Below, one piece after another: positions 1 through 64,000 of a stretch of DNA of 64,000 nt. The translations under genes and the position numbers were made by a program. Within the stretch, counting starts at the first letter, position 1; each line of letters opens with the position of its first letter. The notes under the pieces are model-generated. The model did not search any database and had not been told where the DNA came from. It saw only the letters and a list, made by a program, of their open reading frames with translations. The stretch comes from Mobula hypostoma (taxonomy: Eukaryota): assembly GCF_963921235.1 (NCBI RefSeq), contig NC_086108.1:16926001-16990000 (forward strand), written 5' to 3'.

Positions 1-1760
1 TGGCAGGGTCTGCAAGACATTACTTCCTACAACTCGAAATCCAATAATATGAATGGCAGCGATACTTCACTACCAGATGAACGCAATGCCTTCTATGTCT
101 GCTTTGAAAGGAAGAACACAACTACAGCTGTGAAGATCCCTGCTACACCTGATGACCCTGTGATCTCCATCTTAGAAGCTGATGTTAGGCTGTCTTTAAA
201 GAGTGAACCTTCACAAGGCGGAAGGTCCCGATGGAGTACCTGGTAAGGTTCTGAAAACCTGTGTCAACCAACTAGCGGGAGTATTCAAAGACATTTTCAA
301 CCTCTCACTGCTCCGGGCAGAAGTTCCCACTTGCTTCAAAAAGGCAACAATTATACCAGTGCCTAAGAAGAATAATGTGGGCTGCCTTAATGGCTATCGC
401 CTGGTAGCACTCACATCGACAGTGATGAAATGCTTTGAAAGATCGGTCATAACCAGCCTGAACTCCTGCCTCAGCAAGGACCTGGACCCATTGCAATTTG
501 CCTATTGCCACAATAGCTCAACGACAGATGCTTTCTCAATAGTTTTCCATATGGCTTTAGATGATCTGGGAAACATAAACACCTATGTCAGGTTGCTGTT
601 CATTGACTATAGCTCAGGATTTAATACCATCATTTACACAATCCTGATTGAGAAGCTGCAGAACCTGGGCCTCTGTACCTCCCTTTGCAATTGGATCCTC
701 AATTTCCTAACCAGAAGACCACAATCTGTGCAGATTGGTAATAACATATCCTCCTTGCTGATGATCAACATTGGTGCACCTCAGGGGTGTGTGCTTAGCC
801 CACTGCTCTACTCTCCACATACACATGACTGTGTGGCTAGGCATGGCTCAAATACCATCTACAAATTTGCTGCTGATACAACCATTGTTGGTAGAATCTC
901 AGATGGAGACGAGAGGGCGTACAGGAGTGAGATATGCCAACTAGTGGAGTGGTGCCGCAGCAACACCTGGCACTCAACGTCAGTAAGATGAAAGAACTGA
1001 TTGTGGACTTCAGGAGGGGTAAGACAAAGGAACACATACTAATCCTCATAGAGGGATCAGAAGTGGAAAGAGTGAGCAGTTTCAAGTTCCTGGGTGTCAA
1101 GGTCTCTGAGGACCTAACCTGGTCCCAACATATTGATGTAGTTATAAAGAAGGCAAGACAGCGGCTATACTTCATTAGGAGTTTGAAGAGATTTGGCATG
1201 TCAACAAATACACAAAAACTTCTATAGATGCACCGTGGAGAGCATTCTGACAGGCTGAGTCACTGTCTTGGTATGGGGAAGGGGGGGGGGGCAGGGTTGG
1301 CTACTGCACAGGACCAAAAAAAGCTGCAGAGGGTTGTAAATCTAGTCAGCTCCATCTTGGGTACCAGCCTACAAAGTACCCAGGTCACCTTCAGGAAGCG
1401 GTGTCTCAGAAAGGCAGCGCCCATTATGAAGGACCCCCAGCACCCAGGGTATGCCCTTTTCTCACTGTTACCATCAGGTAGGAGGTACAGAAGCCTGAAG
1501 GCACACACTCAGCGATTCAAGAACAGCTTCTTCCTCTCTGCCAACCTATTCCGAAATGGACATTGAACCCTTGGACACTACCTCACTTTTTTAATATACA
1601 GTATTTGTTTTTTGCATGATTTTTAATCTATTCAATATACATATACTGTAATTGATTTACTTATTTATTATTTTTTCCTTCTATATTATGTATTGCATTG
1701 AGCTGCTGCTAAGTTACAAATTTCATGTCACATGCTGTGATAATAAACCTGATTCTGATG
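1..1760 (+). mobile_element. Rex1/Babar LINE, 3' part (decayed RT)
   Basis: ORFs with [56 protein letters not shown]. Ends in AATAAACCTGATTCTGA tail. Confidence 0.92.
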
Positions 1761-1929
1761 TTAAACCTTACCAGTGAGTCAGTTATTGGGATCTATTCTA
1801 AGGAATAATCTATTTTTGTTTATTTTTTAAAAAGCCATAGGTTAACCAGGGACATTCATTAAAAGGGACCATGACTGACTAAATTGAAGTTTTTAAGTAC
1901 AAGGATGGTTGATGAGGGAAAGATAAGAA

Positions 1930-2112
1930 TTAACTGCAGATGCTGGAAATCTAAAATAAAAATCAGAAAATGTTGGAAATACTCAGCAGGCCAGGCTGTA
2001 TCTGTGAGTAACAAACAGTTTTAATAGACTTCAACCTCAAATGTTAACTTTGTTTCTCATTCAACAGATGCAGTCCAACATGCTGAGTATTCCCAGCATT
2101 CCCTGGTTTTGT
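1930..2112. repeat. Degenerate Penelope-terminus-derived inverted repeat
   Basis: CTGCAGATGCTGGAAAT..TACTCAGCAGG arm and reverse TGCTGAGTATTCCCAGCATT arm, the same motif family as 29167-29380. Confidence 0.65.
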
Positions 2113-2429
2113 TTTAGGGTAAATGAAATTAAGCATTTGATGTAAACTACATGGTCACAGCCCCATAAGGCCAGGTGATTGAAAAAGTAAAAGACCACAG
2201 GATTAAAGTCAAATTGGATATAAAATTGCCTCAGCAATAGGAAGTAAACTGATAAGTGATTTTGTGCCAAGAAGGCTGTCAGCAATGGCCTTCCACAAGG
2301 CACAGCATTTAGTCCCTTGCTTTTGGTGATTTTTTTTTCAGTCTCAGATTTAAATGTAAGGGTATGAAGAGATTTTCAGATGATGCAAACATTGGTTGAT
2401 AGTGAGAAGGAAACTGCAGGAACCACTGG

Positions 2430-5400
2430 ATGATAGGGGGTGTGGGAACCAAACTGAAGAGACTGGGGAAGAGGCAGTTGGCTCACAAACAGAAGAAGCT
2501 TGGAGACAGTGTGTGAGGGAGGATAGGCAGGTGATAAAGAAGGGACGCGCTCAGATGGATGGTTTGAGATATGTCTATTTTAATGCAAGGAGTATTGTGA
2601 ACAAAGCAGATGAGCTTAGAGCGTGGATCAGTACTTGGAGCTATGATGTAGTGGCCATTTCAGGGACCTGGATGGCTCTGGGACAAGAATGGTTACTCCA
2701 AGTGCAGGGTGCTAGATGTTTCAGAAAGGACAGGGAGGGAGGCAAAAGAGATGGGGGCATGGCATTGTTGATCAGAGATAGTGTCACGGCTGCAGAAAAG
2801 GTGGACGCCATGGAGGGATTGTCTACGGAGTCTCTGTGGATGGAGGTTAGGAACAGGAAGGGGTCAATAACTTTACTGGGTGTTTTTTTATAGGCCGCCC
2901 AATAGTACCAGGGATATCGAGGAGCAGATAGGGAAACAGATCCTGGAAAGGTGTAATAATAACAGGGTTGTTGTGATGGGAGATTTTAAGTTCCTAAATA
3001 TCGATTGGCATCTCCCTAGAGCAAGGGGTTTAAATGTGGTGGAGTTTGCGAGGTGTGTTCAGGAAGGTTTCTTTACACAATATGTAGATACGCCTACAAG
3101 AGGAGAGGCTGTACTTGATCTGGTATTGGGAAATTAACCTGGTCAGGTGTCAGTGAGAGAGCATTTTGGAGATAGTGATCATGATTCTATCTCCTTTACA
3201 ATAGCATTGGAGAGAGAGAGGAACAGACAAGTTAGAAAAGCGTTTAATTGGAGTAAGGGGAATTATAAGGCTATCAGGCAGGAAATTGGAAGCTTAAATT
3301 GGGAACAGATGTTCTCAGGGAAAAGTACGGAAGAAATGTGGCAAATGTTCAGGGGATATTTGTGCGAAGTTCTGCATAGGTATGTTCCAATGAGACAGGG
3401 AAGTTATGGTAGGGTACAGGAACCATGGTATACAAAGGCTGTTATAAATCTAGTCAAGAAGAAAAGAATAGCTTACAAAAGGTTCAAAAAACTAGGTAAT
3501 GATAGAGATCTAGAAGATTATAAGGCTAGCAGGAAAGAGCTTAAGAAAGAAATTAGGAGAGCCAGAAGAGGCCATGAGAAGGTCTTGGCGGACAGGATTA
3601 AGGAAAACCCCAAGGCATCCTACAAGTATGTGAAGAGCAAGAGGATAGGACGTGAAAGAATAGGATCTATCAAGTGTGATAGTGGGAAAGTGTGTATGGA
3701 ACCGGAGGAAATAGCAGAGGCACTTCATGAATAAATTACTTCAGTATTCACTATGGAAAAGGATCTTGATGATTGTAGCGATGACTTGCAGCAGTCTAAA
3801 AAGCTTGAGCATGTAGATATTAAGAAAGAGGATGTGCCAGAGCTTTTGGAAAGCATCAAGTTGGATAAGTCGCCGGGACCGGATGAGATGTACCCGAGGC
3901 TACTGTGGGAGGTGAGGGAGGAGATTGCTGAGCCTCTGGCGTTGATCTTTGAATCATCAATGGGGTCAGGAGAGGTTCCGGAGGATTGGAGGGTTGCGGA
4001 TGTTGTTCCTTAATTCAAGAAAGGGAGTAGAGAGAGCCCTGGAAATTATTGACCAGTGAGTCTTACTTCAGTGGTTGGTAAGGTGATGGAGAAGATCCTG
4101 AGAGGCAGGTTTTATGAACACTTGGAGAGGTTAGGAATTTGATTAGGAATAGTCAGCATTGCTTTGTCAAGGGCAGGTCGTGCCTTACGAACCTGATTGA
4201 GTTTTTTGAGGATGTGACTAAACACACTGATGAAGGTAGAGCAGTAGATGTAGTGTATATGGATTTCAGCAAGGTATTTGATAAGGTACTCCATCAAAGG
4301 ATTATTGAGAAAGTAAGGAGGCATGGGATCGAAGGAGACATTGCTTTGTGGATACAGAACTGGTTTTCCCATAGTTCAGCATGTTTAGTTTGGCACTCAG
4401 GACTGTGATCCCCTCCAAGCTGATTGCCAAACTTCGCCAGCTTGGTATCAGCTCACCCCTCTGCAATTGGACCTTGGACTTTCTGACTAACAGACCCCAA
4501 TCAGTTAAGTTAGACAACCTCTCCTCCTCCTCCACTCTCATACTGATCACCGGCATGCCTTAAGGCTATGTGCTGAGCCCTCTTCTGTAATCCCTTTTCA
4601 CCTACGACTGCGTTCCTATATATGGTTCTAACTCCATAATCAAGTTCACAGATGACACCATGGTGGTTGGCCTGATCAGAGGGGATGATGAGATGGCCTA
4701 CAGGGATGAGGTCCAGCACCTGGACGCGCGGAGTGCCAACAACAACCTGGCCCTTTAACACCCAGAAGACCACGGAGATCAATGTGGACTTCAGGCATGC
4801 TAGGAGCCACACTCAACAGAGCTGCAGTGGAGCGGGTATCAAGCTTCAACTTCCTTGGTGTCCACATTTCCGAGGATCTCACCTGGTCCCTGAACTTCTC
4901 CATCCTGATCAAAAAGGCGCAACAGCGCCTTTATTTCCTGTGGAGCATCAAGAAAGCTCATCTCACTGCATCTCAGTGCGGTATGGCAATTGTCCCGTAT
5001 CGGACCGCAAAGCACTCCAGCATGTGGTGAAAACCGCCCAGTGGATTATTGGCACCCAATTGCCCACCATTGAGAACATCTTCCATAAACGCTGCCTGGG
5101 CAGGGCGAAAAGCATCATCAGGGATGCATCTCACCCTAACCATGGACTTTTTACTCTCCTCCCATCTGGTAGGCGATACAGGAGCCTCTGCTCCCGCACC
5201 AGCAGGCACAGGAAGAATTTCTTCCCTGAGGCTGTGACCCTGCTGAACCTCACATCACAGTGCTAAGCAATATTGCACCCATATTGTACTGTCTCAGTAC
5301 TTTTATATTTGTGTGCTGTAGCACTTACTTTTCATTTGCAGCTATTTTGTAAATAACAGTATTCTTTGCATTTCTGGTCAGATGCCAACTGCATTTCATT

Positions 5401-6252
5401 GGTTTTCTATCTGTACTCGGCACAAAGACAATACAGTTGAATCTAATCTAATCTAGGAGGCAAAGAGTGGCTGTAGACGGGTCATATTCTGCATGGAGGT
5501 CAGTGACCAGTGGTGTGCCTCAAGGATCTGTTCTGGGACCCTTACTCTTTGTGATTTTTATAAATGGCCTGGATGAGGAAGTGGAGGGATGGGTTAGTAA
5601 GTTTGCTGATGACACAAAGGTTGGGGGGAGGGTGTTGTGGATAGTGTGGAGGGCTGTCAGAGGATACAGCGGGACATTGATAAGATGCAAAACTGGGCTG
5701 AGATGTGGCAGATGGCGTTCAACCCAGGTAAGTGTGAAGTGGTTCATTTTGGTAGGTTAAATATGATGGCAGAATATAGTATTAATGGTAAGACTCTTGG
5801 CAGTGTGGAGGATCAGAGGGATCTTGGGGTATGAGTCCATAGGACGCTCAAAGCAGCTGTGCAGGTTGACTCTGTGGTTAAGAAGGCGTACAGTGTATTG
5901 CCTTCGTCAATCGTGGACTTGAATTTAGGAGCTGAGAGGTAATGTTGCAGCTATATAGGACCCTGGTCAGACCCCACTTGGAGTACTGTGCTCAGTTCTG
6001 GTCGTCTCACTACAGGAAGGATGTGGAAGCCATAGAAAGGGTGCAGAGGAGATTTACAAGGATGTTGCCTGGATTGGGGAGCATGTCTTATGAGAACAGG
6101 TTGAGTGAACTCGGACTTTTCTCCTTGGAGCGACGGAGGGTAAGAGGTGACCTTATAGAAGTGTATAAGATGATGAGAGGCATTGATCGTGTGGATAGTC
6201 AGAGGCTTTTTCCCTGGGCTGAAATGGTTGCCACAAGAGGACACAGCTTTAA
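2430..6252 (+). mobile_element. CR1 LINE (APE endonuclease + RT), interrupted by Rex1, 3'-truncated
   Basis: [73 protein letters not shown]; many stops and frameshifts. Confidence 0.93.
4375..5453 (+). mobile_element. 5'-truncated Rex1/Babar LINE nested in CR1
   Basis: Rex1 RT motifs and an (AATCT)n tail. The CR1 sequence resumes after it; possible 3-bp TSD TAG (4372-4374 / 5454-5456). Confidence 0.9.
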
Positions 6253-6285
6253 CTTCCCTTTGCCATCTTTCAACCAAACTATCCA

Positions 6286-7195
6286 GATAGAACATAGAAA
6301 ACCTACAATACAGACCCTTCGGCCCACAAAGTTGTGCTGAACATGTCCCTACCTTAGAAATTACTAGGCCTACCCACAGCCCTCTATTTTTCTAAGCTCC
6401 ATGTACCTATCCAAAAGTCGCTTTAAGACCCTACCGTATCTGCCTCCACCACCGTTACCGGAAGCCCACTCCACGCACTCACCACTCTCTACGTAAAAAA
6501 AAACCTACCCCTGACATCTCCTCTGTTACTGCTTCCCAGCACCTTAAACCTGTGTCCTCTTGTGCTAACAATTTCAGCCCTGGGAAAAAGCCTCTGACTA
6601 TCCACACGATCAATGGCTCTCATCATCTTATACACCTCTATCAGGTCACCTCTCATCCTCTGTCGCTCCAAGGAGAAAAGGCCGAGTTCACTCAACCTAT
6701 TCTCATAAGGCATGCTCCCCAATCCAGGCAACATCCTTGTAAATCTCCTCTGCACCCTTTTTATGGTTTCCACATCCTTCCTGTAGTGAGGTGACCAGAA
6801 CTGAGCACAGTACTCCAAGTGGGGTCTGACCAGGGTCCTATATAGCTGCAACATTACCTCTCAGCTCCTAAATTCAATTCCACGACTGATGAAGGCCAAT
6901 ACACCATACGCCTTCTTAACCACAGAGTCAACCTGCACAGCTGCTTTGAGTGTCCTATGGACTCAGACCTCAAGTCCGCACTGATGCTGCAAACTACCTC
7001 CACACTACCAAGAGTCTTACCATTAATACTATATTCTGCCATCATATTTGACCTACCAAAATGAACCACTTCACACTTATCTGGGTTGAACTCCATCTGC
7101 CACTTCTCAGCCCAGTTTTGCATCCAATCAATGTCCCGCTGTAAACTCTGACAGTCCTCCACACTATCCACAACACCACCAACCTTTGTGTCATC
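6286..7195 (-). mobile_element. CR1 LINE 3' end, inverted relative to the preceding copy
   Basis: ORFs 6489..6854 and 6854..7171 are nearly identical to + strand ORFs 5942.. and 5637... The (ATAGAAC)n tail is at ~6286-6300. Confidence 0.92.
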
Positions 7196-7610
7196 AGCAG
7201 CTGCTGTACGGAGAACTGTGTCAGGGCAAGCGCTCTGTCGGGGGGCAGAAGAAACGTTACAAAGACTGCCTGAGAGCGTCCCTCAAAGGCCTGGGTGTCG
7301 ACATCAACACGTGGGAGACGCTTGCCCTTGACCGTCCAGCTTGGCGCAGCAAGATCACCACAGGAGCCCGTGTAGCTGAAGTCAGGCGCATCATCGAGGC
7401 GCAATGAAAGCGTGCTGTGCGCAAGGCCCGAGCAGCATCCACTGCCACGACAGCACCCACCCACTTGTGTCCCACATGTGGGCGAGCCTTCAGGGCCCGG
7501 ATTGGCCTCATCAGTCACCTCCAGACCCACAGCCACCAATCTCCCATTTGACTTTGAAGCCATGGTAATCTTCGACTACGAAGGACGATCGACATCAACA
7601 ACAACAACAG
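7196..7610 (+). mobile_element. RTE-clade LINE 3' fragment
   Basis: LLYGELCQGKRSVGGQKKRYKDCL..WETLALDRPAWR, C-terminal Cys/His motif, (CAA)n tail. Confidence 0.88.
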
Positions 7611-7695
7611 TAATGGTGCAGTGGGTAGTGGTTGTCGCTCTCATTTTCAGCTTCCACCGCTGGCTAGCAGTCTTGTGAAAAGGAATCTTGTGTAA

Positions 7696-8200
7696 AGGCT
7701 GATTTATACTTGTGCGTCAAATTGACACCGTACCCTACGCAGTGCCTACGCGGATCCCTACTCGGTAGCCTGACGCGCACCTCTCCCAAAATGTAACTAC
7801 GCGCCGCGGCAATGCAGACCGCAACTGTGATTGGTCCGCTTGGTAGCATCGCATTTCCTCCTACGCTAAAATAGCTTCCCATTGGGCAACTGAAGGGCAG
7901 AGAAGGAACTCTGGCTGCAATGCTTTCCATAAAGCTTTACAGACCTCCGAAATTATGGAGGACACATTTCGCCTTTACGAAAAAAGACGCTCGCTTTAAA
8001 CTTGTTTACCCCGAGAAAGACGACCATGACCATGAAGCCTTCCACAGGCAGGTGTGTGTGCATGCGTGACATGTGAATACGTGACGTGCACATGCGTGTA
8101 CGTGCCCAAATTGCAGAGTGACGCAGACACACCAACGCACAAGTATAAATGCTTACAATGGCTACGGCGTAAGCTGGTACGCACAAGTATAAATCAGCCA
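7696..8200. mobile_element. PIF/Harbinger-type MITE
   Basis: TIR GGCTGATTTATACTTGTGCGT / ACGCACAAGTATAAATCAGCC; TAA on both flanks (7693-7695, 8201-8203). Confidence 0.85.
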
Positions 8201-8299
8201 TAAGTCTCTCCCTGCTTCTCCAATAGCTAGCCTCATGGAATGCCTCCTCACTGGCGACACACGGAAACTGAGCTCCTTTTGGACTTAGGCTGAACTCAG

Positions 8300-11068
8300 G
8301 CAAGGGGGATGGAACCTGGAGCGATAGAGCAGTGAAAGAAGTGCACTGAGTAAAGCCGGATCTAACATATAGAGAGGCTTTGAGGAAAGAGAAGCAGAAT
8401 AAACAGTGTAAAGATAGTGAGGTAGAAGGGCTGAAGTGCGGCTACCTCAATGCAAGAAGCATCAGGAACAAAACTGAGAGCTTGGATACACACATGGAAT
8501 TATGATGTAGTGGCCATTACAGAGACTTGGCTGGCACCAGGGCAAGAATGGATTCTCAATATTCCTGGATTTCAGTGCATTAAAAGGGATAGAGAGGGGG
8601 AAAAGGGGAGGAGGGGTGGCATTACTGGTCAAGGATACTATTACAGCTACAGAAAGGGTGGGTAATATAGCAGGATCCTCTTTTGAGTCAGTATGGGTGG
8701 AAGTCAGGAACAGGAAGGGAGCAGTTACTCTATTGGGGGTATTCTATAGGCCCCCTGGTAGCAGCAGAGATACAGAGGAGCAGATTGGGAGGCAAATTTT
8801 GGAAAGGTGCAAAAATAACAGGGTTGTTATCATGGGTGACTTTAACTTCCCTAATATTGATTGGCACTTGATTAGTGCCAAGGGTTTAGATGGGGCAGAG
8901 TTTGTTAAGTGTGTCCAGGACGGATTCCTGTCACAGTATGTGGACAGGCCGAACAGGGGGAATGCCATACTAGATCTAGTACTAGGTAATGAACTGGGTC
9001 AGGTCACAGATCTCTCAGTGGGTGAGCATCTGGGGGACAGTGACCACCGCTCCCTGGCCTTTAGCATTATCATGGTTTAGGGATCTCTTGCAGGATGTTA
9101 GGGATTAATTTGCCCCGGTGAGGAAGATAAAGAATGGTAGGGTGAAGGAACCATGGGTGACAAGTGAGGTGGAAAATCTAGTCAGGTGGAAGAAGGCAGC
9201 ATACATGAGGTTTAGGAAGCAAGGATCAGATAGGTCTATTCAGGAATATAGGGAAGCAAGAAAAGAGCTTAAGAAGGGGCTGAGAAGAGCAAGAAGGGGG
9301 CATGAGAAAGCCTTGTTGAGTAGGGTAAAGGAAAACCCCAAGGCATTCTTCAATTATGTGAAGAACAAAAGGATGACAGGAGTGAAGATAAGACTGATTA
9401 GAGGTAAAGGTGGGAAGATGTGCCTGGAGGCTGTGGAAGTGAGTGAGGTCCTCAATGAGTGAGGTTGATGTTCTGGAGCATGTTGATATTAAGGGAGAGG
9501 AAGTGTTGGAGTTGTTAAAATACATTAGGACGGATAAGAACCCGGGGCCTGACGGAATATTCCCCAGGCTGCTCCACGAGGCGAGGGAAGAGATTGCTGA
9601 GCCTCTGGCTAGGATCTTTATGTCCTCGTTCTCCACGGGAATGGCACCGGAGGACTGGAGGGAGGAGAATATTGTCCCCCCATTCAAAAAAGGTAGTAGG
9701 GATAGTCTGGGTAATTATAGACCAGTGAGCCTTACATCTGTGGTGGGGACGCTGTTGGAAAAGATTCTTAGAGATAGGATCTATGGGCATTTAGAGAATC
9801 ATGGTCTGATCAGGGACAGTCAGCATGGCTTTGTGAAGGGCAGATCATGTCTAACAAACCTGATAGAGTTCTTTGAGGAGGTGACCAGGCATATAGATGA
9901 GGGTAGTGCAGTGGATGTGATCTATATGGATTTTAGTAAGGCATTTAACAAGGTTCCACACAGTAGGCTTATTCAGAAAGTCAGAAGGCATGGGATCCGG
10001 GGAAGTTTGGCCAGGTGGATTCAGAACTGGCTTGCCTGCAGAAGGCAGAGGGTCGTGGTGGAGGGAGTACATTCAGATTAGAGGATTGTGACTAGTGGTG
10101 TCCCACAAGGATCTGTTCTGGGACCTCTACTTTTCGTGATTTTTATTAATGATCTGGATGTGGGGGTAGAAGGGTGGGTTGGCAAGGTTGCAGACGACAC
10201 AAAGGTTGGTGGTGTTGTAGACAGTGTAGAGGATTGTCGAAGATTGCAGAGAGACATTGATAGGATGCAGAAGTGGGCTGAGAAGTGGCAGATCGAGTTC
10301 AACCCGGAGAAGTGTGAGGTGGTACAATTTGGAAGGACAAACTCCAAGGCAGAGTACAAAGTAAATGGCAGGATACTTGGTAGTGTGGAGGAGCAGAGGG
10401 ATCTGGGGGTACATGTCCACAGATCCATGAAAGTTGCCTCACAAGTGGATAAGGTAGTTAAGAAAGCTAATGGGGTGTTAGCTTTCATAAGTCGAGGAAT
10501 ACAGTTTAAGAGTCACAAGGTAATGATGCAGCTCTATAAAACTCTGGTTAGGCCACACTTGGAGTACTGTGTCCAGTTCTGGTCGCCTCACTATAGGAAG
10601 GATGTGGAAGCATTGGAAAGGGTACAGAGGAGATTTACCAGGATGCTGCCTGGTTTATGATCAGAGATTAAGGGAGCTAGGGCTTTACTCTTTAGAGAGA
10701 AGGAGGATGACAGGAGACATGATAGAGGTGTACAAGATAATAAGAGGAATAGATAGAGTGGATAACCCTCTTCCCCAGGGCACCACTGCTCAATACAAGA
10801 GGACATGGTTTTAAGGTAAGGAGTGGGAAGTTCAAGGGGGATATTAGAGGAAGGTTTTTTTACTCAGAGAGTGGTTGGTGCGCGGAATGCACTGCCTGAG
10901 TCAGTGGTGGAGGCAGATACACTAGTGAAGTTTAAGAGACTACTAGACAGGTATATGGAGGAATTTAAGGTGGGGGGTTATATGGGAGGCAGGGGTTTGA
11001 GGGTCAGCACAACATTGTGGGCTGAAGGGCCTGTACTGTGCTGTACTATTCTATGTATGTTCTATGAA
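8300..11068 (+). mobile_element. CR1 LINE (internally deleted ORF2 + 3' UTR)
   Basis: Endonuclease and RT ORF pieces 8450-10814; tail TATTCTATGTATGTTCTATG. Confidence 0.93.
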
Positions 11069-11069
11069 C

Positions 11070-11415
11070 TACAGAGGGCGGGGAGGAAGTCTGGCCCCTG
11101 CACACGCAGCACACAGGCCCATCAGTGCATGGACATGCCCTGGTGCTCATGAATCAGATCCCCAGCTATGGGCAAATAGCCCCACTACATTGTAGAGAGC
11201 CAAGGCTACCAGAGTAAACCCAGACAGAAAATCCAGAGTGGAGCCCCTGAGGCAGCTGAATGTCATTGAACATCCTTCCGGCAGCTCCTGCAGCCAAGCT
11301 GGTGCCAAACGTATTGCTTCATAAGCTTTGCCTTGGACTACACCGGTGAGGCCGAGAGGGGGATCTTGATGAGCGGGCATCTCAGGATCTCCATACCCTT
11401 AGCCCAGGGCTGTGA
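11070..11415 (+). repeat. Non-coding repeat, probably RTE 5'-UTR-derived
   Basis: Shares GAGTAAACCC..AAATC..GAG..GGCAGC..CTGGTG.CAAAC motifs with 28490-29070. Confidence 0.45.
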
Positions 11416-11789
11416 TGGTGATTATCCACTACTGCCAACCACTTTTGTACAGTGGTTGCATCTTCCGTAATTAAGCTTGCATTTCCATGTGCTACCGCCT
11501 CTTGGATGTGATGTTAAGCCAAGGACTGTTTTATCTTACTATTTCATGCTTGTTATTTATCGCTGTTTATATCTGCATTTGCTTAGCTTGATCCCATTTA
11601 AATTACTATAGATTACTAAGTATGGCAGCAGAAAAAGAATCTTAGCATTTTGTGTGGTGACTCTGATAATAATTTTTACTTTGACGTAGACTTTCTTGCT
11701 CCCTCAATTGAATCCAAAATATCCTGTGGTTCACAACTTGTCCTGGATTAACACTTACAGTCAATCACTTCAGAAAACATTTATTCATG

Positions 11790-11923
11790 ATCTCACTGCT
11801 GTTTACTGATTGCATAATAGCTGCCACATTCCCTCTATTATGTGTTACAACTTCACAAGCATTTAACTGGCTCTAGAGTGCTTTGAGGTGACCTGTGTTT
11901 GTGACACATGCTACATAAATGCA
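11790..11923 (+). repeat. DeuSINE (SacSINE1/AmnSINE-like) 3' fragment, split by the RTE insertion
   Basis: GCTGCCACATTCC..CTTCACAAGCATTTAACTGGCT..GCTTTGAGG..GCTACATAAATGCA, continuing as ..ACTTTCTT after 15652. Confidence 0.55.
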
Positions 11924-14900
11924 GAGGAACCACAGTGCTGGTCAACGGATGGCATCACTAGACTAGTTAGTTGTCACTGCGGGGCAGCTTCCTTATCCGC
12001 TCCCAAGTTTGTTACACTCCTGTGTACCACTTAGCATCAGATTTGGAAGCCCAGAGACACTGTATGGTGGGGGCACAAAACTGTCTGTCTAATCAGTTTG
12101 CAAGGCATGTTGGAGTAGAGTTTCTGGATGGTGTGGAAAGCCCTGTGGCGATGGAGGTCATGTGACAGCAGCGGGCTAGAGGAGCTGGAAGCTGCTAGCA
12201 TGAATTCTGCATGTAGGCGGCTCACATAAGATGGTCGCTACCTTGTTGAGTTTTCTGAGCAACAACAGGGTTGAGGCAGCTACCTGAGTGTCCCGGCAGC
12301 CCTTTATAGGGATAGCACTGCCTGCCCTGGAAGGGGAAGCCCTAGAAAAGGTGGGGTAAAGAAAGCTTGTTCAGATTTCACCTGGCTGGCTGACCGCGGC
12401 CAGTGGGTCTTCACCACTGCAGTAAGAAGTTTAAGAAGATGAAACTGGTTGTTGCCACATGGAATGTGCAAACAATGCTGGATAACGACTCAAGACTGGA
12501 AAGGAGAACTGCTTTGATAGCTAAGGAATTGGCAAGATACAAAATTGATACTGCTGTGGTCCGAGAGACAAGGATTGAAGGACAAGGCCAGATTCAAGAA
12601 AATACTCATACTTTCTTTTGGATTGGGAAAACCAACGAAAGGAGTGATGCAGGTGTGGCCTTTCCAACAAGATTGCTAGCAAATTGCCAACATTTTCGAT
12701 AGGGATATCTGAAAGGATCATGCGACTACGTGTTCCCATCGGAAAGGATCATTTCCTGAGTTTGATCAATGTGTATGCACCAACCACGGCATATTCTGAC
12801 GAAGACAAGGAGTCCTTCTGTCAGGAACTGGCTGAAGTAACTGATAATGTCCCTAGGGCAGACAAGTTGCTCATCTTGGGAGATTTCAATGCCAGGGTAG
12901 GCAAGGATCACAGTACCTAGGAAGGTGTCATTGGCAAATTTGGTAAAGGCAAAAAGAACACCAATGGTAACCTCATGCTAAACTTTTGCACTCAGAGGGA
13001 ATTGTGTGTTACCAATACTTCCTTTTGTCAACCCGAGAAGAACTACCTCACCTGGATGCACCCAAGGTCAAAGCATCTCCATTTGCTTGACTACATTGTG
13101 ACTCACAGAGCAGATATGCCAGAGGTTCTATCGACAAAAGCAATGTGTGGAGCAGAGTGCTCATCTGATCATTACATGGTATGATCACAACTTAAACTTA
13201 AACTGCTGCTGCCAAGGTGAAAAACACCCAGTGAAGCACCCAAGAAATTGGATGTCAACAAGTTGGCCAGTGAGGAACATCAGAGACTTGTCACAGCATT
13301 GACATTATCTTTCCAAGAAGACAAAAACCCTCTCAATGATCCAACCAATACTGAAGAATGCTGGAAGCAGCTCAAGAAAACCATCCATTCAACTGCAAGT
13401 GTGGTGCTTGGCCACCCAAAGAGAAAAACTCCTGACTGGTTTCAAGAACAAAATGATTCAATTCAAGAACTTTTGGAGATGAAACAAAGACTTTAGATGT
13501 GTCACTTGAAAGAGAACTCTGAAAGAAGCAAAGCAGCATTTAAGGCCGTGAAAACCAAAGTTCAAAGGGAGATCAGGGATATGAAGAACAACTGGTGGAA
13601 TAAGAAAGTGGAAGAACTGCAGGCAATGTCAGACAGGAATGACTACCATGGGCTCTTCTCAGGACTGAAAGCTATCTATGGTCCAAGAAGCAATACAGTG
13701 GCCCCAGTAAAGACTGCAGATAGGAGCAAGCTATGCACTGACAGGAAAGACATCACTGAGCAATAGAGGGAACACTTTTGTAACCTTCTGAACCAACAAG
13801 GTGCGGCTGACCGCAATGTATGTGAAAGGCTCACAACTAGACTGGTAAGAGAAGAGCTATGTGGACTCATCACTATGACAAAACTTAATTAGGCTTTAAA
13901 AGATACCAGAAGTGGTAAAGCACCTGGGCAAGACAACATTCCATCAGATGTACTGAAGCAAGGTGGTCCTGCCCTGAAGACTGAACTGTTGAACTTACAT
14001 AATGCTTGTTGGCAGAGTCAATGTCTCCCTCAGGACTTCAAAGATGCATTGATAGTCACCATCTCCAAGAAGAAAGGCAACCATAGTGTTTGTGGAAACC
14101 ACTGAGGAGTCTCCCTTCTGTCCAAAGCTGGCAAGATTATGGTGAAGATACTGCTTAACTGGCTCAAGATCATCTCAGAAGATGTGCTTCCTGAAAGCCA
14201 ACGTGGCTTTAGGAGCTGGAAGAGCAACCACTGACATGATTTTTCCTTTGAGGCAACTCCAGGGGAAGGCAGCAGAACAGCAGCAACCATTGTACATTGT
14301 CTTTGTTGATTTCTCACAAGCATTTGATACAGTGGACAGAGAAACACTCTGGAAAGTGCTCAAAACTTATGGCTGTCCAGATAGGCTGGCTACGATGATC
14401 AAGTTGTTTCATGAGAACATGTCCGGCAAAGTATCTATCGGAGGAGACATCAGCGAAGCCTTCACCATCAACCACGGGGTAAAACAGGGATGCGTTCTTG
14501 CTCCAACTTTGTTCACAGTGTATCTTGCTGCAGTTTTGGAAATAATGGACCATAATTTGGACAAAGGTGTGTACATCAGGACTTGCTCAGATGGAAAATT
14601 GTTCAACCTGTCAAGACTCAAAGCCTCAAAGCCTCAACCAAATCAAGAGAGAGAGATATGTGTCAGAGAGCTTCTGTATGCAGATGACTCATCCCTGGTT
14701 GCTACTGATGTTAATGTGATTCAAGAAATTGTAGACCGTTTCTTGTTTGCTGCCACTCTTTTTGGCCTAAGAATCCATGTCTCCAAATCCAAACTTCTGT
14801 ACCAGCCTCCTTCTCTGTGTAGTCCCAGTGAGACCCAACCACCAGTCATTTCAGTCAATGGGGTAGCGCTGAAATGTTCTGACTCTTTCACATACTTAAG

Positions 14901-15643
14901 AAGCACTGTGACCAACACTAACTCATCAGATCTGGAAGTTGAGAGGAGAATTCAATCAGCTACAAAAGTCTTTGGTGCTTTGCAGAAGCAACTTTGGTCT
15001 CATCACGACATTAAAATGGCAACCAAGGTCAAAGTGTATAACACACAGCTGTTTTACCATCTCTGCTTTATTCAACTGAAACGATGACATTGTATCGGAA
15101 GCACATCAAGAAATTGACCAAGGCACAATACAGGCATTTACGCCAAATATTACACATCAAGTGGCAAGAGAGAGTACCAGATGTGGAGGTGCTCAAACAT
15201 GCTGGGACAGTCAGCGTAGAATTGCTCATTACAGCTTTTCAGCTGCGTTGAACTGGTCATGTCACAAGAATGAGTGATGATCATTTACCCAAAGCTGTTT
15301 TCCCTGGCGAGCTACACAAAGGAAAGAGGAAGCATGGTGGTCAGAAGCTGCGCTACAAAGATGTGCTCAAGCGCCATATGAAGAACACTGACATGAATGT
15401 CAACACCTGGGAGAAAGATGCTTTGGACAGAAGTTGGCATTGCATTGTCAAGAAGTCAATCCCAGCTTTCAAGGAGAAAAGGCAGAAGAAATATGAAGCA
15501 GGTCATGAACGCAGACATTCGGTGCTAGACCAGTCAAATCACAAATGCAACCGATGTGGGAGTCTTGTGGCCCATAAATGTGCCTGCAGAGACTAAACTC
15601 TCAGCACAGTCAACATTGAAATCGATGGACAGCTGAAGAAGAA
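11924..15643 (+). mobile_element. Full-length RTE LINE (decayed ORF)
   Basis: VATWNVQTMLD..ERRTALIAKEL, LGDFNARVG, FVDFSQAFDTV, GVKQGCVLAPTLF, LLYADD; (GAA)n tail; 9-bp TSD ATAAATGCA (11915-11923 / 15644-15652). Confidence 0.95.
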
Positions 15644-15941
15644 ATAAATGCAACTACTTTCTTATAAACCAATGGTGTACCTACTTCCAGACGTAGTCAG
15701 ATTTTTTGAAAGGTTAAGTTTCGTTGACATTCTAAAGGGTAAGGATAAAAAACTAAATTGATGTGGATAGGCCTCTGTGATATTTCAATGCTCCATCTAT
15801 TAAGATCTTGCCCTAAAAATTTCCAGAACTAGGAGCTAATAGATTCTAAATTGCTTCTCAGAATACCTCAGAGAAAAAGAGTGTCAGAGTTGGAAGTCTG
15901 ATAGGTCAAAAGCAGAAAATTTTAACCTGAGCCATTAGTTA

Positions 15942-17541
15942 CAGTGGCATGCAAAAGTTTGGGCACCCTGGTCAAAATTTCTGTTTTTATGAATAGCTAA
16001 GTGAGTAAAAGATGAACTGAAGGCATAAAGTTAAAGATGACACATTTCTTTAATATTTTAGGCAAGATTACTTTTTTATTTCCATCTTTTACAGTTTCAA
16101 AATAACAAAAAAAAATGAAAAGGGCCGAAAGCAAAAGTTTAGGCACCCTGCGTGGTTGGTACTTAGTAACACCCCCTTTGGCAAGTATCACAGCTTGTAA
16201 ACGCTTTCTGTAGCCAGCTAAGAGTCTTTCAATTCTTGTTTGGGGGATTTTCACCAGTCTTCCTTGCAAAAGGCTTCTAGTTCCGTGAGATTCTTGGGCC
16301 GTCTTGCATGCACTGCTCTTTTGAGGTCTATCCACATTTTTCGATGATGTTTAGGTCGTGAGACTGTGAGGGCCATGGCAGAGCCTTCAGCTTACCCCTC
16401 TTGAGGTAGTCCATTATGAGGTAGTCCATTATATTTTGAGGTGTGTTTAGGATCATTATCCTATTGTAGAAGCCATCCTCTTTTCATCTTCAGCTTTTTT
16501 ACAGGCAGTGTGATGTTTGCTTCCAGAATTTGCTGGTATTTAATTGAATTCATTCTTCCCTCTACCAGTGAAATGTTCCCAATGGCTGCAACACAAGCCC
16601 AAAGCATGAACGATCCACCCCCATGCTTAACCGTTGGAGAGCTGTTCTTTTCATGAAATTCTGCACCCTTTTTTCTCCAAACATACCTTTGCTCACTGCA
16701 GCCAAAAAATTCTATTTTAGCTTCATCAGTCCACAGGACTTGTTTCCAAAATGCATCAGGCTTGTTTAGATGTTCCTTTGCAAACTTCTGACGTTGATTT
16801 TTCTTCTGATGACTCTTCCATGAAGGTCATATTTGTGCAGGTTTCGCTGCACAGTAGAACAGTGCACCAGCACTCCAGGGTCTACTAAATCTTCCTGAAG
16901 GTCTTTTGCAGTCAAACGGGGGTTCTGATTTACCTTTCTAGCAATCCTACGAGCAGTTCTCTCGGAAAGTTTCTTGGTCTTCCAGACCTCAACTTCACCT
17001 CCACCGTTCCTGTTAACAGCCATTTCTTAATTACATTATGAACTGAGGCAACAGCTACCTGAAAACACTTTGCTGTCTTCTTATAGCCTTCTCCTGCTTT
17101 GTGGGCATCATTTATTTTAATTTTCAGAGTGTGAGGCAGCTGCTTAGAGGAGCCACTGGCTGCTAATTGTTGGGACAAGGTTTGAGGAGCTACAGTATTT
17201 ATAAAGCTTTGAAATTTGCATCACCTGGCCTTTCCTAGTGATGACTGTGAACAAGCCATAGTCCTAACAAGCTAATTAAGGTCTGAGACCTTGGTAAAAG
17301 TTATCTGAGAGCTCAAATCTCCTGGCGTCTCAAACTTCTGCATGGTGCTCTTCCTTTTTTTTTCCCCACTCTAAAACTGTACAAAACAAAAATAATACAC
17401 TAATCTTGCTTAAAATGTTGAAAAGAATGTTTCATGTTTTAAACTTTATGACTTTTGGAGATCAGTTCATCTTCTACTCACTTAACTATTCACATTAACA
17501 GAAATTTTGACCAGGGGTGCTCAAACTTATGTATGCCCCTG
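15942..17541 (-). mobile_element. Tc1-like DNA transposon (IR/DR type), inactivated transposase
   Basis: TIRs CAGTGGCATGCAAAAGTTTGGGCACCC / GGGTGCTCAAACTTATGTATGCCCCTG, TA flanks, internal DR at ~16131; GEGYKKTAK, RSGRPR, NPRLTAKDLQ and GGVTKY fragments. Confidence 0.94.
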
Positions 17542-17949
17542 TACATAGTTTAACACTGAACAAGGTAGCACAAAGCAAACATAAATATAGAAGAGGTAGG
17601 AGATCCGCATCAAAATACTTGTTCAATCTTCATAGTTGCACAAGTAGTAAATATTTCCCAAGCATTTTTCCAGACAACTTATGTGAACAAAATGAGATTT
17701 ACAACACAGTTCTTTTTTTTTAAATCCTTGTATGTCTCAAGGTAGTGGCATCCATCATCGAGAACCCTAACTATCAGGGACTTGCCTGCTTCTTGTTCCT
17801 GTCACCAGAGTGGTGGTACAGGAGTCTGAAGACCCATAGTCCACAATTCAGAATCAACTTCTTTCCTCCCACTATAAGATTTCTGAATGGTCCCTTTTTT
17901 TGCACTATATATTTGGCTTGCTGCCGTAGGACATCAAATTTCACGTTAT

Positions 17950-18155
17950 AGCACACTCAAAATGCTGGAGAAACTCAGTATGTCAGGCATCATCTATGGA
18001 AAAGAATAGAGAGTTGACGTTGCAGGCCAAGAACCTTATCAAGGTACCAAAACCTTGATATTCTTTCCTACTAATGTTGCCTGATGTGCTGAGTTCCTCC
18101 AGCATTTTGTATGTGTTACTCTGAATTTCCAGCATCTGCAGAATCTCTTGTATTT
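17950..18155. repeat. Penelope-terminus inverted repeat inserted in a Rex1 tail fragment
   Basis: AATGCTGGAGAAACTCAG.. / ..GCTGAGTTCCTCCAGCATTT arms; imperfect flanking duplication AAATTTCACGTTATA / AAACTTCATGTTATA. Confidence 0.7.
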
Positions 18156-20840
18156 AAAACTTCATGTTATATAGAATACTGATAACAAACCTGATTCTGA
18201 ACCACAGAAACTCTGTTGATGTAACTTATAGTAACTGAAACAGCCTGACTCAGGAATCAGTCACGCATTTTGCAGGCACGTGAATTATTGCGAAAGACGG
18301 CAGGAATACAGTTAGTGACCATGTGAACACACTGGCAGCATATTTTCAAGTCTCCATGGAAAATTTATTATTCCTTCCTCCTCCATTTCTTATATCATAG
18401 TATATATTTCCTTACTATTCAAGTGGACAACTCCTTCCAACTTGCAACATGTATTTAAAACTAATAAAATTGCAATAACCATTTTACAGTATTTAAAGAC
18501 ATAAAGTACTTCTGTTAAATATCCTCTCCATTAAAAATAGATGAACTTTGAGGAAGCTTCTGAAGGAGAGAGAAAAGGCAGCAAACTTGATTGAAGAGTA
18601 TTACAAACTGCAGCACTAAGATCCTTTGATTTCACTGCGGTTGAGAATCACAACTACATCTAAGGTCTGTACAGTTAGTAACATCATATTAATGCAATTA
18701 AACTATCTATTGCTACTCAAAATCAACAGAACTGGAACAGTCTCCTCTGGTCGCTGGTGCACTTCCCCTTTAAGACGGCAGAAGAGAGGATGTCGAGCTG
18801 GGCTAAAAGTTCACTTAAGAAAAAGTGGCTTTCAACTCTCAATATGGACCACCTTGCTGGCAAATGTACCATCTCTGGTAAATAAAATTGAAGATCTCAG
18901 AGCTAAGGTGCTGTATCAGGAGGATATTAGGACCACTTGTGTCCTGTTTCATGGAAGCAATTCCGATTGACGGGTTAACGATACACCATTGAGACAGAAC
19001 TACTGAGTCTTTCAAGGGCAAGGGAGGAAGAATGTGCTTCATGATCAACTCCTCATAGTGTACAAACATGGTGATGCTGTCCCTGTCCTGTTCACCAGAC
19101 CTTGAACACCTCGCAATCGGGTGCTGTCCATTTTACCTGACATGGGAGATTTCAGCAAATATTTTAGTAGCGATGCACATCCCACCACAGGCCAATGTCA
19201 AGCAGGCTCTAGATGAACTGAGCAATATGGTCAACAGGCATGAAACAGCACATCTTGTCTGATGCCTTCCCTGTCATTTTGGGAGATTTTAACCAGGCCA
19301 GTTTAAAAAAATCTCTAAATAATTACTACCAGCTTGAAGTGTTAGAGGAACCAACACACTGTTACACGACCATCAAGAGTGCTTACTGTGCCATCCCATT
19401 TTGGAAAGTCTGATCACCTGGTTGTACTTCTACTCAGAGTATAGGCAAAGACTGAAGACCACAGCACCAGTATTGAGGACCAAGAATATAAGGACACAGA
19501 AGCACATGAGCAATTACACGACTGCTTTGAATTGGTGGATTGGACGGTATTCAGGGATTCATCTTTAAGTCTGAATGAGTACACCACAGCTGTCATTAAC
19601 TTCATTAAAACCTGTGTGGATGAGTGTGTGCCTACGAAACCTTACTGTACATATCCAAATCAAAAACCACAGCTGAACCAAGAGGTTCATAGTCTGCTGA
19701 GGGCTAGAGCTCAGGCATTCAAGTCTAGCCATCCAGGTATGACTTGCGGAGGGCAATTTCAAGAGGTAAGGAACAACTCCAAGTGAGGTTGGATGCGGAA
19801 TCGGATGCACGATAACTCTGGCAGGGTTTGCAGGATATTACTTCATACAAAGCAAAACCCAACATCATGAATGGCAGTGATGCTTCACTCCCCCATGAGT
19901 TCAACACCTTCTAATGCTCGCTTTGAAGGGAGAATAAAATCACAGCTATGAGGATCCCTGCAGCAAATGGTGACCCTGTAATCTCTGTCTTGGAGGCTGA
20001 CATCAGGCTGTCATTCAAGACAGTGAACCCTTGCAAGGCAACAGGCTCAATGGAGTACTTGGTAAGGCTCTGAAAAACTGTGCCAACCAGATGGCGGGGG
20101 TGTGCAAATACATTTTCAATTTCTTACTGCTATAATCGGAAGCTCTCACCTGCTTCCTAAGGGCAACAATTATACCAGTGCCCAAGAAGAGCAGGGTGTG
20201 CTGCCTTAATGTTCAGTAGCACTCATATCTACAGTGATGAAGTGCTTTGAGAGGTTGGTTATGGCTATAATCAACTCCTGTCTCAGTAAGGACCTGGACC
20301 CACTGCAATTTGTCTATTGCCACAATAGGTTTATGGCGGACGTGATTTCACTGGCACAGTACAAATATGTCAGAATGCTGTTTATTGACTACAGCTCAGT
20401 GCTTAACACCATCATTCCTCTATTTCTGATAGGAAAGCCTGGGGCTCTGTACTTGCCTCTGTAATTTCATTGGAAATAACCTCCACCTCACTGACCATCA
20501 ACACTGATGCACCTCAGGATGTGTGCTTAGCCCAATGCTCGACTCTCCCTACACCCATTGTTAGCAGAATCCCAGATGGTGATGAGAAAGCATACAGGAA
20601 TGAGATACGCTGGCTAGTTGAGCGGTGTTGCAGCAACAACCTTGCACTCGATGTCAGAATGACAAAAGAATTGATTGTGGACTTCAGAAAGTAACTCAAG
20701 GGAGCATACACCAGTCTTCATCGAGGAATCAGAAGTGAAAAGGTGAGCAATTTCATATTTCTGGGTGTCAATATCTCGGAGGATCTAACCTGAACCTAAA
20801 ATATTGATGCAACTACACAGAAGGCAAGACTGTGGCTATA

Positions 20841-22440
20841 CAGGTTTCCCCCGCCATCCGAAGGTAAGAGCGTTCCTATGAAACAGTTCATAAGCCGGAA
20901 TGTCGTAAAGCGAAGAAGCAATTACCATTTATTTATATGGGAAAAATTTGTGAGCATTCGCAGACCCGAAAATAACCTACCAAATCATGCCAAATAACAC
21001 ATAAAACCTAAAATAACAGTAACATATAGTAAAAGCAGGAATGATATGATGAATACACAGCCTATATAAAGTAGAGATACTTTTCCACAATAATTGCCTG
21101 CACTGTTCTCCGTAGCGAAAACCTCACGCAAGCGCTCTTGGCAAAAACACGGCTCAAGCGCTCTCCAGTAATCTTTAAGCTATGAAGCTACCAAATCATA
21201 CCAAATAACATGTAAAAATACACAGCTGATATAAAGTAGAAATAATGCATGTATAGTGTAGTATCACTTACGGGAATCGGGACAGCGCCGAGCACACTGA
21301 TGATGGTGTGTTAGGCTGAGTCGTCAGAGGCTGGGGTGGTGCAATGGCCCCCACCCTCCGGGCAACCGACCAATACTGATCCGCGAAGCATGCAGCGGTC
21401 CAGCGGTGCCCGGGACGCACCCAACACATCTTTAAGAAAAAAGCCGAAATACACAAGCTAATTAATTAGGTGCTGCCCGGCACGTAAATGTCGGCCCAGA
21501 TCAGAGGCGACGCAATCGGCAATCATCTCTGATCTTGGCCGACATTTACATGCCGGGCGGCACCTAATTAATTAGCTTGCTTATTTCGGCTTTTTTCCTT
21601 AAAGATGTGCTGGGTGCCTCCCGACTACCGCTGCATTCTCCACAGATCGGTATCCGTCCACGGCCTGGGGTTTGGGGTGGTGGGACACTGGGGTGTCATC
21701 TCATCGTCTGTTTCCATGAGGGTAGGCAGGTCATCTTCTACGTCTGCCTGCCTCGATGTCGAAGGTCGAGGTTCGTCATCTGCTGAAGGCTTGCTTGACT
21801 GCTTAGCCTCGTGCATTCTTAGATCATATAGTTCTTTGTAAGCACTCAAACCATCCTGCAAATATGCCCTAAATCAACGTACCCTTTCAAAATTAAAGTC
21901 GTACTTTATCATTGCAGCGAAAATCTCACGTAGTTGCCTCACGTTCAGTTCCTGGACGACTTCACTTTCGGTCTGTTCGCTACTGCATTTGGTTTTGATT
22001 GTTATCCTTTCCTCTTACAATTGCATCAGCTCTTCATCTATCAGTTCTTGTTCATGGGATGCTAAAACCTCTTCAACATCATCTTCGTCAACTTCCAAAA
22101 GCCAAACTCACTTTGTCCTTACTTCGTTCACCACGATTGAAACACTTAATTATATCTAGTTTTACGCTAAGTGTAACACCCTTACGAGCTCTTTCAGGCT
22201 TTGCCAATACCTTAGAACTCATCTTGCAAATGGCTGCTCACAGGCACGTGTTTAAGCAATGCCGGTCAGAATGCTGTTCCGAATCCGGGGGTAGAGTGGC
22301 TGCTCGGGGCGCGCGTTGCTTTTTATCGCGCACTGCCTTTTTTTCGTAACAGTGAAAACACCTTCTATTAGTGAAAACAGGTAACTAATGTAGGTTTTTC
22401 GTAACAGTGAGGTTTTGTAAAGCGAACGTTTGAAAAGCTG
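20841..22440 (-). mobile_element. Internally deleted Tigger/pogo DNA transposon
   Basis: Starts CAGGTTTCCCCCG, TA flanks. Minus-strand MSSKVLAKPERARKGVTLSVKLDIIKCF (ATG 22222) is fused to a TIGD-like C-terminus (ELIDEELMQL..AYKELY..AKQSS). The right TIR is damaged. Confidence 0.87.
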
Positions 22441-22988
22441 TATTTCATTTGGAGTCTGAGGAGATTTGGAATGTCACCATAAACACTCACAAATTTCGAC
22501 AGATGTACCATGGAGAGCACTCTAACTGGCTGCATCACTGTCTGGTATGGGGGGGAGGTACTACTGCACAGGACTGAAGTAAGCTGTAGAGAGTTGTAAA
22601 ATTAGTCAGCTCTAACATGGGCACTAGCCTCCACAGTATCCAGGACATCTCCAGGGAGGAGTGCAGCAGAAAGGTGGCATTCATCATTAAGGACCCCCAC
22701 AACCCAGGACATGCCATCTTCTCATTGTTACCATCAGGGGGGAGATACATAAGCTTGAAGGCACATACTCAACAATTCAGAAACAGCTTATCCCCCTCTG
22801 CCATCCAATTTCTGAATGGACATTGTACCCATGAACACTAGCTCACTAATTATTTTATTTCCTAATTTTTGCAATACTTATTTAACTATTTAATGTTCCT
22901 ATTCACTGTAGTTCACAGGTTTTTTCTATTATCATGTATTTCATTGCACTGCTGCCGCAAAGTTAACAAATTTCATTACTCATGCCTG

Positions 22989-23863
22989 TGTTATGTAACC
23001 GGCAACAATGAATATTAATCGAGGCAGGTTTTATGAAAACAATCAAACATTTATTAAACACATATAAACGATAAGGGAAAAAAAACAAAGGAAAACTTTA
23101 ACCGGAGGTTAAACAGGTACACAGCCGTTCATCAACTCCACTCGGCTCTGGTTCTTAAAGCACTAAATGTGAAAACAGTTCTTAAAGCGATACAGTCAGA
23201 TATAGTTCTTAAAGCGATAACTTCGAAAGTCCAATAGTTTTACACATTCAATTGGGAGAGACTTCTCTGGAGAAAGATTTCTTCACCGACGCACCTTTAC
23301 TGTTGGTTCCGTCCACAGGATTCCCGATGCCGAAAATAAACAGTTTAAATAAACTGACCTTAAATTCCTTTAGAGAGAGAGAGAGCCTTTTTGCATGAAT
23401 TCATTGCGCTATTGCAAGAGTTATCTCAATGCAGGTTCTCTTCAACAAAGACTCAATAAGGTCAATCCTTTATTAAACTGCCAAACAATGCCGACTTCTC
23501 TCGATCCTTCACTTTGATGAATTCTTCACTCTCCCTTCAAAACTGTCGGAATTGAGTAAATTGGCACTTCTAGCCACGAATTTCCAGTCCAAATACAATA
23601 TCTTGTAAGAGAACGCACCTTCCGTTTTAAAAATGAAACTGCGTCACAAAAACAAACACGCAACAGAAACAGAGACACAACACGTTCTACCTGGAAATCT
23701 ACAAATTCAAAAACCTACTGCATCACCTGAGTCGACCCTTATATAGTCACAGGGCACATGTCATCACGTGACCTCACATCGGCGGGAAAATCACATCAGG
23801 TGACCTCCAAAAGACCATTACATCATTCTCACAAAAAAACCAGATCTCCTTGAGCCTGTAACA
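22989..23863 (-). mobile_element. Solo LTR (875 bp, probably Gypsy)
   Basis: TGTTA...TAACA termini; 4-bp TSD CCTG (22985-22988 / 23864-23867); TATATAA (~23740) and AATAAA (~23050) on the minus strand. Confidence 0.88.
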
Positions 23864-24547
23864 CCTGTGATATTAAACCTGATTCTGATTCTGAAGGTAG
23901 ACTATGGATGAGTAGGGTAACTTAAAGGTGGCAAGAGTAGAAGAAAGCAGAACGCAGAAAGGAGCCAAGTTACACAGTTACAGAAGGGATGACAAGAAAC
24001 TTCGAATGAAGGCAAGGACCTTGATATTAATGTGCTCAGAAAGAGGTGATAAAGATCTTAGTTCGTCATAGAATGTAGCCTTTGGAAGAACACTGATTTG
24101 TCAGGTGCAAAAACTGGATGAAATTCTGAAAGAACCATGGAGATTAAGTAAAAAGTGAGACTACTAGATTGGCTACAATTGGTAAAATCTGAAGGATATG
24201 CCAATCATGAGAAGGTACACAAGAATTATGCCAATTACCTCTGCAATTTTCCCTCTGTTTTGTGGGGTATCTACACTCTGCACCAGTCCCTTTCTCAGCT
24301 TGAGGGGCAGGCTCAGGGCTAGATTACTTGTGGACGAGAAAGTTTGAATGCAGTTAATTCATAAATTTATTCTTTAAAAATATATGCATGATGTTGTACC
24401 CTAGCAAAGGGAGAAAATTGACCAGTCAGTTCATGGTCATTGGGAAGCTTTGGAAGCAATGGCTGTACAGCACCAAGCCTTAGCATGTACGTCACAACAT
24501 CCTTGCACTAAACTGCAAGATTAATTCAGAAAACTTACTTAAATATA

Positions 24548-24630
24548 CAGGTTGAGTACTCCTTATCTGAAATGCTTGGGGCCAAAACTGTATTAGATTT
24601 CGGATCTTTTAGGATATTGAAATATTTAGA
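24548..24630 (+). repeat. Tigger4/MER46-like terminal fragment
   Basis: TA|CAGGTTGAGTACTCCTTATCTGAAATGCTTGGGGCCA..GATTTTCGGAT resembles that family's terminus. Confidence 0.65.
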
Positions 24631-27600
24631 GATAGATTAGACAACGGAGTGACCCATTGGGGCACCCTTTGAGAGAAGGGTAGTGCAGTCTGATGTGACC
24701 AGAATGAACATTAAATTTTTCTGAATGCTATTGGTATCGCTTTGCTTTGGAAACTGAAGTAGAAAAACTCAGTTTATTAAAGAAGAACGACGCATAGCAA
24801 AGCAAATACAGCTCTTCCTCGTTTAAGGAAAGACACTTTTGATGGCATCATTTCTGGTTTATCTGCCACCCCCTTTGTGCCTCTCGTATCCTGGTTTATC
24901 AGGGTTCCGCAAAGAAACACAGCCAAATGTTCTAAGTTCAGCATCAACCAACCTTGTTTCACCACAGTAATTTAGCTCTATGATGTTGGCTATAATGAGG
25001 TCAAGAGCAGAGGGGCCCTGGGCAAAGCCAAACAGACCAAGTTGGCAAATTGGTTTTCAGAGAGTAAGTACCACATAATAGCACCATCAACAACATCATC
25101 ACTTTACTAACGATGAATAGTGAACTGATGGAGTAGTTATTAAAAGCAGGACAAATAAAATGCAGTTAATGAGCAATGGACAATGAGCAATTAGTGGAAT
25201 AGCTTTGCTAAATACTTAGGGTGTTTGGCAATCAAACATTCAGTACTGTGGCTGCTATGTCCCATAACAACATCTTTCAACCATTTGTTTATATAATCTG
25301 AAATGAATCAACTTGGCTGAGGACTGGCTTCTGTAACTGTGAGGATTGCTAGAAGAAACCAAGATCACTCTGGACTTCGGCTGAGTACTTCAACAGCACA
25401 CTCTAGTTCCACCATTGAGGATAATGATGTTTATGAATTTACTCCTCCCATTAGCTGCTTAATTGTGTACCAGCATTCATGACTTGACGTGACATGACTG
25501 CCCAGCTGTGATCTGATCTATTGTTTCAGGATAATTGATCTCTGCCTATTAACTGCTGTTTTTGCACTTTAGTTCCAAGTGGCAATTTCAGATGATGTCT
25601 CATTTTCTAGTATACTTACTGTTTTCTCAGCATGCCATTCTGCAGAAATAGGGTTAATACCCTTCTTGACTGTGCAGAACATCCTGGGCTCCCAAGTTGT
25701 TGTGGTGTAGCTTTCTGATACTGCTAATGGTCCAGTGACACATGGATGCCCAGTTTTGAACTGCCAGCAGTGTATTAATTCTCCTCCAGTTAGCACAGTG
25801 GCACTACTACACAACATAATGGAAGGTATCATCAGTGTGAAAGTGAGATTTATTTCCACGAGGTCTACTATTTACATGTTGCCTCGGACAGGCACACTGG
25901 TGAGGATGATGAACAAAGGCTGATTTCTTTCTTTTGAGTTACCCACTACCTGCTAAGTACCTTGTCTAGCAATTATTTCCTTTGTGATTCAGTTAATCTG
26001 GTCAGTGATTGTGCTTCTGTGCGTCTCTTTGTAATGGACTTGGAAAACTTCCACCCAAAATACATTCTGTTTCCCCAGTACTTTCAATACTTCTTCCAAG
26101 TGCTGTTTAACATGGAAGATCACCAAATGAACAATAAGAGAGAGCAGTAACTGATCAGTAGGATAAACCTTCCTTTCCCACATTTACCACAACTGATAGC
26201 CCTAGACTGCAAGGTGTCTAAGTAAAGTTTGAGGAGTCCCGGGGCAACCGCTTCTGGCTTTTATAAAGTTAGCATTACTTCTTGTCAGTGTGTTCACTGA
26301 GGGAAGAGGAAGTGCTGAAAGATTATATTGGAGAAATCTAACATGTTGTTATCTGTAAAGTATGATGACAGACTGTTACTTATCTGAATTGTGGGACACT
26401 TATCCCAATTTGGACAACTTATCCCAGATATCAGGCAGAGTGTGATTGGGCAAACACAACTTCTTTTTCCAGCCTAGCAGAATTTTCTGAATATACAACA
26501 TTGAATTTTGCATACTTTTGTTTCAAAGTAAAATGTTCCCTTCGAAGTTCAACAGTACTGATTTAGTGTTTGATTTATATAGGGAAATTATAATCAGTTA
26601 TAGGTTAAAAAGGCAGCAATCAAATCATGTAAACAAAAGCTGTTTGCATAAACCAGACAAGTTCAAACAGTTATAATCACGCTTTATGTTATATGCACTC
26701 AATTCAACATTGATATTTATCATCTGATCCCTTTGTAGCTGCTCTGAAAACATTGTGAGCCAATTCCACAACATCATAATTTAACACTTTTTCCACAGTT
26801 ATAAGATTTATAAACCTCTCTATGCCACTGGAGAATTATAATGATAGTGTTAGGGATATTCATTAACCAAAGAAAGTGAGATTTGTTTTCACTGTAGTAT
26901 ATGGGAATTTTAAATGATGCTTTGGAGATCTTAGTTCAGGATTGTCTCTCCTTTTGTAATTATAGTTGCATAAATTCCTGCAGAGTTATATACCCCTGCT
27001 AATTCCAAAGTTCAACAGATGAGTGCAGTAAACATGAATAAATTAAACAGTATTTGTCTCAATGGTAGTTTATATCCAACTAAGGATTTTTAATTCATGT
27101 TGAAAAATTTACACCACAGACATGGAGAAACCTAATTATGTATGCAAGTATGAAACTACAAACCATAATCAAGAGTCTGATGTAATAGCACAGCTTGAAC
27201 AGAGTGCAAATGTCAGGAATTTCAGTATGTCAGAGAAGAATAAGGCAGTGGATGGTATTAAAAAATTAAAGAACAAGAATAATTTAAGTGATTAAAGTAT
27301 TAAAACAATAAGGTGTGAAGTGCTGAGCCAAGAGAATTTTTGTTCATATTCTGGTAAACAATGACATGAGAGAGTTCCTCAGTCAACTTAAGATCACAAA
27401 TAGTACCACTGGGGAAAGCATACAAGCAGCATAATCAACAAGAGTCCAGGACTTCAACCTTGGGCAGCAGATGCCATATTATAGCACACCCACAACACAG
27501 TGTTACATGGAGAGTACTTTTCAAGTGCTCCATGGACTTTTCAGAATGTAGTCACCCTGCAGCTAATGATCTTATACATAGAAAAGTAAGAGTTGAATGT

Positions 27601-28089
27601 CAGGCAGCCCAGGAGGATCAGGTAGGAAGTGTAAGAAGCTCATGGATTTGATTCACACTCTCTAACCAGTCTCTCAATAATAGAAAGGGTGAATGTTGTT
27701 CAGTAGAGTACAATCAGGGCAGAATCTATTGAATTCAGCCACATGGGATGGGATAAGTAAAAGGTGTTATGGGAGTCTATGGGTGTTTTCAAAGCCACAA
27801 GTTTGACTCCCTAGTAGCAAGATCAAAGGCGCTATTTAGCAGCAATTGAACACTTGTTTATTTTACTTATTTAGATTAGTGTTTGTTGCTTATCCTAAAC
27901 TACCTTGTCATGTTGTAAGCTGATTTAATAAAACTGCTACAGAGACATTTGGGGCAGGGAATGCTGATCAACAGGGAGCTGTAAGACTTAGATCCAGACA
28001 CAATGAAGGAACATGCAAATTTGCAGAGGAATATGCATGACCAGAGTTCCCTTTTTGGTCTTGTTTAGTTCACTAACCTATTTATTTGT

Positions 28090-28300
28090 CTATTTAGAGA
28101 TATAGCACAGTAACAAGCCCTTCTGTCTCAACGAATCTGTGCTGCTCAATTAAGCTAATAATCTGTACATCTTTGGAATGTGGGAGAAAACTGTCCACCC
28201 AGAGGAAACCCATATGGTGAAAACGTAAAAGCTCCTTACAATCAGTAGCAGAAATTGAATTCAGAGCACTGGCACAGTAAAGCAATGTGCTATTCACTAC
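28090..28300 (-). repeat. V-SINE/HE1-like SINE
   Basis: CTTTGGAATGTGGGAGAAAACTG..CCAGAGGAAACCCA core in reverse; TATTTATTT tail. Confidence 0.7.
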
Positions 28301-28489
28301 TGTCTCCCCGCTCCCCCCAACATGAGTGACTACTATAGCTGACATTTACAGCAGCCACTGTGATACAGTGGTGGTGGCAGGGAATGTTTAGAACGCAGGT
28401 TACTTTGGTTTGGTGCATAGCTTCTTGACTGATGGTGGAAAGACTTGACTATCAGGAGGTGAATTATTCATTGGTTCCTTAAAATTTCA

Positions 28490-29070
28490 TAGCCCGGGGT
28501 GGGGGATGTAATGGGGACAAGCTCCCACTACTTATAAATGCTCCCAATGGTGTATATCAGAAATAGCCTCTGACAACTAAAACAAGCTCCTGGCTTTCAC
28601 GTATGGCTTAGCTACTAAGCTCAATGAAACAGTTTCAACTGACAGGAGAAGTGTCAAAGGCAGGTTACTGGCGCCTTAAAGCCCATTGCTTCTGACAGAT
28701 GGGGATTGTCAACCATGGTTTGTAGTTCATCTAGGAGAAGAAAAGCTCTGATCTCAAACCTCTGCTGCCTTGCGGCTATACCCACTCATGGGGAAGGCTT
28801 CAAGAGTAAACCCTAAGGAAAATCTGGAGCTGGTGTCCCCAAGGCAGTCCTACATTGAGTTCAACGCTAACTGGCAGCTTCTGCGATGCCACTGGTGTCA
28901 AACTGGATTGGTCTTTGCCATTCCTTTTGAGTTATCAGCTGCATGGAGGGGAACCTACTGCATTGGCAACAGCTTGCTCACCATATCATACTGCCCTGGC
29001 TTGCCTGACTTGTATATACAGCTAAGACACAACATACAGGGTCGATTTTGACCAATAGAGGGGCTTGATC
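28490..29070 (+). repeat. Non-coding repeat, probably RTE-derived
   Basis: Similar to 11070-11415; no coding remnants. Confidence 0.45.
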
Positions 29071-29166
29071 ACTCACTGCCTAATATCTAGTCTCTGACCA
29101 TCTCTTGTCATCTCAGTATTAGCACTTGCGCTTGAATAGTTTCTAGACCTTGCTACACACAAGCAT

Positions 29167-29380
29167 CAGGAATTCTGCAGATGCTGGAAATTCAAGCAAC
29201 ATACATCAAAGTTGCTGGTGAACGCAGCAGGCCAAGCAGCATCTATAGGAAGAGGTGCAGTCGACGTTTCAGGCCGAGACCCTTCGTCCTGACGAAGGGT
29301 CTCGGCCTGAAACGTCGACTGCGCCTCTTCCTATAGATGCTGCTAGGCCTGCTGCATTCACCAGCAACTTTGATGTATGT
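29167..29380. mobile_element. Palindromic Penelope-derived insertion with hammerhead motif
   Basis: ~90-bp near-perfect inverted arms centred at ~29289; 13-bp TSD TACACACAAGCAT (29154-29166 / 29381-29393). Confidence 0.9.
29286..29319 (+). ncRNA. Minimal type I hammerhead ribozyme motif
   Basis: GTC-CTGACGA-A-GGGT CTCG GCCT-GAAA-CG-TC-GAC. Confidence 0.75.
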
Positions 29381-30815
29381 TACACACAAGCATGGTCTGT
29401 TTCATTTTCTGAGTTGTGAATGGAAATCCCTAATTCCCTAATTCAGACTTTAAAATTGAAAGAACGTCACCGATGAAGCACTTGAAACGGGCTAGGCATA
29501 AAACACTGGCTTGGGGAACTTCTGCAGTGATGTTTTGGTTGTGTGCTTGGGGTGATTGTCCTCAAATAACTATAACACTTCCTTTGTACAAAATGTGATT
29601 TGAGTTGTTGTAGGTTTTCCCCTGATACCCACCAAATTCAGTTTCACCACAATTCCTTGATTAGTCAAATGCTGCCATGAGGCCAAAGGCTCACAAAGCT
29701 CTGTTGAAGTCTGAAGCAAACTACTTCAAGCAAAATGCAATGGCAATCCGGGCAGTAGTGACACCACTGGTGAGCAAGCGCTGCTGGACACCAGCTTCCA
29801 CTACTTTGTTGTTGTTTGAGAGTGGACTAATTGATAGCCTGAATTGAAATGAACCTGCTTTTATGAATAGGCACACTTTTCATAGTGTTAGTGGGTGTCA
29901 GTATGATAACGATACCAGAATGTCATGGGAACAGAATAAGCTTTTCAACCTTGCAAGATAAGTATGCCATTTTACAAGATAATTGCTGATCTTTGTCAGT
30001 ACCACTTTCCCATCCTATCCCCACTTTCCTTGAATCCTTTGTTATTCAGAAACCAACCTGTTTTAAATAAAATCAATGATTGAGCTTCCACAGTCTGAGA
30101 TAAAGAATTCCCAAGGTCCACCTCTTAGAGCGAACAAAGGAATTTCACCTCATTTTAGTTTTAAATTATTTTGAGACTATGACCCCTAGATCTAGACTCC
30201 ACAGCCCAGAGGAATATTCTCCTCACATCTACCCTGCTGCATCCTCAAATCAATGGAAGAGGTTCTGAGTGAGAAAGACATGTCCAAATCAAACAGATTG
30301 GATTGCAATGGAGGCAAATTCAATATCCTTGCAAATTACAGTTGGGAAGGTTTACACTGCAGCAGCAGGACAATTGGAACCCAATGACAATTTTAGAACA
30401 CTGATTGACGTAACAATACAGAAGAAAGAGCCCTGAAGGGTTTATTTCTCTCCATAGACGCTGCCTCACTGCTGAGTTCCTCCAGCATTTCGAGAACATT
30501 GCTCAAGATTTCCAGCATCTGTTTGGCTCATGGTAGGGGATAATTAAACAAACCTCCAAGCCAGAAGATGGGTTCACAAGGAAACAAAAGCTGAAAAAAA
30601 AGTTTAGCAATGTTTGTAGAGATCGTGTTAGCCTTTAAAAATGAGTTTTTAAAAGCAAAGTGACTTGAGCAAAGTCAATGTGATTTGTTAAGAGAAAGCC
30701 GCAAGTGGCTAATATTTGAAATATTTTTGAGAGGCAATGAGGAGTGTTAGTAAATTAGCAGGGTGTTGGCCTACATGGTTTTTAGCAAAACATTTGACTC
30801 ACTCTTATATATGTG

Positions 30816-31648
30816 TGTAACACGCTGTAAGGTTTCACTGCTAATGTAATGGTCTCCCTGTAATGTTTCACCGCTAATGTAATGGCCTTTATGTAATGTT
30901 TCATTGCTAATGTAACTGTTTCACTGTAGCAGCAATGTTTGGGTTATGACTAGAGATAACGGGGCTTTGGAATGTGTGCTATCCAATGAGAGGGATGTTG
31001 TTCTTTCTTGTGGGTGTGGGAGCAGGGATTTCACAGTCTTTTGTTGGGGAGAGATGGGGAGAGATGAGGAGAGAAGATGCGAATGGAAAGAGTTGGTAGA
31101 CTGCTGGACGGAGTGGACTTGGAACCAAGGATCAGCTACGCTCGGAGGAGGTCGACGGGGAACAAATGAACGAAACCATGAGCTCCAACGTTGTGCATTA
31201 GACTGTTTCATGAGAATGGGCCCTTTTCTTTTTTTGTTTCTTTACTAACCATATAGTCAAATTAAGAATTATAAAGCTCAATCATTTGATCGCATATAGT
31301 CTACTGTTATTCCGTGGTACTGATTTGTAACAGGGAACACATTGCGCAGCAACCACCCAAACAAGATTACTTAAATTTGGCCAGGCCGAGGGCTGTCTTC
31401 CCCTAGATTAAGTCACTAGCCAAACCGAGAGTTACAATTGTGGGGGCTCGTCCAGGATTTGAACCAGGGACTCTTGCACCCGAAGTGAGAATCATACCCC
31501 TATACCAAAAGGGCCCATTCCCATGAAACAGCTGGAGCTCATAGTTGCTACAGAGAAACCATTGCTGCTACAGAGAAACCATTACCTTAGCAATGAAACA
31601 TTACAGGGAGGCCATTACGTTAGCAGTGAAACCTTACAGCGCGTTACA
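30816..31648 (+). mobile_element. Composite LTR / antisense tRNA-Pro / inverted partial LTR element
   Basis: TGTAAC...GTTACA outer termini; 6-bp TSD TATGTG (30810-30815 / 31649-31654); LTR 30816-31436; inserted in a decayed CR1 RT. Confidence 0.88.
31441..31515 (-). pseudogene. tRNA-Pro(CGG) retro-copy including 3' CCA
   Basis: Minus strand TTGGTATAGGGGTATGATTCTCACTTCGGGTGCAAGAGTCCCTGGTTCAAATCCTGGACGAGCCCCCA versus vertebrate tRNA-Pro. Anticodon at 31482-31480; changes mostly at CpG; first ~6 nt replaced by LTR sequence. Confidence 0.9.
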
Positions 31649-32009
31649 TATGTGCTAAACTGATGGGGGCAGCAAAACCCTATGAGATCCAATGAAAATG
31701 ACAAATTAGACAAAAAACATCTGCTCAGTCATCAACAGGAGTTTTCATATCTGGCAGGATCTCTGCAATAGAATTCCACAAAACTCAGTGGTAAACTTCT
31801 TGTTTTTCATAACTTGGACAAATGTAGGCACTGTGACAAAGAAATAGACCTCTGATACCAAAATTGTCAATGTAGCAATATTCACTGAGGAAGATGTTCC
31901 TTGCTACAGGAAAGTACAAAAGTATGGTTATGTGGGCAAATCAAATTCAATATGGAAATGTGCATGTTGGTGAATTTGTGAAGGTTAAACAAGCAAAGAA
32001 ATGCATGAT

Positions 32010-33350
32010 AAATGGTAAACTGGTTTATTATTGTCACATACACTGAGAAACAGTGGAAATATTTGTCTTGCATACCATTCATACAGATAAAATCATTACA
32101 ACAATATAATGAGGAAGTACAGGGTAAAACAATAACAGAGTGCAAAATATAGTGTTACTGTCAGAGAGAAAGTGCAGTGCAGGTAGACAATGAGGTGCAA
32201 GGTCATAATGAGGTAGATTGTGAAATCAAGAGTTCACCTAATCATACTGAGGAACTATTCAATAGTTTTATAGCAGCAGAATAGAAGCTGTCCTTGAGCC
32301 TGCTGCTTGCTATGTGCTTTCATGCTTTTCTAACTTTTGTCCAGTGGTGGGGGAAAAGAGAATATATCTAAGTGGGTGGAGTATTTGATTATGCTGGCTG
32401 CTTTACTAAGGCAGCAAGAAGTGTTGACAGTAAAAATGGAAGGGAGACTAATTTCTGGATGTGCTTAGCTGTATACATAACTCTACAGTTTCTTGTGGTT
32501 ACAGGCAAAACAGTTGCTATACCAAGTTGTGATGCTTCTAAGTACGATACTCTCTATGGTGCATCATTAAAGATTGGTGAGGGACAAAGGGGATGTCAAA
32601 TTTCTTTAGCCTCCTGAACATGTAGAGGCACTATTGAGCTTTCTTACTCCTGATGTTACCATTGCTGGACTAGGATGATGTTCACTCCTAGGAACTTGAA
32701 GCTCTTAACTGCAGCACTATTTATGTAAATAGGAACGGTGTGCAGCACTCCTCTTCCTGAAGTCAATAACCAGTTTTTTTGCTGACAGCGAGGGGAAGGT
32801 TACTATCATTACACCATGCACTAGGCTCTCCATCTCCTTCCAGTTCTCTGACTCAATGTTGTATGAGATAAGGTCCATTATGGTGGTATCATCTGCAAAC
32901 TTGTAGCAGTTTGGAGTGTATACAGGGAGCACAGTAAGGAGCTGAGGACACTGCCTTGTGGAGAACCAATGCTGAGGACAATTATGGTGGAGGTGTTGCA
33001 GCCTATCCTTAACCATTGTAGCCCATTGATTAAGAAGTCAAAGATCCGTATGCAACGGGAGATGTTGAGTCCCAGGACTAGAAATTTGGAAATGATTTTG
33101 CTTGGAATTATAGCACTGAAAAAGGAGCTGTAGTCAATAAACAATTATCTAACATAAATGTCTTCACTGTCCAGATGCTCCAGATACGAGTACAGTGAGA
33201 TGAGATTTGCTGTAGACATGTTTCAGCTGTATGAGAATTGTAACAGGTTGAGGTTGTCGGGGAGGCTGGAATTAATGCATGCCATGACTAGCATCTTGAG
33301 GCACTTCATGATGGTGGATGTCAGAACCTCCAGCAGTAGCCATTAAGGCA
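32010..33350 (-). mobile_element. Decayed Rex1/Babar LINE
   Basis: FIDYSSFFSAIIPSK, GSPQGSVLS, YKFADDTT, KLVIDFRK. Confidence 0.85.
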
Positions 33351-34923
33351 TGAGCAGAGGGACTGTTTAGTGAATGTTCCCAGACTTGACTGTTCAGTGA
33401 TTTGTGCCAAGAAATTACATGAACTGGCAATGCAGGATTTAATATGAAACATTGAGGACTTATTGTGCGAATTTCATCAAATGATTACCTTAACTAGAAT
33501 TTTTAACAGTGTAAAATTCTCCAAACTAGTCACAATTCCAAGTGGACCACATTATAACATCAATTGAATTTTACATCTAACAATACTATAATTTCCAGTG
33601 CAAAACTTCAAGAAATGCAGTTTATAGAACAATTAATGACAGTTGATTCCTATTAAACATCTCAAATAATTTCTATCCCACTTTTTACTCTTGTGTTTAC
33701 CATTACTCCTCTCTTTCATTTCAGATCTCTCATGAAGTAACATTTCTCTAGAGACCAGATGAGCTGATTTCAAGACCTTGATTAATTCCACACTCTCTAA
33801 ACATAATTAGGTGCAGACAGCCAAGGTAAATGATGAAATCAGAATTCATCTGCCAGCACTCTGTGATTCACTATGTTCAAGTATTAGTCTGCTGCCCCAT
33901 TCAATGATATCACAAAGCATCATCATCATCTCAGATGAAGTTTTGAATACATAACCATCATCCACTATATCCTTCCATTATAACCTTATGTGATTATGTT
34001 TTAAATTTCCTCCATGCTCTTCTTAAGAGCAGTGACACTGGTAAAATATAATCCCACTGTGGTTAAATCTTCCAAGAGGCCATTCCTCAACTTTAAGCCT
34101 AGTCAGTAAAAGCTGTGGGCTATTAACTATGGAGAACTCCAGACTAGAACCTCTCCTTATTCTCACCTACCATCAACACAAATACAGTTTCCAAGTTAAT
34201 AAATAATAGCAGCAGAACAAAACAATTATTTTCTCCTCTCTTTAATCCAGAATCTGAAGCCAATTTTTAGATCACAAATGTTGTAGAAAACAGAGTAACA
34301 ATAGAAAATGGAGTAAGAATAAATAGTTCCTACTCATATTAAGAGGTTGTGGCTAGTGAGGTGAATTAACTATACATAATACATATTATGTTGGAAAAAT
34401 GAAATTATCCACTTTGGATAAATATAAACATCAAATATATATATTTTTCAAATGTTAAAATATTGGGAAAGTGTTCACATTCAAAGACAATTAGGAGTCT
34501 TTTACAGACACAATGGGAACTAAGAAGCAGGTATGGAAAGCTATTAGGAAGACCAATTATTACCTTTTATTGTAAAAGATGAGTGAAGATGTACTTTGCC
34601 ACAATTATTAAAAGTCCTGGTGAAACTAGGCCTAAAGAATCATGTATAGTTTTATTTTCCTAACAGTAACACTACCAATCATTTACCATACTTGGTCCTG
34701 CGCTGGCTGGTCTCTCATATGAAGAAAGTTTGAGCAGGCTAGGCCTTGTTTCTTTACAGTTTAAAAGAATGAGAGACACCTCAATGGAACATACAAAATT
34801 CTTAAGACCAGGCTGGGAAGGCTAAAACTAATGTTCACATCCCCAAATAACATTGAGGACTGAAATGAAGAGAAACTGCCTCTCTTGGAAGGTGACTACG
34901 TGGTAGGCTCAACCCCAGAGGGC

Positions 34924-35022
34924 ATGAGTTCTGACGAAAGGTCTCGGCCCGAAACGTCAACTGTACCTCTTCCTGTAGATGCTGACTGACCTGCTGCGTT
35001 CCACCAGCATTTTGTCTGTGTT
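34924..35022 (+). mobile_element. 99-bp Penelope terminal fragment beginning with a hammerhead motif
   Basis: 10-bp TSD CCCAGAGGGC (34914-34923 / 35023-35032); AGTT-CTGACGA-AAGGTCTCGGCCC-GAAA-CG-TC-AACT at 34927-34962. Inserted in a decayed CR1 3' end. Confidence 0.85.
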
Positions 35023-35419
35023 CCCAGAGGGCTTTGTAGTTTGATTCATTGATTTCATTAAAAACTGAGATTGATCATTTTTTGTACATTGGAGCAATTC
35101 AAGGTAAGAGCATGAAAATAGATGAGTAGATCACCCATGATTCTATAAAATTTTGGAATGAGCCCAAAGGGCCAATGTTCCCATATTTTTAAGCATCAGA
35201 TGACATTATCTAATACCAGAAGCTCTGAGGTTCCTACTCTGGTATGCACTAGTTATCTTCATTAGCTGGGATAGTAGAGTAATATATGTGAACACAAGTA
35301 CAAAATATGATTTTTTTTCCAAAGAATTCAATGTTTTAATTTATTGGCCATTGTTCCTTTCAAAGTACATATGATGACTGCAATCTGACAGACAACAAAA
35401 TAACCTATTCATGTATCAG

Positions 35420-36180
35420 TACAGTGGAGAAACAGACCATTCAGTTCACAATGTCAAACTAACTCTATCTGCCTGTGTGTGCCCATTGATCATGTGCCTA
35501 TCTAAATACTGCTATCGACCCGCTTCCACTACTTCCCCTGGTAGCACACTCCGTAAAAAGAACATTCAGACTCAGATTCATTTATTCATCACATGTGCTC
35601 TACATTGAAACAGACAGTGAAATGCGTCATTTACATTAACAAACAACACAACCCAAGGATGTGCTGGGGCAGCCCGCAAGCGTCACCACACATTCCAGCA
35701 CCAACATAGTGTGCCACCCATTTTCACAGAACACACAAGCAACAACAAAACAAGCCCTTACCTCCCTCCCACCCACGCACACACATATGGACAATCTTCT
35801 AATTCCAGAACAGGCCTCCTAAATTTCCCTTAAGCTTTCTCCTATCACGTTAAAGCTACGTTTTCTTATATTTGACATTTCCCACCTGGAGAAGAAGACT
35901 GACTATGTTACCCATCTATGCCTCTCATAATTTTATGTATTTCTGTCAAGTCACCCTTTAGCCTCTGGTGTCCAGAGAAAATAATCCAAGTTTTATCTAA
36001 CCTCACCTTTTACCCAAGCAACATCCTGTTGAACTTCTTCTCCACCCTCTCCAAAGCTTCTACATGCCTCCTGTAATATGGCATCCAGAATCACACAAAA
36101 TACGCCAAATGTGGTTGAACAAAGGTTTTAAAGAACTGCAAAATAACTTTCTGAATTTTATACTCAACTCCTGACTGATG
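35420..36180 (-). mobile_element. Decayed CR1 3' fragment with a short nested repeat (~35565-35820)
   Basis: CR1 3' UTR/RT-end motifs in reverse; nested piece begins ATTCAGACTCAGATTCATTTATT. Confidence 0.6.
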
Positions 36181-37344
36181 AAGGTACTCCAGGTAGTGAC
36201 CAAACTTTACAGTACATAACTGGTCTCATTCAAATCAATGCTATGTTCATGCTATTGTGTATTCTAATATCACTTTAATTCTCTGCTGTACTCAAAACTC
36301 TGTTATACAGTATTCAGCACCTAATTTCATACTGAATAAACTGTTTGTAGCCTCTCCCGCTAAGTAGCATTCTGCCAAGATCATAAATAGAATGCTCCAC
36401 TATGGGCCTCGATCACTATCTGCCTCATTCAAATATTTCAATTGACAATGGAAAATAGTAGACATGAAGCAATTTGCCACAGAACTCAAATTACTGAACA
36501 GTTGAACCTGAATTGAAATTAATGTTACTGTTAAAGTATCATCCTGCAGTGATTTCTGGTTAAATTATTCAGGCCAATGTTATAAGTTATTTGGGGCCAA
36601 CTGAAATAACAGACGATATGGTTTTGCTACTCTATTATCGACTGTTCAATTTCTGCAACTTCGTTATGCTCCAAGTTGCACTTCATGAGCAGAATATAGA
36701 CTTAAAAGCCAAACACTAAATAAGGAGCAATTCTAAGATACTGAGGGGAGTGAAGAGACTGACCTCAGCCTTTGGAAAATGAGATGCCAATAAAGGACCA
36801 GTACTCAATGGAAAGGCACTTTTATGGTGCCATTTTAACTATAATTTAAATACACTTACAATGCCTGGTAAATAGGTAATGCAAACACTTCTTTGAAATC
36901 CCATACTTCCCATCTCACACAAATCACTACGAATTAAAATTTCATATTCCAGAAAGAAAGAATCCAAAAGACTACTTATTCAACAGCAGAGACACCCAAC
37001 ATATCTGATATCTTCATTAAATTATTTAATATGGTACTGGCTCAATTTTTTTCGAATGGCTGTGACTAAACCATAGAATCCCATCATCATCTGCAAGAGT
37101 GTCAAAACAGTGCTATTGAAAATTTGTCATTGTGGAGCTCAGTTTGTTCAAACATGTATAAATAAGGCACTTGGAAAATTCATCTCGTCACTTGAGACTT
37201 GAGAGCTGAGGTGCCAGTTGGTAAAAGTGTGTACACAGCTGCCGAACTTTCACCAGGTAAAAGAAAGAAAGGATAATTATAGGGCAAGGATCTTTATTGC
37301 TTATGGAAGCACAATTACCATCTCTGCCAGGGTACAGCATTTAA

Positions 37345-38585
37345 TTATTTAGCTATATAGCTATAGTAGACCCTTTCGGTCCTTGATGCCATGCCGCCCC
37401 AGCAACTCCCAACAAATCTGATTAACCCAATCACAAGACAATATACATTGACCAATTAATGTACCTGGTACACTTTTGGACTGTGGGAAACTGGAGGACC
37501 CAGAGAAAATTCACCCATTCCACAGGGAGGATGTACAGAGACTCCTTACAGCAGGGGTCCCCAATCTTTTTTGCACCGCGGACTGGTTTATTATTGACAA
37601 TATTCTTGTGGACTGGCCAACCAGGGTGGGGGGGGGGGCTGCCAACGGACAAGAGTAGCAGTCAAATAAGTTGTGTTTACCCCAATAAAGACGACCATGA
37701 CCATGAAGCCTTGCGTAGGCACCTGTGTGCGCATGCGTGTACGTGCCGATTTTTTTCTACAAATCGTTTTTGGCAATTCTGTTCAGTGAAACTACACTAT
37801 ACATACATTATTTCTACTTTATATAGGCTGTATATTTATCGTATCATTCCTGCTTTTACTATATGTCAGTGTTATTTTAGTTTTTATGTAACACAGTGCA
37901 TAAATATAGTGCTAAGTCAATTATAAGTCACTTATAAGCCAATAGCATCATAACATTAAACACACAGTGCATATCTTCCCCGTATGAACATACAAAATCA
38001 TTGCAACACACCAATATCGCTGAATCAGTGGGAGCCCTGGGCTTGTTTCCCTGCAACATCGAGGGGAGATGGGAGACAGCGATACTTGAATGGGAGTTCC
38101 TTATGTCCAGTCTATTCTGCAATTTAGTCTTCGTTGCATTCATTGCAGAAAAGCCCGCCTTGCAGAGATATGTTGGAGGAAATGAAAGCAACGTTTTCAG
38201 TGCTTTCGTGGCTATCTCAGGATATTTAGCCTTGACTTTGATCCGGAATGCCGGCAGAGATGTTATGTCAAACGTACTTTTCAGTCCGCCGTCATCTGCA
38301 AGCTCGAGGAGTTGATCTTCTTCTCGCGCTGACATGGATGACGTGTGGGTAATGACCTCACATGCGTAATGACCTCGCATGCGTTCAAGTTCAACAGTGC
38401 GTGACAGGGAATGAGGAAAGGTGCAGCTGACTCATATTGCCATATCATATCGTTTCCTCGCAGCCCGGTAGCACATGCTTTGCGGCCCGGTGGTTGGGGA
38501 CCGCTGCCTTACAGAACAGTGCCAGAAACGAACTCCGAACTCTGGAACACCCCTAAATGTGATAGTGTTGCACTAACTGTTATAA
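37345..38585 (-). repeat. V-SINE/HE1-like SINE split by the hAT insertion
   Basis: TTTGGACTGTGGGAAACTGGAGGACCCAGAGAAAA..ACTCCTTACAG continues after the TSD. Confidence 0.7.
37552..38506 (-). mobile_element. Non-autonomous hAT (Charlie/Buster-like) element
   Basis: TIRs CAGGGGTCCCCAA / TTGGGGACCGCTG; 8-bp TSD CCTTACAG (37544-37551 / 38507-38514); hATC dimerisation remnant YPEIATKALKTLLSFPPTYLCKAGFS..KTKLQNRLDI. Confidence 0.93.
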
Positions 38586-38659
38586 GTATTCTGAAAGTCA
38601 TTACCAAAAAAAACTGTCCCAAAATCTTCCAGCATCCCATATTACACTGCAAAAATATA

Positions 38660-40263
38660 CAAAACCCATTTACAGAAAAGTTGGGATATTTTCCAAAATG
38701 CAATAAAAACAAAAATCAGTGATATGTTAATTCACGTGAACCTTTATTTAACTGACATAAGTACAAAGAAAAGATTTTCAATAGTTTTACTGACCAACTT
38801 AATTGTATTTTGTAAATATACACAAATTTAGAACTTGATAGCTGCGACACACTCAACAAAAGTTGGGACAGAGTTAAAATAAGATTGAAAAGTGCACAGA
38901 ATATTCAAGTAACACCGGTTTGGAAGACTCCACATTAAGCAGGCTAATTGATAGCAGGTGAGGTATCATGACTGGGTATAAAAGTAGCGTCCATCAAAGG
39001 CTCAGTCTTTGCAAGCAAGGATGGGTCGTGGCTCACCGCTTTGTGCCAAAATTCGTGAGAGAATTGTTAGTCAGTTCAAAAGGAACATTTCTCAACGCAA
39101 GATTGCAGAGAATTTATGTCTTTCAACATCTATAGCACATAGTATTGTGTAAAGATTCAGAGAATTCAGAGACATCTCAGTGCGTAAAGGGCAAGGTTGG
39201 AAACCACTGTTGAATGCACGTGATCTTCGAGCCCTCAGGCGGCACTGCCTAAGAAACCGTCATGCTACTGTGACAATTATAGCCACCTGGGCTCGGGAGT
39301 ACTTTGGAAAACCATTGTCACTCAACACAGTCCGTGACTGCATCCAGAAATGCAACTTGAAACTGTATTACGCAAGGAGAAAGCCATACATCAACTCTAT
39401 ACAGAAACGCCGGCGAGTTCTCTGGGCCCTGAGCTCATCTCAGATGGACCAAGAGACCGTGGAACCGTGTGCTGTGGTCAGATGAGTCCACATTTCAGCT
39501 AGTTTTCGGAAAAAACGGGCGTCGAGTTCTCTCTGCCAAAGATAAAAATGACCATCCAGATTGGTATCAGCGAAAGGTGCAAAAGCCAGCATCTGTGATG
39601 GTATGGGGTGCATCAGCGCCCACGGCATGGGTGAGTTGCATGAATGTAAAGGTACCATTGACTATGAGGCCTATATTAGGATTTTAGAGAGACATATGTT
39701 GCCATCAAGGCGATGTCTCTTCCCGGGACGTCCACGCTTATTTCAGCAGGACAATGTCAGACCACATTCTGCAGGGCTACAACAGCATGGCTTTGTAGAC
39801 ACAGAATGCACGTGCTTGACTGGCCTGCTGCCAGTCCAGATCTATCTCCTATTGAAAATGTATGGCGCATCATGAAGAGCAGAATCAGACAACGGAGACC
39901 ACGGACTGTTGAGCAGCTGAAGTCTTATATCAAGCAAGAATGGACAAAATTTCCAATTGCAAATCTACTACACTTATTATCCTCAGTTCCAAAATGATTA
40001 AAAAGTGTTATTGAAAGGAAAGGTGACGTAACACAATGGGTAAACATGCCTCTGTCCCAACTTTTGTTGAGTGTGTTGCAGCCATCAAATTCTAAATTTG
40101 TGTATGTTTACAAAATACAATTAAGTTGGTCAGTAAAACTATTGAAAATCTTTTCTTTGTACTTTTGTCAGTTAAATAAAGTTTCATGTGAATTAACATA
40201 TCACAGATTTTTGTTTTTATTGCATTTTGGAAAATATCCCAACTTTTCTGGAAATGGGGTTTG
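38660..40263 (+). mobile_element. Tc1-like DNA transposon, frameshifted transposase
   Basis: ~210-bp TIRs CAAAACCCATTTACAGAAAAGTTGGGA, TA flanks; WSDES, FQQDN, WPAASPDLSPIENVW. Confidence 0.95.
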
Positions 40264-40699
40264 TAGTAAAACTTCTGTTTTTATTTTTAACATTGACCAA
40301 CATTCTTTGCTGCTGCAAAACAACAAAGTTCATAATATATGTCAATGATAATAAGTCCAAGCCTGATGAGTCGAGGCAACAATCCAATTTCAGGTTTCAG
40401 CCAAATAAACCACAAGCTCAAAGAATTGCTAACATCAACCGAACTCTCCATGTAATTCGTAAGCAGTGATAATAGCATCCCTAAACATTCATTTCCCAGC
40501 TCCTGGTGAATTATGAAGGAATCTTTCTCTCTATAATTATCTTTTATATAAACTACTACTGTCTGTAATTCTGTTCCTCAAGTTGAATGATCCTTCATCC
40601 CAAATAAGACCTGGAACTTACTCAGATATTTGGAAAAGCAGATTACCATATCATACAATCCAACAACTGTGGTTATATAGCATTTCCAATGTTAACATG

Positions 40700-41788
40700 T
40701 CCACACTGTCCTTACACATCTGGAGAAGAAGGATGCGTATGTGAGAATGCTGTTCTTGGACAACAGTTCAGCATTCAACACCATAAATCCTTCCAGGCAT
40801 GACAAGAAACTCAGAGACCTTGGCCTTTACCCCGCCTTGTGCATCTGGATCCTGGACTTTCTGTCAGATCGCTGGCAAGTGGTAAGAGTGGGCTCCCTTA
40901 CCTCTACCCCTCTGACCCTCAACACAGGTGCCCCTTAGACTGTGTCCTAAGCCCCCTCCTTTACTCTCTGTATACCCATGACTGTGTTGCCATCCACAGC
41001 TCCAATCTGTAAATTAAATTTTCTGACAATACTATACTGATTGGCCTAATCTCAAATAAAAATAAGGCACTCGACAGAGAAGAAGTCATCACCCTGACAC
41101 GGTGGTATCAAGAAAACAACCTCTCCCTCAATGTCACAAAAACGAAAGAGCTGGTTGTGGACTACAGGAGGAATAGAGACAGGCTAACCCCTACCGACAA
41201 CAATGGATCTGGGGTTGAGAGGGTGAACAGCTTTAAGTTCCTTGGCATAAACATCACCAAGGATCTCATGTGGTCTGTACATTACGGCTGTGTGGTGAAA
41301 AAGGCACAAAAGCCCCCAAATCCTTAGAACTTTCTACAGGGGCACAATTGAGAGCATCCTGACTGACTGCATCAAGGCCTGGTATGGGAACTGTACTTCT
41401 GTCAACCGCAGAACCCTGCGGACAGCCCAGCGCACCTGTAGTTTTGAACTTCCCATGATTCAGGACATTTACAAAGTCAGGTGTGTAATAAAGGCCCGAA
41501 GGATCATTGGGGGACCCACATCACCCCAACCACAAACTGTTCTAGCTGCCACCATCCAGGAAGCAGTACCACAGCATAAAAGCCAAGACCAACAAGCTCC
41601 TGGACAGCTTCTTCCACCAGGCCATCAGACTGATTAATTCATGCTGACACAACTATATTTCTATGTTATACTGTTGTACATACTATTATAAATTGCTATA
41701 AATTGCACATTTAAATGGAGAAGTAATGTAAATATTTTACTCCTCTTGCATATGAAGGATGTAAGCAATAAAATCAATTCAATTCAAA
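40700..41788 (+). mobile_element. 5'-truncated Rex1/Babar LINE
   Basis: RMLFLDNSSAFNTI, LNTGAP; (CAATT)n tail. Confidence 0.88.
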
Positions 41789-41879
41789 AGATCCTGATGT
41801 TCTGTTTGACAGTTCAGAAAACATGACTTCTCTAGAAATTGAATACTATAATGGATTTTGAGCTTTTGAAAGTGGAATA

Positions 41880-42290
41880 GAGTGAAGGGTGTGATTGCAC
41901 TGGAGAGTGCAGAGGAGATTCACTTAGATGATACATGGTTTGGAGACCTTTAGTTGCAAAGAGATTGGAATAGACTGGGTTTGTTTTCCCTGGACACTGG
42001 AGGTTAAGGGCTAACCTGATAAAAGTTTACAAGATTATGGGAGGCATAGACAGTCAAAACCTTTTATCCATGATAAATGCAGGGCAGCACAGTTGTACTG
42101 TTAGTGTAACACTATTACAGCACCAGTGACCCGGGTTCAGTTTCAGTAAGGAGTTTGTACATTTGCTCTGTGACCATGTGGGTTTCCTCCAGGTGTTCTC
42201 ACATTCCAAAGGGTTAGTAGAAACACTAGAGATCAAATGACTAAAAAGGTAGCCATTACAAGATGAAAGAGGCACAAAAGGCAATCTAGA
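41880..42290 (+). repeat. Decayed CR1 fragment with nested SINE (~42080-42215)
   Basis: TGGAGAGTGCAGAGGAGATTCAC.. CR1 motif; SINE core GAGTTTGTACATT..GTGGGTTTCCTCCAGGTG. Confidence 0.6.
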
Positions 42291-44339
42291 TGTCGTTTCC
42301 CCTATTCTTTTTAATGATCAATATTTGTTCTAATTTATTTCCATAAAGAACAGTTTTCCAACACTCTGCACACTCTCATAGAATGACAACTACTATTGCT
42401 GCCAATGCAGAATTTTGGTTATCCTACAATGGATGGAAACAAGAGAAAACTCGAAGTTATGTCAAGTGTTAAAAATCTTTAAAGTTTTTAAAAAGTAAAG
42501 GCAATGGTAACAGATCACAAACTGGATTCATGTGCCTCAGGCACTCTCTACTGGTTGTGTTTAACTGTGATAAAGAAACTAAATGAATCTACTCAGGTTC
42601 TAATTCTCTTATTTTGAACTATTTTGTGTGGAAATACAAGCTGTCCATCTGCCTCATACAACCCACTTTGTAACACTGTTACTTGTTGGTTTTTTTTCTT
42701 AAATGTTATGCTCTGTACTCTGTACTTAGTGCAATTGGTTGCAGAACAATTTCACATTATTTTGGAAGGTATGGTGAAATTATGAACGATGACAGAATGA
42801 TAAAATGAACCTGGCATTAGAACAATCATAGCTTTATAAATTGCTGAATTATAAGTAACTGCATAGTCAAGTCTGGCATACCTAATTAACACATACTTGT
42901 GCATTAGTGATCAAGTCAAATGCACTTACAAATGCTGTTCTGGTGAAATTTAATCATATCCCGTAGAGTGATTTGCATGTTGCCTCAACATATTTTTATA
43001 AAAATACTTGCAAATTTCATCCCTTTCAATCATTTTGTATTCCAATCCCAACTCACACTGCCTCAACAGGTTGTAAAATACATAGTCATCAACAACAGTT
43101 TCAACATTCTATTTCTTTTGCTCACAGACAGAGAGTCTGAAACTAAAACAGACCTTCAACCCATCAAGTCAGACCCATCATTAGATATGCATTTTAGCCC
43201 TACCCCTGTTACTCTCCTTACATTCCCATCAATTTACCCCTATATTTGACTACTCATCTGCACAATAGGAATAACTTATGGTCTGCAGTTAACCTGCACA
43301 TTTTGGGAATGTACCAGGAACAGGGAATTGGCACCATTTTACTGACTGCATTGTAGGAGGTCAGGAGTGAACCTGGGTCACTTGAGCCAATAGGCCACAG
43401 TTCTACTAGCTTCGTCACTCTACCTCACAACAAATGTACTACCCAAAAGGGTGTTGAAAACAGATTCAATGGCTTTAAATAGGAATCAGATTTGCAAGGA
43501 AAAAATCAAGAAAACAGAATTAAAGGACATCTACTTAAAAATGCCAGTGCAAGCTTAATGGACCATCTAATTCTATCTAATTCTATTATACTGTCCAACT
43601 ATTGAACATAATTTTGTTTTCACGTTAACAGAAGTAGGACTGTGGCTGAATAACCCCAACTAGGGTCAGGAAAAATCAACCACAGGATCTCTGCTTCACT
43701 ACATTCAATATAACTGTAGATCAAAACAATTTTCCTTTTTTCTCTTATCGTTAGAGACTTTGTCAGTTTTCATACTATTGAAGTGACCGCATTTCAAATA
43801 TCTAATTAATTGTAAAATATCCTGGGTGTACTGAAGGGGGCATGAAAACATCACATAAATGCAAAAATCATTAATTTCTTCATTTTTCTTCAAATTTCAA
43901 CAAAACATCAGAAATCTCAAATGCACAACACAACTGATATTTGAATATAACCATAATATAATATCTGCAATACTGAGAAATTCAACTTCATGTTTTCAAC
44001 TTGTATCAAAACTACAAAATACTCATCAATAGCACATTATTGCAATTACAAAAGATATTGATGTTCTTTTCACCACTCTTGCACCTTTTAGCATTACCTG
44101 TAATCCTCATACAATGACACATTACCCTTATACCCCCACCTATCATTCTCCTATTGCCCTCAGTTTGCAAATCAGCCCTCACTACCTCTGCATGCTTACC
44201 TATTGTACTTACAATAACCCCCATTAAGTATTCTTGTCAGTTTTGCATCTCACTTAATACTCCTGTCACTTTTAACATAGAAAGTATAAATGGAGTGTTG
44301 ATAGTTGGCATAGACTCAGCAGGCTAAAGGAACTACTTC

Positions 44340-45340
44340 TCTGTCTTTGTCCCTAACCTTCAAGACCTTAATGTTGCCTCTTCATCCATTCGTTCCTCTA
44401 TCACTTTCACCCATAACCCACCAGTCTCCTGTCATTTATGCTTCCTCTACACAGTCCATCACTCATGTTGGTAGTCATCATATGCCACCCTTAACCCCTA
44501 TACATTATCCCACCATCAACATTTCACCACTAACATCCTTGCTCCTTATCCTTCACCCCCATCACTTTTGCCCCTCACCCGTCATCCCATCGCCCTTGCC
44601 ACCACTTATCACCGTTGCTCCTATGTGTCACCTTTACCCATCATCCCAACACTCTTATTCCTTAACCTTCATTCCGTTACATGGACCCCTACCTGACAGG
44701 CCCATCAGAACTGCTCACTCATCTGCCTGGCATCTTGGCATCTTCACCCTTACCCAGTCAACTACACCCTCACCCAATTGTTACCCATAACCCCAGGGAC
44801 CTTTACTTCACTTTTACCTCAACTTGCCACCCCAGCATTTCTACAACCCTTACTCCCTCCTTCACATCACTCCTACCTGCCCCTGCATCCATCCATCTGT
44901 CACCCTGTCACTTTTGCCCATTACTACTTGCACCATTACTTATTACCTAATCCATTCTTCCCCTCTACCCATTCTACCACCACACCCATACTTGCCAGTC
45001 ACCCTGACCCCTACCCGTTTACACTTGCCCACCAGCTACACCTGTGCCTCAACCCGTCACACATTCCAGTTCATTGGGGCCCTGGCTATCACTTTTCCTG
45101 GTTCACCCACTCTCTTCCTTACCCGACTTTTTAACCCATTGCTCTTCTCACCTCCTTCCTCCCGTCGCTGTTACCCTCATAGCGTTCGTCAGTGCCCACT
45201 GTTTTTCAACGTCCCCCTGCTCTCTTCTTGCCTGCCTTACACCTTCTCTTCATCGCCTTCAGTTTCTCGCTTGCCTCCTTCTCCCTTTCCCCGGATACGA
45301 GTTGTCCCCAGTGTTATTAACCCATCCACCCCTACCCATC
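44340..45340. repeat. C/T-rich low-complexity tract at the 5' end of XPR1 intron 1
   Basis: Strong G depletion on the + strand; ACCCC/CACC reiterations. Confidence 0.8.
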
Positions 45341-45355
45341 CGGCTCAATGCTCAC

Positions 45356-45424
45356 CTCATACTGGATGTACTGTTTGCGCCATTCCGGCGTGATGTGCGC
45401 TGATAAATGTTCGGCAAATTTCAT
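45356..45424 (-). CDS. XPR1: XPR1 first coding exon (69 bp; N-terminus of the SPX domain)
   Basis: Reverse complement reads ATGAAATTTGCCGAACAT...CAGTATGAG|GTGAG = [23 protein letters not shown], matching the vertebrate XPR1 N-terminus as I know it. It is followed by a canonical GT donor (GTGAG, phase 0) and lies next to a CpG island. Confidence 0.96.
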
Positions 45425-45499
45425 GACTGGTGGAAGATTGTTCTTTTTAAATTTGAAAAATCCCAACAGTGACTTTGGGACATCTGCTAACTAAACAGC

Positions 45500-45890
45500 A
45501 TTACCGAGCGAGAGATAACAGTTCGCTCCGCGTGTTGTCGTTGATAGTGCTGCTCCCTCCCTCACACGGACACAGACAGCGACTGTCTACCAATGATCCG
45601 CCATCTTACTGACAATACACTCATCAGTGACCGCGCACGGTCTCGCCGGGCGGATGAGGGCGCGCGCGCGCGCACACCGCCGCCCCCTGCTGGTCGCTGT
45701 AAAGCGTCGGTGCGTCACCGCCTGCGGCCAGGGAGAGAGTCACGCTGCAGCGGCGGGCGGTGCATAGCACCTGTTCTGGTTTAGCGCCGCACCGCCTCGC
45801 TCCTTCTCATTCCGGCCTGGGTCTCCGAGCTGCTGCTGGGAAGCCGCCGGCAGCTTTGGGATGGGAGTGTCGGCCTCGGGCTGTCACTTT
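45500..45890 (-). promoter_or_regulatory. XPR1: CpG-island promoter / 5' leader of XPR1
   Basis: CpG-dense non-repeat stretch. YY1-type CCGCCATCTT at 45598-45607, (GC)n run at 45660-45673, CTCF-like CGCCCCCTGCTGG at 45681-45693, and GC boxes. The exact TSS cannot be determined. Confidence 0.85.
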
Positions 45891-47742
45891 TACTGTGTGT
45901 TCTTATCATTATATATACATATATAAATTGAATTGCTGATTCACACAGCAAATCTATAGGCAGCCTTAATTGAAGTCCCCCTGGGCACCATGCAGCAAAG
46001 TAAATGTATACATGATGGAAAAGTGAAGCAAAAGCTTACTTTTTAAAATGTTTCATTGGTAGGATAATTTCTAGCTAAAGCAGCCAGCAGGAAAGATACT
46101 AGATGTTTTTTTGTTACAGAGAATGAAGAAGCTGCATTCAGAGACGCGCCATCAACGTTGCAGAGCAAGGCAGCAGGTGCATTGGAGTACCCCCACCTAC
46201 ATGTTCCTTTCGCACCATCCTGACTTGGAAATATATCACCCATCCTTCTCCACTGGGCGTAAATACTGGAATTTCTTCCCTAGCAATACGATGGGAGCAC
46301 GTTCACCAAAAGGAAAGACTGAGATGTTAGCCTACCACCACCTTCCTCAAAGGTTAACATAGAAAAGAGAAGTCATGAATATGAGACATTCTGCAGATGC
46401 TGGAAATTCTTTCTACCTGTAACAATATGATGTGACAATAATATCCATTTATGAAAGCTTTAAAATCAAACAGCACTCTCAAAATATCCCAAAGGTGTCC
46501 TATTGGATAAGAAAGGAATTTGATTTGGCACATCTCCGATGTTAAAGGTAAGAAATGACTTGTTGTATTAGAACAGGTGTATTAAATAAAATATTTATCT
46601 GGTCATATCTTAAAAAATCTATTGCCCATGTCAACCGCATTGCAGAGTAAGTAGGAATAAGTAAACCTAAGTGAAGCTTGGTGAACCAGATGGGCTTTCA
46701 TGACAACTGGTTGTTTTATTGGGATGTGTTTAATTAACTAAATTTAAACTGAAATCATGTCTCTGCATCATTAACCCAGGTCAATAGAATACTAGTCTAG
46801 CAATTTAATCCGATGAAGGGTCTGGCCCAGAACATCAACTATTTACTCTTTTCCATGGGTGCTGCCTGGTCTGCTGAGTCCCTCCAGTGTTTTATGCATG
46901 TTGGTTTGGATTTCCAGCATCTGCAGATTTTCTCATGGTAGTCTAGTAATTAAACCACCTTGTTGTCCAGGCACAGATATGATTATGCAGAGGAGAAGTA
47001 ACAAAATAAAATGCTGGAAGTCTTTTGCGATGTTAAGATAATTATTTAGGATGAGGGTGAAGAAAGTGGAGACAAAGCTTATACATTCAGGAAGGCAGCA
47101 TGTGACTTCCCCATGTGGCTCTGTTACGGCATTCTCCAGAAGTTTTATTTATCTGAGTATCACCTTGTTAGGTTTTGTAACTTCAGAACATTAAACTAAA
47201 TGGAAAATGCATCTCAACTACATACACAATACTCGATAATACAACTACTATATACAGGCATTCAGGCCTAAATATTCAATCATTCTGGAGGAATTCTTAC
47301 TCTTGTGGGATTATGTCTTTCCTGGCAAGCGGTATCACTCCCCATGTGGCTGTGAAACAATTTTGGGTATGGGGCCTCCTCTTCTTCTTACCTAAATATA
47401 ACTGAAAAATTAAATACACAACACACCTAAAGGAATAAAATGTTAGTTTTCAAGTTTGCTGAAATCACTGAAGCAGCACAATAAACAATGCAAATGAAAA
47501 CAGAAAATTGAAAAGGGATATTGAAAGATTTTGTGAAAGGAAAAAAAAGAGTGAACATGAAGATGAAGTTATTCACTTTCAGTCTCAGAAAAAAAGAAAC
47601 AAAATGTCTGATGGGTTGTCCTTTATCCCTGACAGTGTAGGACCACCTCCACATAAATGTTGACATTGGGTTTTCTTATAAAAGGATTTAGGATGAGATA
47701 TGAACTCATGGCCTTTAAATTGAAAACTAAGTGTATTTGATA

Positions 47743-50095
47743 ATAGAAACCATAGAAACTACAGCACAGAAACAGGCCTTTTTGCCATTCTTGGCTTTGC
47801 TGAACCATTTTCTGCCTAGTCCCACTGACCTGCACACGGACCATATCCCTCCATACACCTCCCATCCATGTATCTGTCCAATTTATTCTTAAATGTTAAA
47901 AAAGAACCCGCATTTACCACCTCGTCTGGCAGCTCATTCCATACTCCCACCGCTCTCTGTGTGAAGAAGCCCCCCCCCAATGTTCCATAGAACCATAGAA
48001 ACTACAGCACAGAAACAGGCCTTTTGGCCCTTCTTGGCTGTGCCGAACCATTTTCTGCCTAGTCCCACTGATCCGTACATGGACCATATCCCTCCATACA
48101 CCTCCCATCCATGTATCTGTCCAATTTATTCTTAAATGTTAAAAAAAAACCCGCATTTACCACCTCGTCTGGCAGCTCATTCCATACTCCCACCACTCTC
48201 TGTGTGAAGAAGCCCCTCGCTAATGTTCCCTTTAAACTTTCCCCCCCTCACCCATGTCCTCTGTGTGAAGAAGCCCCCCCGCTAATGTTCCCTTTAAACT
48301 TTTCCCCCCTCACCCATGTCCTCTGGTTTTTTTCTCCCCTTGCCTCAGTGGAAAAAGCCTGCTTGCATTCACTCTACCTATACTCATCATAATTTTATAT
48401 ACCTCTATCAAATCTCCCCTCATTCTTCTACGCTCCAGGGAATAAAGTCCTAACCTATTCAACCTTTCTCTGTAACTGAGTTTCTCAAGTCCCGGCAACA
48501 TCCTTGTAAACCTTCTCTGCACTCTTTCAACCTTATTTATATCCTTCCTGTAATTTGGTGACCAAAACTGAACACAATACTCCAGATTTGGCCTCACCAA
48601 TGCCTTATACAACCTCATCATAACATTCCAGCTATTATACTCAAAACTTTGATTAATAAAGGCCAATGTACCAAAAGCTCTCTTTACGACCCTATCTAAC
48701 TGTGACGCCACTTTTAGGGAATTTTGTATCTGTATTCCCAGATCCCTCTGTTCCACTGCACTCCTCAGTGCCTTATCATTAACCCTGTATGTTCTACCTT
48801 GGTTTGTCCTTCCAACATGCGATACCTCACACTTGTCAGTATTAAACTCCATCTGCCATTTTTCAGCCCATTTTTCCAGCTGGTCCAAGTCCCTCTGCAG
48901 GCTCTGAAAACCTTCCTCACTGTCTACTACACCTCCAATCTTTGTATCATCAGCAAATTTGCTGATCTAATTTACCACATTATCATCCAAATCATTGATA
49001 TAGATGACAAATAACAATGGACCCAGCACTGATCCCTGTGGCACACCACTAGTCACAGGCCTCCACTCAGAGAAGCAATTCTCTACTACCACTCTTTGGC
49101 TTCTTCCATTGAGCCAATGTCTAATCCAATTTACCACCTCTCCATGTATACCTAGCAACTGAATTTTCCTAACTAACCTCCCATGCGGGACCTTGTCAAA
49201 GGCCTTACTGAAGTCCATGTAGACAATATCCACTGCCTTCCCTTCATCCACTTTCCTAGTAACCTCCTTGAAAAACTTCAATAGATTGTTCAAACATGAC
49301 CTACCACGTACAAAGCCATGTTGACTCTCCCTAATAAGTCCCTGTCTATCCAAATGCTTGTAGATTCTGTCTCTTAGTACTCCCTCCAATAACTTACCTA
49401 CTACCGGCGTTAAATTTACCGGCCTATAATTTCCCGGATTACTTTTTGATTCTTTTTTAAACAACATGAGCCACTCTCCAATCCTCCGGCACCTCACCTG
49501 TAGACAGCGACATTTTAAATATTTCTGCCAGGGCCCCTGCAATTTCAACACTAGTCTCCTTCAAGGTCTGAGGGAACACCCTGTCAGGTCCCGGGGATTT
49601 ATCCACTTTAATCTTCCTCAAGACAGCAAGGACCTCCTCCTTTTCGATCTGTACAGTTTTCATGATCTCACTACTTGTTTCCCTTAATTCCATAGACTTC
49701 ATGCTAGTTTCCTTAGTAAATACAGACGCAAAAAACCTATTGAAGATCTCCCCTATTTCCTTTGGTTCCGCACATAGCCGACCACTCTGATCTTCAAGAG
49801 GACCAATTTTATCCCTTACAATCCTTTTGCTCTTAATATACCTGTAAAAACTCTTTGGATTATCCTTCACTTTGACTGCCAAGGCAACCTCATGTCTTCT
49901 TTTAGCCCTCCTGATTTCTTTCTTAAGTATTTTCTTGCACTTCTTATACTCCTCAAGCACCTTAATTACTCCCTGTTTCCTATACATGTCATACAACTCC
50001 CTCTTCTTCTTTATCAGAGTTGCAATATCCCTTGAGAACCAAGGTTCCTTATTCCTATTCACCTTGCCTTTAATCCTGACAGGAACATACAAATT
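47743..50095 (-). mobile_element. CR1 LINE with tandemly doubled 3' end
   Basis: ORFs 49457..50092, 48967..49551, 48310..48888 (RT); two 3' UTR + (ATAGAAACC)n tail units starting at 47743 and 47986. Confidence 0.93.
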
Positions 50096-50199
50096 AGTGG
50101 CATAAAAAGTTCTTCTGATCGCTCAATTGTTCTGATATACACCCTGTTACATAACCTTACTACATCTTATGCTGACACCAATCTAACTAAAGTACATTC

Positions 50200-52870
50200 A
50201 ATGTGTAATACTAGATAAATTGACTACAAAAGCATTAACAGATGAATATGATGTAATAGCAGTTACAGAGTTGTGGGTTCAGCATGACCAGGACCAGGAA
50301 CTCAATATTTCAGATAATTCAAGATTCCAAACGAACAGGCAAAAAGTGAAAGGAATTTGGGTGGCTTTGTTAATCAAGGTGGATACTTACATGGTGCTGA
50401 ATAATCAAAAAACGCAGTAGGTTCAAGGTTGCTTAATGCCATTTCCTGTATAGAAGTGTAAAGGAGAACAAAATAATTGTTACTCTGGATTGGATGCAGC
50501 ACACAAAAACACAAAAATAAATAGGATTATTAATACTACTAGATCAGAATACTACTACTAATTAGTTTTGTTAATACTATTCGATTAATACAAGATAAAG
50601 AGCACAAAATAATTTAAAACAACAAAATAAATATAAATACATAAAATAGCTTATATACATAGACTGATGGTATGTCCATAAAGTGACATGAGGCTGTACG
50701 TAAGGTGACTGACAGGAAATAATAGGAGGGGAGGAGAAGATGGCGGCACAATGCAGCGCGCACGGCCGCTCTGAATTGATATCATATTTGTTAAACAGGG
50801 GCCGTGCACAATTCTGATTTGATGGAGACAGACGTGAGAAGCACAGAGGAACATCTAGAGATACTTCTGAAATGCCTGCTTCACTGCCACTGCTACTGTG
50901 TGATCGAGAATCTCCAGAAGGGAAGGCCCCAAATCCTCGGCTTTACCTATTGCCTGTTGCCAGGGCGGGGGTCGAAGCACCCAGCAGAGATGGTCCTCGG
51001 TGTCGGAGGGCTGGTCGGAGGCTCGAAGTTTTCAGATGGACTCAGAGTCGGACTGTGGTCGGGTACTTCCAGGATGCTGCATCAGCAAGTTTGCGGCGCT
51101 GGAAGCTCATGGCAGGAAGAGAGTTCCTCTTCCTTCTACCACCTGCGTGAGATGATGGGACTTTTGAGAGACTTTGAGACTTTTTTTTTACTGTGCCCAT
51201 GGTCTGTTCTTCATCAAATTGTGGTATTGCTTTGCACTGTTGTAACTATATGTTATAATTATGTGGTTTTTGTCAGTCTTTTTTGGTCTTGGTTTGTCTT
51301 GTGTTTCTGTGATATCATTCTGGAGGAACAAATTGTATCATTTCTTAATGCATGCATTACTAAATGACAATAAAAGAGGACTGCGTGTCCTCATAATCTA
51401 ATCTAATCTAATAAAGCAGTGGTGGAGTTATTGATGTTGAATCAGTTCAGATAGAAATAATAAATAGGGGAAAGGAGACACAAGTAGGAGTTGTCTATAG
51501 GTCCCATTGTGTTGGTTCATAAATGGACAAAGCAATGAGGAAATAACAAAAATTGAAACAGCAATTATTATGGGTGATTTTAATTTGCATATTGATTTGA
51601 CTAATCAAACAGGTCAGGGTACGTGGAAGAAGTTTTTTTTATAGTGTGATAAGGATTGTTTCTTGGAGCAGAATGCTATACAAACTACCCAGAAGCAGGC
51701 TACTTTAGATTTGATCGTATGTAATGACATTGGAGTAATAAAAATATTGCTGTTTGGAATTTATGGGAAATTAGTTGTCACAACGTGGTCGGAGTCTGGA
51801 TGCAGTGTGCAGTTGAACACCCATGATCCATAACTAATGTCCTCAAATAAGGGCAATTACAAAGGTCTGAAGTTAAAGTTGTCCGGAGTGGACTAGATAA
51901 ATAGGCCAAAAGAGACTTCAGTAGATGAGCAGTGACAGATTTTGAAACAGCTGGTTCATTAAGTTTAGCAGGAATTTGTCCCAGTAGGAAAAAGGGATTC
52001 CATGATCTACCATGAAGGATGTGGAAGCTAGTGAGTTCAGGGATAGGAACATTGGAGTTTATTAATACTACTAAGGAGGAAGTGTTGAAGTTCTTGAAAC
52101 ATGTAATGGTTGATAAATCCCTGGGAGCTGACTAGGTGTAACCTAGTATTTAGACGAAAGAAGAGAGAAGATTGCTGGGGCTTCAGTAAGTAACTTCATT
52201 TGCCATAGGTGATCCAGTGGAAAATGAGGATAACTAATGTTGTGCCATTATTTAAGAAGGCCAACAGGAATAAGTCAGGGAAGTAGTGGGTGGGAAAGTC
52301 AGTGGGAAAATTATTTGAAAGGATTCTGAGGGGCAGAATGTATTTGTATTTATAAAGGCAAGGACTCATTGGCATTAGTCAACATGTTTTTTTTCCCATG
52401 GGAAATCATGTCTCATGAATTTGATCGAGTTTTTTGAGGAAGTGACCAAGAACATTGATGAGGACATGAAGTTTAGCAAGGCATTTAACAAGGTCTCACA
52501 CAGCAGGATGTGCTAACAAACTAGATGCAAAGCTGCTTAGTAGTAGGACAGACAGGATGGTGGATAAAGGGTGAGTTTTCAGACTTAAGGCCTGTGACTG
52601 GCTGAGTAAAGCTGGTTCCTCTGTGGTTTACCATATAAACAACAGAAAGAGAATGTAGCTGGCATAATTAGTAAATTTGCAGATGACACCAAAACTGGTC
52701 GTGTACTGGACAGTGAAGAAGGCTGACCAAGGTTATAACAGGATGTAGATCAACTTGGAAAGAGGACAAGGAAATGGCAGGTGGAATTTAACTGGGACAA
52801 GTTAGAAGTGATACATCTTTTTGGGAAATTAAACCATGGCAGGACATACTTAGTGAATGGCGAGTCCTGT
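50200..52870 (+). mobile_element. Old, heavily decayed CR1 with nested insertions
   Basis: [44 protein letters not shown] remnants. Confidence 0.75.
50725..51409 (+). mobile_element. Short non-autonomous retroposon (GC-rich head, Rex1-type tail)
   Basis: Head GGAGGGGAGGAGAAGATGGCGGC; AATAAA and (AATCT)n tail; short AATA duplication on the flanks. Confidence 0.65.
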
Positions 52871-52944
52871 TAGGGTACAAGTACATCATCATCATTATGT
52901 ACCATGTCGTATGATGTAACGAACATGGTCTCATAACCTCTCCG

Positions 52945-53558
52945 ACGTAGATTGGGAGACCGCTTCACCAAGCATCTACACTCTATTTGCCAGAACATGC
53001 AGGATCTTCCAGTGGCCACCCATTTTAATTGCACTTCCCATTTCCATTCCGATATGCCCATCCATGGCCTCCGCCACTGTCGGGATAAGGCCACACTTAG
53101 GCTGGAGGAACAACACCCACCTTGTATTCCATTTGGGTAGCCTCCAATCTGATAGTACGAACATCAATTTCGCAGACTTCCAGTAATGTCTCCTCCCCAC
53201 CCTCCTCCACCATTTTCCATACCCTTGTCCCTCTCTCACGTTATCTCCTTGCCCACCCATCACCTTCCTCTGGTGCTCCTCTCCTGCCCCCTCCCCTTTT
53301 TTCTTTCTTCCATGGCCTTCCATGTCTTTCACGGATCAACTTTCCAGCTCTTTGCTTCATCCCTCTTCCTCCCAAGTTTCACCTGTCCCCTGGTGTTTCT
53401 CTCTCCCCTCTCCCCACCTTTCAAATCTACTCCTCAGCTTTTTTTCTCCAGTCCTGCCAAAGTCTGCACTTTTTTCCATAGATGCTGCCTGGTCTGCTGA
53501 GTTCTTCCAACATTTTGTGTGTGTTGCTTGGATTTCCATCATCTGCAGATTTCCTCTT
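52945..53558 (+). mobile_element. Penelope-like element 3' fragment (GIY-YIG C-terminus + terminus)
   Basis: RRLGDRFTKHLHSI..DLPVATHFN..RLEEQH; the hammerhead region is deleted. Confidence 0.85.
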
Positions 53559-53559
53559 T

Positions 53560-54280
53560 CCAGTCAGTAAAGGCTCCTTTTATTCCTACTCTTTGTCTCC
53601 TGTCAATCAGCCACTGCTTTATCCATGTTAAAATTTTTCCTGTAATACCATGGGCTCATAGATTATTTAGCAGGTTCATATGTGGCACCTTGCCAAAGGC
53701 CTCCTGAAAATCCAGGTATATAACATCAATCAAGTCTCCTTTGTCTATTCTGCTTGTTATTTCTTCAAATAATTCCAACAAATCTGTCAGGCAAGATTTT
53801 CCCTTGAAACCATGCTGACTACAGCCTATTTTATCATCCTCAACAATCGACTTCAACATCTTCCACCACTAGTCTATAGTTTCATTTCTTCTGCCTCTCC
53901 CTTCTTGAAGAGTGGAGTGACATTTACATTATTCCAGTTTTCTGGAACCATTCCAGAATCTAGTGATTCCTGAAAGACCATTACTAATCCCTCCACAATC
54001 TCTTCAGCCACCTCTTTCTGAACCCTGGGGTGTACAGGTGGACTTACTAATCTAACTTCAGACCTTTCAGTTTCCCAAGAACCGCTGACACCTGTAACTT
54101 CCATCATATCGCTAGTGTGAAGACTGATGCAAAATACTTATTCAGTTCATCCACCATTCCCTTGTCCCCCGTTACTACCTTTCCAGAATCATTTTCCATC
54201 AGTCGGATATCCACTCTCGCCTCTTTTACACTTTATGTATCTGAAGATAACTTTTGGTATTCTTTTTAATATTTTCATCT
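53560..54280 (-). mobile_element. CR1 fragment
   Basis: SQHGFKGKSCLTDLLE, YLDFQEAFGKVPH, VTPLFKKG. Confidence 0.85.
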
Positions 54281-55609
54281 GATTCAGACAGTATTAAAAG
54301 TTAATTCAATAGTTAAATAGTTCAATGGTTCCATTTACTATCAGAGATTGTATACACTATACAACCTGAAATTATTGTTCTCTGCAGACATCTAACAAAA
54401 AATAAATGAGTGCCCCAAAGAATGAGTGATAGTAAAAGTATTAGAACCCCAAAGCCCTCAACTGCCCCCTCCATAACACAGGCTTCAGCAAAGCAATGGC
54501 CCTCCCCCCCACTTATTTCAGCAAAAAAAAATCAACACCCTCCACCCACCAAGCAAGCAATAGTAAAGCCTCCAAGAAAGATCATGATTTGCAGTATACG
54601 AAAACGAATTGTTCACCTGACAATTTGACAGACCACAAACTCTTTCTCCCTAATAAGGAGACAGAGAGGTGCCACACAGCATAAGGGGAGACTAACAAGA
54701 CTAAAAAAAACACTTGCTGATTTTCAGTGTTAAAGTTTGCCGTGTCGCTTTTCTCCCCCCAGGGACTCTGATGACAGAGACAGAATTAGCTCTTCTCCAA
54801 GGTCACAATAGCCTCGGTACCTCAAAGGTGCACTCGTCTTCTAGGCCACATCCTTGGGATATCAAAAAACAGCTGGACAGTGAGTTCTGGGAGCGCATTC
54901 CATCACCGCAAAAAACTGGAGTTTGAGTGTAGCTCTAGGTCAAGGCCTTCAACAGAACTCCAACCACCTTGAAAAGGAAAAAAAGAGACACTAAAGGTAG
55001 GAATTAGCTGTTTCTGCAGGTGAGCTTGAATAAGTTGCTGTCTGGCACCATTGTATCACTATTGAAAACTATCCTGGGATTTCATCGTACTGCATCAAAT
55101 AGACTACAAACTCTTGAGGAAGTTTATTTTCAGGATAGAGGGTAGGGCACAAAAAAAAAGCGAAGGTCTGGCATCAGGAAAACTGCAAAAGACAAAAAGG
55201 AGTGTGGTGGAGGGAGAGTGGGGAATCAAGGGGAAAAAAGGAGGATGATGGGTGCCTGGAGAAAAGGAGAGTAGAGATCGATTGGTAAAATGGGGCTTTC
55301 AGGAGTGAGAGAGATCTGAGAAGGGATGGGAGGATGAAGAGTGAGAGAACTCAGGAAAGGTGCAGGGAAAAATTCAAGTTGATTTTATTGACAGATGTAC
55401 AAGTACGGTGAAGTACAGAGACTCTGAAAAACTGGCTTGTAGCAGCATCACAGATTCAGCCAACAACACACACAGCACAGGTTGTACATAAATTATACAA
55501 GACAATGAAGGAAAAATAGACTGTACAAAACAAGACTTCAGTGCAAAGATAAACAAAAGTAGTGCAAGAGATGGTCGATTGTGTTCCATTGCTGAGGTAG
55601 AATTAGGAT

Positions 55610-58600
55610 TGTGAGAAGAGGATAGTTAGGACCGAAATGCTGGAGTATCTGAGGCTGGAATTGAGACAGGATACTAGATAGAAACAAGAACTGAGTACTT
55701 AGCAAGTCGCTAGATGATAATCCAAGTAAAGTTTATGATTGAGCACTGGGGCTCGTTCAGGTGCTCAATTTAAATGCTGAATTCTTGGTGCCAAAACATG
55801 ATTGTCAATTAACAGGACGGTCCTGTACCCTTGAAGGGACTGCACTATCTATCCATATTACGGATAGAGCATCTAAATCTCAGAAGCTGGCGCTTTTGGG
55901 GGCACCTTGTAACAGGACCCCCTCGCATATGGCTGACTCTTGACAACCCTGGCTGCTCGGAGAGACAATGATGGTAGTTGTGGATGAGAACCTGATCCAA
56001 GATGTCTTTCAGGCACCCAATACCTTTCCTTGGGTCTGAATCCTTCCCAGTCCATGAGGTATTGCCGAACATCCCAAACAGTTTGTGAGTCCAAATTTCT
56101 TCTCACTGTGAAGACCTGTTCCCTATCAATAAACCTGGTTGCTGATGGGGCTAGGGGACTGGTGCTGACAAGTTTTAATAAAGCAATATGGAGGGAGGGA
56201 TTGATCCTCAGGGTCTTGGGAGCTGCAAGGTGTAAGCTACAGGGTTTACTTTCTAGAGGGTCTTGAAGGGTCTGATGAATTGGGGTGGCAATGTTCTAGA
56301 CTCCAGGGAGTCAAATCGTGAGTGGACAGCCAGACCTATCATCCAGGCTGCAAGGCAGGCCCCCGTCTTTTCTGATTAGCCTTGGTTTCCACCTTCCAGA
56401 TAGTGCCAGCAAAAGCTCCGTTGTCCTAATCCATTCTACTTGCAGCTTTGGACAAGTTCTATGGCCGCAGGAACCCCGGCCTCAGCCTCCTGCTCAGCCA
56501 AGAGTGCAGAGAATACCCAAACTGGCACTCGAATGGTGGCATCCCATGTACTGAATGCTGTAAGGTGTTGTGGGCAGTCTTTGTCCACATCAAAAAATTG
56601 TATGACTCACCAGGTCTTTCTGAGACTAGGTATCTGAGGGTTCATTCCAAATCTTGATTGACTTGTTCTGTCTGGCCGTTGGACTGTAGGTTAAACCCAG
56701 AGGAGAGGCTTGCTGTTGCCCCAATCAGTTTACAGAATGGCCTCCAGAAGCATGTGAATTGTGGACTGCGATCTGTGACTACATCCACAGAAAAACTATG
56801 GATTCCAAAGATCTGGTCCAGGACAATTTCGGCCGTTTCTGCTGTAGATGGTAGCTTGTCCAAGGCAGTGAATCTGCAGGCCTTTAAAAACCAATCAACA
56901 ATTACCATGATGACAGTCTTCCCTTTGGAAGGTGGAAGACCTGTGACAAAGTCCATGGAGGTGTGCGCCCATAGTCTGTCCAGAACAGGTAGAGGATGGA
57001 GGAGCCCTTAAGGTTAGGTACAGGGCTCCTTGTTCTGGGTGCACACCTTGCATGCCTGCATGTATTGTTGAACCTCTTTCACCATTCTGAGCCACCAATA
57101 CCTCCTCTTGATGAACTCAATCCCTGAGCGGTCATTCTCGATGTGACCTGACGGAGCTTGAGACAAGCATTCGAGCTGAAGGACCATCTTTAGTCTTCCC
57201 TTGTGCTTGTGAATTGAATTGAATTGACTTTATTTCTTACATCCTTCACATACATGAGGAGTAAAAAATCTTTGTTACGTCTCCGTCTAAATGTGCAATG
57301 TGCAATCATAGTAATTTATAATAAATAGAACAGTTAATGAAACATAGAAATACACTCAAATCAGTGTGAGTTAATCAAAGTGATGGCCTGGTGGAAGAAG
57401 CTTTTATGCTGTGGTACCGTTTCCCAGATGGTAGCAGCTGGAGTAGATTGTGGTTGGGGTGATTCGGGTCCCCAGTGATCCTCTGGGCACTTGTTGCACA
57501 CCTGTCTTTGTGAATGTCCTGAATCATAGGAGGTTCACAACTACAGATGCACTGGGATGTCGGCACCACTCTCTGCAAAATCCTGCCATTAAGGGAGGTA
57601 CAGTTCCCATACCAGGCAGTGATGCAGCCAATCAGGATACTCTCAATTGTGCTCCCGTAGAAAGTTCTGTGCCTTGCGAATGAGCTTGCTGATTCCCCAA
57701 TGGATTGGTGCTATGACCTTGACTTGAGGCAAAATGATGGTAAGCTGCTCCTCTCCTTCGCGTTCATTGGACCAACAAGACAAGGCATCTGGTTTTTGAT
57801 TCTTTGACCCCGGTCAATAGGTCAGGTCAAAGTTAAAACAGTTAAAGAAAAGAGATCTACATGGCCTGCCTGGAGTTCAGTCTCTTGGCCTCCAGAATAT
57901 AAAGCAGGTTCTTGTGGTCTGTCCAAACAATAAAAGGGTTCTTGACCCCTCCCCCTCAAGCCAATGACGCCATTCCTCCAATACCAACTTAACTGCTAGT
58001 AGCTCCTGATTCCTAATGTTGTAGTTCCTCTCTGCTGGGGATAGCTGTCTGGCAAAGAATGTACACGTGCGCAGTTTACTGTCCAAAGGTAACTGTTGAG
58101 ACACAGCACCCACTCTAATGATAAAGGGACGGCCCGGGTTAGGTGAAACCAAGATGGGGCTGATGTGAACCGCTGTTCAAGCTCTGCAAAAAACAGCCCC
58201 CACTTTGGTAGTCCAGACAAAGTGGATTTCTTAGTTAGAACCGTAGGCAGAGCTGCCACCGAGCTGAAGTTCCTGATGAACTTCCAGTAAAAGTTAGCAT
58301 ACTGTTGGACTTGTTTGATGCTGGATGGTTGGGCCATTCTCTGACTGCCTGGTCTTGATAGAGTCCGTCTTGAGATTGCCATTGGAGATAATGAAACCCA
58401 AAAATAGAACAGTCGTCACGCGAAATTCGGACTTCCCCAGCTTGACATAAAGTCCGTGGTCTAAAAGTTTTTTTAAAAATGTCCATGACGTGAACAACAT
58501 GCTGCTCCATGGACTTTGAGAAGATTAGGATATCATCCGAGTAGACGAAGGCACACTTATGAAGAGTATCTTGGAGCACGTGATTTATAAAGGACTGAGA

Positions 58601-58702
58601 AACTGCTGGAGCATTGCAAGGTTGAAGAGCATAACCAGATACATGTAGTGCCCTGTCAGTGTATTGAATACAGTCTTCCCTAATATGGACCAGATTGTAC
58701 AA
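55610..58702 (-). mobile_element. Gypsy chromovirus-type LTR retrotransposon remnant (RT, RNase H, integrase, chromodomain, PPT, partial 3' LTR)
   Basis: [74 protein letters not shown] (55924-55915) followed by TGTTACA. Confidence 0.9.
57210..57665 (-). mobile_element. Rex1 3' fragment nested in Gypsy
   Basis: LLQLLPSGKRYHSIKA; (GAATT)n tail at 57210-57226. Confidence 0.85.
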
Positions 58703-58932
58703 GAATTTTGAAAGCCGCCGATGTTGGTTCTGCTCGTAGCAAAGTGTTCTCTCTTAGTCTGCATCCAATAATGGATAAAATGGAAAGTCTATTGCTTGAG
58801 TGGATTGATGGGTGTACAAAGCGTGGTGTTCCATTAAGTTTTCTTATACTTAAGGAGAAATCAGTCAGTCTTTTTAATAAGCTGAAACAGAAAGCACTGG
58901 ACGATGGTGATGAAAGTGTTGCGAAAGTGGAA
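58703..58932 (+). pseudogene. Tigger transposase CENP-B HTH fragment
   Basis: MDKMESLLLEWIDGCTKRGVPLSFLILKEKSVSLFNKL. Confidence 0.75.
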
Positions 58933-60401
58933 GCGGGCCGAGCGACTCTGAGGCTGGCCAGGGGTCTACATGTAGAATTTCTTGTGTTCTTGAGGTTATC
59001 CTTCAGTTATCTAGGGCATTATTGCAACAGTATCTGGAGTTGTATACTACTGGTCTCCTTATTTAAGATAGGATGTTAAGGCATTTGTTCAATGAAGATT
59101 TACAAGACTAATATCTACAATATTTTGGACAGGCCAACATGGTATTGACTGGAGTTTAAATGAGTTGGTGATGGTGTTGGGGGGGGGGGTGCTGTTGATA
59201 GAAAAATATGAAATGCTGAAGAGTTCTGCCAAGATACAAGTGCAATAGATATTTACTTTAATGGGAGAAACTGGAACAAGAATTAATCATTTATAAGCAA
59301 GGGATTACCCATTTATGACAGCAATGAGAAGATTTTTTTTCTCTGTCTTGTATGTATTTGCAACTCTTCCTCAAAAGGAAATAGACACATAGTCTTTGAC
59401 TCATTTTAAGGCCAAGATATAGAGATTGTGACAGATTAACATGTGAGTGAATAGTTACAAGGGAATGTGGTATTGAGGTTACAAACAGATTAGCCTTGGA
59501 GCAGTCCTTGGGAGCCAAGTAACCTCATCCTCCTCCTAATTTATATCATTTTGTATGATGCATTGTCTCTGTTTTCTAAACTATTTTTGCGTCTGATACT
59601 TTGTGATTTATAGTGTAATCTTCTTACCAGGGCTCATATACAGACTTGGCTCATTAGCTAACTCTGCTAACAGCCATGTGACTCAGCGGTGAGAAGGCTA
59701 TCTTTTATAAATAATATACGTCTAGGGTCTGTCTGAGATGGGGTTCAACCAAACAAGAATGTCATAATGTTCTGATTAAAGGAAACTTGATTTGAGTGAA
59801 AGCTGTGTAAATACTGCCTATACACAGTCATTGGTAGCTCAGAAATGACAGATAGTACACTAGCATAAAATGATAAAGAAAGTATATTTGCCAAATATGC
59901 AACTTTAACAAACAGTTACAGGAAAAAAAGAAAAGTAAAATAAAAAGGCCCCTTAAGTTAAACCAGTCCAATGTGCACATAACTTTGGAGCTGATACTGG
60001 AGTATTCATGGGTGTAACTGTTACTTATGCACTGGACCCATGGTCTGCGTGAAAGCACCCGCCACCCTCTGAAATCCCCTTAAAGATATTTCAAACGAAC
60101 TGGCTCTCTATCTGGAATATTGGACATTCCTCCTTGGAGCCATTCATCTGCACAAAGCATTTCTTGCAATGGAGACTCTCCTTCTAATGATATTTTGTGG
60201 CATCTTCCCTTGTGCTCCACTTCACAGCTCCTGCCAAAAAACCCCCAGTCCAGATTACTGTTCTTCAGAAAACTCTTCCCTACAGGTCTCTAGAACCTCC
60301 TCTCACATTTTACCATCCTGATTGGCTGATTCACATTCCTATTTTGGATAACATGGTGATGTCAACATTATCTTAGCCAAAGCCAAACCACACTTTCCAA
60401 C

Positions 60402-61821
60402 AAGCAACACACATCAAAGTTGCTGGTGAACACAGCAGGCCAGGCAGCATCTCTAGAAAGAGGTACAGTCGATGTTTCAGGCCAAAACCCTTCGTCAGGA
60501 CTAACTGAAGGAAGTTAGTAAGAGATTTGAAAGTGGGAGGGGGAGGGGGATATCCAAAATGATAGGAGAACACAGGAGGGGGAGGGATGGAGTCAAGAGG
60601 TTGACTGGCAAAGGGGATATGAGAGGAGGCCCGGGGAGAAAGACAAGGTGGGGGGAACCCAGAGGATGGGCGAGGACAGAGGGAGAAAAAGGAGAGTGAG
60701 AGAAAGAATGTGTGTATAAAAATAAATAACAGATGGGGTACGAGGGGGAGGTGGGGCATTAGCGTAAGTTAGAGAAGTCAATGTTCATGTCACCAGGTTG
60801 GAGGCTACCCTGACGGAATATAAGGTGTTGTTCCTCCAACCTGAGTGTGGCTTCATCTTGACAGTAGAGGAGGCCGTGGATAGACATATCAGAATGGGAA
60901 TGGGACGTGGAATTAAAATGTATGGCCACTGGGAGATCCTGCTTTCTCTGGCGGACAAAGCATAGGTGTTCAGCGAAATGGTCTCCCAGCCTGCGTTGGG
61001 TCTCGCCAATATATAGAAGGCCACATTGGGAGCACTGGACGCAGGGCCCCAGACAGTCCTTCCAGGTGAGGCGACACTTCACCTGTGAGTTGGCTGGGGT
61101 GATATACTGCGTCCGGTGCTCCTGATATGGCCTTCTATATATTGGCGAGACCCGACGCAGACTGGGAGACCGCTTTGCTGAACATCTACGCTCTGTCCGT
61201 CAGAGAAAGTAGGATCTCCCAGTGGCCACACATTTTAATTCCACATCCCATTTCCATTCTGACATGTCTATCCACGGCCTCCCCTACTGTAAAGATGAAG
61301 CCACACTCAGGTTGGAGGAACAACACCTTATATTCCGTCTGGGTAGCCTCCAACCTGATGGCATGAACACTGACTTCTCTATCTTCCGCTAATGCCCCAC
61401 CTCCCCCCCGTACCCCATCTGTTATTTATTTTTATACACACATTCTTTCTCTCGCTCTCCTTTTTCTCCCTCTGTCCCTCTGACTATATCCCTTGCCCAT
61501 CCTCTGGGTTCCCCCCCACCCTTGTCTTTCTCCCCGGGCCTCCTGTCCATGATCCTCTCATATCCCTTTTGCCAATCACCTGTCCAGCTCTTGGCTCCAT
61601 CCCTCCCCCTCCTGTCTTCTCCCATCATTTTGGATATCCCCTTCCCCCTCCCACTTCCAAATCTCTTACTAACTTCCTTCAGTTAGTTCTGACGAAGGGT
61701 CTGGGCCTGAAACATCGACTGTACCTCTTCCTAGAGATGCTGCCTGGCCTGCTGCGTTCACCAGCAACTTTGATGTGTGTTGCTTGAATTTCCAGCATCT
61801 GCAGAATTCCTGGTGTTTGCG
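60402..61821. mobile_element. Penelope-like element, two 3' halves in inverted arrangement
   Basis: GIY-YIG remnants (GVIYCVRCS, LLYIGETQRRLGDHFAEH..RLEEQHLIFR) on both strands; junction ~61041; flanking TTCCAAC duplication (60395-60401 / 61822-61828); hammerhead motifs at 60467-60502 (-) and 61685-61720 (+). Confidence 0.92.
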
Positions 61822-61879
61822 TTCCAACTAGCACACTGATTTTACAGAAAACTGCTAATATAAAGTAACTCACAGCATA

Positions 61880-62240
61880 GCAGTAGAAATCTTAACCTGG
61901 GCATTACAATGGCAATCATGTCCTGAAATACCAAACCATCCTATTGCTGACAAAAGCATTAAACATTGGTTGATGTCAAATGCAGCTGCACAAAAAAAGT
62001 CGCCCAACAGTGAAAGGTGATATGACATAGCAAAGTGAGGTGTTGGTACTGGGTAGTAGTTCAAAGAATGTAAGTTCACTGCCTTCTGACAGCAGTTTTC
62101 TTGCTTTTGAATCTGGTCCATACATCAGAGAACATGTTTCTGATGATTTGCAATTTATCAGAAGATTTAGAGATGAATGCAGCTTCATCTGCAAAGACCA
62201 GATCCCAAAGACTGAGCTGAGTGGCATTTCTCCACTCTGA
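61880..62240 (-). pseudogene. Decayed RTE-type RT fragment
   Basis: Minus frame LWDLVFADEAAFISKSSDKLQ..KKTAV. Confidence 0.55.
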
Positions 62241-62254
62241 AATAGTTTATCATT

Positions 62255-62547
62255 GAAAAGGGGACATTGCCTCAAGATTCAGGGGAGAAGATTTAGGACG
62301 AAGATGAGGAGAAACTGTTTTTCCAAGAGAGTGGCGAATCTGTGGCCAGGGAAGCAGTTGAGGCTTCTTCACTAAATATATTTAAGATACAGTTAGATAG
62401 ATTTTTACATAGAAGGGGAATTAAGGGTTATGGGGAAAAGGCAGGTAGATGGAGCTGAGTTTACGGACAGATCAGCCGTGATCTTATTGAATGGCGGGGA
62501 AGGCTCGATGGCCTACTCTTGCTCCTATTTCTTATGTTATTATGTTA
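62255..62547 (+). mobile_element. CR1 3' UTR fragment
   Basis: GATGAGGAGAAACTGTTTTTCC..GATCTTATTGAATGGCGG..CCTATTTCTTATGTT tail. Confidence 0.8.
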
Positions 62548-62829
62548 ATTAACAATTCAATTAGTATGGCATTGTGATTATTTGGAAAAACATATTTGAC
62601 AATGGAAAAGATGCCAAGCTGGGTACTCACGAAGACAACATTAACAATGAGGTATCAGATGATGTTTTGTTTGGATTAAATAGTTGCCTTCTTTCCTTTA
62701 TGGAACTCTGTGAAAAAGGATAGCACATTTTTGTGAACAGACAACTTTCAACAGGATCTATTAGATATTGTTTCTGTTAACATATTTGTAGGTCAACAAA
62801 TGTAACATAGAGAGGAAAAAATTTTTTTG

Positions 62830-64000
62830 AAACTGAGCAAAAGAAAATGCTGGAAAAACTCAGTAGGTCATGCAACATTTGTGGAAGGAGAAACAATTAA
62901 CTTTCAGAAAGAAGATTCTTCAACATAAAGAAAGTAAATTAGTCCAAGTGGTAAGGATGGTGGAGGAGGGTGATGAGTTGAACAAAGTGAAGGTCTGTAA
63001 TTGGGTGAAACGTTATAGCCATTGAAGGGACACCTTAGTGTAACAGTTGGGAAATCTGGATGATGTTGGGTCTGGCCTATTAGGATATGCCAAGCAAGCC
63101 AGAGTACACAAATGGAAGGAAAAGAGCATAAAACCTGAAGACATAGGATCAGAATTGGATCACTTGGCCCATTGAGTTTGCTCCACCAAGAGAGAAGAAA
63201 GTAGGGAAAAGTGGAGAGAGGCAAATAGCAAACACAAGTAACCAGTTCTGGTAGAAAGAGAAAGAAAGAGGAATTTGGTTGAGATTGGGCAATATGGTAT
63301 TGAGACCAACAAGCTGTGCTGTACTCAATCAAATAATGTGGTGTTGTTCCTCAAGCTTGCATGGAGTCTCATCGTAACAATACCTGAAGCAAAGAATAAG
63401 AAATCAGAGTGGGATGGTAAATTAAAAAGACAGGCAATTCTAAAGTCAGAGTCACTTTTGTAACTGAGCACAGGTGCTCCATAAAATGATCAGTTCATCT
63501 GTGTCTGGTTTATCTAATGCAGAGGAGGCTACATTACGAAGGCTAAATGCATTATAGCAGATTGAAAGTGATTTGCTGTCTTATCCAGAAAGATGGTATA
63601 GGTCTCTGGAAAGGAAGAAGTGAAGAAACTTACTTACTTCCTATTGCATGGGAAAGTGCTATACAATGGGAAGATGGAAAAGTGGACCAGGGAATCACAT
63701 TAACATGATGCAAAGGTATTCTTACCCAAGGTCCAATCTTCACAATTCAGGTTCAGATGCAGTGGTTTCATATGGTGGAAATCTGAACCAACACAAACAA
63801 AGTGTTGAAGGAACTTAGCAAGTCAGGCAGCATCAATGGAGGAAATGAACTGTTGATGTTTCAGGTCAAGACCTCTCGTCAGGACTGGAAAAAAAGAGGG
63901 CAGAAGCCTGAGTGGGAGTGGTGGAGGACCATAAGCTGGTGGGTGATGGGTGAAAATAAGTGAGAGTAGGAAGGTGTGTGTGGGGGGGAGGTGCAGGGTA
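62830..64000 (-). mobile_element. Decayed Penelope-like fragments
   Basis: AATGCTGGAAAAACTCAG terminus, GGTGTTGTTCCTC motif, and a second terminus with a hammerhead-like core at 63851-63886. Confidence 0.65.

What the first reader, a model, noticed from the sequence alone, without database searches (positions are those of the whole stretch)
30816..31648. LTR + whole primer tRNA + inverted LTR: a TIR-bounded element built from a reverse-transcription intermediate
Seen: a 621-bp LTR (TGTAAC..GTTACA, 30816-31436), a 4-nt spacer, then a PBS (TGGGGGCTCGTCCAGGAT) that does not stop at 18 nt but continues through nearly the whole antisense tRNA-Pro(CGG), CCA included. It then switches to an inverted, internally deleted copy of the same LTR (~31507-31648) ending GTTACA. 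A 6-bp TSD (TATGTG) flanks it; there is no gag/pol. Established: plus-strand strong-stop DNA is U3-R-U5-PBS and normally stops at m1A58 of the primer. Inference: RT read through the primer, then folded back or switched template onto the LTR, giving DNA with two U3 att ends that an integrase inserted. The inverted arm differs from the forward LTR in repeat count and deletions. That may mean the composite is a replicating non-autonomous family (an LTR-derived, MITE-like element with an internal tRNA) rather than a one-off accident. I know no named element class with this layout.
Basis: partly seen in the sequence, partly recalled or inferred. Interest (0 to 1): 0.9.

Follow-up and report, generated by a model that had tools for sequence, protein, structure and literature searches.

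The report
Fossil of a misfired retrotransposon copy
This 833-base insert is a single, ancient, dead by-product of a Gypsy-type retrotransposon whose copying enzyme ran on through almost the whole tRNA primer and then copied the element's own end backwards, so it is a rare preserved record of a replication error rather than a new kind of mobile element.

Summary
Window 30816-31648 holds a 621-bp LTR, the spacer ATTG and an 18-nt PBS. The PBS runs on, in register, through antisense tRNA-Pro (gene nt 72 to 7, plus CCA). An inverted, internally deleted copy of the same LTR then ends exactly at LTR nt 1. TATGTG flanks both sides.

The LTR belongs to an abundant, old Ty3/Gypsy family with PNMA-like gag, RT, RNase H and integrase. 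Its normal copies stop at the 18-19-nt PBS.

The tRNA/inverted-LTR junction occurs once in the 3.48-Gb assembly, so the "replicating MITE-like family" idea is not supported. The two arms share two variants seen in 0 of 19 family copies, so they come from one source. Contigs from runs labelled as other organisms carry the same insertion junctions, so the insertion is old and shared.

Best reading: a plus-strand strong-stop DNA read through the primer to tRNA nt 7. It then switched, at a 2-nt overlap, onto a plus-sense LTR strand and ran off its 5' end. The result was a molecule with two U3 ends, inserted once.

One anomaly remains: the family makes 4-bp target duplications, while this insert shows 6/6 (or 3/4 in the 4-bp register).

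A second LTR family in the genome has three more whole-tRNA read-throughs, one followed by inverted pol and an inverted LTR. The error pathway therefore recurs.

The parts
30810..30815 (.). Left copy of the flanking direct repeat TATGTG
   Evidence: It matches 31649-31654 6/6. In the family's usual 4-bp register the flanks read TGTG and TATG (3/4).
30816..31436 (+). Forward LTR (621 bp, TGTAAC..GTTACA) of an abundant Ty3/Gypsy family
   Evidence: 82-86% identity to the other scored copies.
30826..30928 (+). Three tandem 33-bp units in U3 (family copies have 1, 2 or 3; the inverted arm has 2)
   Evidence: family D1.
31437..31440 (+). Spacer ATTG between LTR and PBS, as in normal family copies
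31441..31458 (+). 18-nt primer binding site (complement of tRNA-Pro nt 59-72 plus discriminator and CCA in the usual numbering)
   Evidence: Normal copies carry the same 18-19 nt and then diverge.
31441..31508 (-). DNA copy of mature tRNA-Pro: CCA plus gene nt 72 to 7, decayed (6 differences in 66, three of them CpG transitions)
   Evidence: alignment to tRNA-Pro genes found and typed; ARAGORN detects a tRNA here on the minus strand.
31507..31508 (.). Switch point: AA shared by the tRNA copy (nt 8, 7) and the inverted LTR (2-nt overlap). The LTR site lies at GGGCCCTTTT, just before a T-run
   Evidence: (pair I3).
31508..31532 (-). Inverted LTR nt 387-411 (23/25)
31533..31546 (-). Inverted LTR nt 359-372 (13/14). 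LTR nt 373-386 are missing
   Evidence: (I5).
31547..31559 (-). Extra copy from a 20-nt local duplication at the deletion joint. LTR nt 123-358 are missing
   Evidence: family D2.
31560..31648 (-). Inverted LTR nt 77-122 and 1-43 (82/89), ending exactly at LTR nt 1 (..GTTACA)
   Evidence: two variants shared with the forward arm and with 0 of 19 family copies.
31649..31654 (.). Right copy of the flanking direct repeat TATGTG

Best explanation
This is a one-off, dead insertion of an aberrant reverse-transcription product of a Ty3/Gypsy-type LTR retrotransposon.

1. A plus-strand strong-stop DNA (U3-R-U5, spacer, PBS) did not stop after 18 nt of the tRNA-Pro primer. It copied the primer down to nt 7.
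2. Its 3' end then paired through a 2-nt overlap with a plus-sense LTR strand at LTR nt ~411. That strand was either its own 5' part (fold-back) or a second nascent plus strand paused before a T-run.
3. It copied that strand back to its 5' end at U3 nt 1. If the partner was a second plus strand, mutual extension gives a complete duplex directly.
4. The duplex had TGTAAC..GTTACA at both ends and was inserted once into the germline, most likely by the element's integrase.
5. It has since decayed and is shared by related organisms.

Shown: the anatomy, its single-copy state, the parent family, the common origin of the two arms, and shared presence in other organisms' reads.
Inferred: the order of the events, which template was used, and the use of integrase.
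For: 1. The PBS continues in register into antisense tRNA-Pro, with CCA that the genes lack. Only reverse transcription of a mature primer explains this.
2. Normal family copies stop at the PBS. In one search, 39 of 39 other scored places end at query 58-63. In one search, none of the other scored places passes query 647.
3. The inverted arm ends exactly at LTR nt 1, next to a direct repeat of the left flank. That is what run-off on a PPT-primed plus strand and insertion as one unit predict.
4. The arms share C at LTR 42 and T at LTR 89, which 0 of the 19 family copies that aligned without gaps have (29 were tried). In run X1 the family-wide letter holds about 99% of depth at 30857, 94% at 31607 and 98% at 31593.
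5. The parent has gag (PNMA-like), RVT_1, RT_RNaseH_2, Integrase_H2C2 and rve in Gypsy order, a PPT and a PBS.
6. The junction is single-copy. A 157-nt contig of run X1 covers 31430-31586 with 0 differences (possibly the same sample as the assembly).
7. The left junction is seen in contigs of runs labelled organisms B and I, and the right junction in organism C.
8. [quoted passage not shown]
9. The same logic recurs in a second LTR family. Locus L043+L060 has a forward LTR, a PBS plus 69 nt of tRNA-Pro ending at nt 7, then pol on the opposite strand. An inverted LTR follows that is 94.9% identical to the forward one over 355 nt.
Against: 1. The family's target duplication is 4 bp. Of 19 evaluable copies, 11 are perfect, 6 match 3 of 4 and 2 show none. 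This insert shows 6/6 at 6 bp but only 3/4 at 4 bp. So either the integration was atypical, or the 6-mer match is partly chance in a TA/TG-rich site.
2. The inverted arm is no closer to its own forward arm (82/89) than to ordinary 2-unit family copies (79-84 of 89). Overall similarity therefore does not single out the partner.
3. Of the 7 arm differences in those 89 columns, the forward arm carries the rare letter in 6 and the inverted arm in 1. This asymmetry is unexplained.
4. The arms differ by one 33-bp unit, two deletions and a 20-nt duplication. It cannot be told whether these arose during synthesis or later.
5. No empty orthologous site was seen.
Confidence: 0.72

Rival explanations
1. 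Same aberrant cDNA, but it entered the chromosome without integrase. The linear or hairpin cDNA was captured at a chromosome break by end joining, or by one-ended joining and fill-in.
For: The flanking repeat is 6 bp, while 11 of 19 evaluable family copies have a perfect 4-bp duplication and none a 6-bp one. A pure fold-back product would be a hairpin with only one open end, which is a poor integrase substrate (inference).
Against: Both ends are exact LTR termini (TGTAAC / GTTACA) with no loss or filler, as in integrase-made insertions of the family. At the 4-bp register the flanks match 3/4, as good as 6 of the 19 family copies. End joining does not as a rule give a clean direct repeat (established knowledge, not tested here).
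Confidence: 0.15
2. Rearrangement after insertion. An ordinary or read-through insertion (LTR-PBS-tRNA..) later gained the inverted arm, either by a replication fold-back or inversion, or by a second insertion of the same family next to it followed by deletion.
For: Long inverted repeats are unstable, and the arm carries deletions and a duplication. The family is very abundant (6051 first-look candidates), so neighbouring insertions are not rare. The inverted arm is not closer overall to its own forward arm than to other copies.
Against: The inverted arm stops exactly at LTR nt 1 and is followed by a repeat of the 6 nt that precede the forward LTR. A chromosomal fold-back would not end there. 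The arms share two variants absent from 19 of 19 family copies. The joint lies at tRNA nt 7, the same place where the tRNA copy ends in two other read-through loci. That points to a reverse-transcription event.
Confidence: 0.08
3. One reading: a replicating, non-autonomous, TIR-bounded family (an LTR-derived, MITE-like element with an internal tRNA).
For: It has terminal inverted repeats of about 90 nt, a flanking direct repeat and no coding capacity.
Against: There is one copy only. All 17 candidates for the junction query were scored, and only the window's own locus spans the joint. None of 39 other scored LTR-PBS places runs on into the tRNA. The search needs fairly close similarity and skips very common words, so strongly diverged copies could be missed.
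Confidence: 0.03
4. Assembly artefact (a chimeric or palindromic mis-join).
For: Inverted repeats can arise from library or assembly errors.
Against: The arms are only 92% alike (118/128), unlike a technical palindrome. Short-read contigs of run X1 cover the left junction, the PBS-tRNA-inverted-arm stretch (31430-31586) and the right junction with 0 differences. Runs labelled as other organisms carry the junctions with 1.4-9% differences in the flanks.
Confidence: 0.01

Closest known systems
Defective HIV-1 proviruses made by deferred (delayed) second-strand transfer, with a tRNA(Lys-3) insert next to the PBS (PMC12657518; passages read)
   Same: Plus-strand synthesis runs past the 18-nt PBS into the primer tRNA. 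The tRNA insert marks the joint to the next template, and the product is integrated and defective.
   Different: In HIV the inserts are 7-54 nt, and synthesis resumes on the minus-strand DNA further downstream in the same orientation, giving an internal deletion with both LTRs direct. Here 50 further nt are copied (down to tRNA nt 7), and synthesis resumes on a plus-sense LTR strand. That gives an inverted arm, no internal region, and two U3 ends. This one is also a germline fossil in a Ty3/Gypsy family rather than a somatic provirus.
Circular MLV DNA with a reverse-transcribed tRNA between the LTRs (Colicelli & Goff 1986), known to me only as described and cited in PMC12220202 (passages read)
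   Same: A DNA copy of a tRNA joined to LTR sequence in a retroviral DNA form.
   Different: That was an unintegrated circle with direct LTRs, and by that account a tRNA-Gly acting as a spurious primer. Here the cognate primer tRNA is continuous with the PBS, and the form is integrated with an inverted LTR. I did not read the original paper.
Solo LTRs and normal copies of the parent Ty3/Gypsy family in this genome
   Same: Same LTR, same termini, same spacer and PBS.
   Different: Solo LTRs carry no PBS or tRNA and have 4-bp duplications. Full copies have direct LTRs, a PPT and gag-pol.
Family-2 locus L043+L060 of the same genome (found here)
   Same: Forward LTR, spacer, PBS running on into antisense tRNA-Pro with CCA down to nt 7, then sequence of the same element in inverted sense, ending in an inverted LTR.
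   Different: It is a different LTR family. The switch landed in pol, about 3.5 kb from the inverted LTR. The inverted LTR lacks its first 50 nt and is split by a roughly 2-kb insert. No flanking duplication could be read.
MITEs and other TIR-bounded non-autonomous DNA transposons
   Same: Short, non-coding, terminal inverted repeats, flanking direct repeat.
   Different: It is single-copy. The arms are U3 of an LTR retrotransposon, and the core is a reverse-transcribed primer tRNA.

Membership tests
Parent: Ty3/Gypsy-type LTR retrotransposon family (tested on family copies, not on the insert) | Direct LTRs with TG..CA termini | tested here: met
   paired LTRs 5-8 kb apart, TGTAAC..GTTACA.
Parent: Ty3/Gypsy-type LTR retrotransposon family (tested on family copies, not on the insert) | PBS complementary to a tRNA 3' end after the 5' LTR, and a polypurine tract before the 3' LTR | tested here: met
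   ATTG plus an 18-19 nt tRNA-Pro PBS, and a G/A-rich tract directly before 3' LTRs (L014, L020, L022, L027, L048, L049).
Parent: Ty3/Gypsy-type LTR retrotransposon family (tested on family copies, not on the insert) | gag, then RT, RNase H, integrase in that order | tested here: met
   on L048 (minus strand): PNMA-like gag, RVT_1 / RT_RNaseH_2, Integrase_H2C2, rve. The frames are broken in this copy.
Complete or non-autonomous LTR retrotransposon (TRIM/LARD-like): the insert itself | Two LTRs in direct orientation, with PBS and PPT between them | tested here: not met
   the second LTR piece is inverted, and no PPT is present.
Solo LTR | One LTR alone, flanked by the family's target duplication | tested here: not met
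   PBS, tRNA copy and inverted arm follow the LTR. The flank repeat is 6 bp against the family's 4 bp.
MITE / TIR DNA transposon family | Many copies with the same internal structure at different sites | tested here: not met
   (17 of 17 candidates scored; only the window's own locus spans the joint).
Provirus from deferred second-strand transfer (HIV-1 type, PMC12657518) | PBS followed in register by further primer-tRNA nucleotides | tested here: met
   66 gene nt plus CCA, 60/66 identical to tRNA-Pro genes.
Provirus from deferred second-strand transfer (HIV-1 type, PMC12657518) | After the tRNA insert the sequence resumes downstream in the same orientation, with a direct 3' LTR | tested here: not met
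   the sequence resumes in U3 in inverted sense.
tRNA-derived SINE (definition recalled, no call) | Sense tRNA-related head at the 5' end of a high-copy retroposon | tested here: not met
   single copy. The tRNA copy is internal and continuous with the PBS.

The most novel reading that the evidence does not exclude
Whole-primer read-through followed by a switch onto a plus-sense strand may be a regular, so far unnamed side pathway of LTR-retroelement replication. It would yield molecules with two U3 ends that can still be inserted.

This genome would then hold a fossil series of such products: the window's insert, L043+L060, and related read-through copies ending at tRNA nt 7. The pathway would be a route by which LTR elements spawn TIR-bounded, hairpin-forming loci.

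The shared stop at tRNA nt 7 would mark a defined biochemical limit of the enzyme on the primer.
Probability: 0.3. Interest if true: 0.65.

Novelty: new variant of a known kind. Interest (0 to 1): 0.5.

Why it matters
Errors of plus-strand transfer are usually studied in cell culture or in HIV reservoirs. Here a vertebrate germline has preserved one, joint by joint: where the enzyme left the primer (nt 7), where it landed (2-nt overlap before a T-run), and where it ran off (U3 nt 1).

It indicates that DNA with two U3 ends was inserted into a germline, though whether the element's integrase did it remains inferred. Together with three further read-through copies in a second LTR family, it shows that the block at the primer's position 58 has been bypassed at least four times in this lineage's record.

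It also gives annotators a practical warning. An LTR followed by a "tRNA" and an inverted repeat can be a replication by-product, not a tRNA gene, a SINE or a DNA transposon.

Tried and rejected
- ARAGORN's label tRNA-Arg(TCG) was rejected. Alignment to this genome's tRNA genes shows tRNA-Pro.
- The Rfam scan of 29000-33500 at E<=0.01 gave no tRNA match for the decayed copy.
- I first took a purine run (AGAGAG..) at both ends of the L043 inverted repeat for PPT primers left on the plus strands. A normal 3' LTR with its true PPT (L061) shows the run lies inside the LTR, so I dropped that idea.
- I tested whether removing a different 33-bp unit from the forward arm makes the arms more alike. It does not; the maximum stays 82/89.
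- I tested whether the inverted arm is closer to its own forward arm than to other copies. It is not.
- Read laying listed no joint from 30815 to 31649 (an empty site) among the rows shown. 500 further joints were not shown, so this says nothing either way. Cover of the 31480-31528 bin in runs X5, X9 and X19 is mixed with tRNA-gene contigs and was not used.
- The repeat finder on L043/L044 failed on a strand format error. No inverted repeat lay within the 3-kb loci; the inverted LTR of L043 appeared only after 5 kb more were fetched.
- Literature: eight searches found no description of an integrated LTR-tRNA-inverted-LTR element. The library lacks most subscription journals and old scans. A 1985 paper by Olsen and Swanstrom on defective avian retrovirus DNA, which I recall only vaguely, could not be found and was not used.
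- The search of earlier findings returned nothing for these words or this place.

Full report
**What is there.** The window is G000:C50:16926001-16990000 of a 3.48-Gb, 200-contig assembly.
- At 30816-31436 lies a 621-bp repeat that starts TGTAAC and ends GTTACA.
- The spacer ATTG follows, then TGGGGGCTCGTCCAGGAT (31441-31458).
- The sequence does not leave the tRNA there. From 31444 to 31508 it aligns to the antisense of 72-nt tRNA-Pro genes of this genome over gene nt 72 to 7, with 60 of 66 identical. Those genes were found and typed by ARAGORN as Pro-AGG, -CGG and -TGG.
- TGG at 31441-31443 is the complement of CCA, which the genes do not encode. The template was therefore a mature tRNA.
- Three of the six differences are CpG transitions (read from the alignment).
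- ARAGORN finds a tRNA on the minus strand at 31441-31515 but calls it Arg(TCG). Rfam gives no tRNA match at E<=0.01. Both fit a decayed copy.
- The anticodon triplet now reads CGG, but a Pro-AGG gene is equally near.

**The inverted arm.** From 31507/31508 on, the sequence is the reverse complement of the same LTR.
- Nt 387-411 match 23/25 and nt 359-372 match 13/14.
- After a 20-nt local duplication, nt 77-122 match 42/46 and nt 1-43 match 40/43. The total is 118/128.
- LTR nt 123-358 and 373-386, and one of the three 33-bp units, are absent.
- The arm ends exactly at LTR nt 1 (..GTTACA, 31648).
- The tRNA copy and the inverted LTR overlap by two bases (AA, 31507-31508).
- The landing site in the LTR is GGGCCCTTTT, just before a T-run.
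- TATGTG lies directly outside both ends (30810-30815, 31649-31654).

**The parent family.**
- The LTR matches many places at 82-86% (6051 first-look candidates, 40 scored).
- Paired LTRs 5-8 kb apart exist.
- One such copy (L048) encodes, on the element's strand and in this order, a PNMA-like gag, RVT_1 with RT_RNaseH_2, Integrase_H2C2 and rve. Its frames are broken. This is the Ty3/Gypsy order.
- Normal 5' LTRs are followed by ATTG, the 18-nt PBS and one further T, and then by unrelated leader sequence.
- 3' LTRs are preceded by a G/A-rich tract.
- In a search with LTR end + PBS + tRNA (31400-31495), all 39 other scored places end at query 58-63, which is at the PBS (40 scored of 269 candidates).

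**Copy number.** A query across the tRNA/inverted-LTR joint (31456-31560) gave 17 candidates, all scored. Only the window's own locus spans the joint. The other 16 match only the first 47-53 nt, the tRNA part. The composite is therefore single-copy at the sensitivity of that search. The search needs fairly close similarity and skips very common words.

**One source for both arms.**
- In the 89 columns of LTR 1-43 and 77-122, the arms agree at two positions (LTR 42 = C, LTR 89 = T) where none of 19 family copies has that letter. Those 19 are the copies, of 29 loci tried, that aligned without gaps.
- Read contigs say the same. In run X1 the family-wide letter holds about 99% of depth at 30857, about 94% at 31607 (both LTR 42), and about 98% at 31593 (LTR 89 in the inverted arm).
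- Against a special kinship, the inverted arm matches its own forward arm 82/89, while ordinary two-unit copies match it 79-84 of 89.
- Of the seven arm differences, the forward arm has the rare letter in six.
- I read this as one source molecule or lineage within a family that was then nearly uniform, followed by independent decay. The asymmetry remains unexplained.

**Age and reality.**
- Contigs of run X1 (organism A, possibly the assembly's own sample) cover 30500-30841, 31430-31586 and 31622-31950 with no differences.
- A contig of X5 (organism B) covers 30500-30847 with 5 differences.
- One of X19 (organism I) covers 30500-30841 with 15 differences and a gap.
- One of X9 (organism C) covers 31612-31921 with 28 differences and 2 gaps.
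- So an LTR end of this family sits at the same site, on the proper side, in runs labelled as other organisms whose flanks differ by about 1.4%, 4.7% and 9.7%.
- The insertion is old and shared, and it is not an assembly artefact. No single contig spans the whole insert.

**Target duplication.**
- In the parent family I could evaluate 13 solo LTRs and 6 full-length copies.
- Eleven have a perfect 4-bp duplication (for example GTTC, CCAG, CAAC, TCTG, CTTG). Six match 3 of 4, and two show none. L002 and L054 were not evaluable.
- The window's insert has 6/6 at a 6-bp register and 3/4 (TGTG / TATG) at the 4-bp register, in a TA/TG-rich site.
- Either the insertion was atypical, or a 4-bp duplication later mutated and the 6-mer identity is partly chance. 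I cannot decide between these; an empty site would.

**Mechanism.**
- Established knowledge: plus-strand strong-stop DNA starts at the PPT. It copies U3-R-U5 of the minus strand and then 18 nt of the still attached primer. It normally stops at m1A58. That m1A58 is required for this stop in vitro is stated in the abstract of PMC8599865.
- Here the stop failed and the primer was copied down to nt 7.
- The next stretch is the complement of plus-sense U3 and ends at U3 nt 1. So the new template was a plus strand whose 5' end is the PPT cleavage site. A genomic RNA template would have led on into the PPT and beyond.
- The template may have been the same strand folded back, or a second nascent plus strand.
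- The second option has one advantage: two 3' ends that pair and extend each other give a full duplex with two U3 ends at once. A fold-back gives a hairpin with a single open end.
- Both ends of the duplex read ..GTTACA-3', like a normal U5 end, so integrase could act on them. All of this paragraph after the first bullet is inference from the anatomy.

**Recurrence.** Two of the tRNA-like hits (L043, L044) turned out to be a second LTR family (3184 first-look candidates) whose PBS runs on into antisense tRNA-Pro with CCA, for 69 and 63 nt.
- Of the 41 matches, 3 reach the end of the tRNA part (L044 itself, L043, and C12:186020891-186020993). Twenty-four stop 6-8 nt after the 18-nt PBS, and 14 at the LTR end.
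- In L043 the 1.5 kb after the tRNA carries an RVT_1/RT_RNaseH_2 frame on the opposite strand.
- In two normal copies the same segment lies 2.9-5.4 kb downstream of the 5' LTR-PBS, in the other orientation.
- With 5 kb more (L060), an inverted LTR appears 3.5 kb from the joint. It is 94.9% identical to the forward LTR over 355 nt and 89.3% over 393 nt. It is split by a roughly 2-kb insert and lacks its first 50 nt.
- In the C12 locus, a piece made of the last ~52 nt of the LTR, the spacer, the PBS and an internally deleted tRNA copy sits ~200 nt downstream of the normal PBS, just past an ATG that I take by eye to be the start of gag.
- The tRNA copy ends at nt 7 in the window, in L043 and in C12, and at nt 13/14 in L044.
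- L044's next 756 nt had no other match among the 40 scored, but that search was dominated by another repeat.

**Comparison with what is known.**
- The first half of the event is in print. PMC12657518 (passages read) reports one HIV-1 provirus and 43 GenBank sequences with tRNA(Lys-3) inserts of 7-54 nt at a deletion joint, under the name deferred second-strand transfer. There, synthesis resumes downstream on the minus strand in the same orientation.
- PMC12220202 (passages read) cites a 1986 report of a tRNA copy between the LTRs of a circular MLV DNA. I did not read the original.
- Eight full-text searches gave no description of an integrated LTR / whole primer / inverted LTR element. The library misses most subscription journals, so this is no proof of absence.

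**Verdict.** The "replicating family" idea is refuted at the sensitivity available. The TSD does not match the parent. I class it as a new variant of a known kind of replication error, of moderate interest. Its value is raised by the second example and by the shared stop at tRNA nt 7.

Noticed in passing
L043+L060 (G000:C63:62702060-62710112, minus strand): A second LTR family shows the same layout on a larger scale. It has a forward LTR, a PBS running into 69 nt of antisense tRNA-Pro with CCA (ending at tRNA nt 7), and then about 3.5 kb of the element's own pol/gag region in inverted sense. An inverted LTR follows (94.9% identical over 355 nt), split by a roughly 2-kb insert and lacking its first 50 nt.
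   Followed up: partly
L044:880-1548 (G000:C45): Family-2 LTR (5' part missing or different) plus PBS plus 63 nt of antisense tRNA-Pro, ending at tRNA nt 13/14. It is followed by 756 nt with no other match among the 40 places scored. It may be a bare read-through strong-stop DNA insertion.
   Followed up: partly
L062 (G000:C12:186019300-186022200, minus strand), positions about 1208-1316 of the reverse complement: About 200 nt downstream of the normal PBS of a family-2 copy, apparently inside gag (read by eye, no domain search), sits a second piece. It is made of the last ~52 nt of the LTR, the spacer, the PBS and an internally deleted tRNA-Pro copy that again ends at tRNA nt 7.
   Followed up: partly
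Family-2 5' LTR junctions (L062): Normal family-2 copies match tRNA-Pro for about 24 nt (the 18-nt PBS plus TTGAAC). Twenty-four of the 41 matches end 6-8 nt past the 18-nt PBS.
   Followed up: no
window 30826-30928 and family LTRs L002-L030: The 33-bp tandem unit near the LTR start varies in number among copies: 1 (L010, L021, L026), 2 (most) or 3 (window, L002, L019).
   Followed up: partly
window 29232-29347: A palindromic stretch matches two microRNA-precursor models (mir-3926, mir-2131) on both strands, far below their gathering scores. It is probably a hairpin-forming repeat, not a miRNA gene.
   Followed up: no
L048:3530-3955 (minus strand): Inside the full-length parent copy, one open frame between the RNase H and integrase pieces matches Pfam ALKBH8_N (E 5e-8). 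It may be a foreign fragment nested in the element.
   Followed up: no
L046:1489-1560 (G000:C80): A tRNA gene with a Pro-like body but anticodon CAT (ARAGORN: tRNA-Met). It is 86-88% like the window's tRNA copy.
   Followed up: no

What the first reader, a model, noticed from the sequence alone, without database searches (positions are those of the whole stretch)
31437..31545. tRNA-to-LTR junction records a template switch and creates a proto-SINE
Seen: the tRNA complement runs to ..ATACCAA and continues as AAGGGCCCATTCCCATGAAACAG, the reverse complement of LTR 31203-31227, sharing only AA. A further jump reaches ATGAGCTCCA (~31179-31188), then the U3 repeats. On the minus strand a tRNA with A-box- and B-box-like sequences (TGGTATAGGGG; GGTTCAAATCC) is fused through CCA to antisense U5. 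This is the arrangement proposed in the 'strong-stop DNA plus primer tRNA' hypothesis for the origin of tRNA-derived SINEs. It is in the XPR1 sense orientation. Pol III activity is inference only.
Basis: partly seen in the sequence, partly recalled or inferred. Interest (0 to 1): 0.7.

Follow-up and report, generated by a model that had tools for sequence, protein, structure and literature searches.

The report
Primer tRNA fossil between inverted LTRs
A jumping gene's copying enzyme apparently ran through almost its whole tRNA primer, jumped back onto the element's own terminal repeat, and the two-headed product was inserted as one piece into a fish gene; it looks like an old, one-off copying accident that resembles, but has not become, a new SINE.

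Summary
An 833-bp insert (30816-31648) between a perfect 6-bp duplication consists of a complete 621-bp LTR, a 4-nt spacer, a 68-nt antisense copy of mature, CCA-tailed tRNA-Pro, and a deleted, inverted copy of the same LTR that ends exactly at its U3 tip. Best reading: plus-strand strong-stop DNA read through the primer tRNA, joined LTR-sense DNA, and the product was integrated through two U3 ends. The landing site is the single best match (6 of 8) to the tRNA's 5' end among 614 LTR positions, so the copy may have been complete before the switch. The LTR is a very high-copy family, but the junction has about single-copy depth, and one element end is bridged in each of two related species, so the event is old. 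'Proto-SINE' describes the layout only: A and B boxes survive, but the switch put a T4 Pol III terminator against the A box, the tRNA copy is decaying, there is no LINE-type tail, and no amplified family is seen (with a filter caveat). A known kind of error, unusually well preserved; interest 0.4.

The parts
30810..30815 (+). Left target-site duplication (TATGTG)
   Evidence: Identical hexamer at 31649-31654; chance about 3e-4 at a fixed place
30816..31436 (+). Complete LTR, 621 bp, TGTAAC...GTTACA, of a very high-copy family (class ERV or Gypsy not determined)
   Evidence: Other copies begin at 30816 with unrelated flanks (83 and 90 loose ends in X1, X5) and end at 31436 (records 23, 30, 31); summed depth 2,400-236,000 against 6-24 in most flank bins
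30826..30924 (+). Three 33-bp tandem units in U3 (two in the inverted arm)
   Evidence: (D2)
31219..31226 (+). Landing site: best ungapped match in the LTR plus strand to tRNA nt 1-8 (6 of 8)
   Evidence: 1 of 614 positions reaches 6 of 8; by duplex energy only rank 65-117 of 611
31437..31440 (+). 4-nt spacer between LTR end and primer-binding site
   Evidence: spacers of 2-6 nt (the range the pattern allowed) in 36 other LTR-end/PBS-Pro pattern matches
31441..31458 (+). Normal 18-nt primer-binding site for tRNA-Pro
   Evidence: another family copy aligns to 31459 and then departs (record 16)
31441..31508 (-). Copy of mature tRNA-Pro(CGG), nt 7 to the CCA end; 5 substitutions (3 CpG transitions) and 1 deletion against tool-fetched references
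   Evidence: fold z-score 0.49
31455..31465 (-). B-box consensus match
31497..31507 (-). A-box consensus match
31507..31510 (-). T4 tract made by the junction, overlapping the first base of the A box; holds the 2-nt overlap
   Evidence: [quoted passage not shown]
31507..31531 (-). Inverted LTR piece 1 (copy of 31203-31227)
   Evidence: 24 of 25
31533..31546 (-). Inverted LTR piece 2 (copy of 31174-31187), after a 14-nt skip with a 2-nt overlap
   Evidence: 13 of 14
31546..31583 (.). 20-bp tandem duplication at the seam of the large (about 230-nt) skip
31557..31648 (-). Inverted U3 end (copies of 30892-30940 and 30816-30858), ending exactly at the LTR tip
   Evidence: 84 of 92 identical; bridged to the right flank in organism C by 37 letters (record 32)
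31649..31654 (+). Right target-site duplication (TATGTG), direct orientation
30787..30790 (-). First T4 downstream of the tRNA head, in the host flank; end of any read-through Pol III RNA
45356..45424 (-). Context: XPR1 first coding exon; the insert lies 14 kb downstream, probably in intron 1 (later exons not located)

Best explanation
A one-off, dead-end product of LTR-element reverse transcription that was integrated through two U3 ends. (1) Plus-strand strong-stop synthesis copied U3-R-U5, the spacer and the PBS and failed to stop at m1A58, copying the primer tRNA-Pro(CGG) to nt 7 at least, possibly to its 5' end (product shown; read-through inferred). (2) The overhang could not make the normal second strand transfer; its 3' end paired instead with LTR-sense nucleic acid at the T-rich stretch 31219-31227 (junction shown; pairing inferred). 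(3) Synthesis ran back to the U3 tip; a flush stop there means the template itself ended at U3, i.e. plus-strand DNA, most simply a second, partial strong-stop molecule with which it primed mutually (inferred). (4) Integrase joined both U3 ends and left a 6-bp duplication (shown by ends and TSD). (5) The skips in the inverted arm arose during synthesis or later in the chromosome (undecided). The locus predates the split of organisms A, B and C and has decayed since; it has not been amplified and probably yields little or no Pol III RNA.
For: Perfect direct TSD and identical TGTAAC/GTTACA tips at both ends. CCA-bearing tRNA copy in exact PBS register. Loss of the m1A58 stop gives over-long plus-strand DNA that fails transfer (PMC8599865, PMC11251516, passages). 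1 of 34 informative LTR-end/PBS-Pro pattern matches from metagenomes (36 fetched, 2 too short) has a 39-nt primer copy ending just before G37 (L008), so such over-runs occur elsewhere and are uncommon. Landing site is the only 6-of-8 match to the tRNA head in 614 positions. Junction bin 31501-31550 depth 22.7, 2.83, 4.52 in X1, X5, X9 against 64,000-200,000 for the source bin 31201-31250. Left end bridged in organism B (32 letters), right inverted end in organism C (37 letters); flanks differ 1.8% and 5.7%. Arms differ at 10 of 131, compatible with that age (P 0.21). LTR reverse transcriptases switch at short similarities (PMC5131818, passages).
Against: The exact 2-nt overlap is at chance level (0.16) and the landing site is thermodynamically ordinary (rank 65-117 of 611); the 6-of-8 test was made after seeing the junction. 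No contig among the 32 listed pieces (32,657 more not shown) spans the tRNA-to-arm junction, and its bin in B and C is below flank depth, so the junction itself rests on the window and on X1 depth (X1 may be the source sample). The family's normal TSD length is unknown, and the ends can also be read as a 4-bp TSD plus two extra letters on the left. PMC8599865 states that over-extended HIV cDNA cannot be integrated; integration here needs the rescue step, which is inferred.
Confidence: 0.8

Rival explanations
1. Proto-SINE or young SINE source: the tRNA head is transcribed by Pol III through antisense U5 and has been, or can be, retroposed.
For: Both boxes match consensus at normal spacing; the LTR piece restores 5 of 7 acceptor-stem pairs so that ARAGORN calls a whole tRNA; T4 leaks about 25% in human U6 constructs. 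At 31470 depth without the extra reference letter is about 30, 11 and 31 in X1, X5, X9 (1.3-5 flank equivalents), which leaves room for a few copies, and contigs matching human DNA (as tRNA-Pro would) are filtered out silently.
Against: T4 abuts the A box; no terminator for about 700 nt and no simple-repeat or A-rich tail; ends are integrase-type, not LINE-type; depth over the tRNA body is 2-6 flank equivalents against roughly 110-165 over the 18-nt PBS (rough), far from the 100 copies of the SINEBase definition; CpG decay in the stems, fold z 0.49.
Confidence: 0.05
2. Same read-through, but the two halves were joined by host end-joining (microhomology-mediated) of two incomplete cDNAs, or by a fold-back on the same molecule, rather than by a polymerase switch to a second molecule.
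For: A 2-nt overlap fits end-joining as well; the arms differ in 33-bp unit number, which varies among family copies (joints skipping 34 and 66), so template identity is open; inserted PBS, tRNA-primer and other viral sequences occur at HIV 2-LTR circle junctions (PMC5618025, passages).
Against: A pure fold-back gives a hairpin with one double-stranded U3 end and would not readily leave a TSD (inference); the 6-of-8 match at the landing site favours priming by a full-length tRNA copy.
Confidence: 0.1
3. Chromosomal rearrangement after insertion (replication fold-back duplication), or an LTR that landed beside a pre-existing tRNA gene.
For: Fold-back structures are common in this window; close inverted repeats are prone to later deletion (own knowledge).
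Against: A fold-back running past U3 predicts an inverted left flank on the right; observed is the direct TSD. Tool-fetched tRNA-Pro genes L001, L003, L004 carry no CCA and have an intact 5' stem; the copy sits in exact PBS register.
Confidence: 0.03
4. A MITE or Ginger-like DNA transposon with terminal inverted repeats that moves as the 833-bp unit.
For: About 125-bp inverted termini starting TGT and a TSD.
Against: Family copies end at 31436 and run into unrelated DNA or an 18-nt PBS; the inner part of the inverted arm has about single-copy depth.
Confidence: 0.02

Closest known systems
Over-extended plus-strand strong-stop DNA of retroviruses (read-through of m1A58; HIV-1, HTLV-1 with tRNA-Pro; PMC8599865, PMC11251516, passages read)
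   Same: U3-R-U5-PBS followed by primer tRNA sequence beyond 18 nt; failure of the normal second transfer
   Different: There an unintegrated dead end seen in vitro or in mutant cells; here nearly the whole tRNA, rescued by a junction to LTR-sense sequence, integrated and inherited in the germ line
Aberrant LTR junctions with PBS or tRNA inserts (HIV 2-LTR circles, PMC5618025, passages read; older reports of whole-tRNA copies between LTRs are recalled only)
   Same: Primer-derived sequence trapped between LTR sequences by reverse-transcription errors
   Different: LTR parts are inverted, not tandem; linear, integrated, with a TSD
Microsimilarity-driven template switches of LTR retrotransposons (Tan et al. 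2016, PMC5131818, passages read)
   Same: Switch at short shared sequence inside the particle, then integration
   Different: There host mRNA lies between direct LTRs with a median 6-bp similarity; here the captured RNA is the primer and the LTRs are inverted
Strong-stop hypothesis for tRNA-derived SINEs (Ohshima et al. 1993; title seen in reference lists only, content recalled)
   Same: Minus-strand order tRNA, CCA, antisense U5, with Pol III boxes
   Different: No amplification, no LINE tail, terminator at the head; made most likely by plus-strand read-through
Helenus/Ajax/Cassandra (TRIMp3; PMC10886601, abstract and passages read)
   Same: Small-RNA-derived Pol III promoter tied to an LTR element
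   Different: There the tRNA-like part lies inside both direct LTRs, is not the primer, and the elements are multi-copy with PBS and PPT

Membership tests
tRNA-derived SINE (SINEBase definition, PMC3531059) | tRNA-derived head with A and B boxes | tested here: met
tRNA-derived SINE (SINEBase definition, PMC3531059) | At least 100 interspersed copies | tested here: not met
   Junction bin about single copy; tRNA body 2-6 flank equivalents. Depth is not a copy number and human-like contigs are filtered, so the body count is a lower bound
tRNA-derived SINE (SINEBase definition, PMC3531059) | 3' tail of simple repeats or LINE-derived end; mobilised by a LINE | tested here: not met
   Downstream is the whole antisense LTR ending at an integrase-type tip and TSD; no tail
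tRNA-derived SINE (SINEBase definition, PMC3531059) | Transcribed by Pol III from the internal promoter | not testable with these tools
   Only contigs could be laid; T4 against the A box argues against
LTR element (solo or 5' LTR) | TG...CA termini shared by dispersed copies | tested here: met
   Copies start at 30816 and end at 31436
LTR element (solo or 5' LTR) | tRNA primer-binding site next to the LTR end | tested here: met
   31441-31458; also in other copies, records 7 and 16
LTR element (solo or 5' LTR) | Direct LTRs around an internal region with PPT, or one LTR between TSDs | tested here: not met
   Second LTR part is inverted; no internal region
ERV versus Ty3/Gypsy | gag-pol(-env) phylogeny of the parent element | not testable with these tools
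   No genome; no coding part. 10 of 13 long ORFs scanned behind the same end/PBS pattern in unrelated loci (13 of 15 ORFs of 300 aa or more were sent) carry SCAN or PNMA domains, as Gypsy-type Gags do, but none of these loci matches this LTR by blastn
ERV versus Ty3/Gypsy | Family-typical TSD length | tested here: inconclusive
   6 bp at this one aberrant site; 4 bp plus two extra letters is also readable
Functional tRNA-Pro gene | Intact acceptor stem and cloverleaf, no encoded CCA | tested here: not met
   nt 1-6 replaced, CCA encoded, stem changes, no Rfam tRNA match at E up to 10
TRIMp3 (Helenus) | tRNA-like sequence inside two direct LTRs, with PBS and PPT between | tested here: not met
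   tRNA lies outside the LTR and is the primer complement
MITE / Ginger-like TIR element | Dispersed copies sharing both inverted ends | tested here: not met

The most novel reading that the evidence does not exclude
LTR reverse transcriptase plus integrase can, in one step, place a complete type-2 Pol III promoter fused to antisense U5 in the germ line; this locus is a caught example that is actually transcribed (leaking through its T4) and has a few derived copies, and such over-run primers are a recurring source of SINE heads in this lineage, which would make the strong-stop hypothesis of SINE origin directly testable.
Probability: 0.06. Interest if true: 0.75.

Novelty: new variant of a known kind. 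Interest (0 to 1): 0.4.

Why it matters
It is a germ-line record of three steps usually seen only in vitro: failure of the m1A58 stop over nearly a whole primer tRNA, rescue of the stranded end on LTR-sense sequence, and integration through two U3 ends. It shows that the sequence layout required by the strong-stop hypothesis of SINE origin really gets fixed in vertebrate genomes, and also why it usually goes nowhere (terminator at the head, no LINE tail). A genome-wide census of such fossils would give the rate of primer read-through and the stop positions in an ancient germ line. It is also a shared insertion marker for three related species.

Tried and rejected
No whole genome is held, so copies could not be counted or TSDs measured. 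No RNA holder listed; the one run guessed to be RNA (X12) has family contigs but no cover over 31501-31550: no evidence either way on expression. Rfam gave no tRNA match (only a sub-threshold mascRNA hit). ARAGORN's tRNA-Arg call is a one-base shift of the anticodon. No other copy of the LTR in the window, in viral contigs or among 40 fetched loci. My first extension count had an offset error and was redone. A 4-nt shared word near the large skip was considered as its guide, but the seam carries a duplication and cannot be placed (the cut tested was one base off). Later XPR1 exons were not found by short motifs. No empty-site joint among the 15 joints shown; 301 were not shown. Literature searches listed no report of a genomic LTR-whole-primer-inverted-LTR insert, but the library lacks most subscription and older virology papers; Ohshima 1993 and Kramerov and Vassetzky 2011 are not held. 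No supplements were read.

Full report
Setting. The first coding exon of XPR1 lies on the minus strand at 45424-45356 (SPX domain, E 3e-07). The finding lies 14 kb downstream, probably in intron 1; later exons were not located. No genome is held.

Anatomy. An 833-bp insert, 30816-31648, sits between two direct copies of TATGTG (chance about 3e-4). From the left: a 621-bp LTR (30816-31436) with TGTAAC and GTTACA tips; a 4-nt spacer; the complement of a tRNA from its CCA end to nt 7 (31441-31508); then LTR sequence in reverse: 31203-31227 (24 of 25), a 14-nt skip, 31174-31187 (13 of 14), a skip of about 230 nt with a 20-bp duplication at the seam, and 30892-30940 plus 30816-30858 (one of three 33-bp units missing), ending exactly at the U3 tip. 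Neither short piece was matched by any of 2000 shuffles. The tRNA is tRNA-Pro with anticodon CGG by alignment to fetched tRNA-Pro genes; ARAGORN's Arg is a shifted anticodon. U3/R/U5 borders were not mapped; a poly(A)-signal-like word at 31270-31275 suggests that the landing site is in U3 or R.

The LTR is real and common; the junction is not common. Contigs of four runs were laid on 30501-32000 (X1 may be the source sample; X5 and X9 are other organisms and studies). Summed depth is 2,400-236,000 over LTR bins in the three DNA-type runs against 6-24 in most flank bins (up to 43 in X9). Copies start at 30816 with unrelated flanks, end at 31436 (records 23, 30, 31) or continue into the PBS (records 7, 16). 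Bin 31501-31550, the junction, has 22.7, 2.83 and 4.52. Depth at 31470, in the tRNA body, is 38, 16 and 63, i.e. 2-6 flank equivalents, against a rough 110-165 over the 18-nt PBS. These depths are not copy numbers, and contigs matching human DNA, as tRNA-Pro would, are removed silently, so the tRNA-body figure is a lower bound. The left end is bridged in organism B (32 letters inside), the right, inverted end in organism C (37 letters); the other four end records have 7-28 letters inside and do not count as bridging. No listed piece (32 shown, 32,657 not) spans the junction itself. Flanks differ by 1.8% (B) and 5.7% (C); the arms differ at 10 of 131, compatible with insertion before these splits. 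The tRNA copy has 5 substitutions, 3 of them CpG transitions, and 1 deletion against fetched references and folds no better than shuffles.

Mechanism. Plus-strand strong-stop DNA normally ends at m1A58 of the primer; without that stop it runs on and cannot transfer (PMC8599865 and PMC11251516, passages; steps as in PMC12789967, passages). The left 693 bp are exactly such a product. Over-runs occur elsewhere: of 36 metagenome loci with the same LTR-end/PBS pattern, 34 had enough sequence, and 1 (L008) carries 39 nt of tRNA-Pro ending just before G37 (that G37 is methylated is recalled). The exact overlap at the junction is 2 nt, which chance gives 16% of the time. But the missing tRNA head, inferred from the copy's own acceptor strand, matches 31219-31226 at 6 of 8, the only such site in 614 plus-strand positions, one base from the observed register. 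This suggests a full-length copy whose 3' end paired here, with the LTR-derived strand fixed afterwards; against it, the test is post hoc and the duplex energy ranks only 65-117 of 611. A flush end at the U3 tip needs a template that ends there, i.e. plus-strand DNA; mutual priming with a second partial strong-stop molecule gives a fully double-stranded product with two U3 ends, whereas a fold-back gives one end only (inference). The direct TSD excludes a later chromosomal fold-back, which predicts an inverted flank. Whether the skips arose during synthesis or later is open. The parent's class is undetermined; unrelated elements with the same end and PBS often encode Gypsy-type Gag domains (10 of 13 ORFs scanned), which is only a lead.

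Proto-SINE? On the minus strand the order is tRNA, CCA, spacer, antisense U5, with both promoter boxes intact. That is the layout of the strong-stop hypothesis as I recall it; the paper is not held and I saw only its title. Against function: the junction creates a T4 overlapping the first A-box base, and T4 terminated 75% of transcripts in human U6 constructs (PMC5725217, abstract and one section; a different promoter type and position, so only indicative); the next T4 is about 700 nt on, in the host flank, with no tail; the SINEBase criteria of copy number and tail are not met (PMC3531059, passages). For: T4 leaks, the LTR piece restores 5 of 7 acceptor pairs, and the depth at 31470 leaves room for a few copies. 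Transcription could not be tested.

Comparison and novelty. Each step has precedent: over-extended strong-stop DNA, primer-derived inserts at LTR junctions (PMC5618025, passages), microsimilarity switches (PMC5131818, passages). Helenus-type elements differ in having the tRNA inside direct LTRs (PMC10886601, abstract and passages). My searches listed no genomic case combining a near-whole primer copy with two U3 ends, within a library that lacks most older virology. Unchecked notes of this scan report an LTR with 51 nt of tRNA-Pro and a 45-nt tRNA-Thr site in the same genome, and U3-U3 or inverted-LTR inserts in other genomes, so the ingredients seem to recur.

Verdict. Observation confirmed; template switch supported; proto-SINE true of layout only. 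New variant of a known kind, interest 0.4; 6% for the reading that it is an active SINE seed.

Noticed in passing
L008:1501-1522 (minus strand) and the 39 nt behind the LTR-like end: A second over-long tRNA-Pro primer copy (39 nt) behind an LTR-like end, stopping just before G37; 1 of 34 informative loci.
   Followed up: partly
window 30815: In all four runs a subset of contigs has non-random letters just before the LTR start, suggesting a slightly longer LTR subfamily (table 7).
   Followed up: no
window 31014-31199: Other family copies skip about 176-183 nt of the LTR middle (joints in X12 and X9): internally deleted LTR variants.
   Followed up: no
window 30816-31648 minus strand: In XPR1 pre-mRNA orientation the insert folds into a long hairpin (z -9.9), a possible ADAR substrate.
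   Followed up: no
window 29198-29381, 21401-21633, 60401-61786: Three other fold-back (palindromic) structures; the first and third share a repeat family, and the third has GIY-YIG-like peptide stretches, as in Penelope-type inverted ends (labels recalled).
   Followed up: no
window 15940-17543 and 38658-40265: Two elements with about 215-bp terminal inverted repeats and transposase-like remnants, Tc1-like by recall.
   Followed up: no
window 55876-58753 minus strand: Decayed Gypsy-like pol remnants (RT, RNase H, integrase, chromodomain-like by recall), interrupted by a LINE piece.
   Followed up: no
L005-L035: The LTR-end plus PBS-Pro pattern retrieves many SCAN- or PNMA-domain Gag ORFs from metagenome contigs (10 of 13 scanned); L039 is a bacterial epimerase chance match.
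   Followed up: partly
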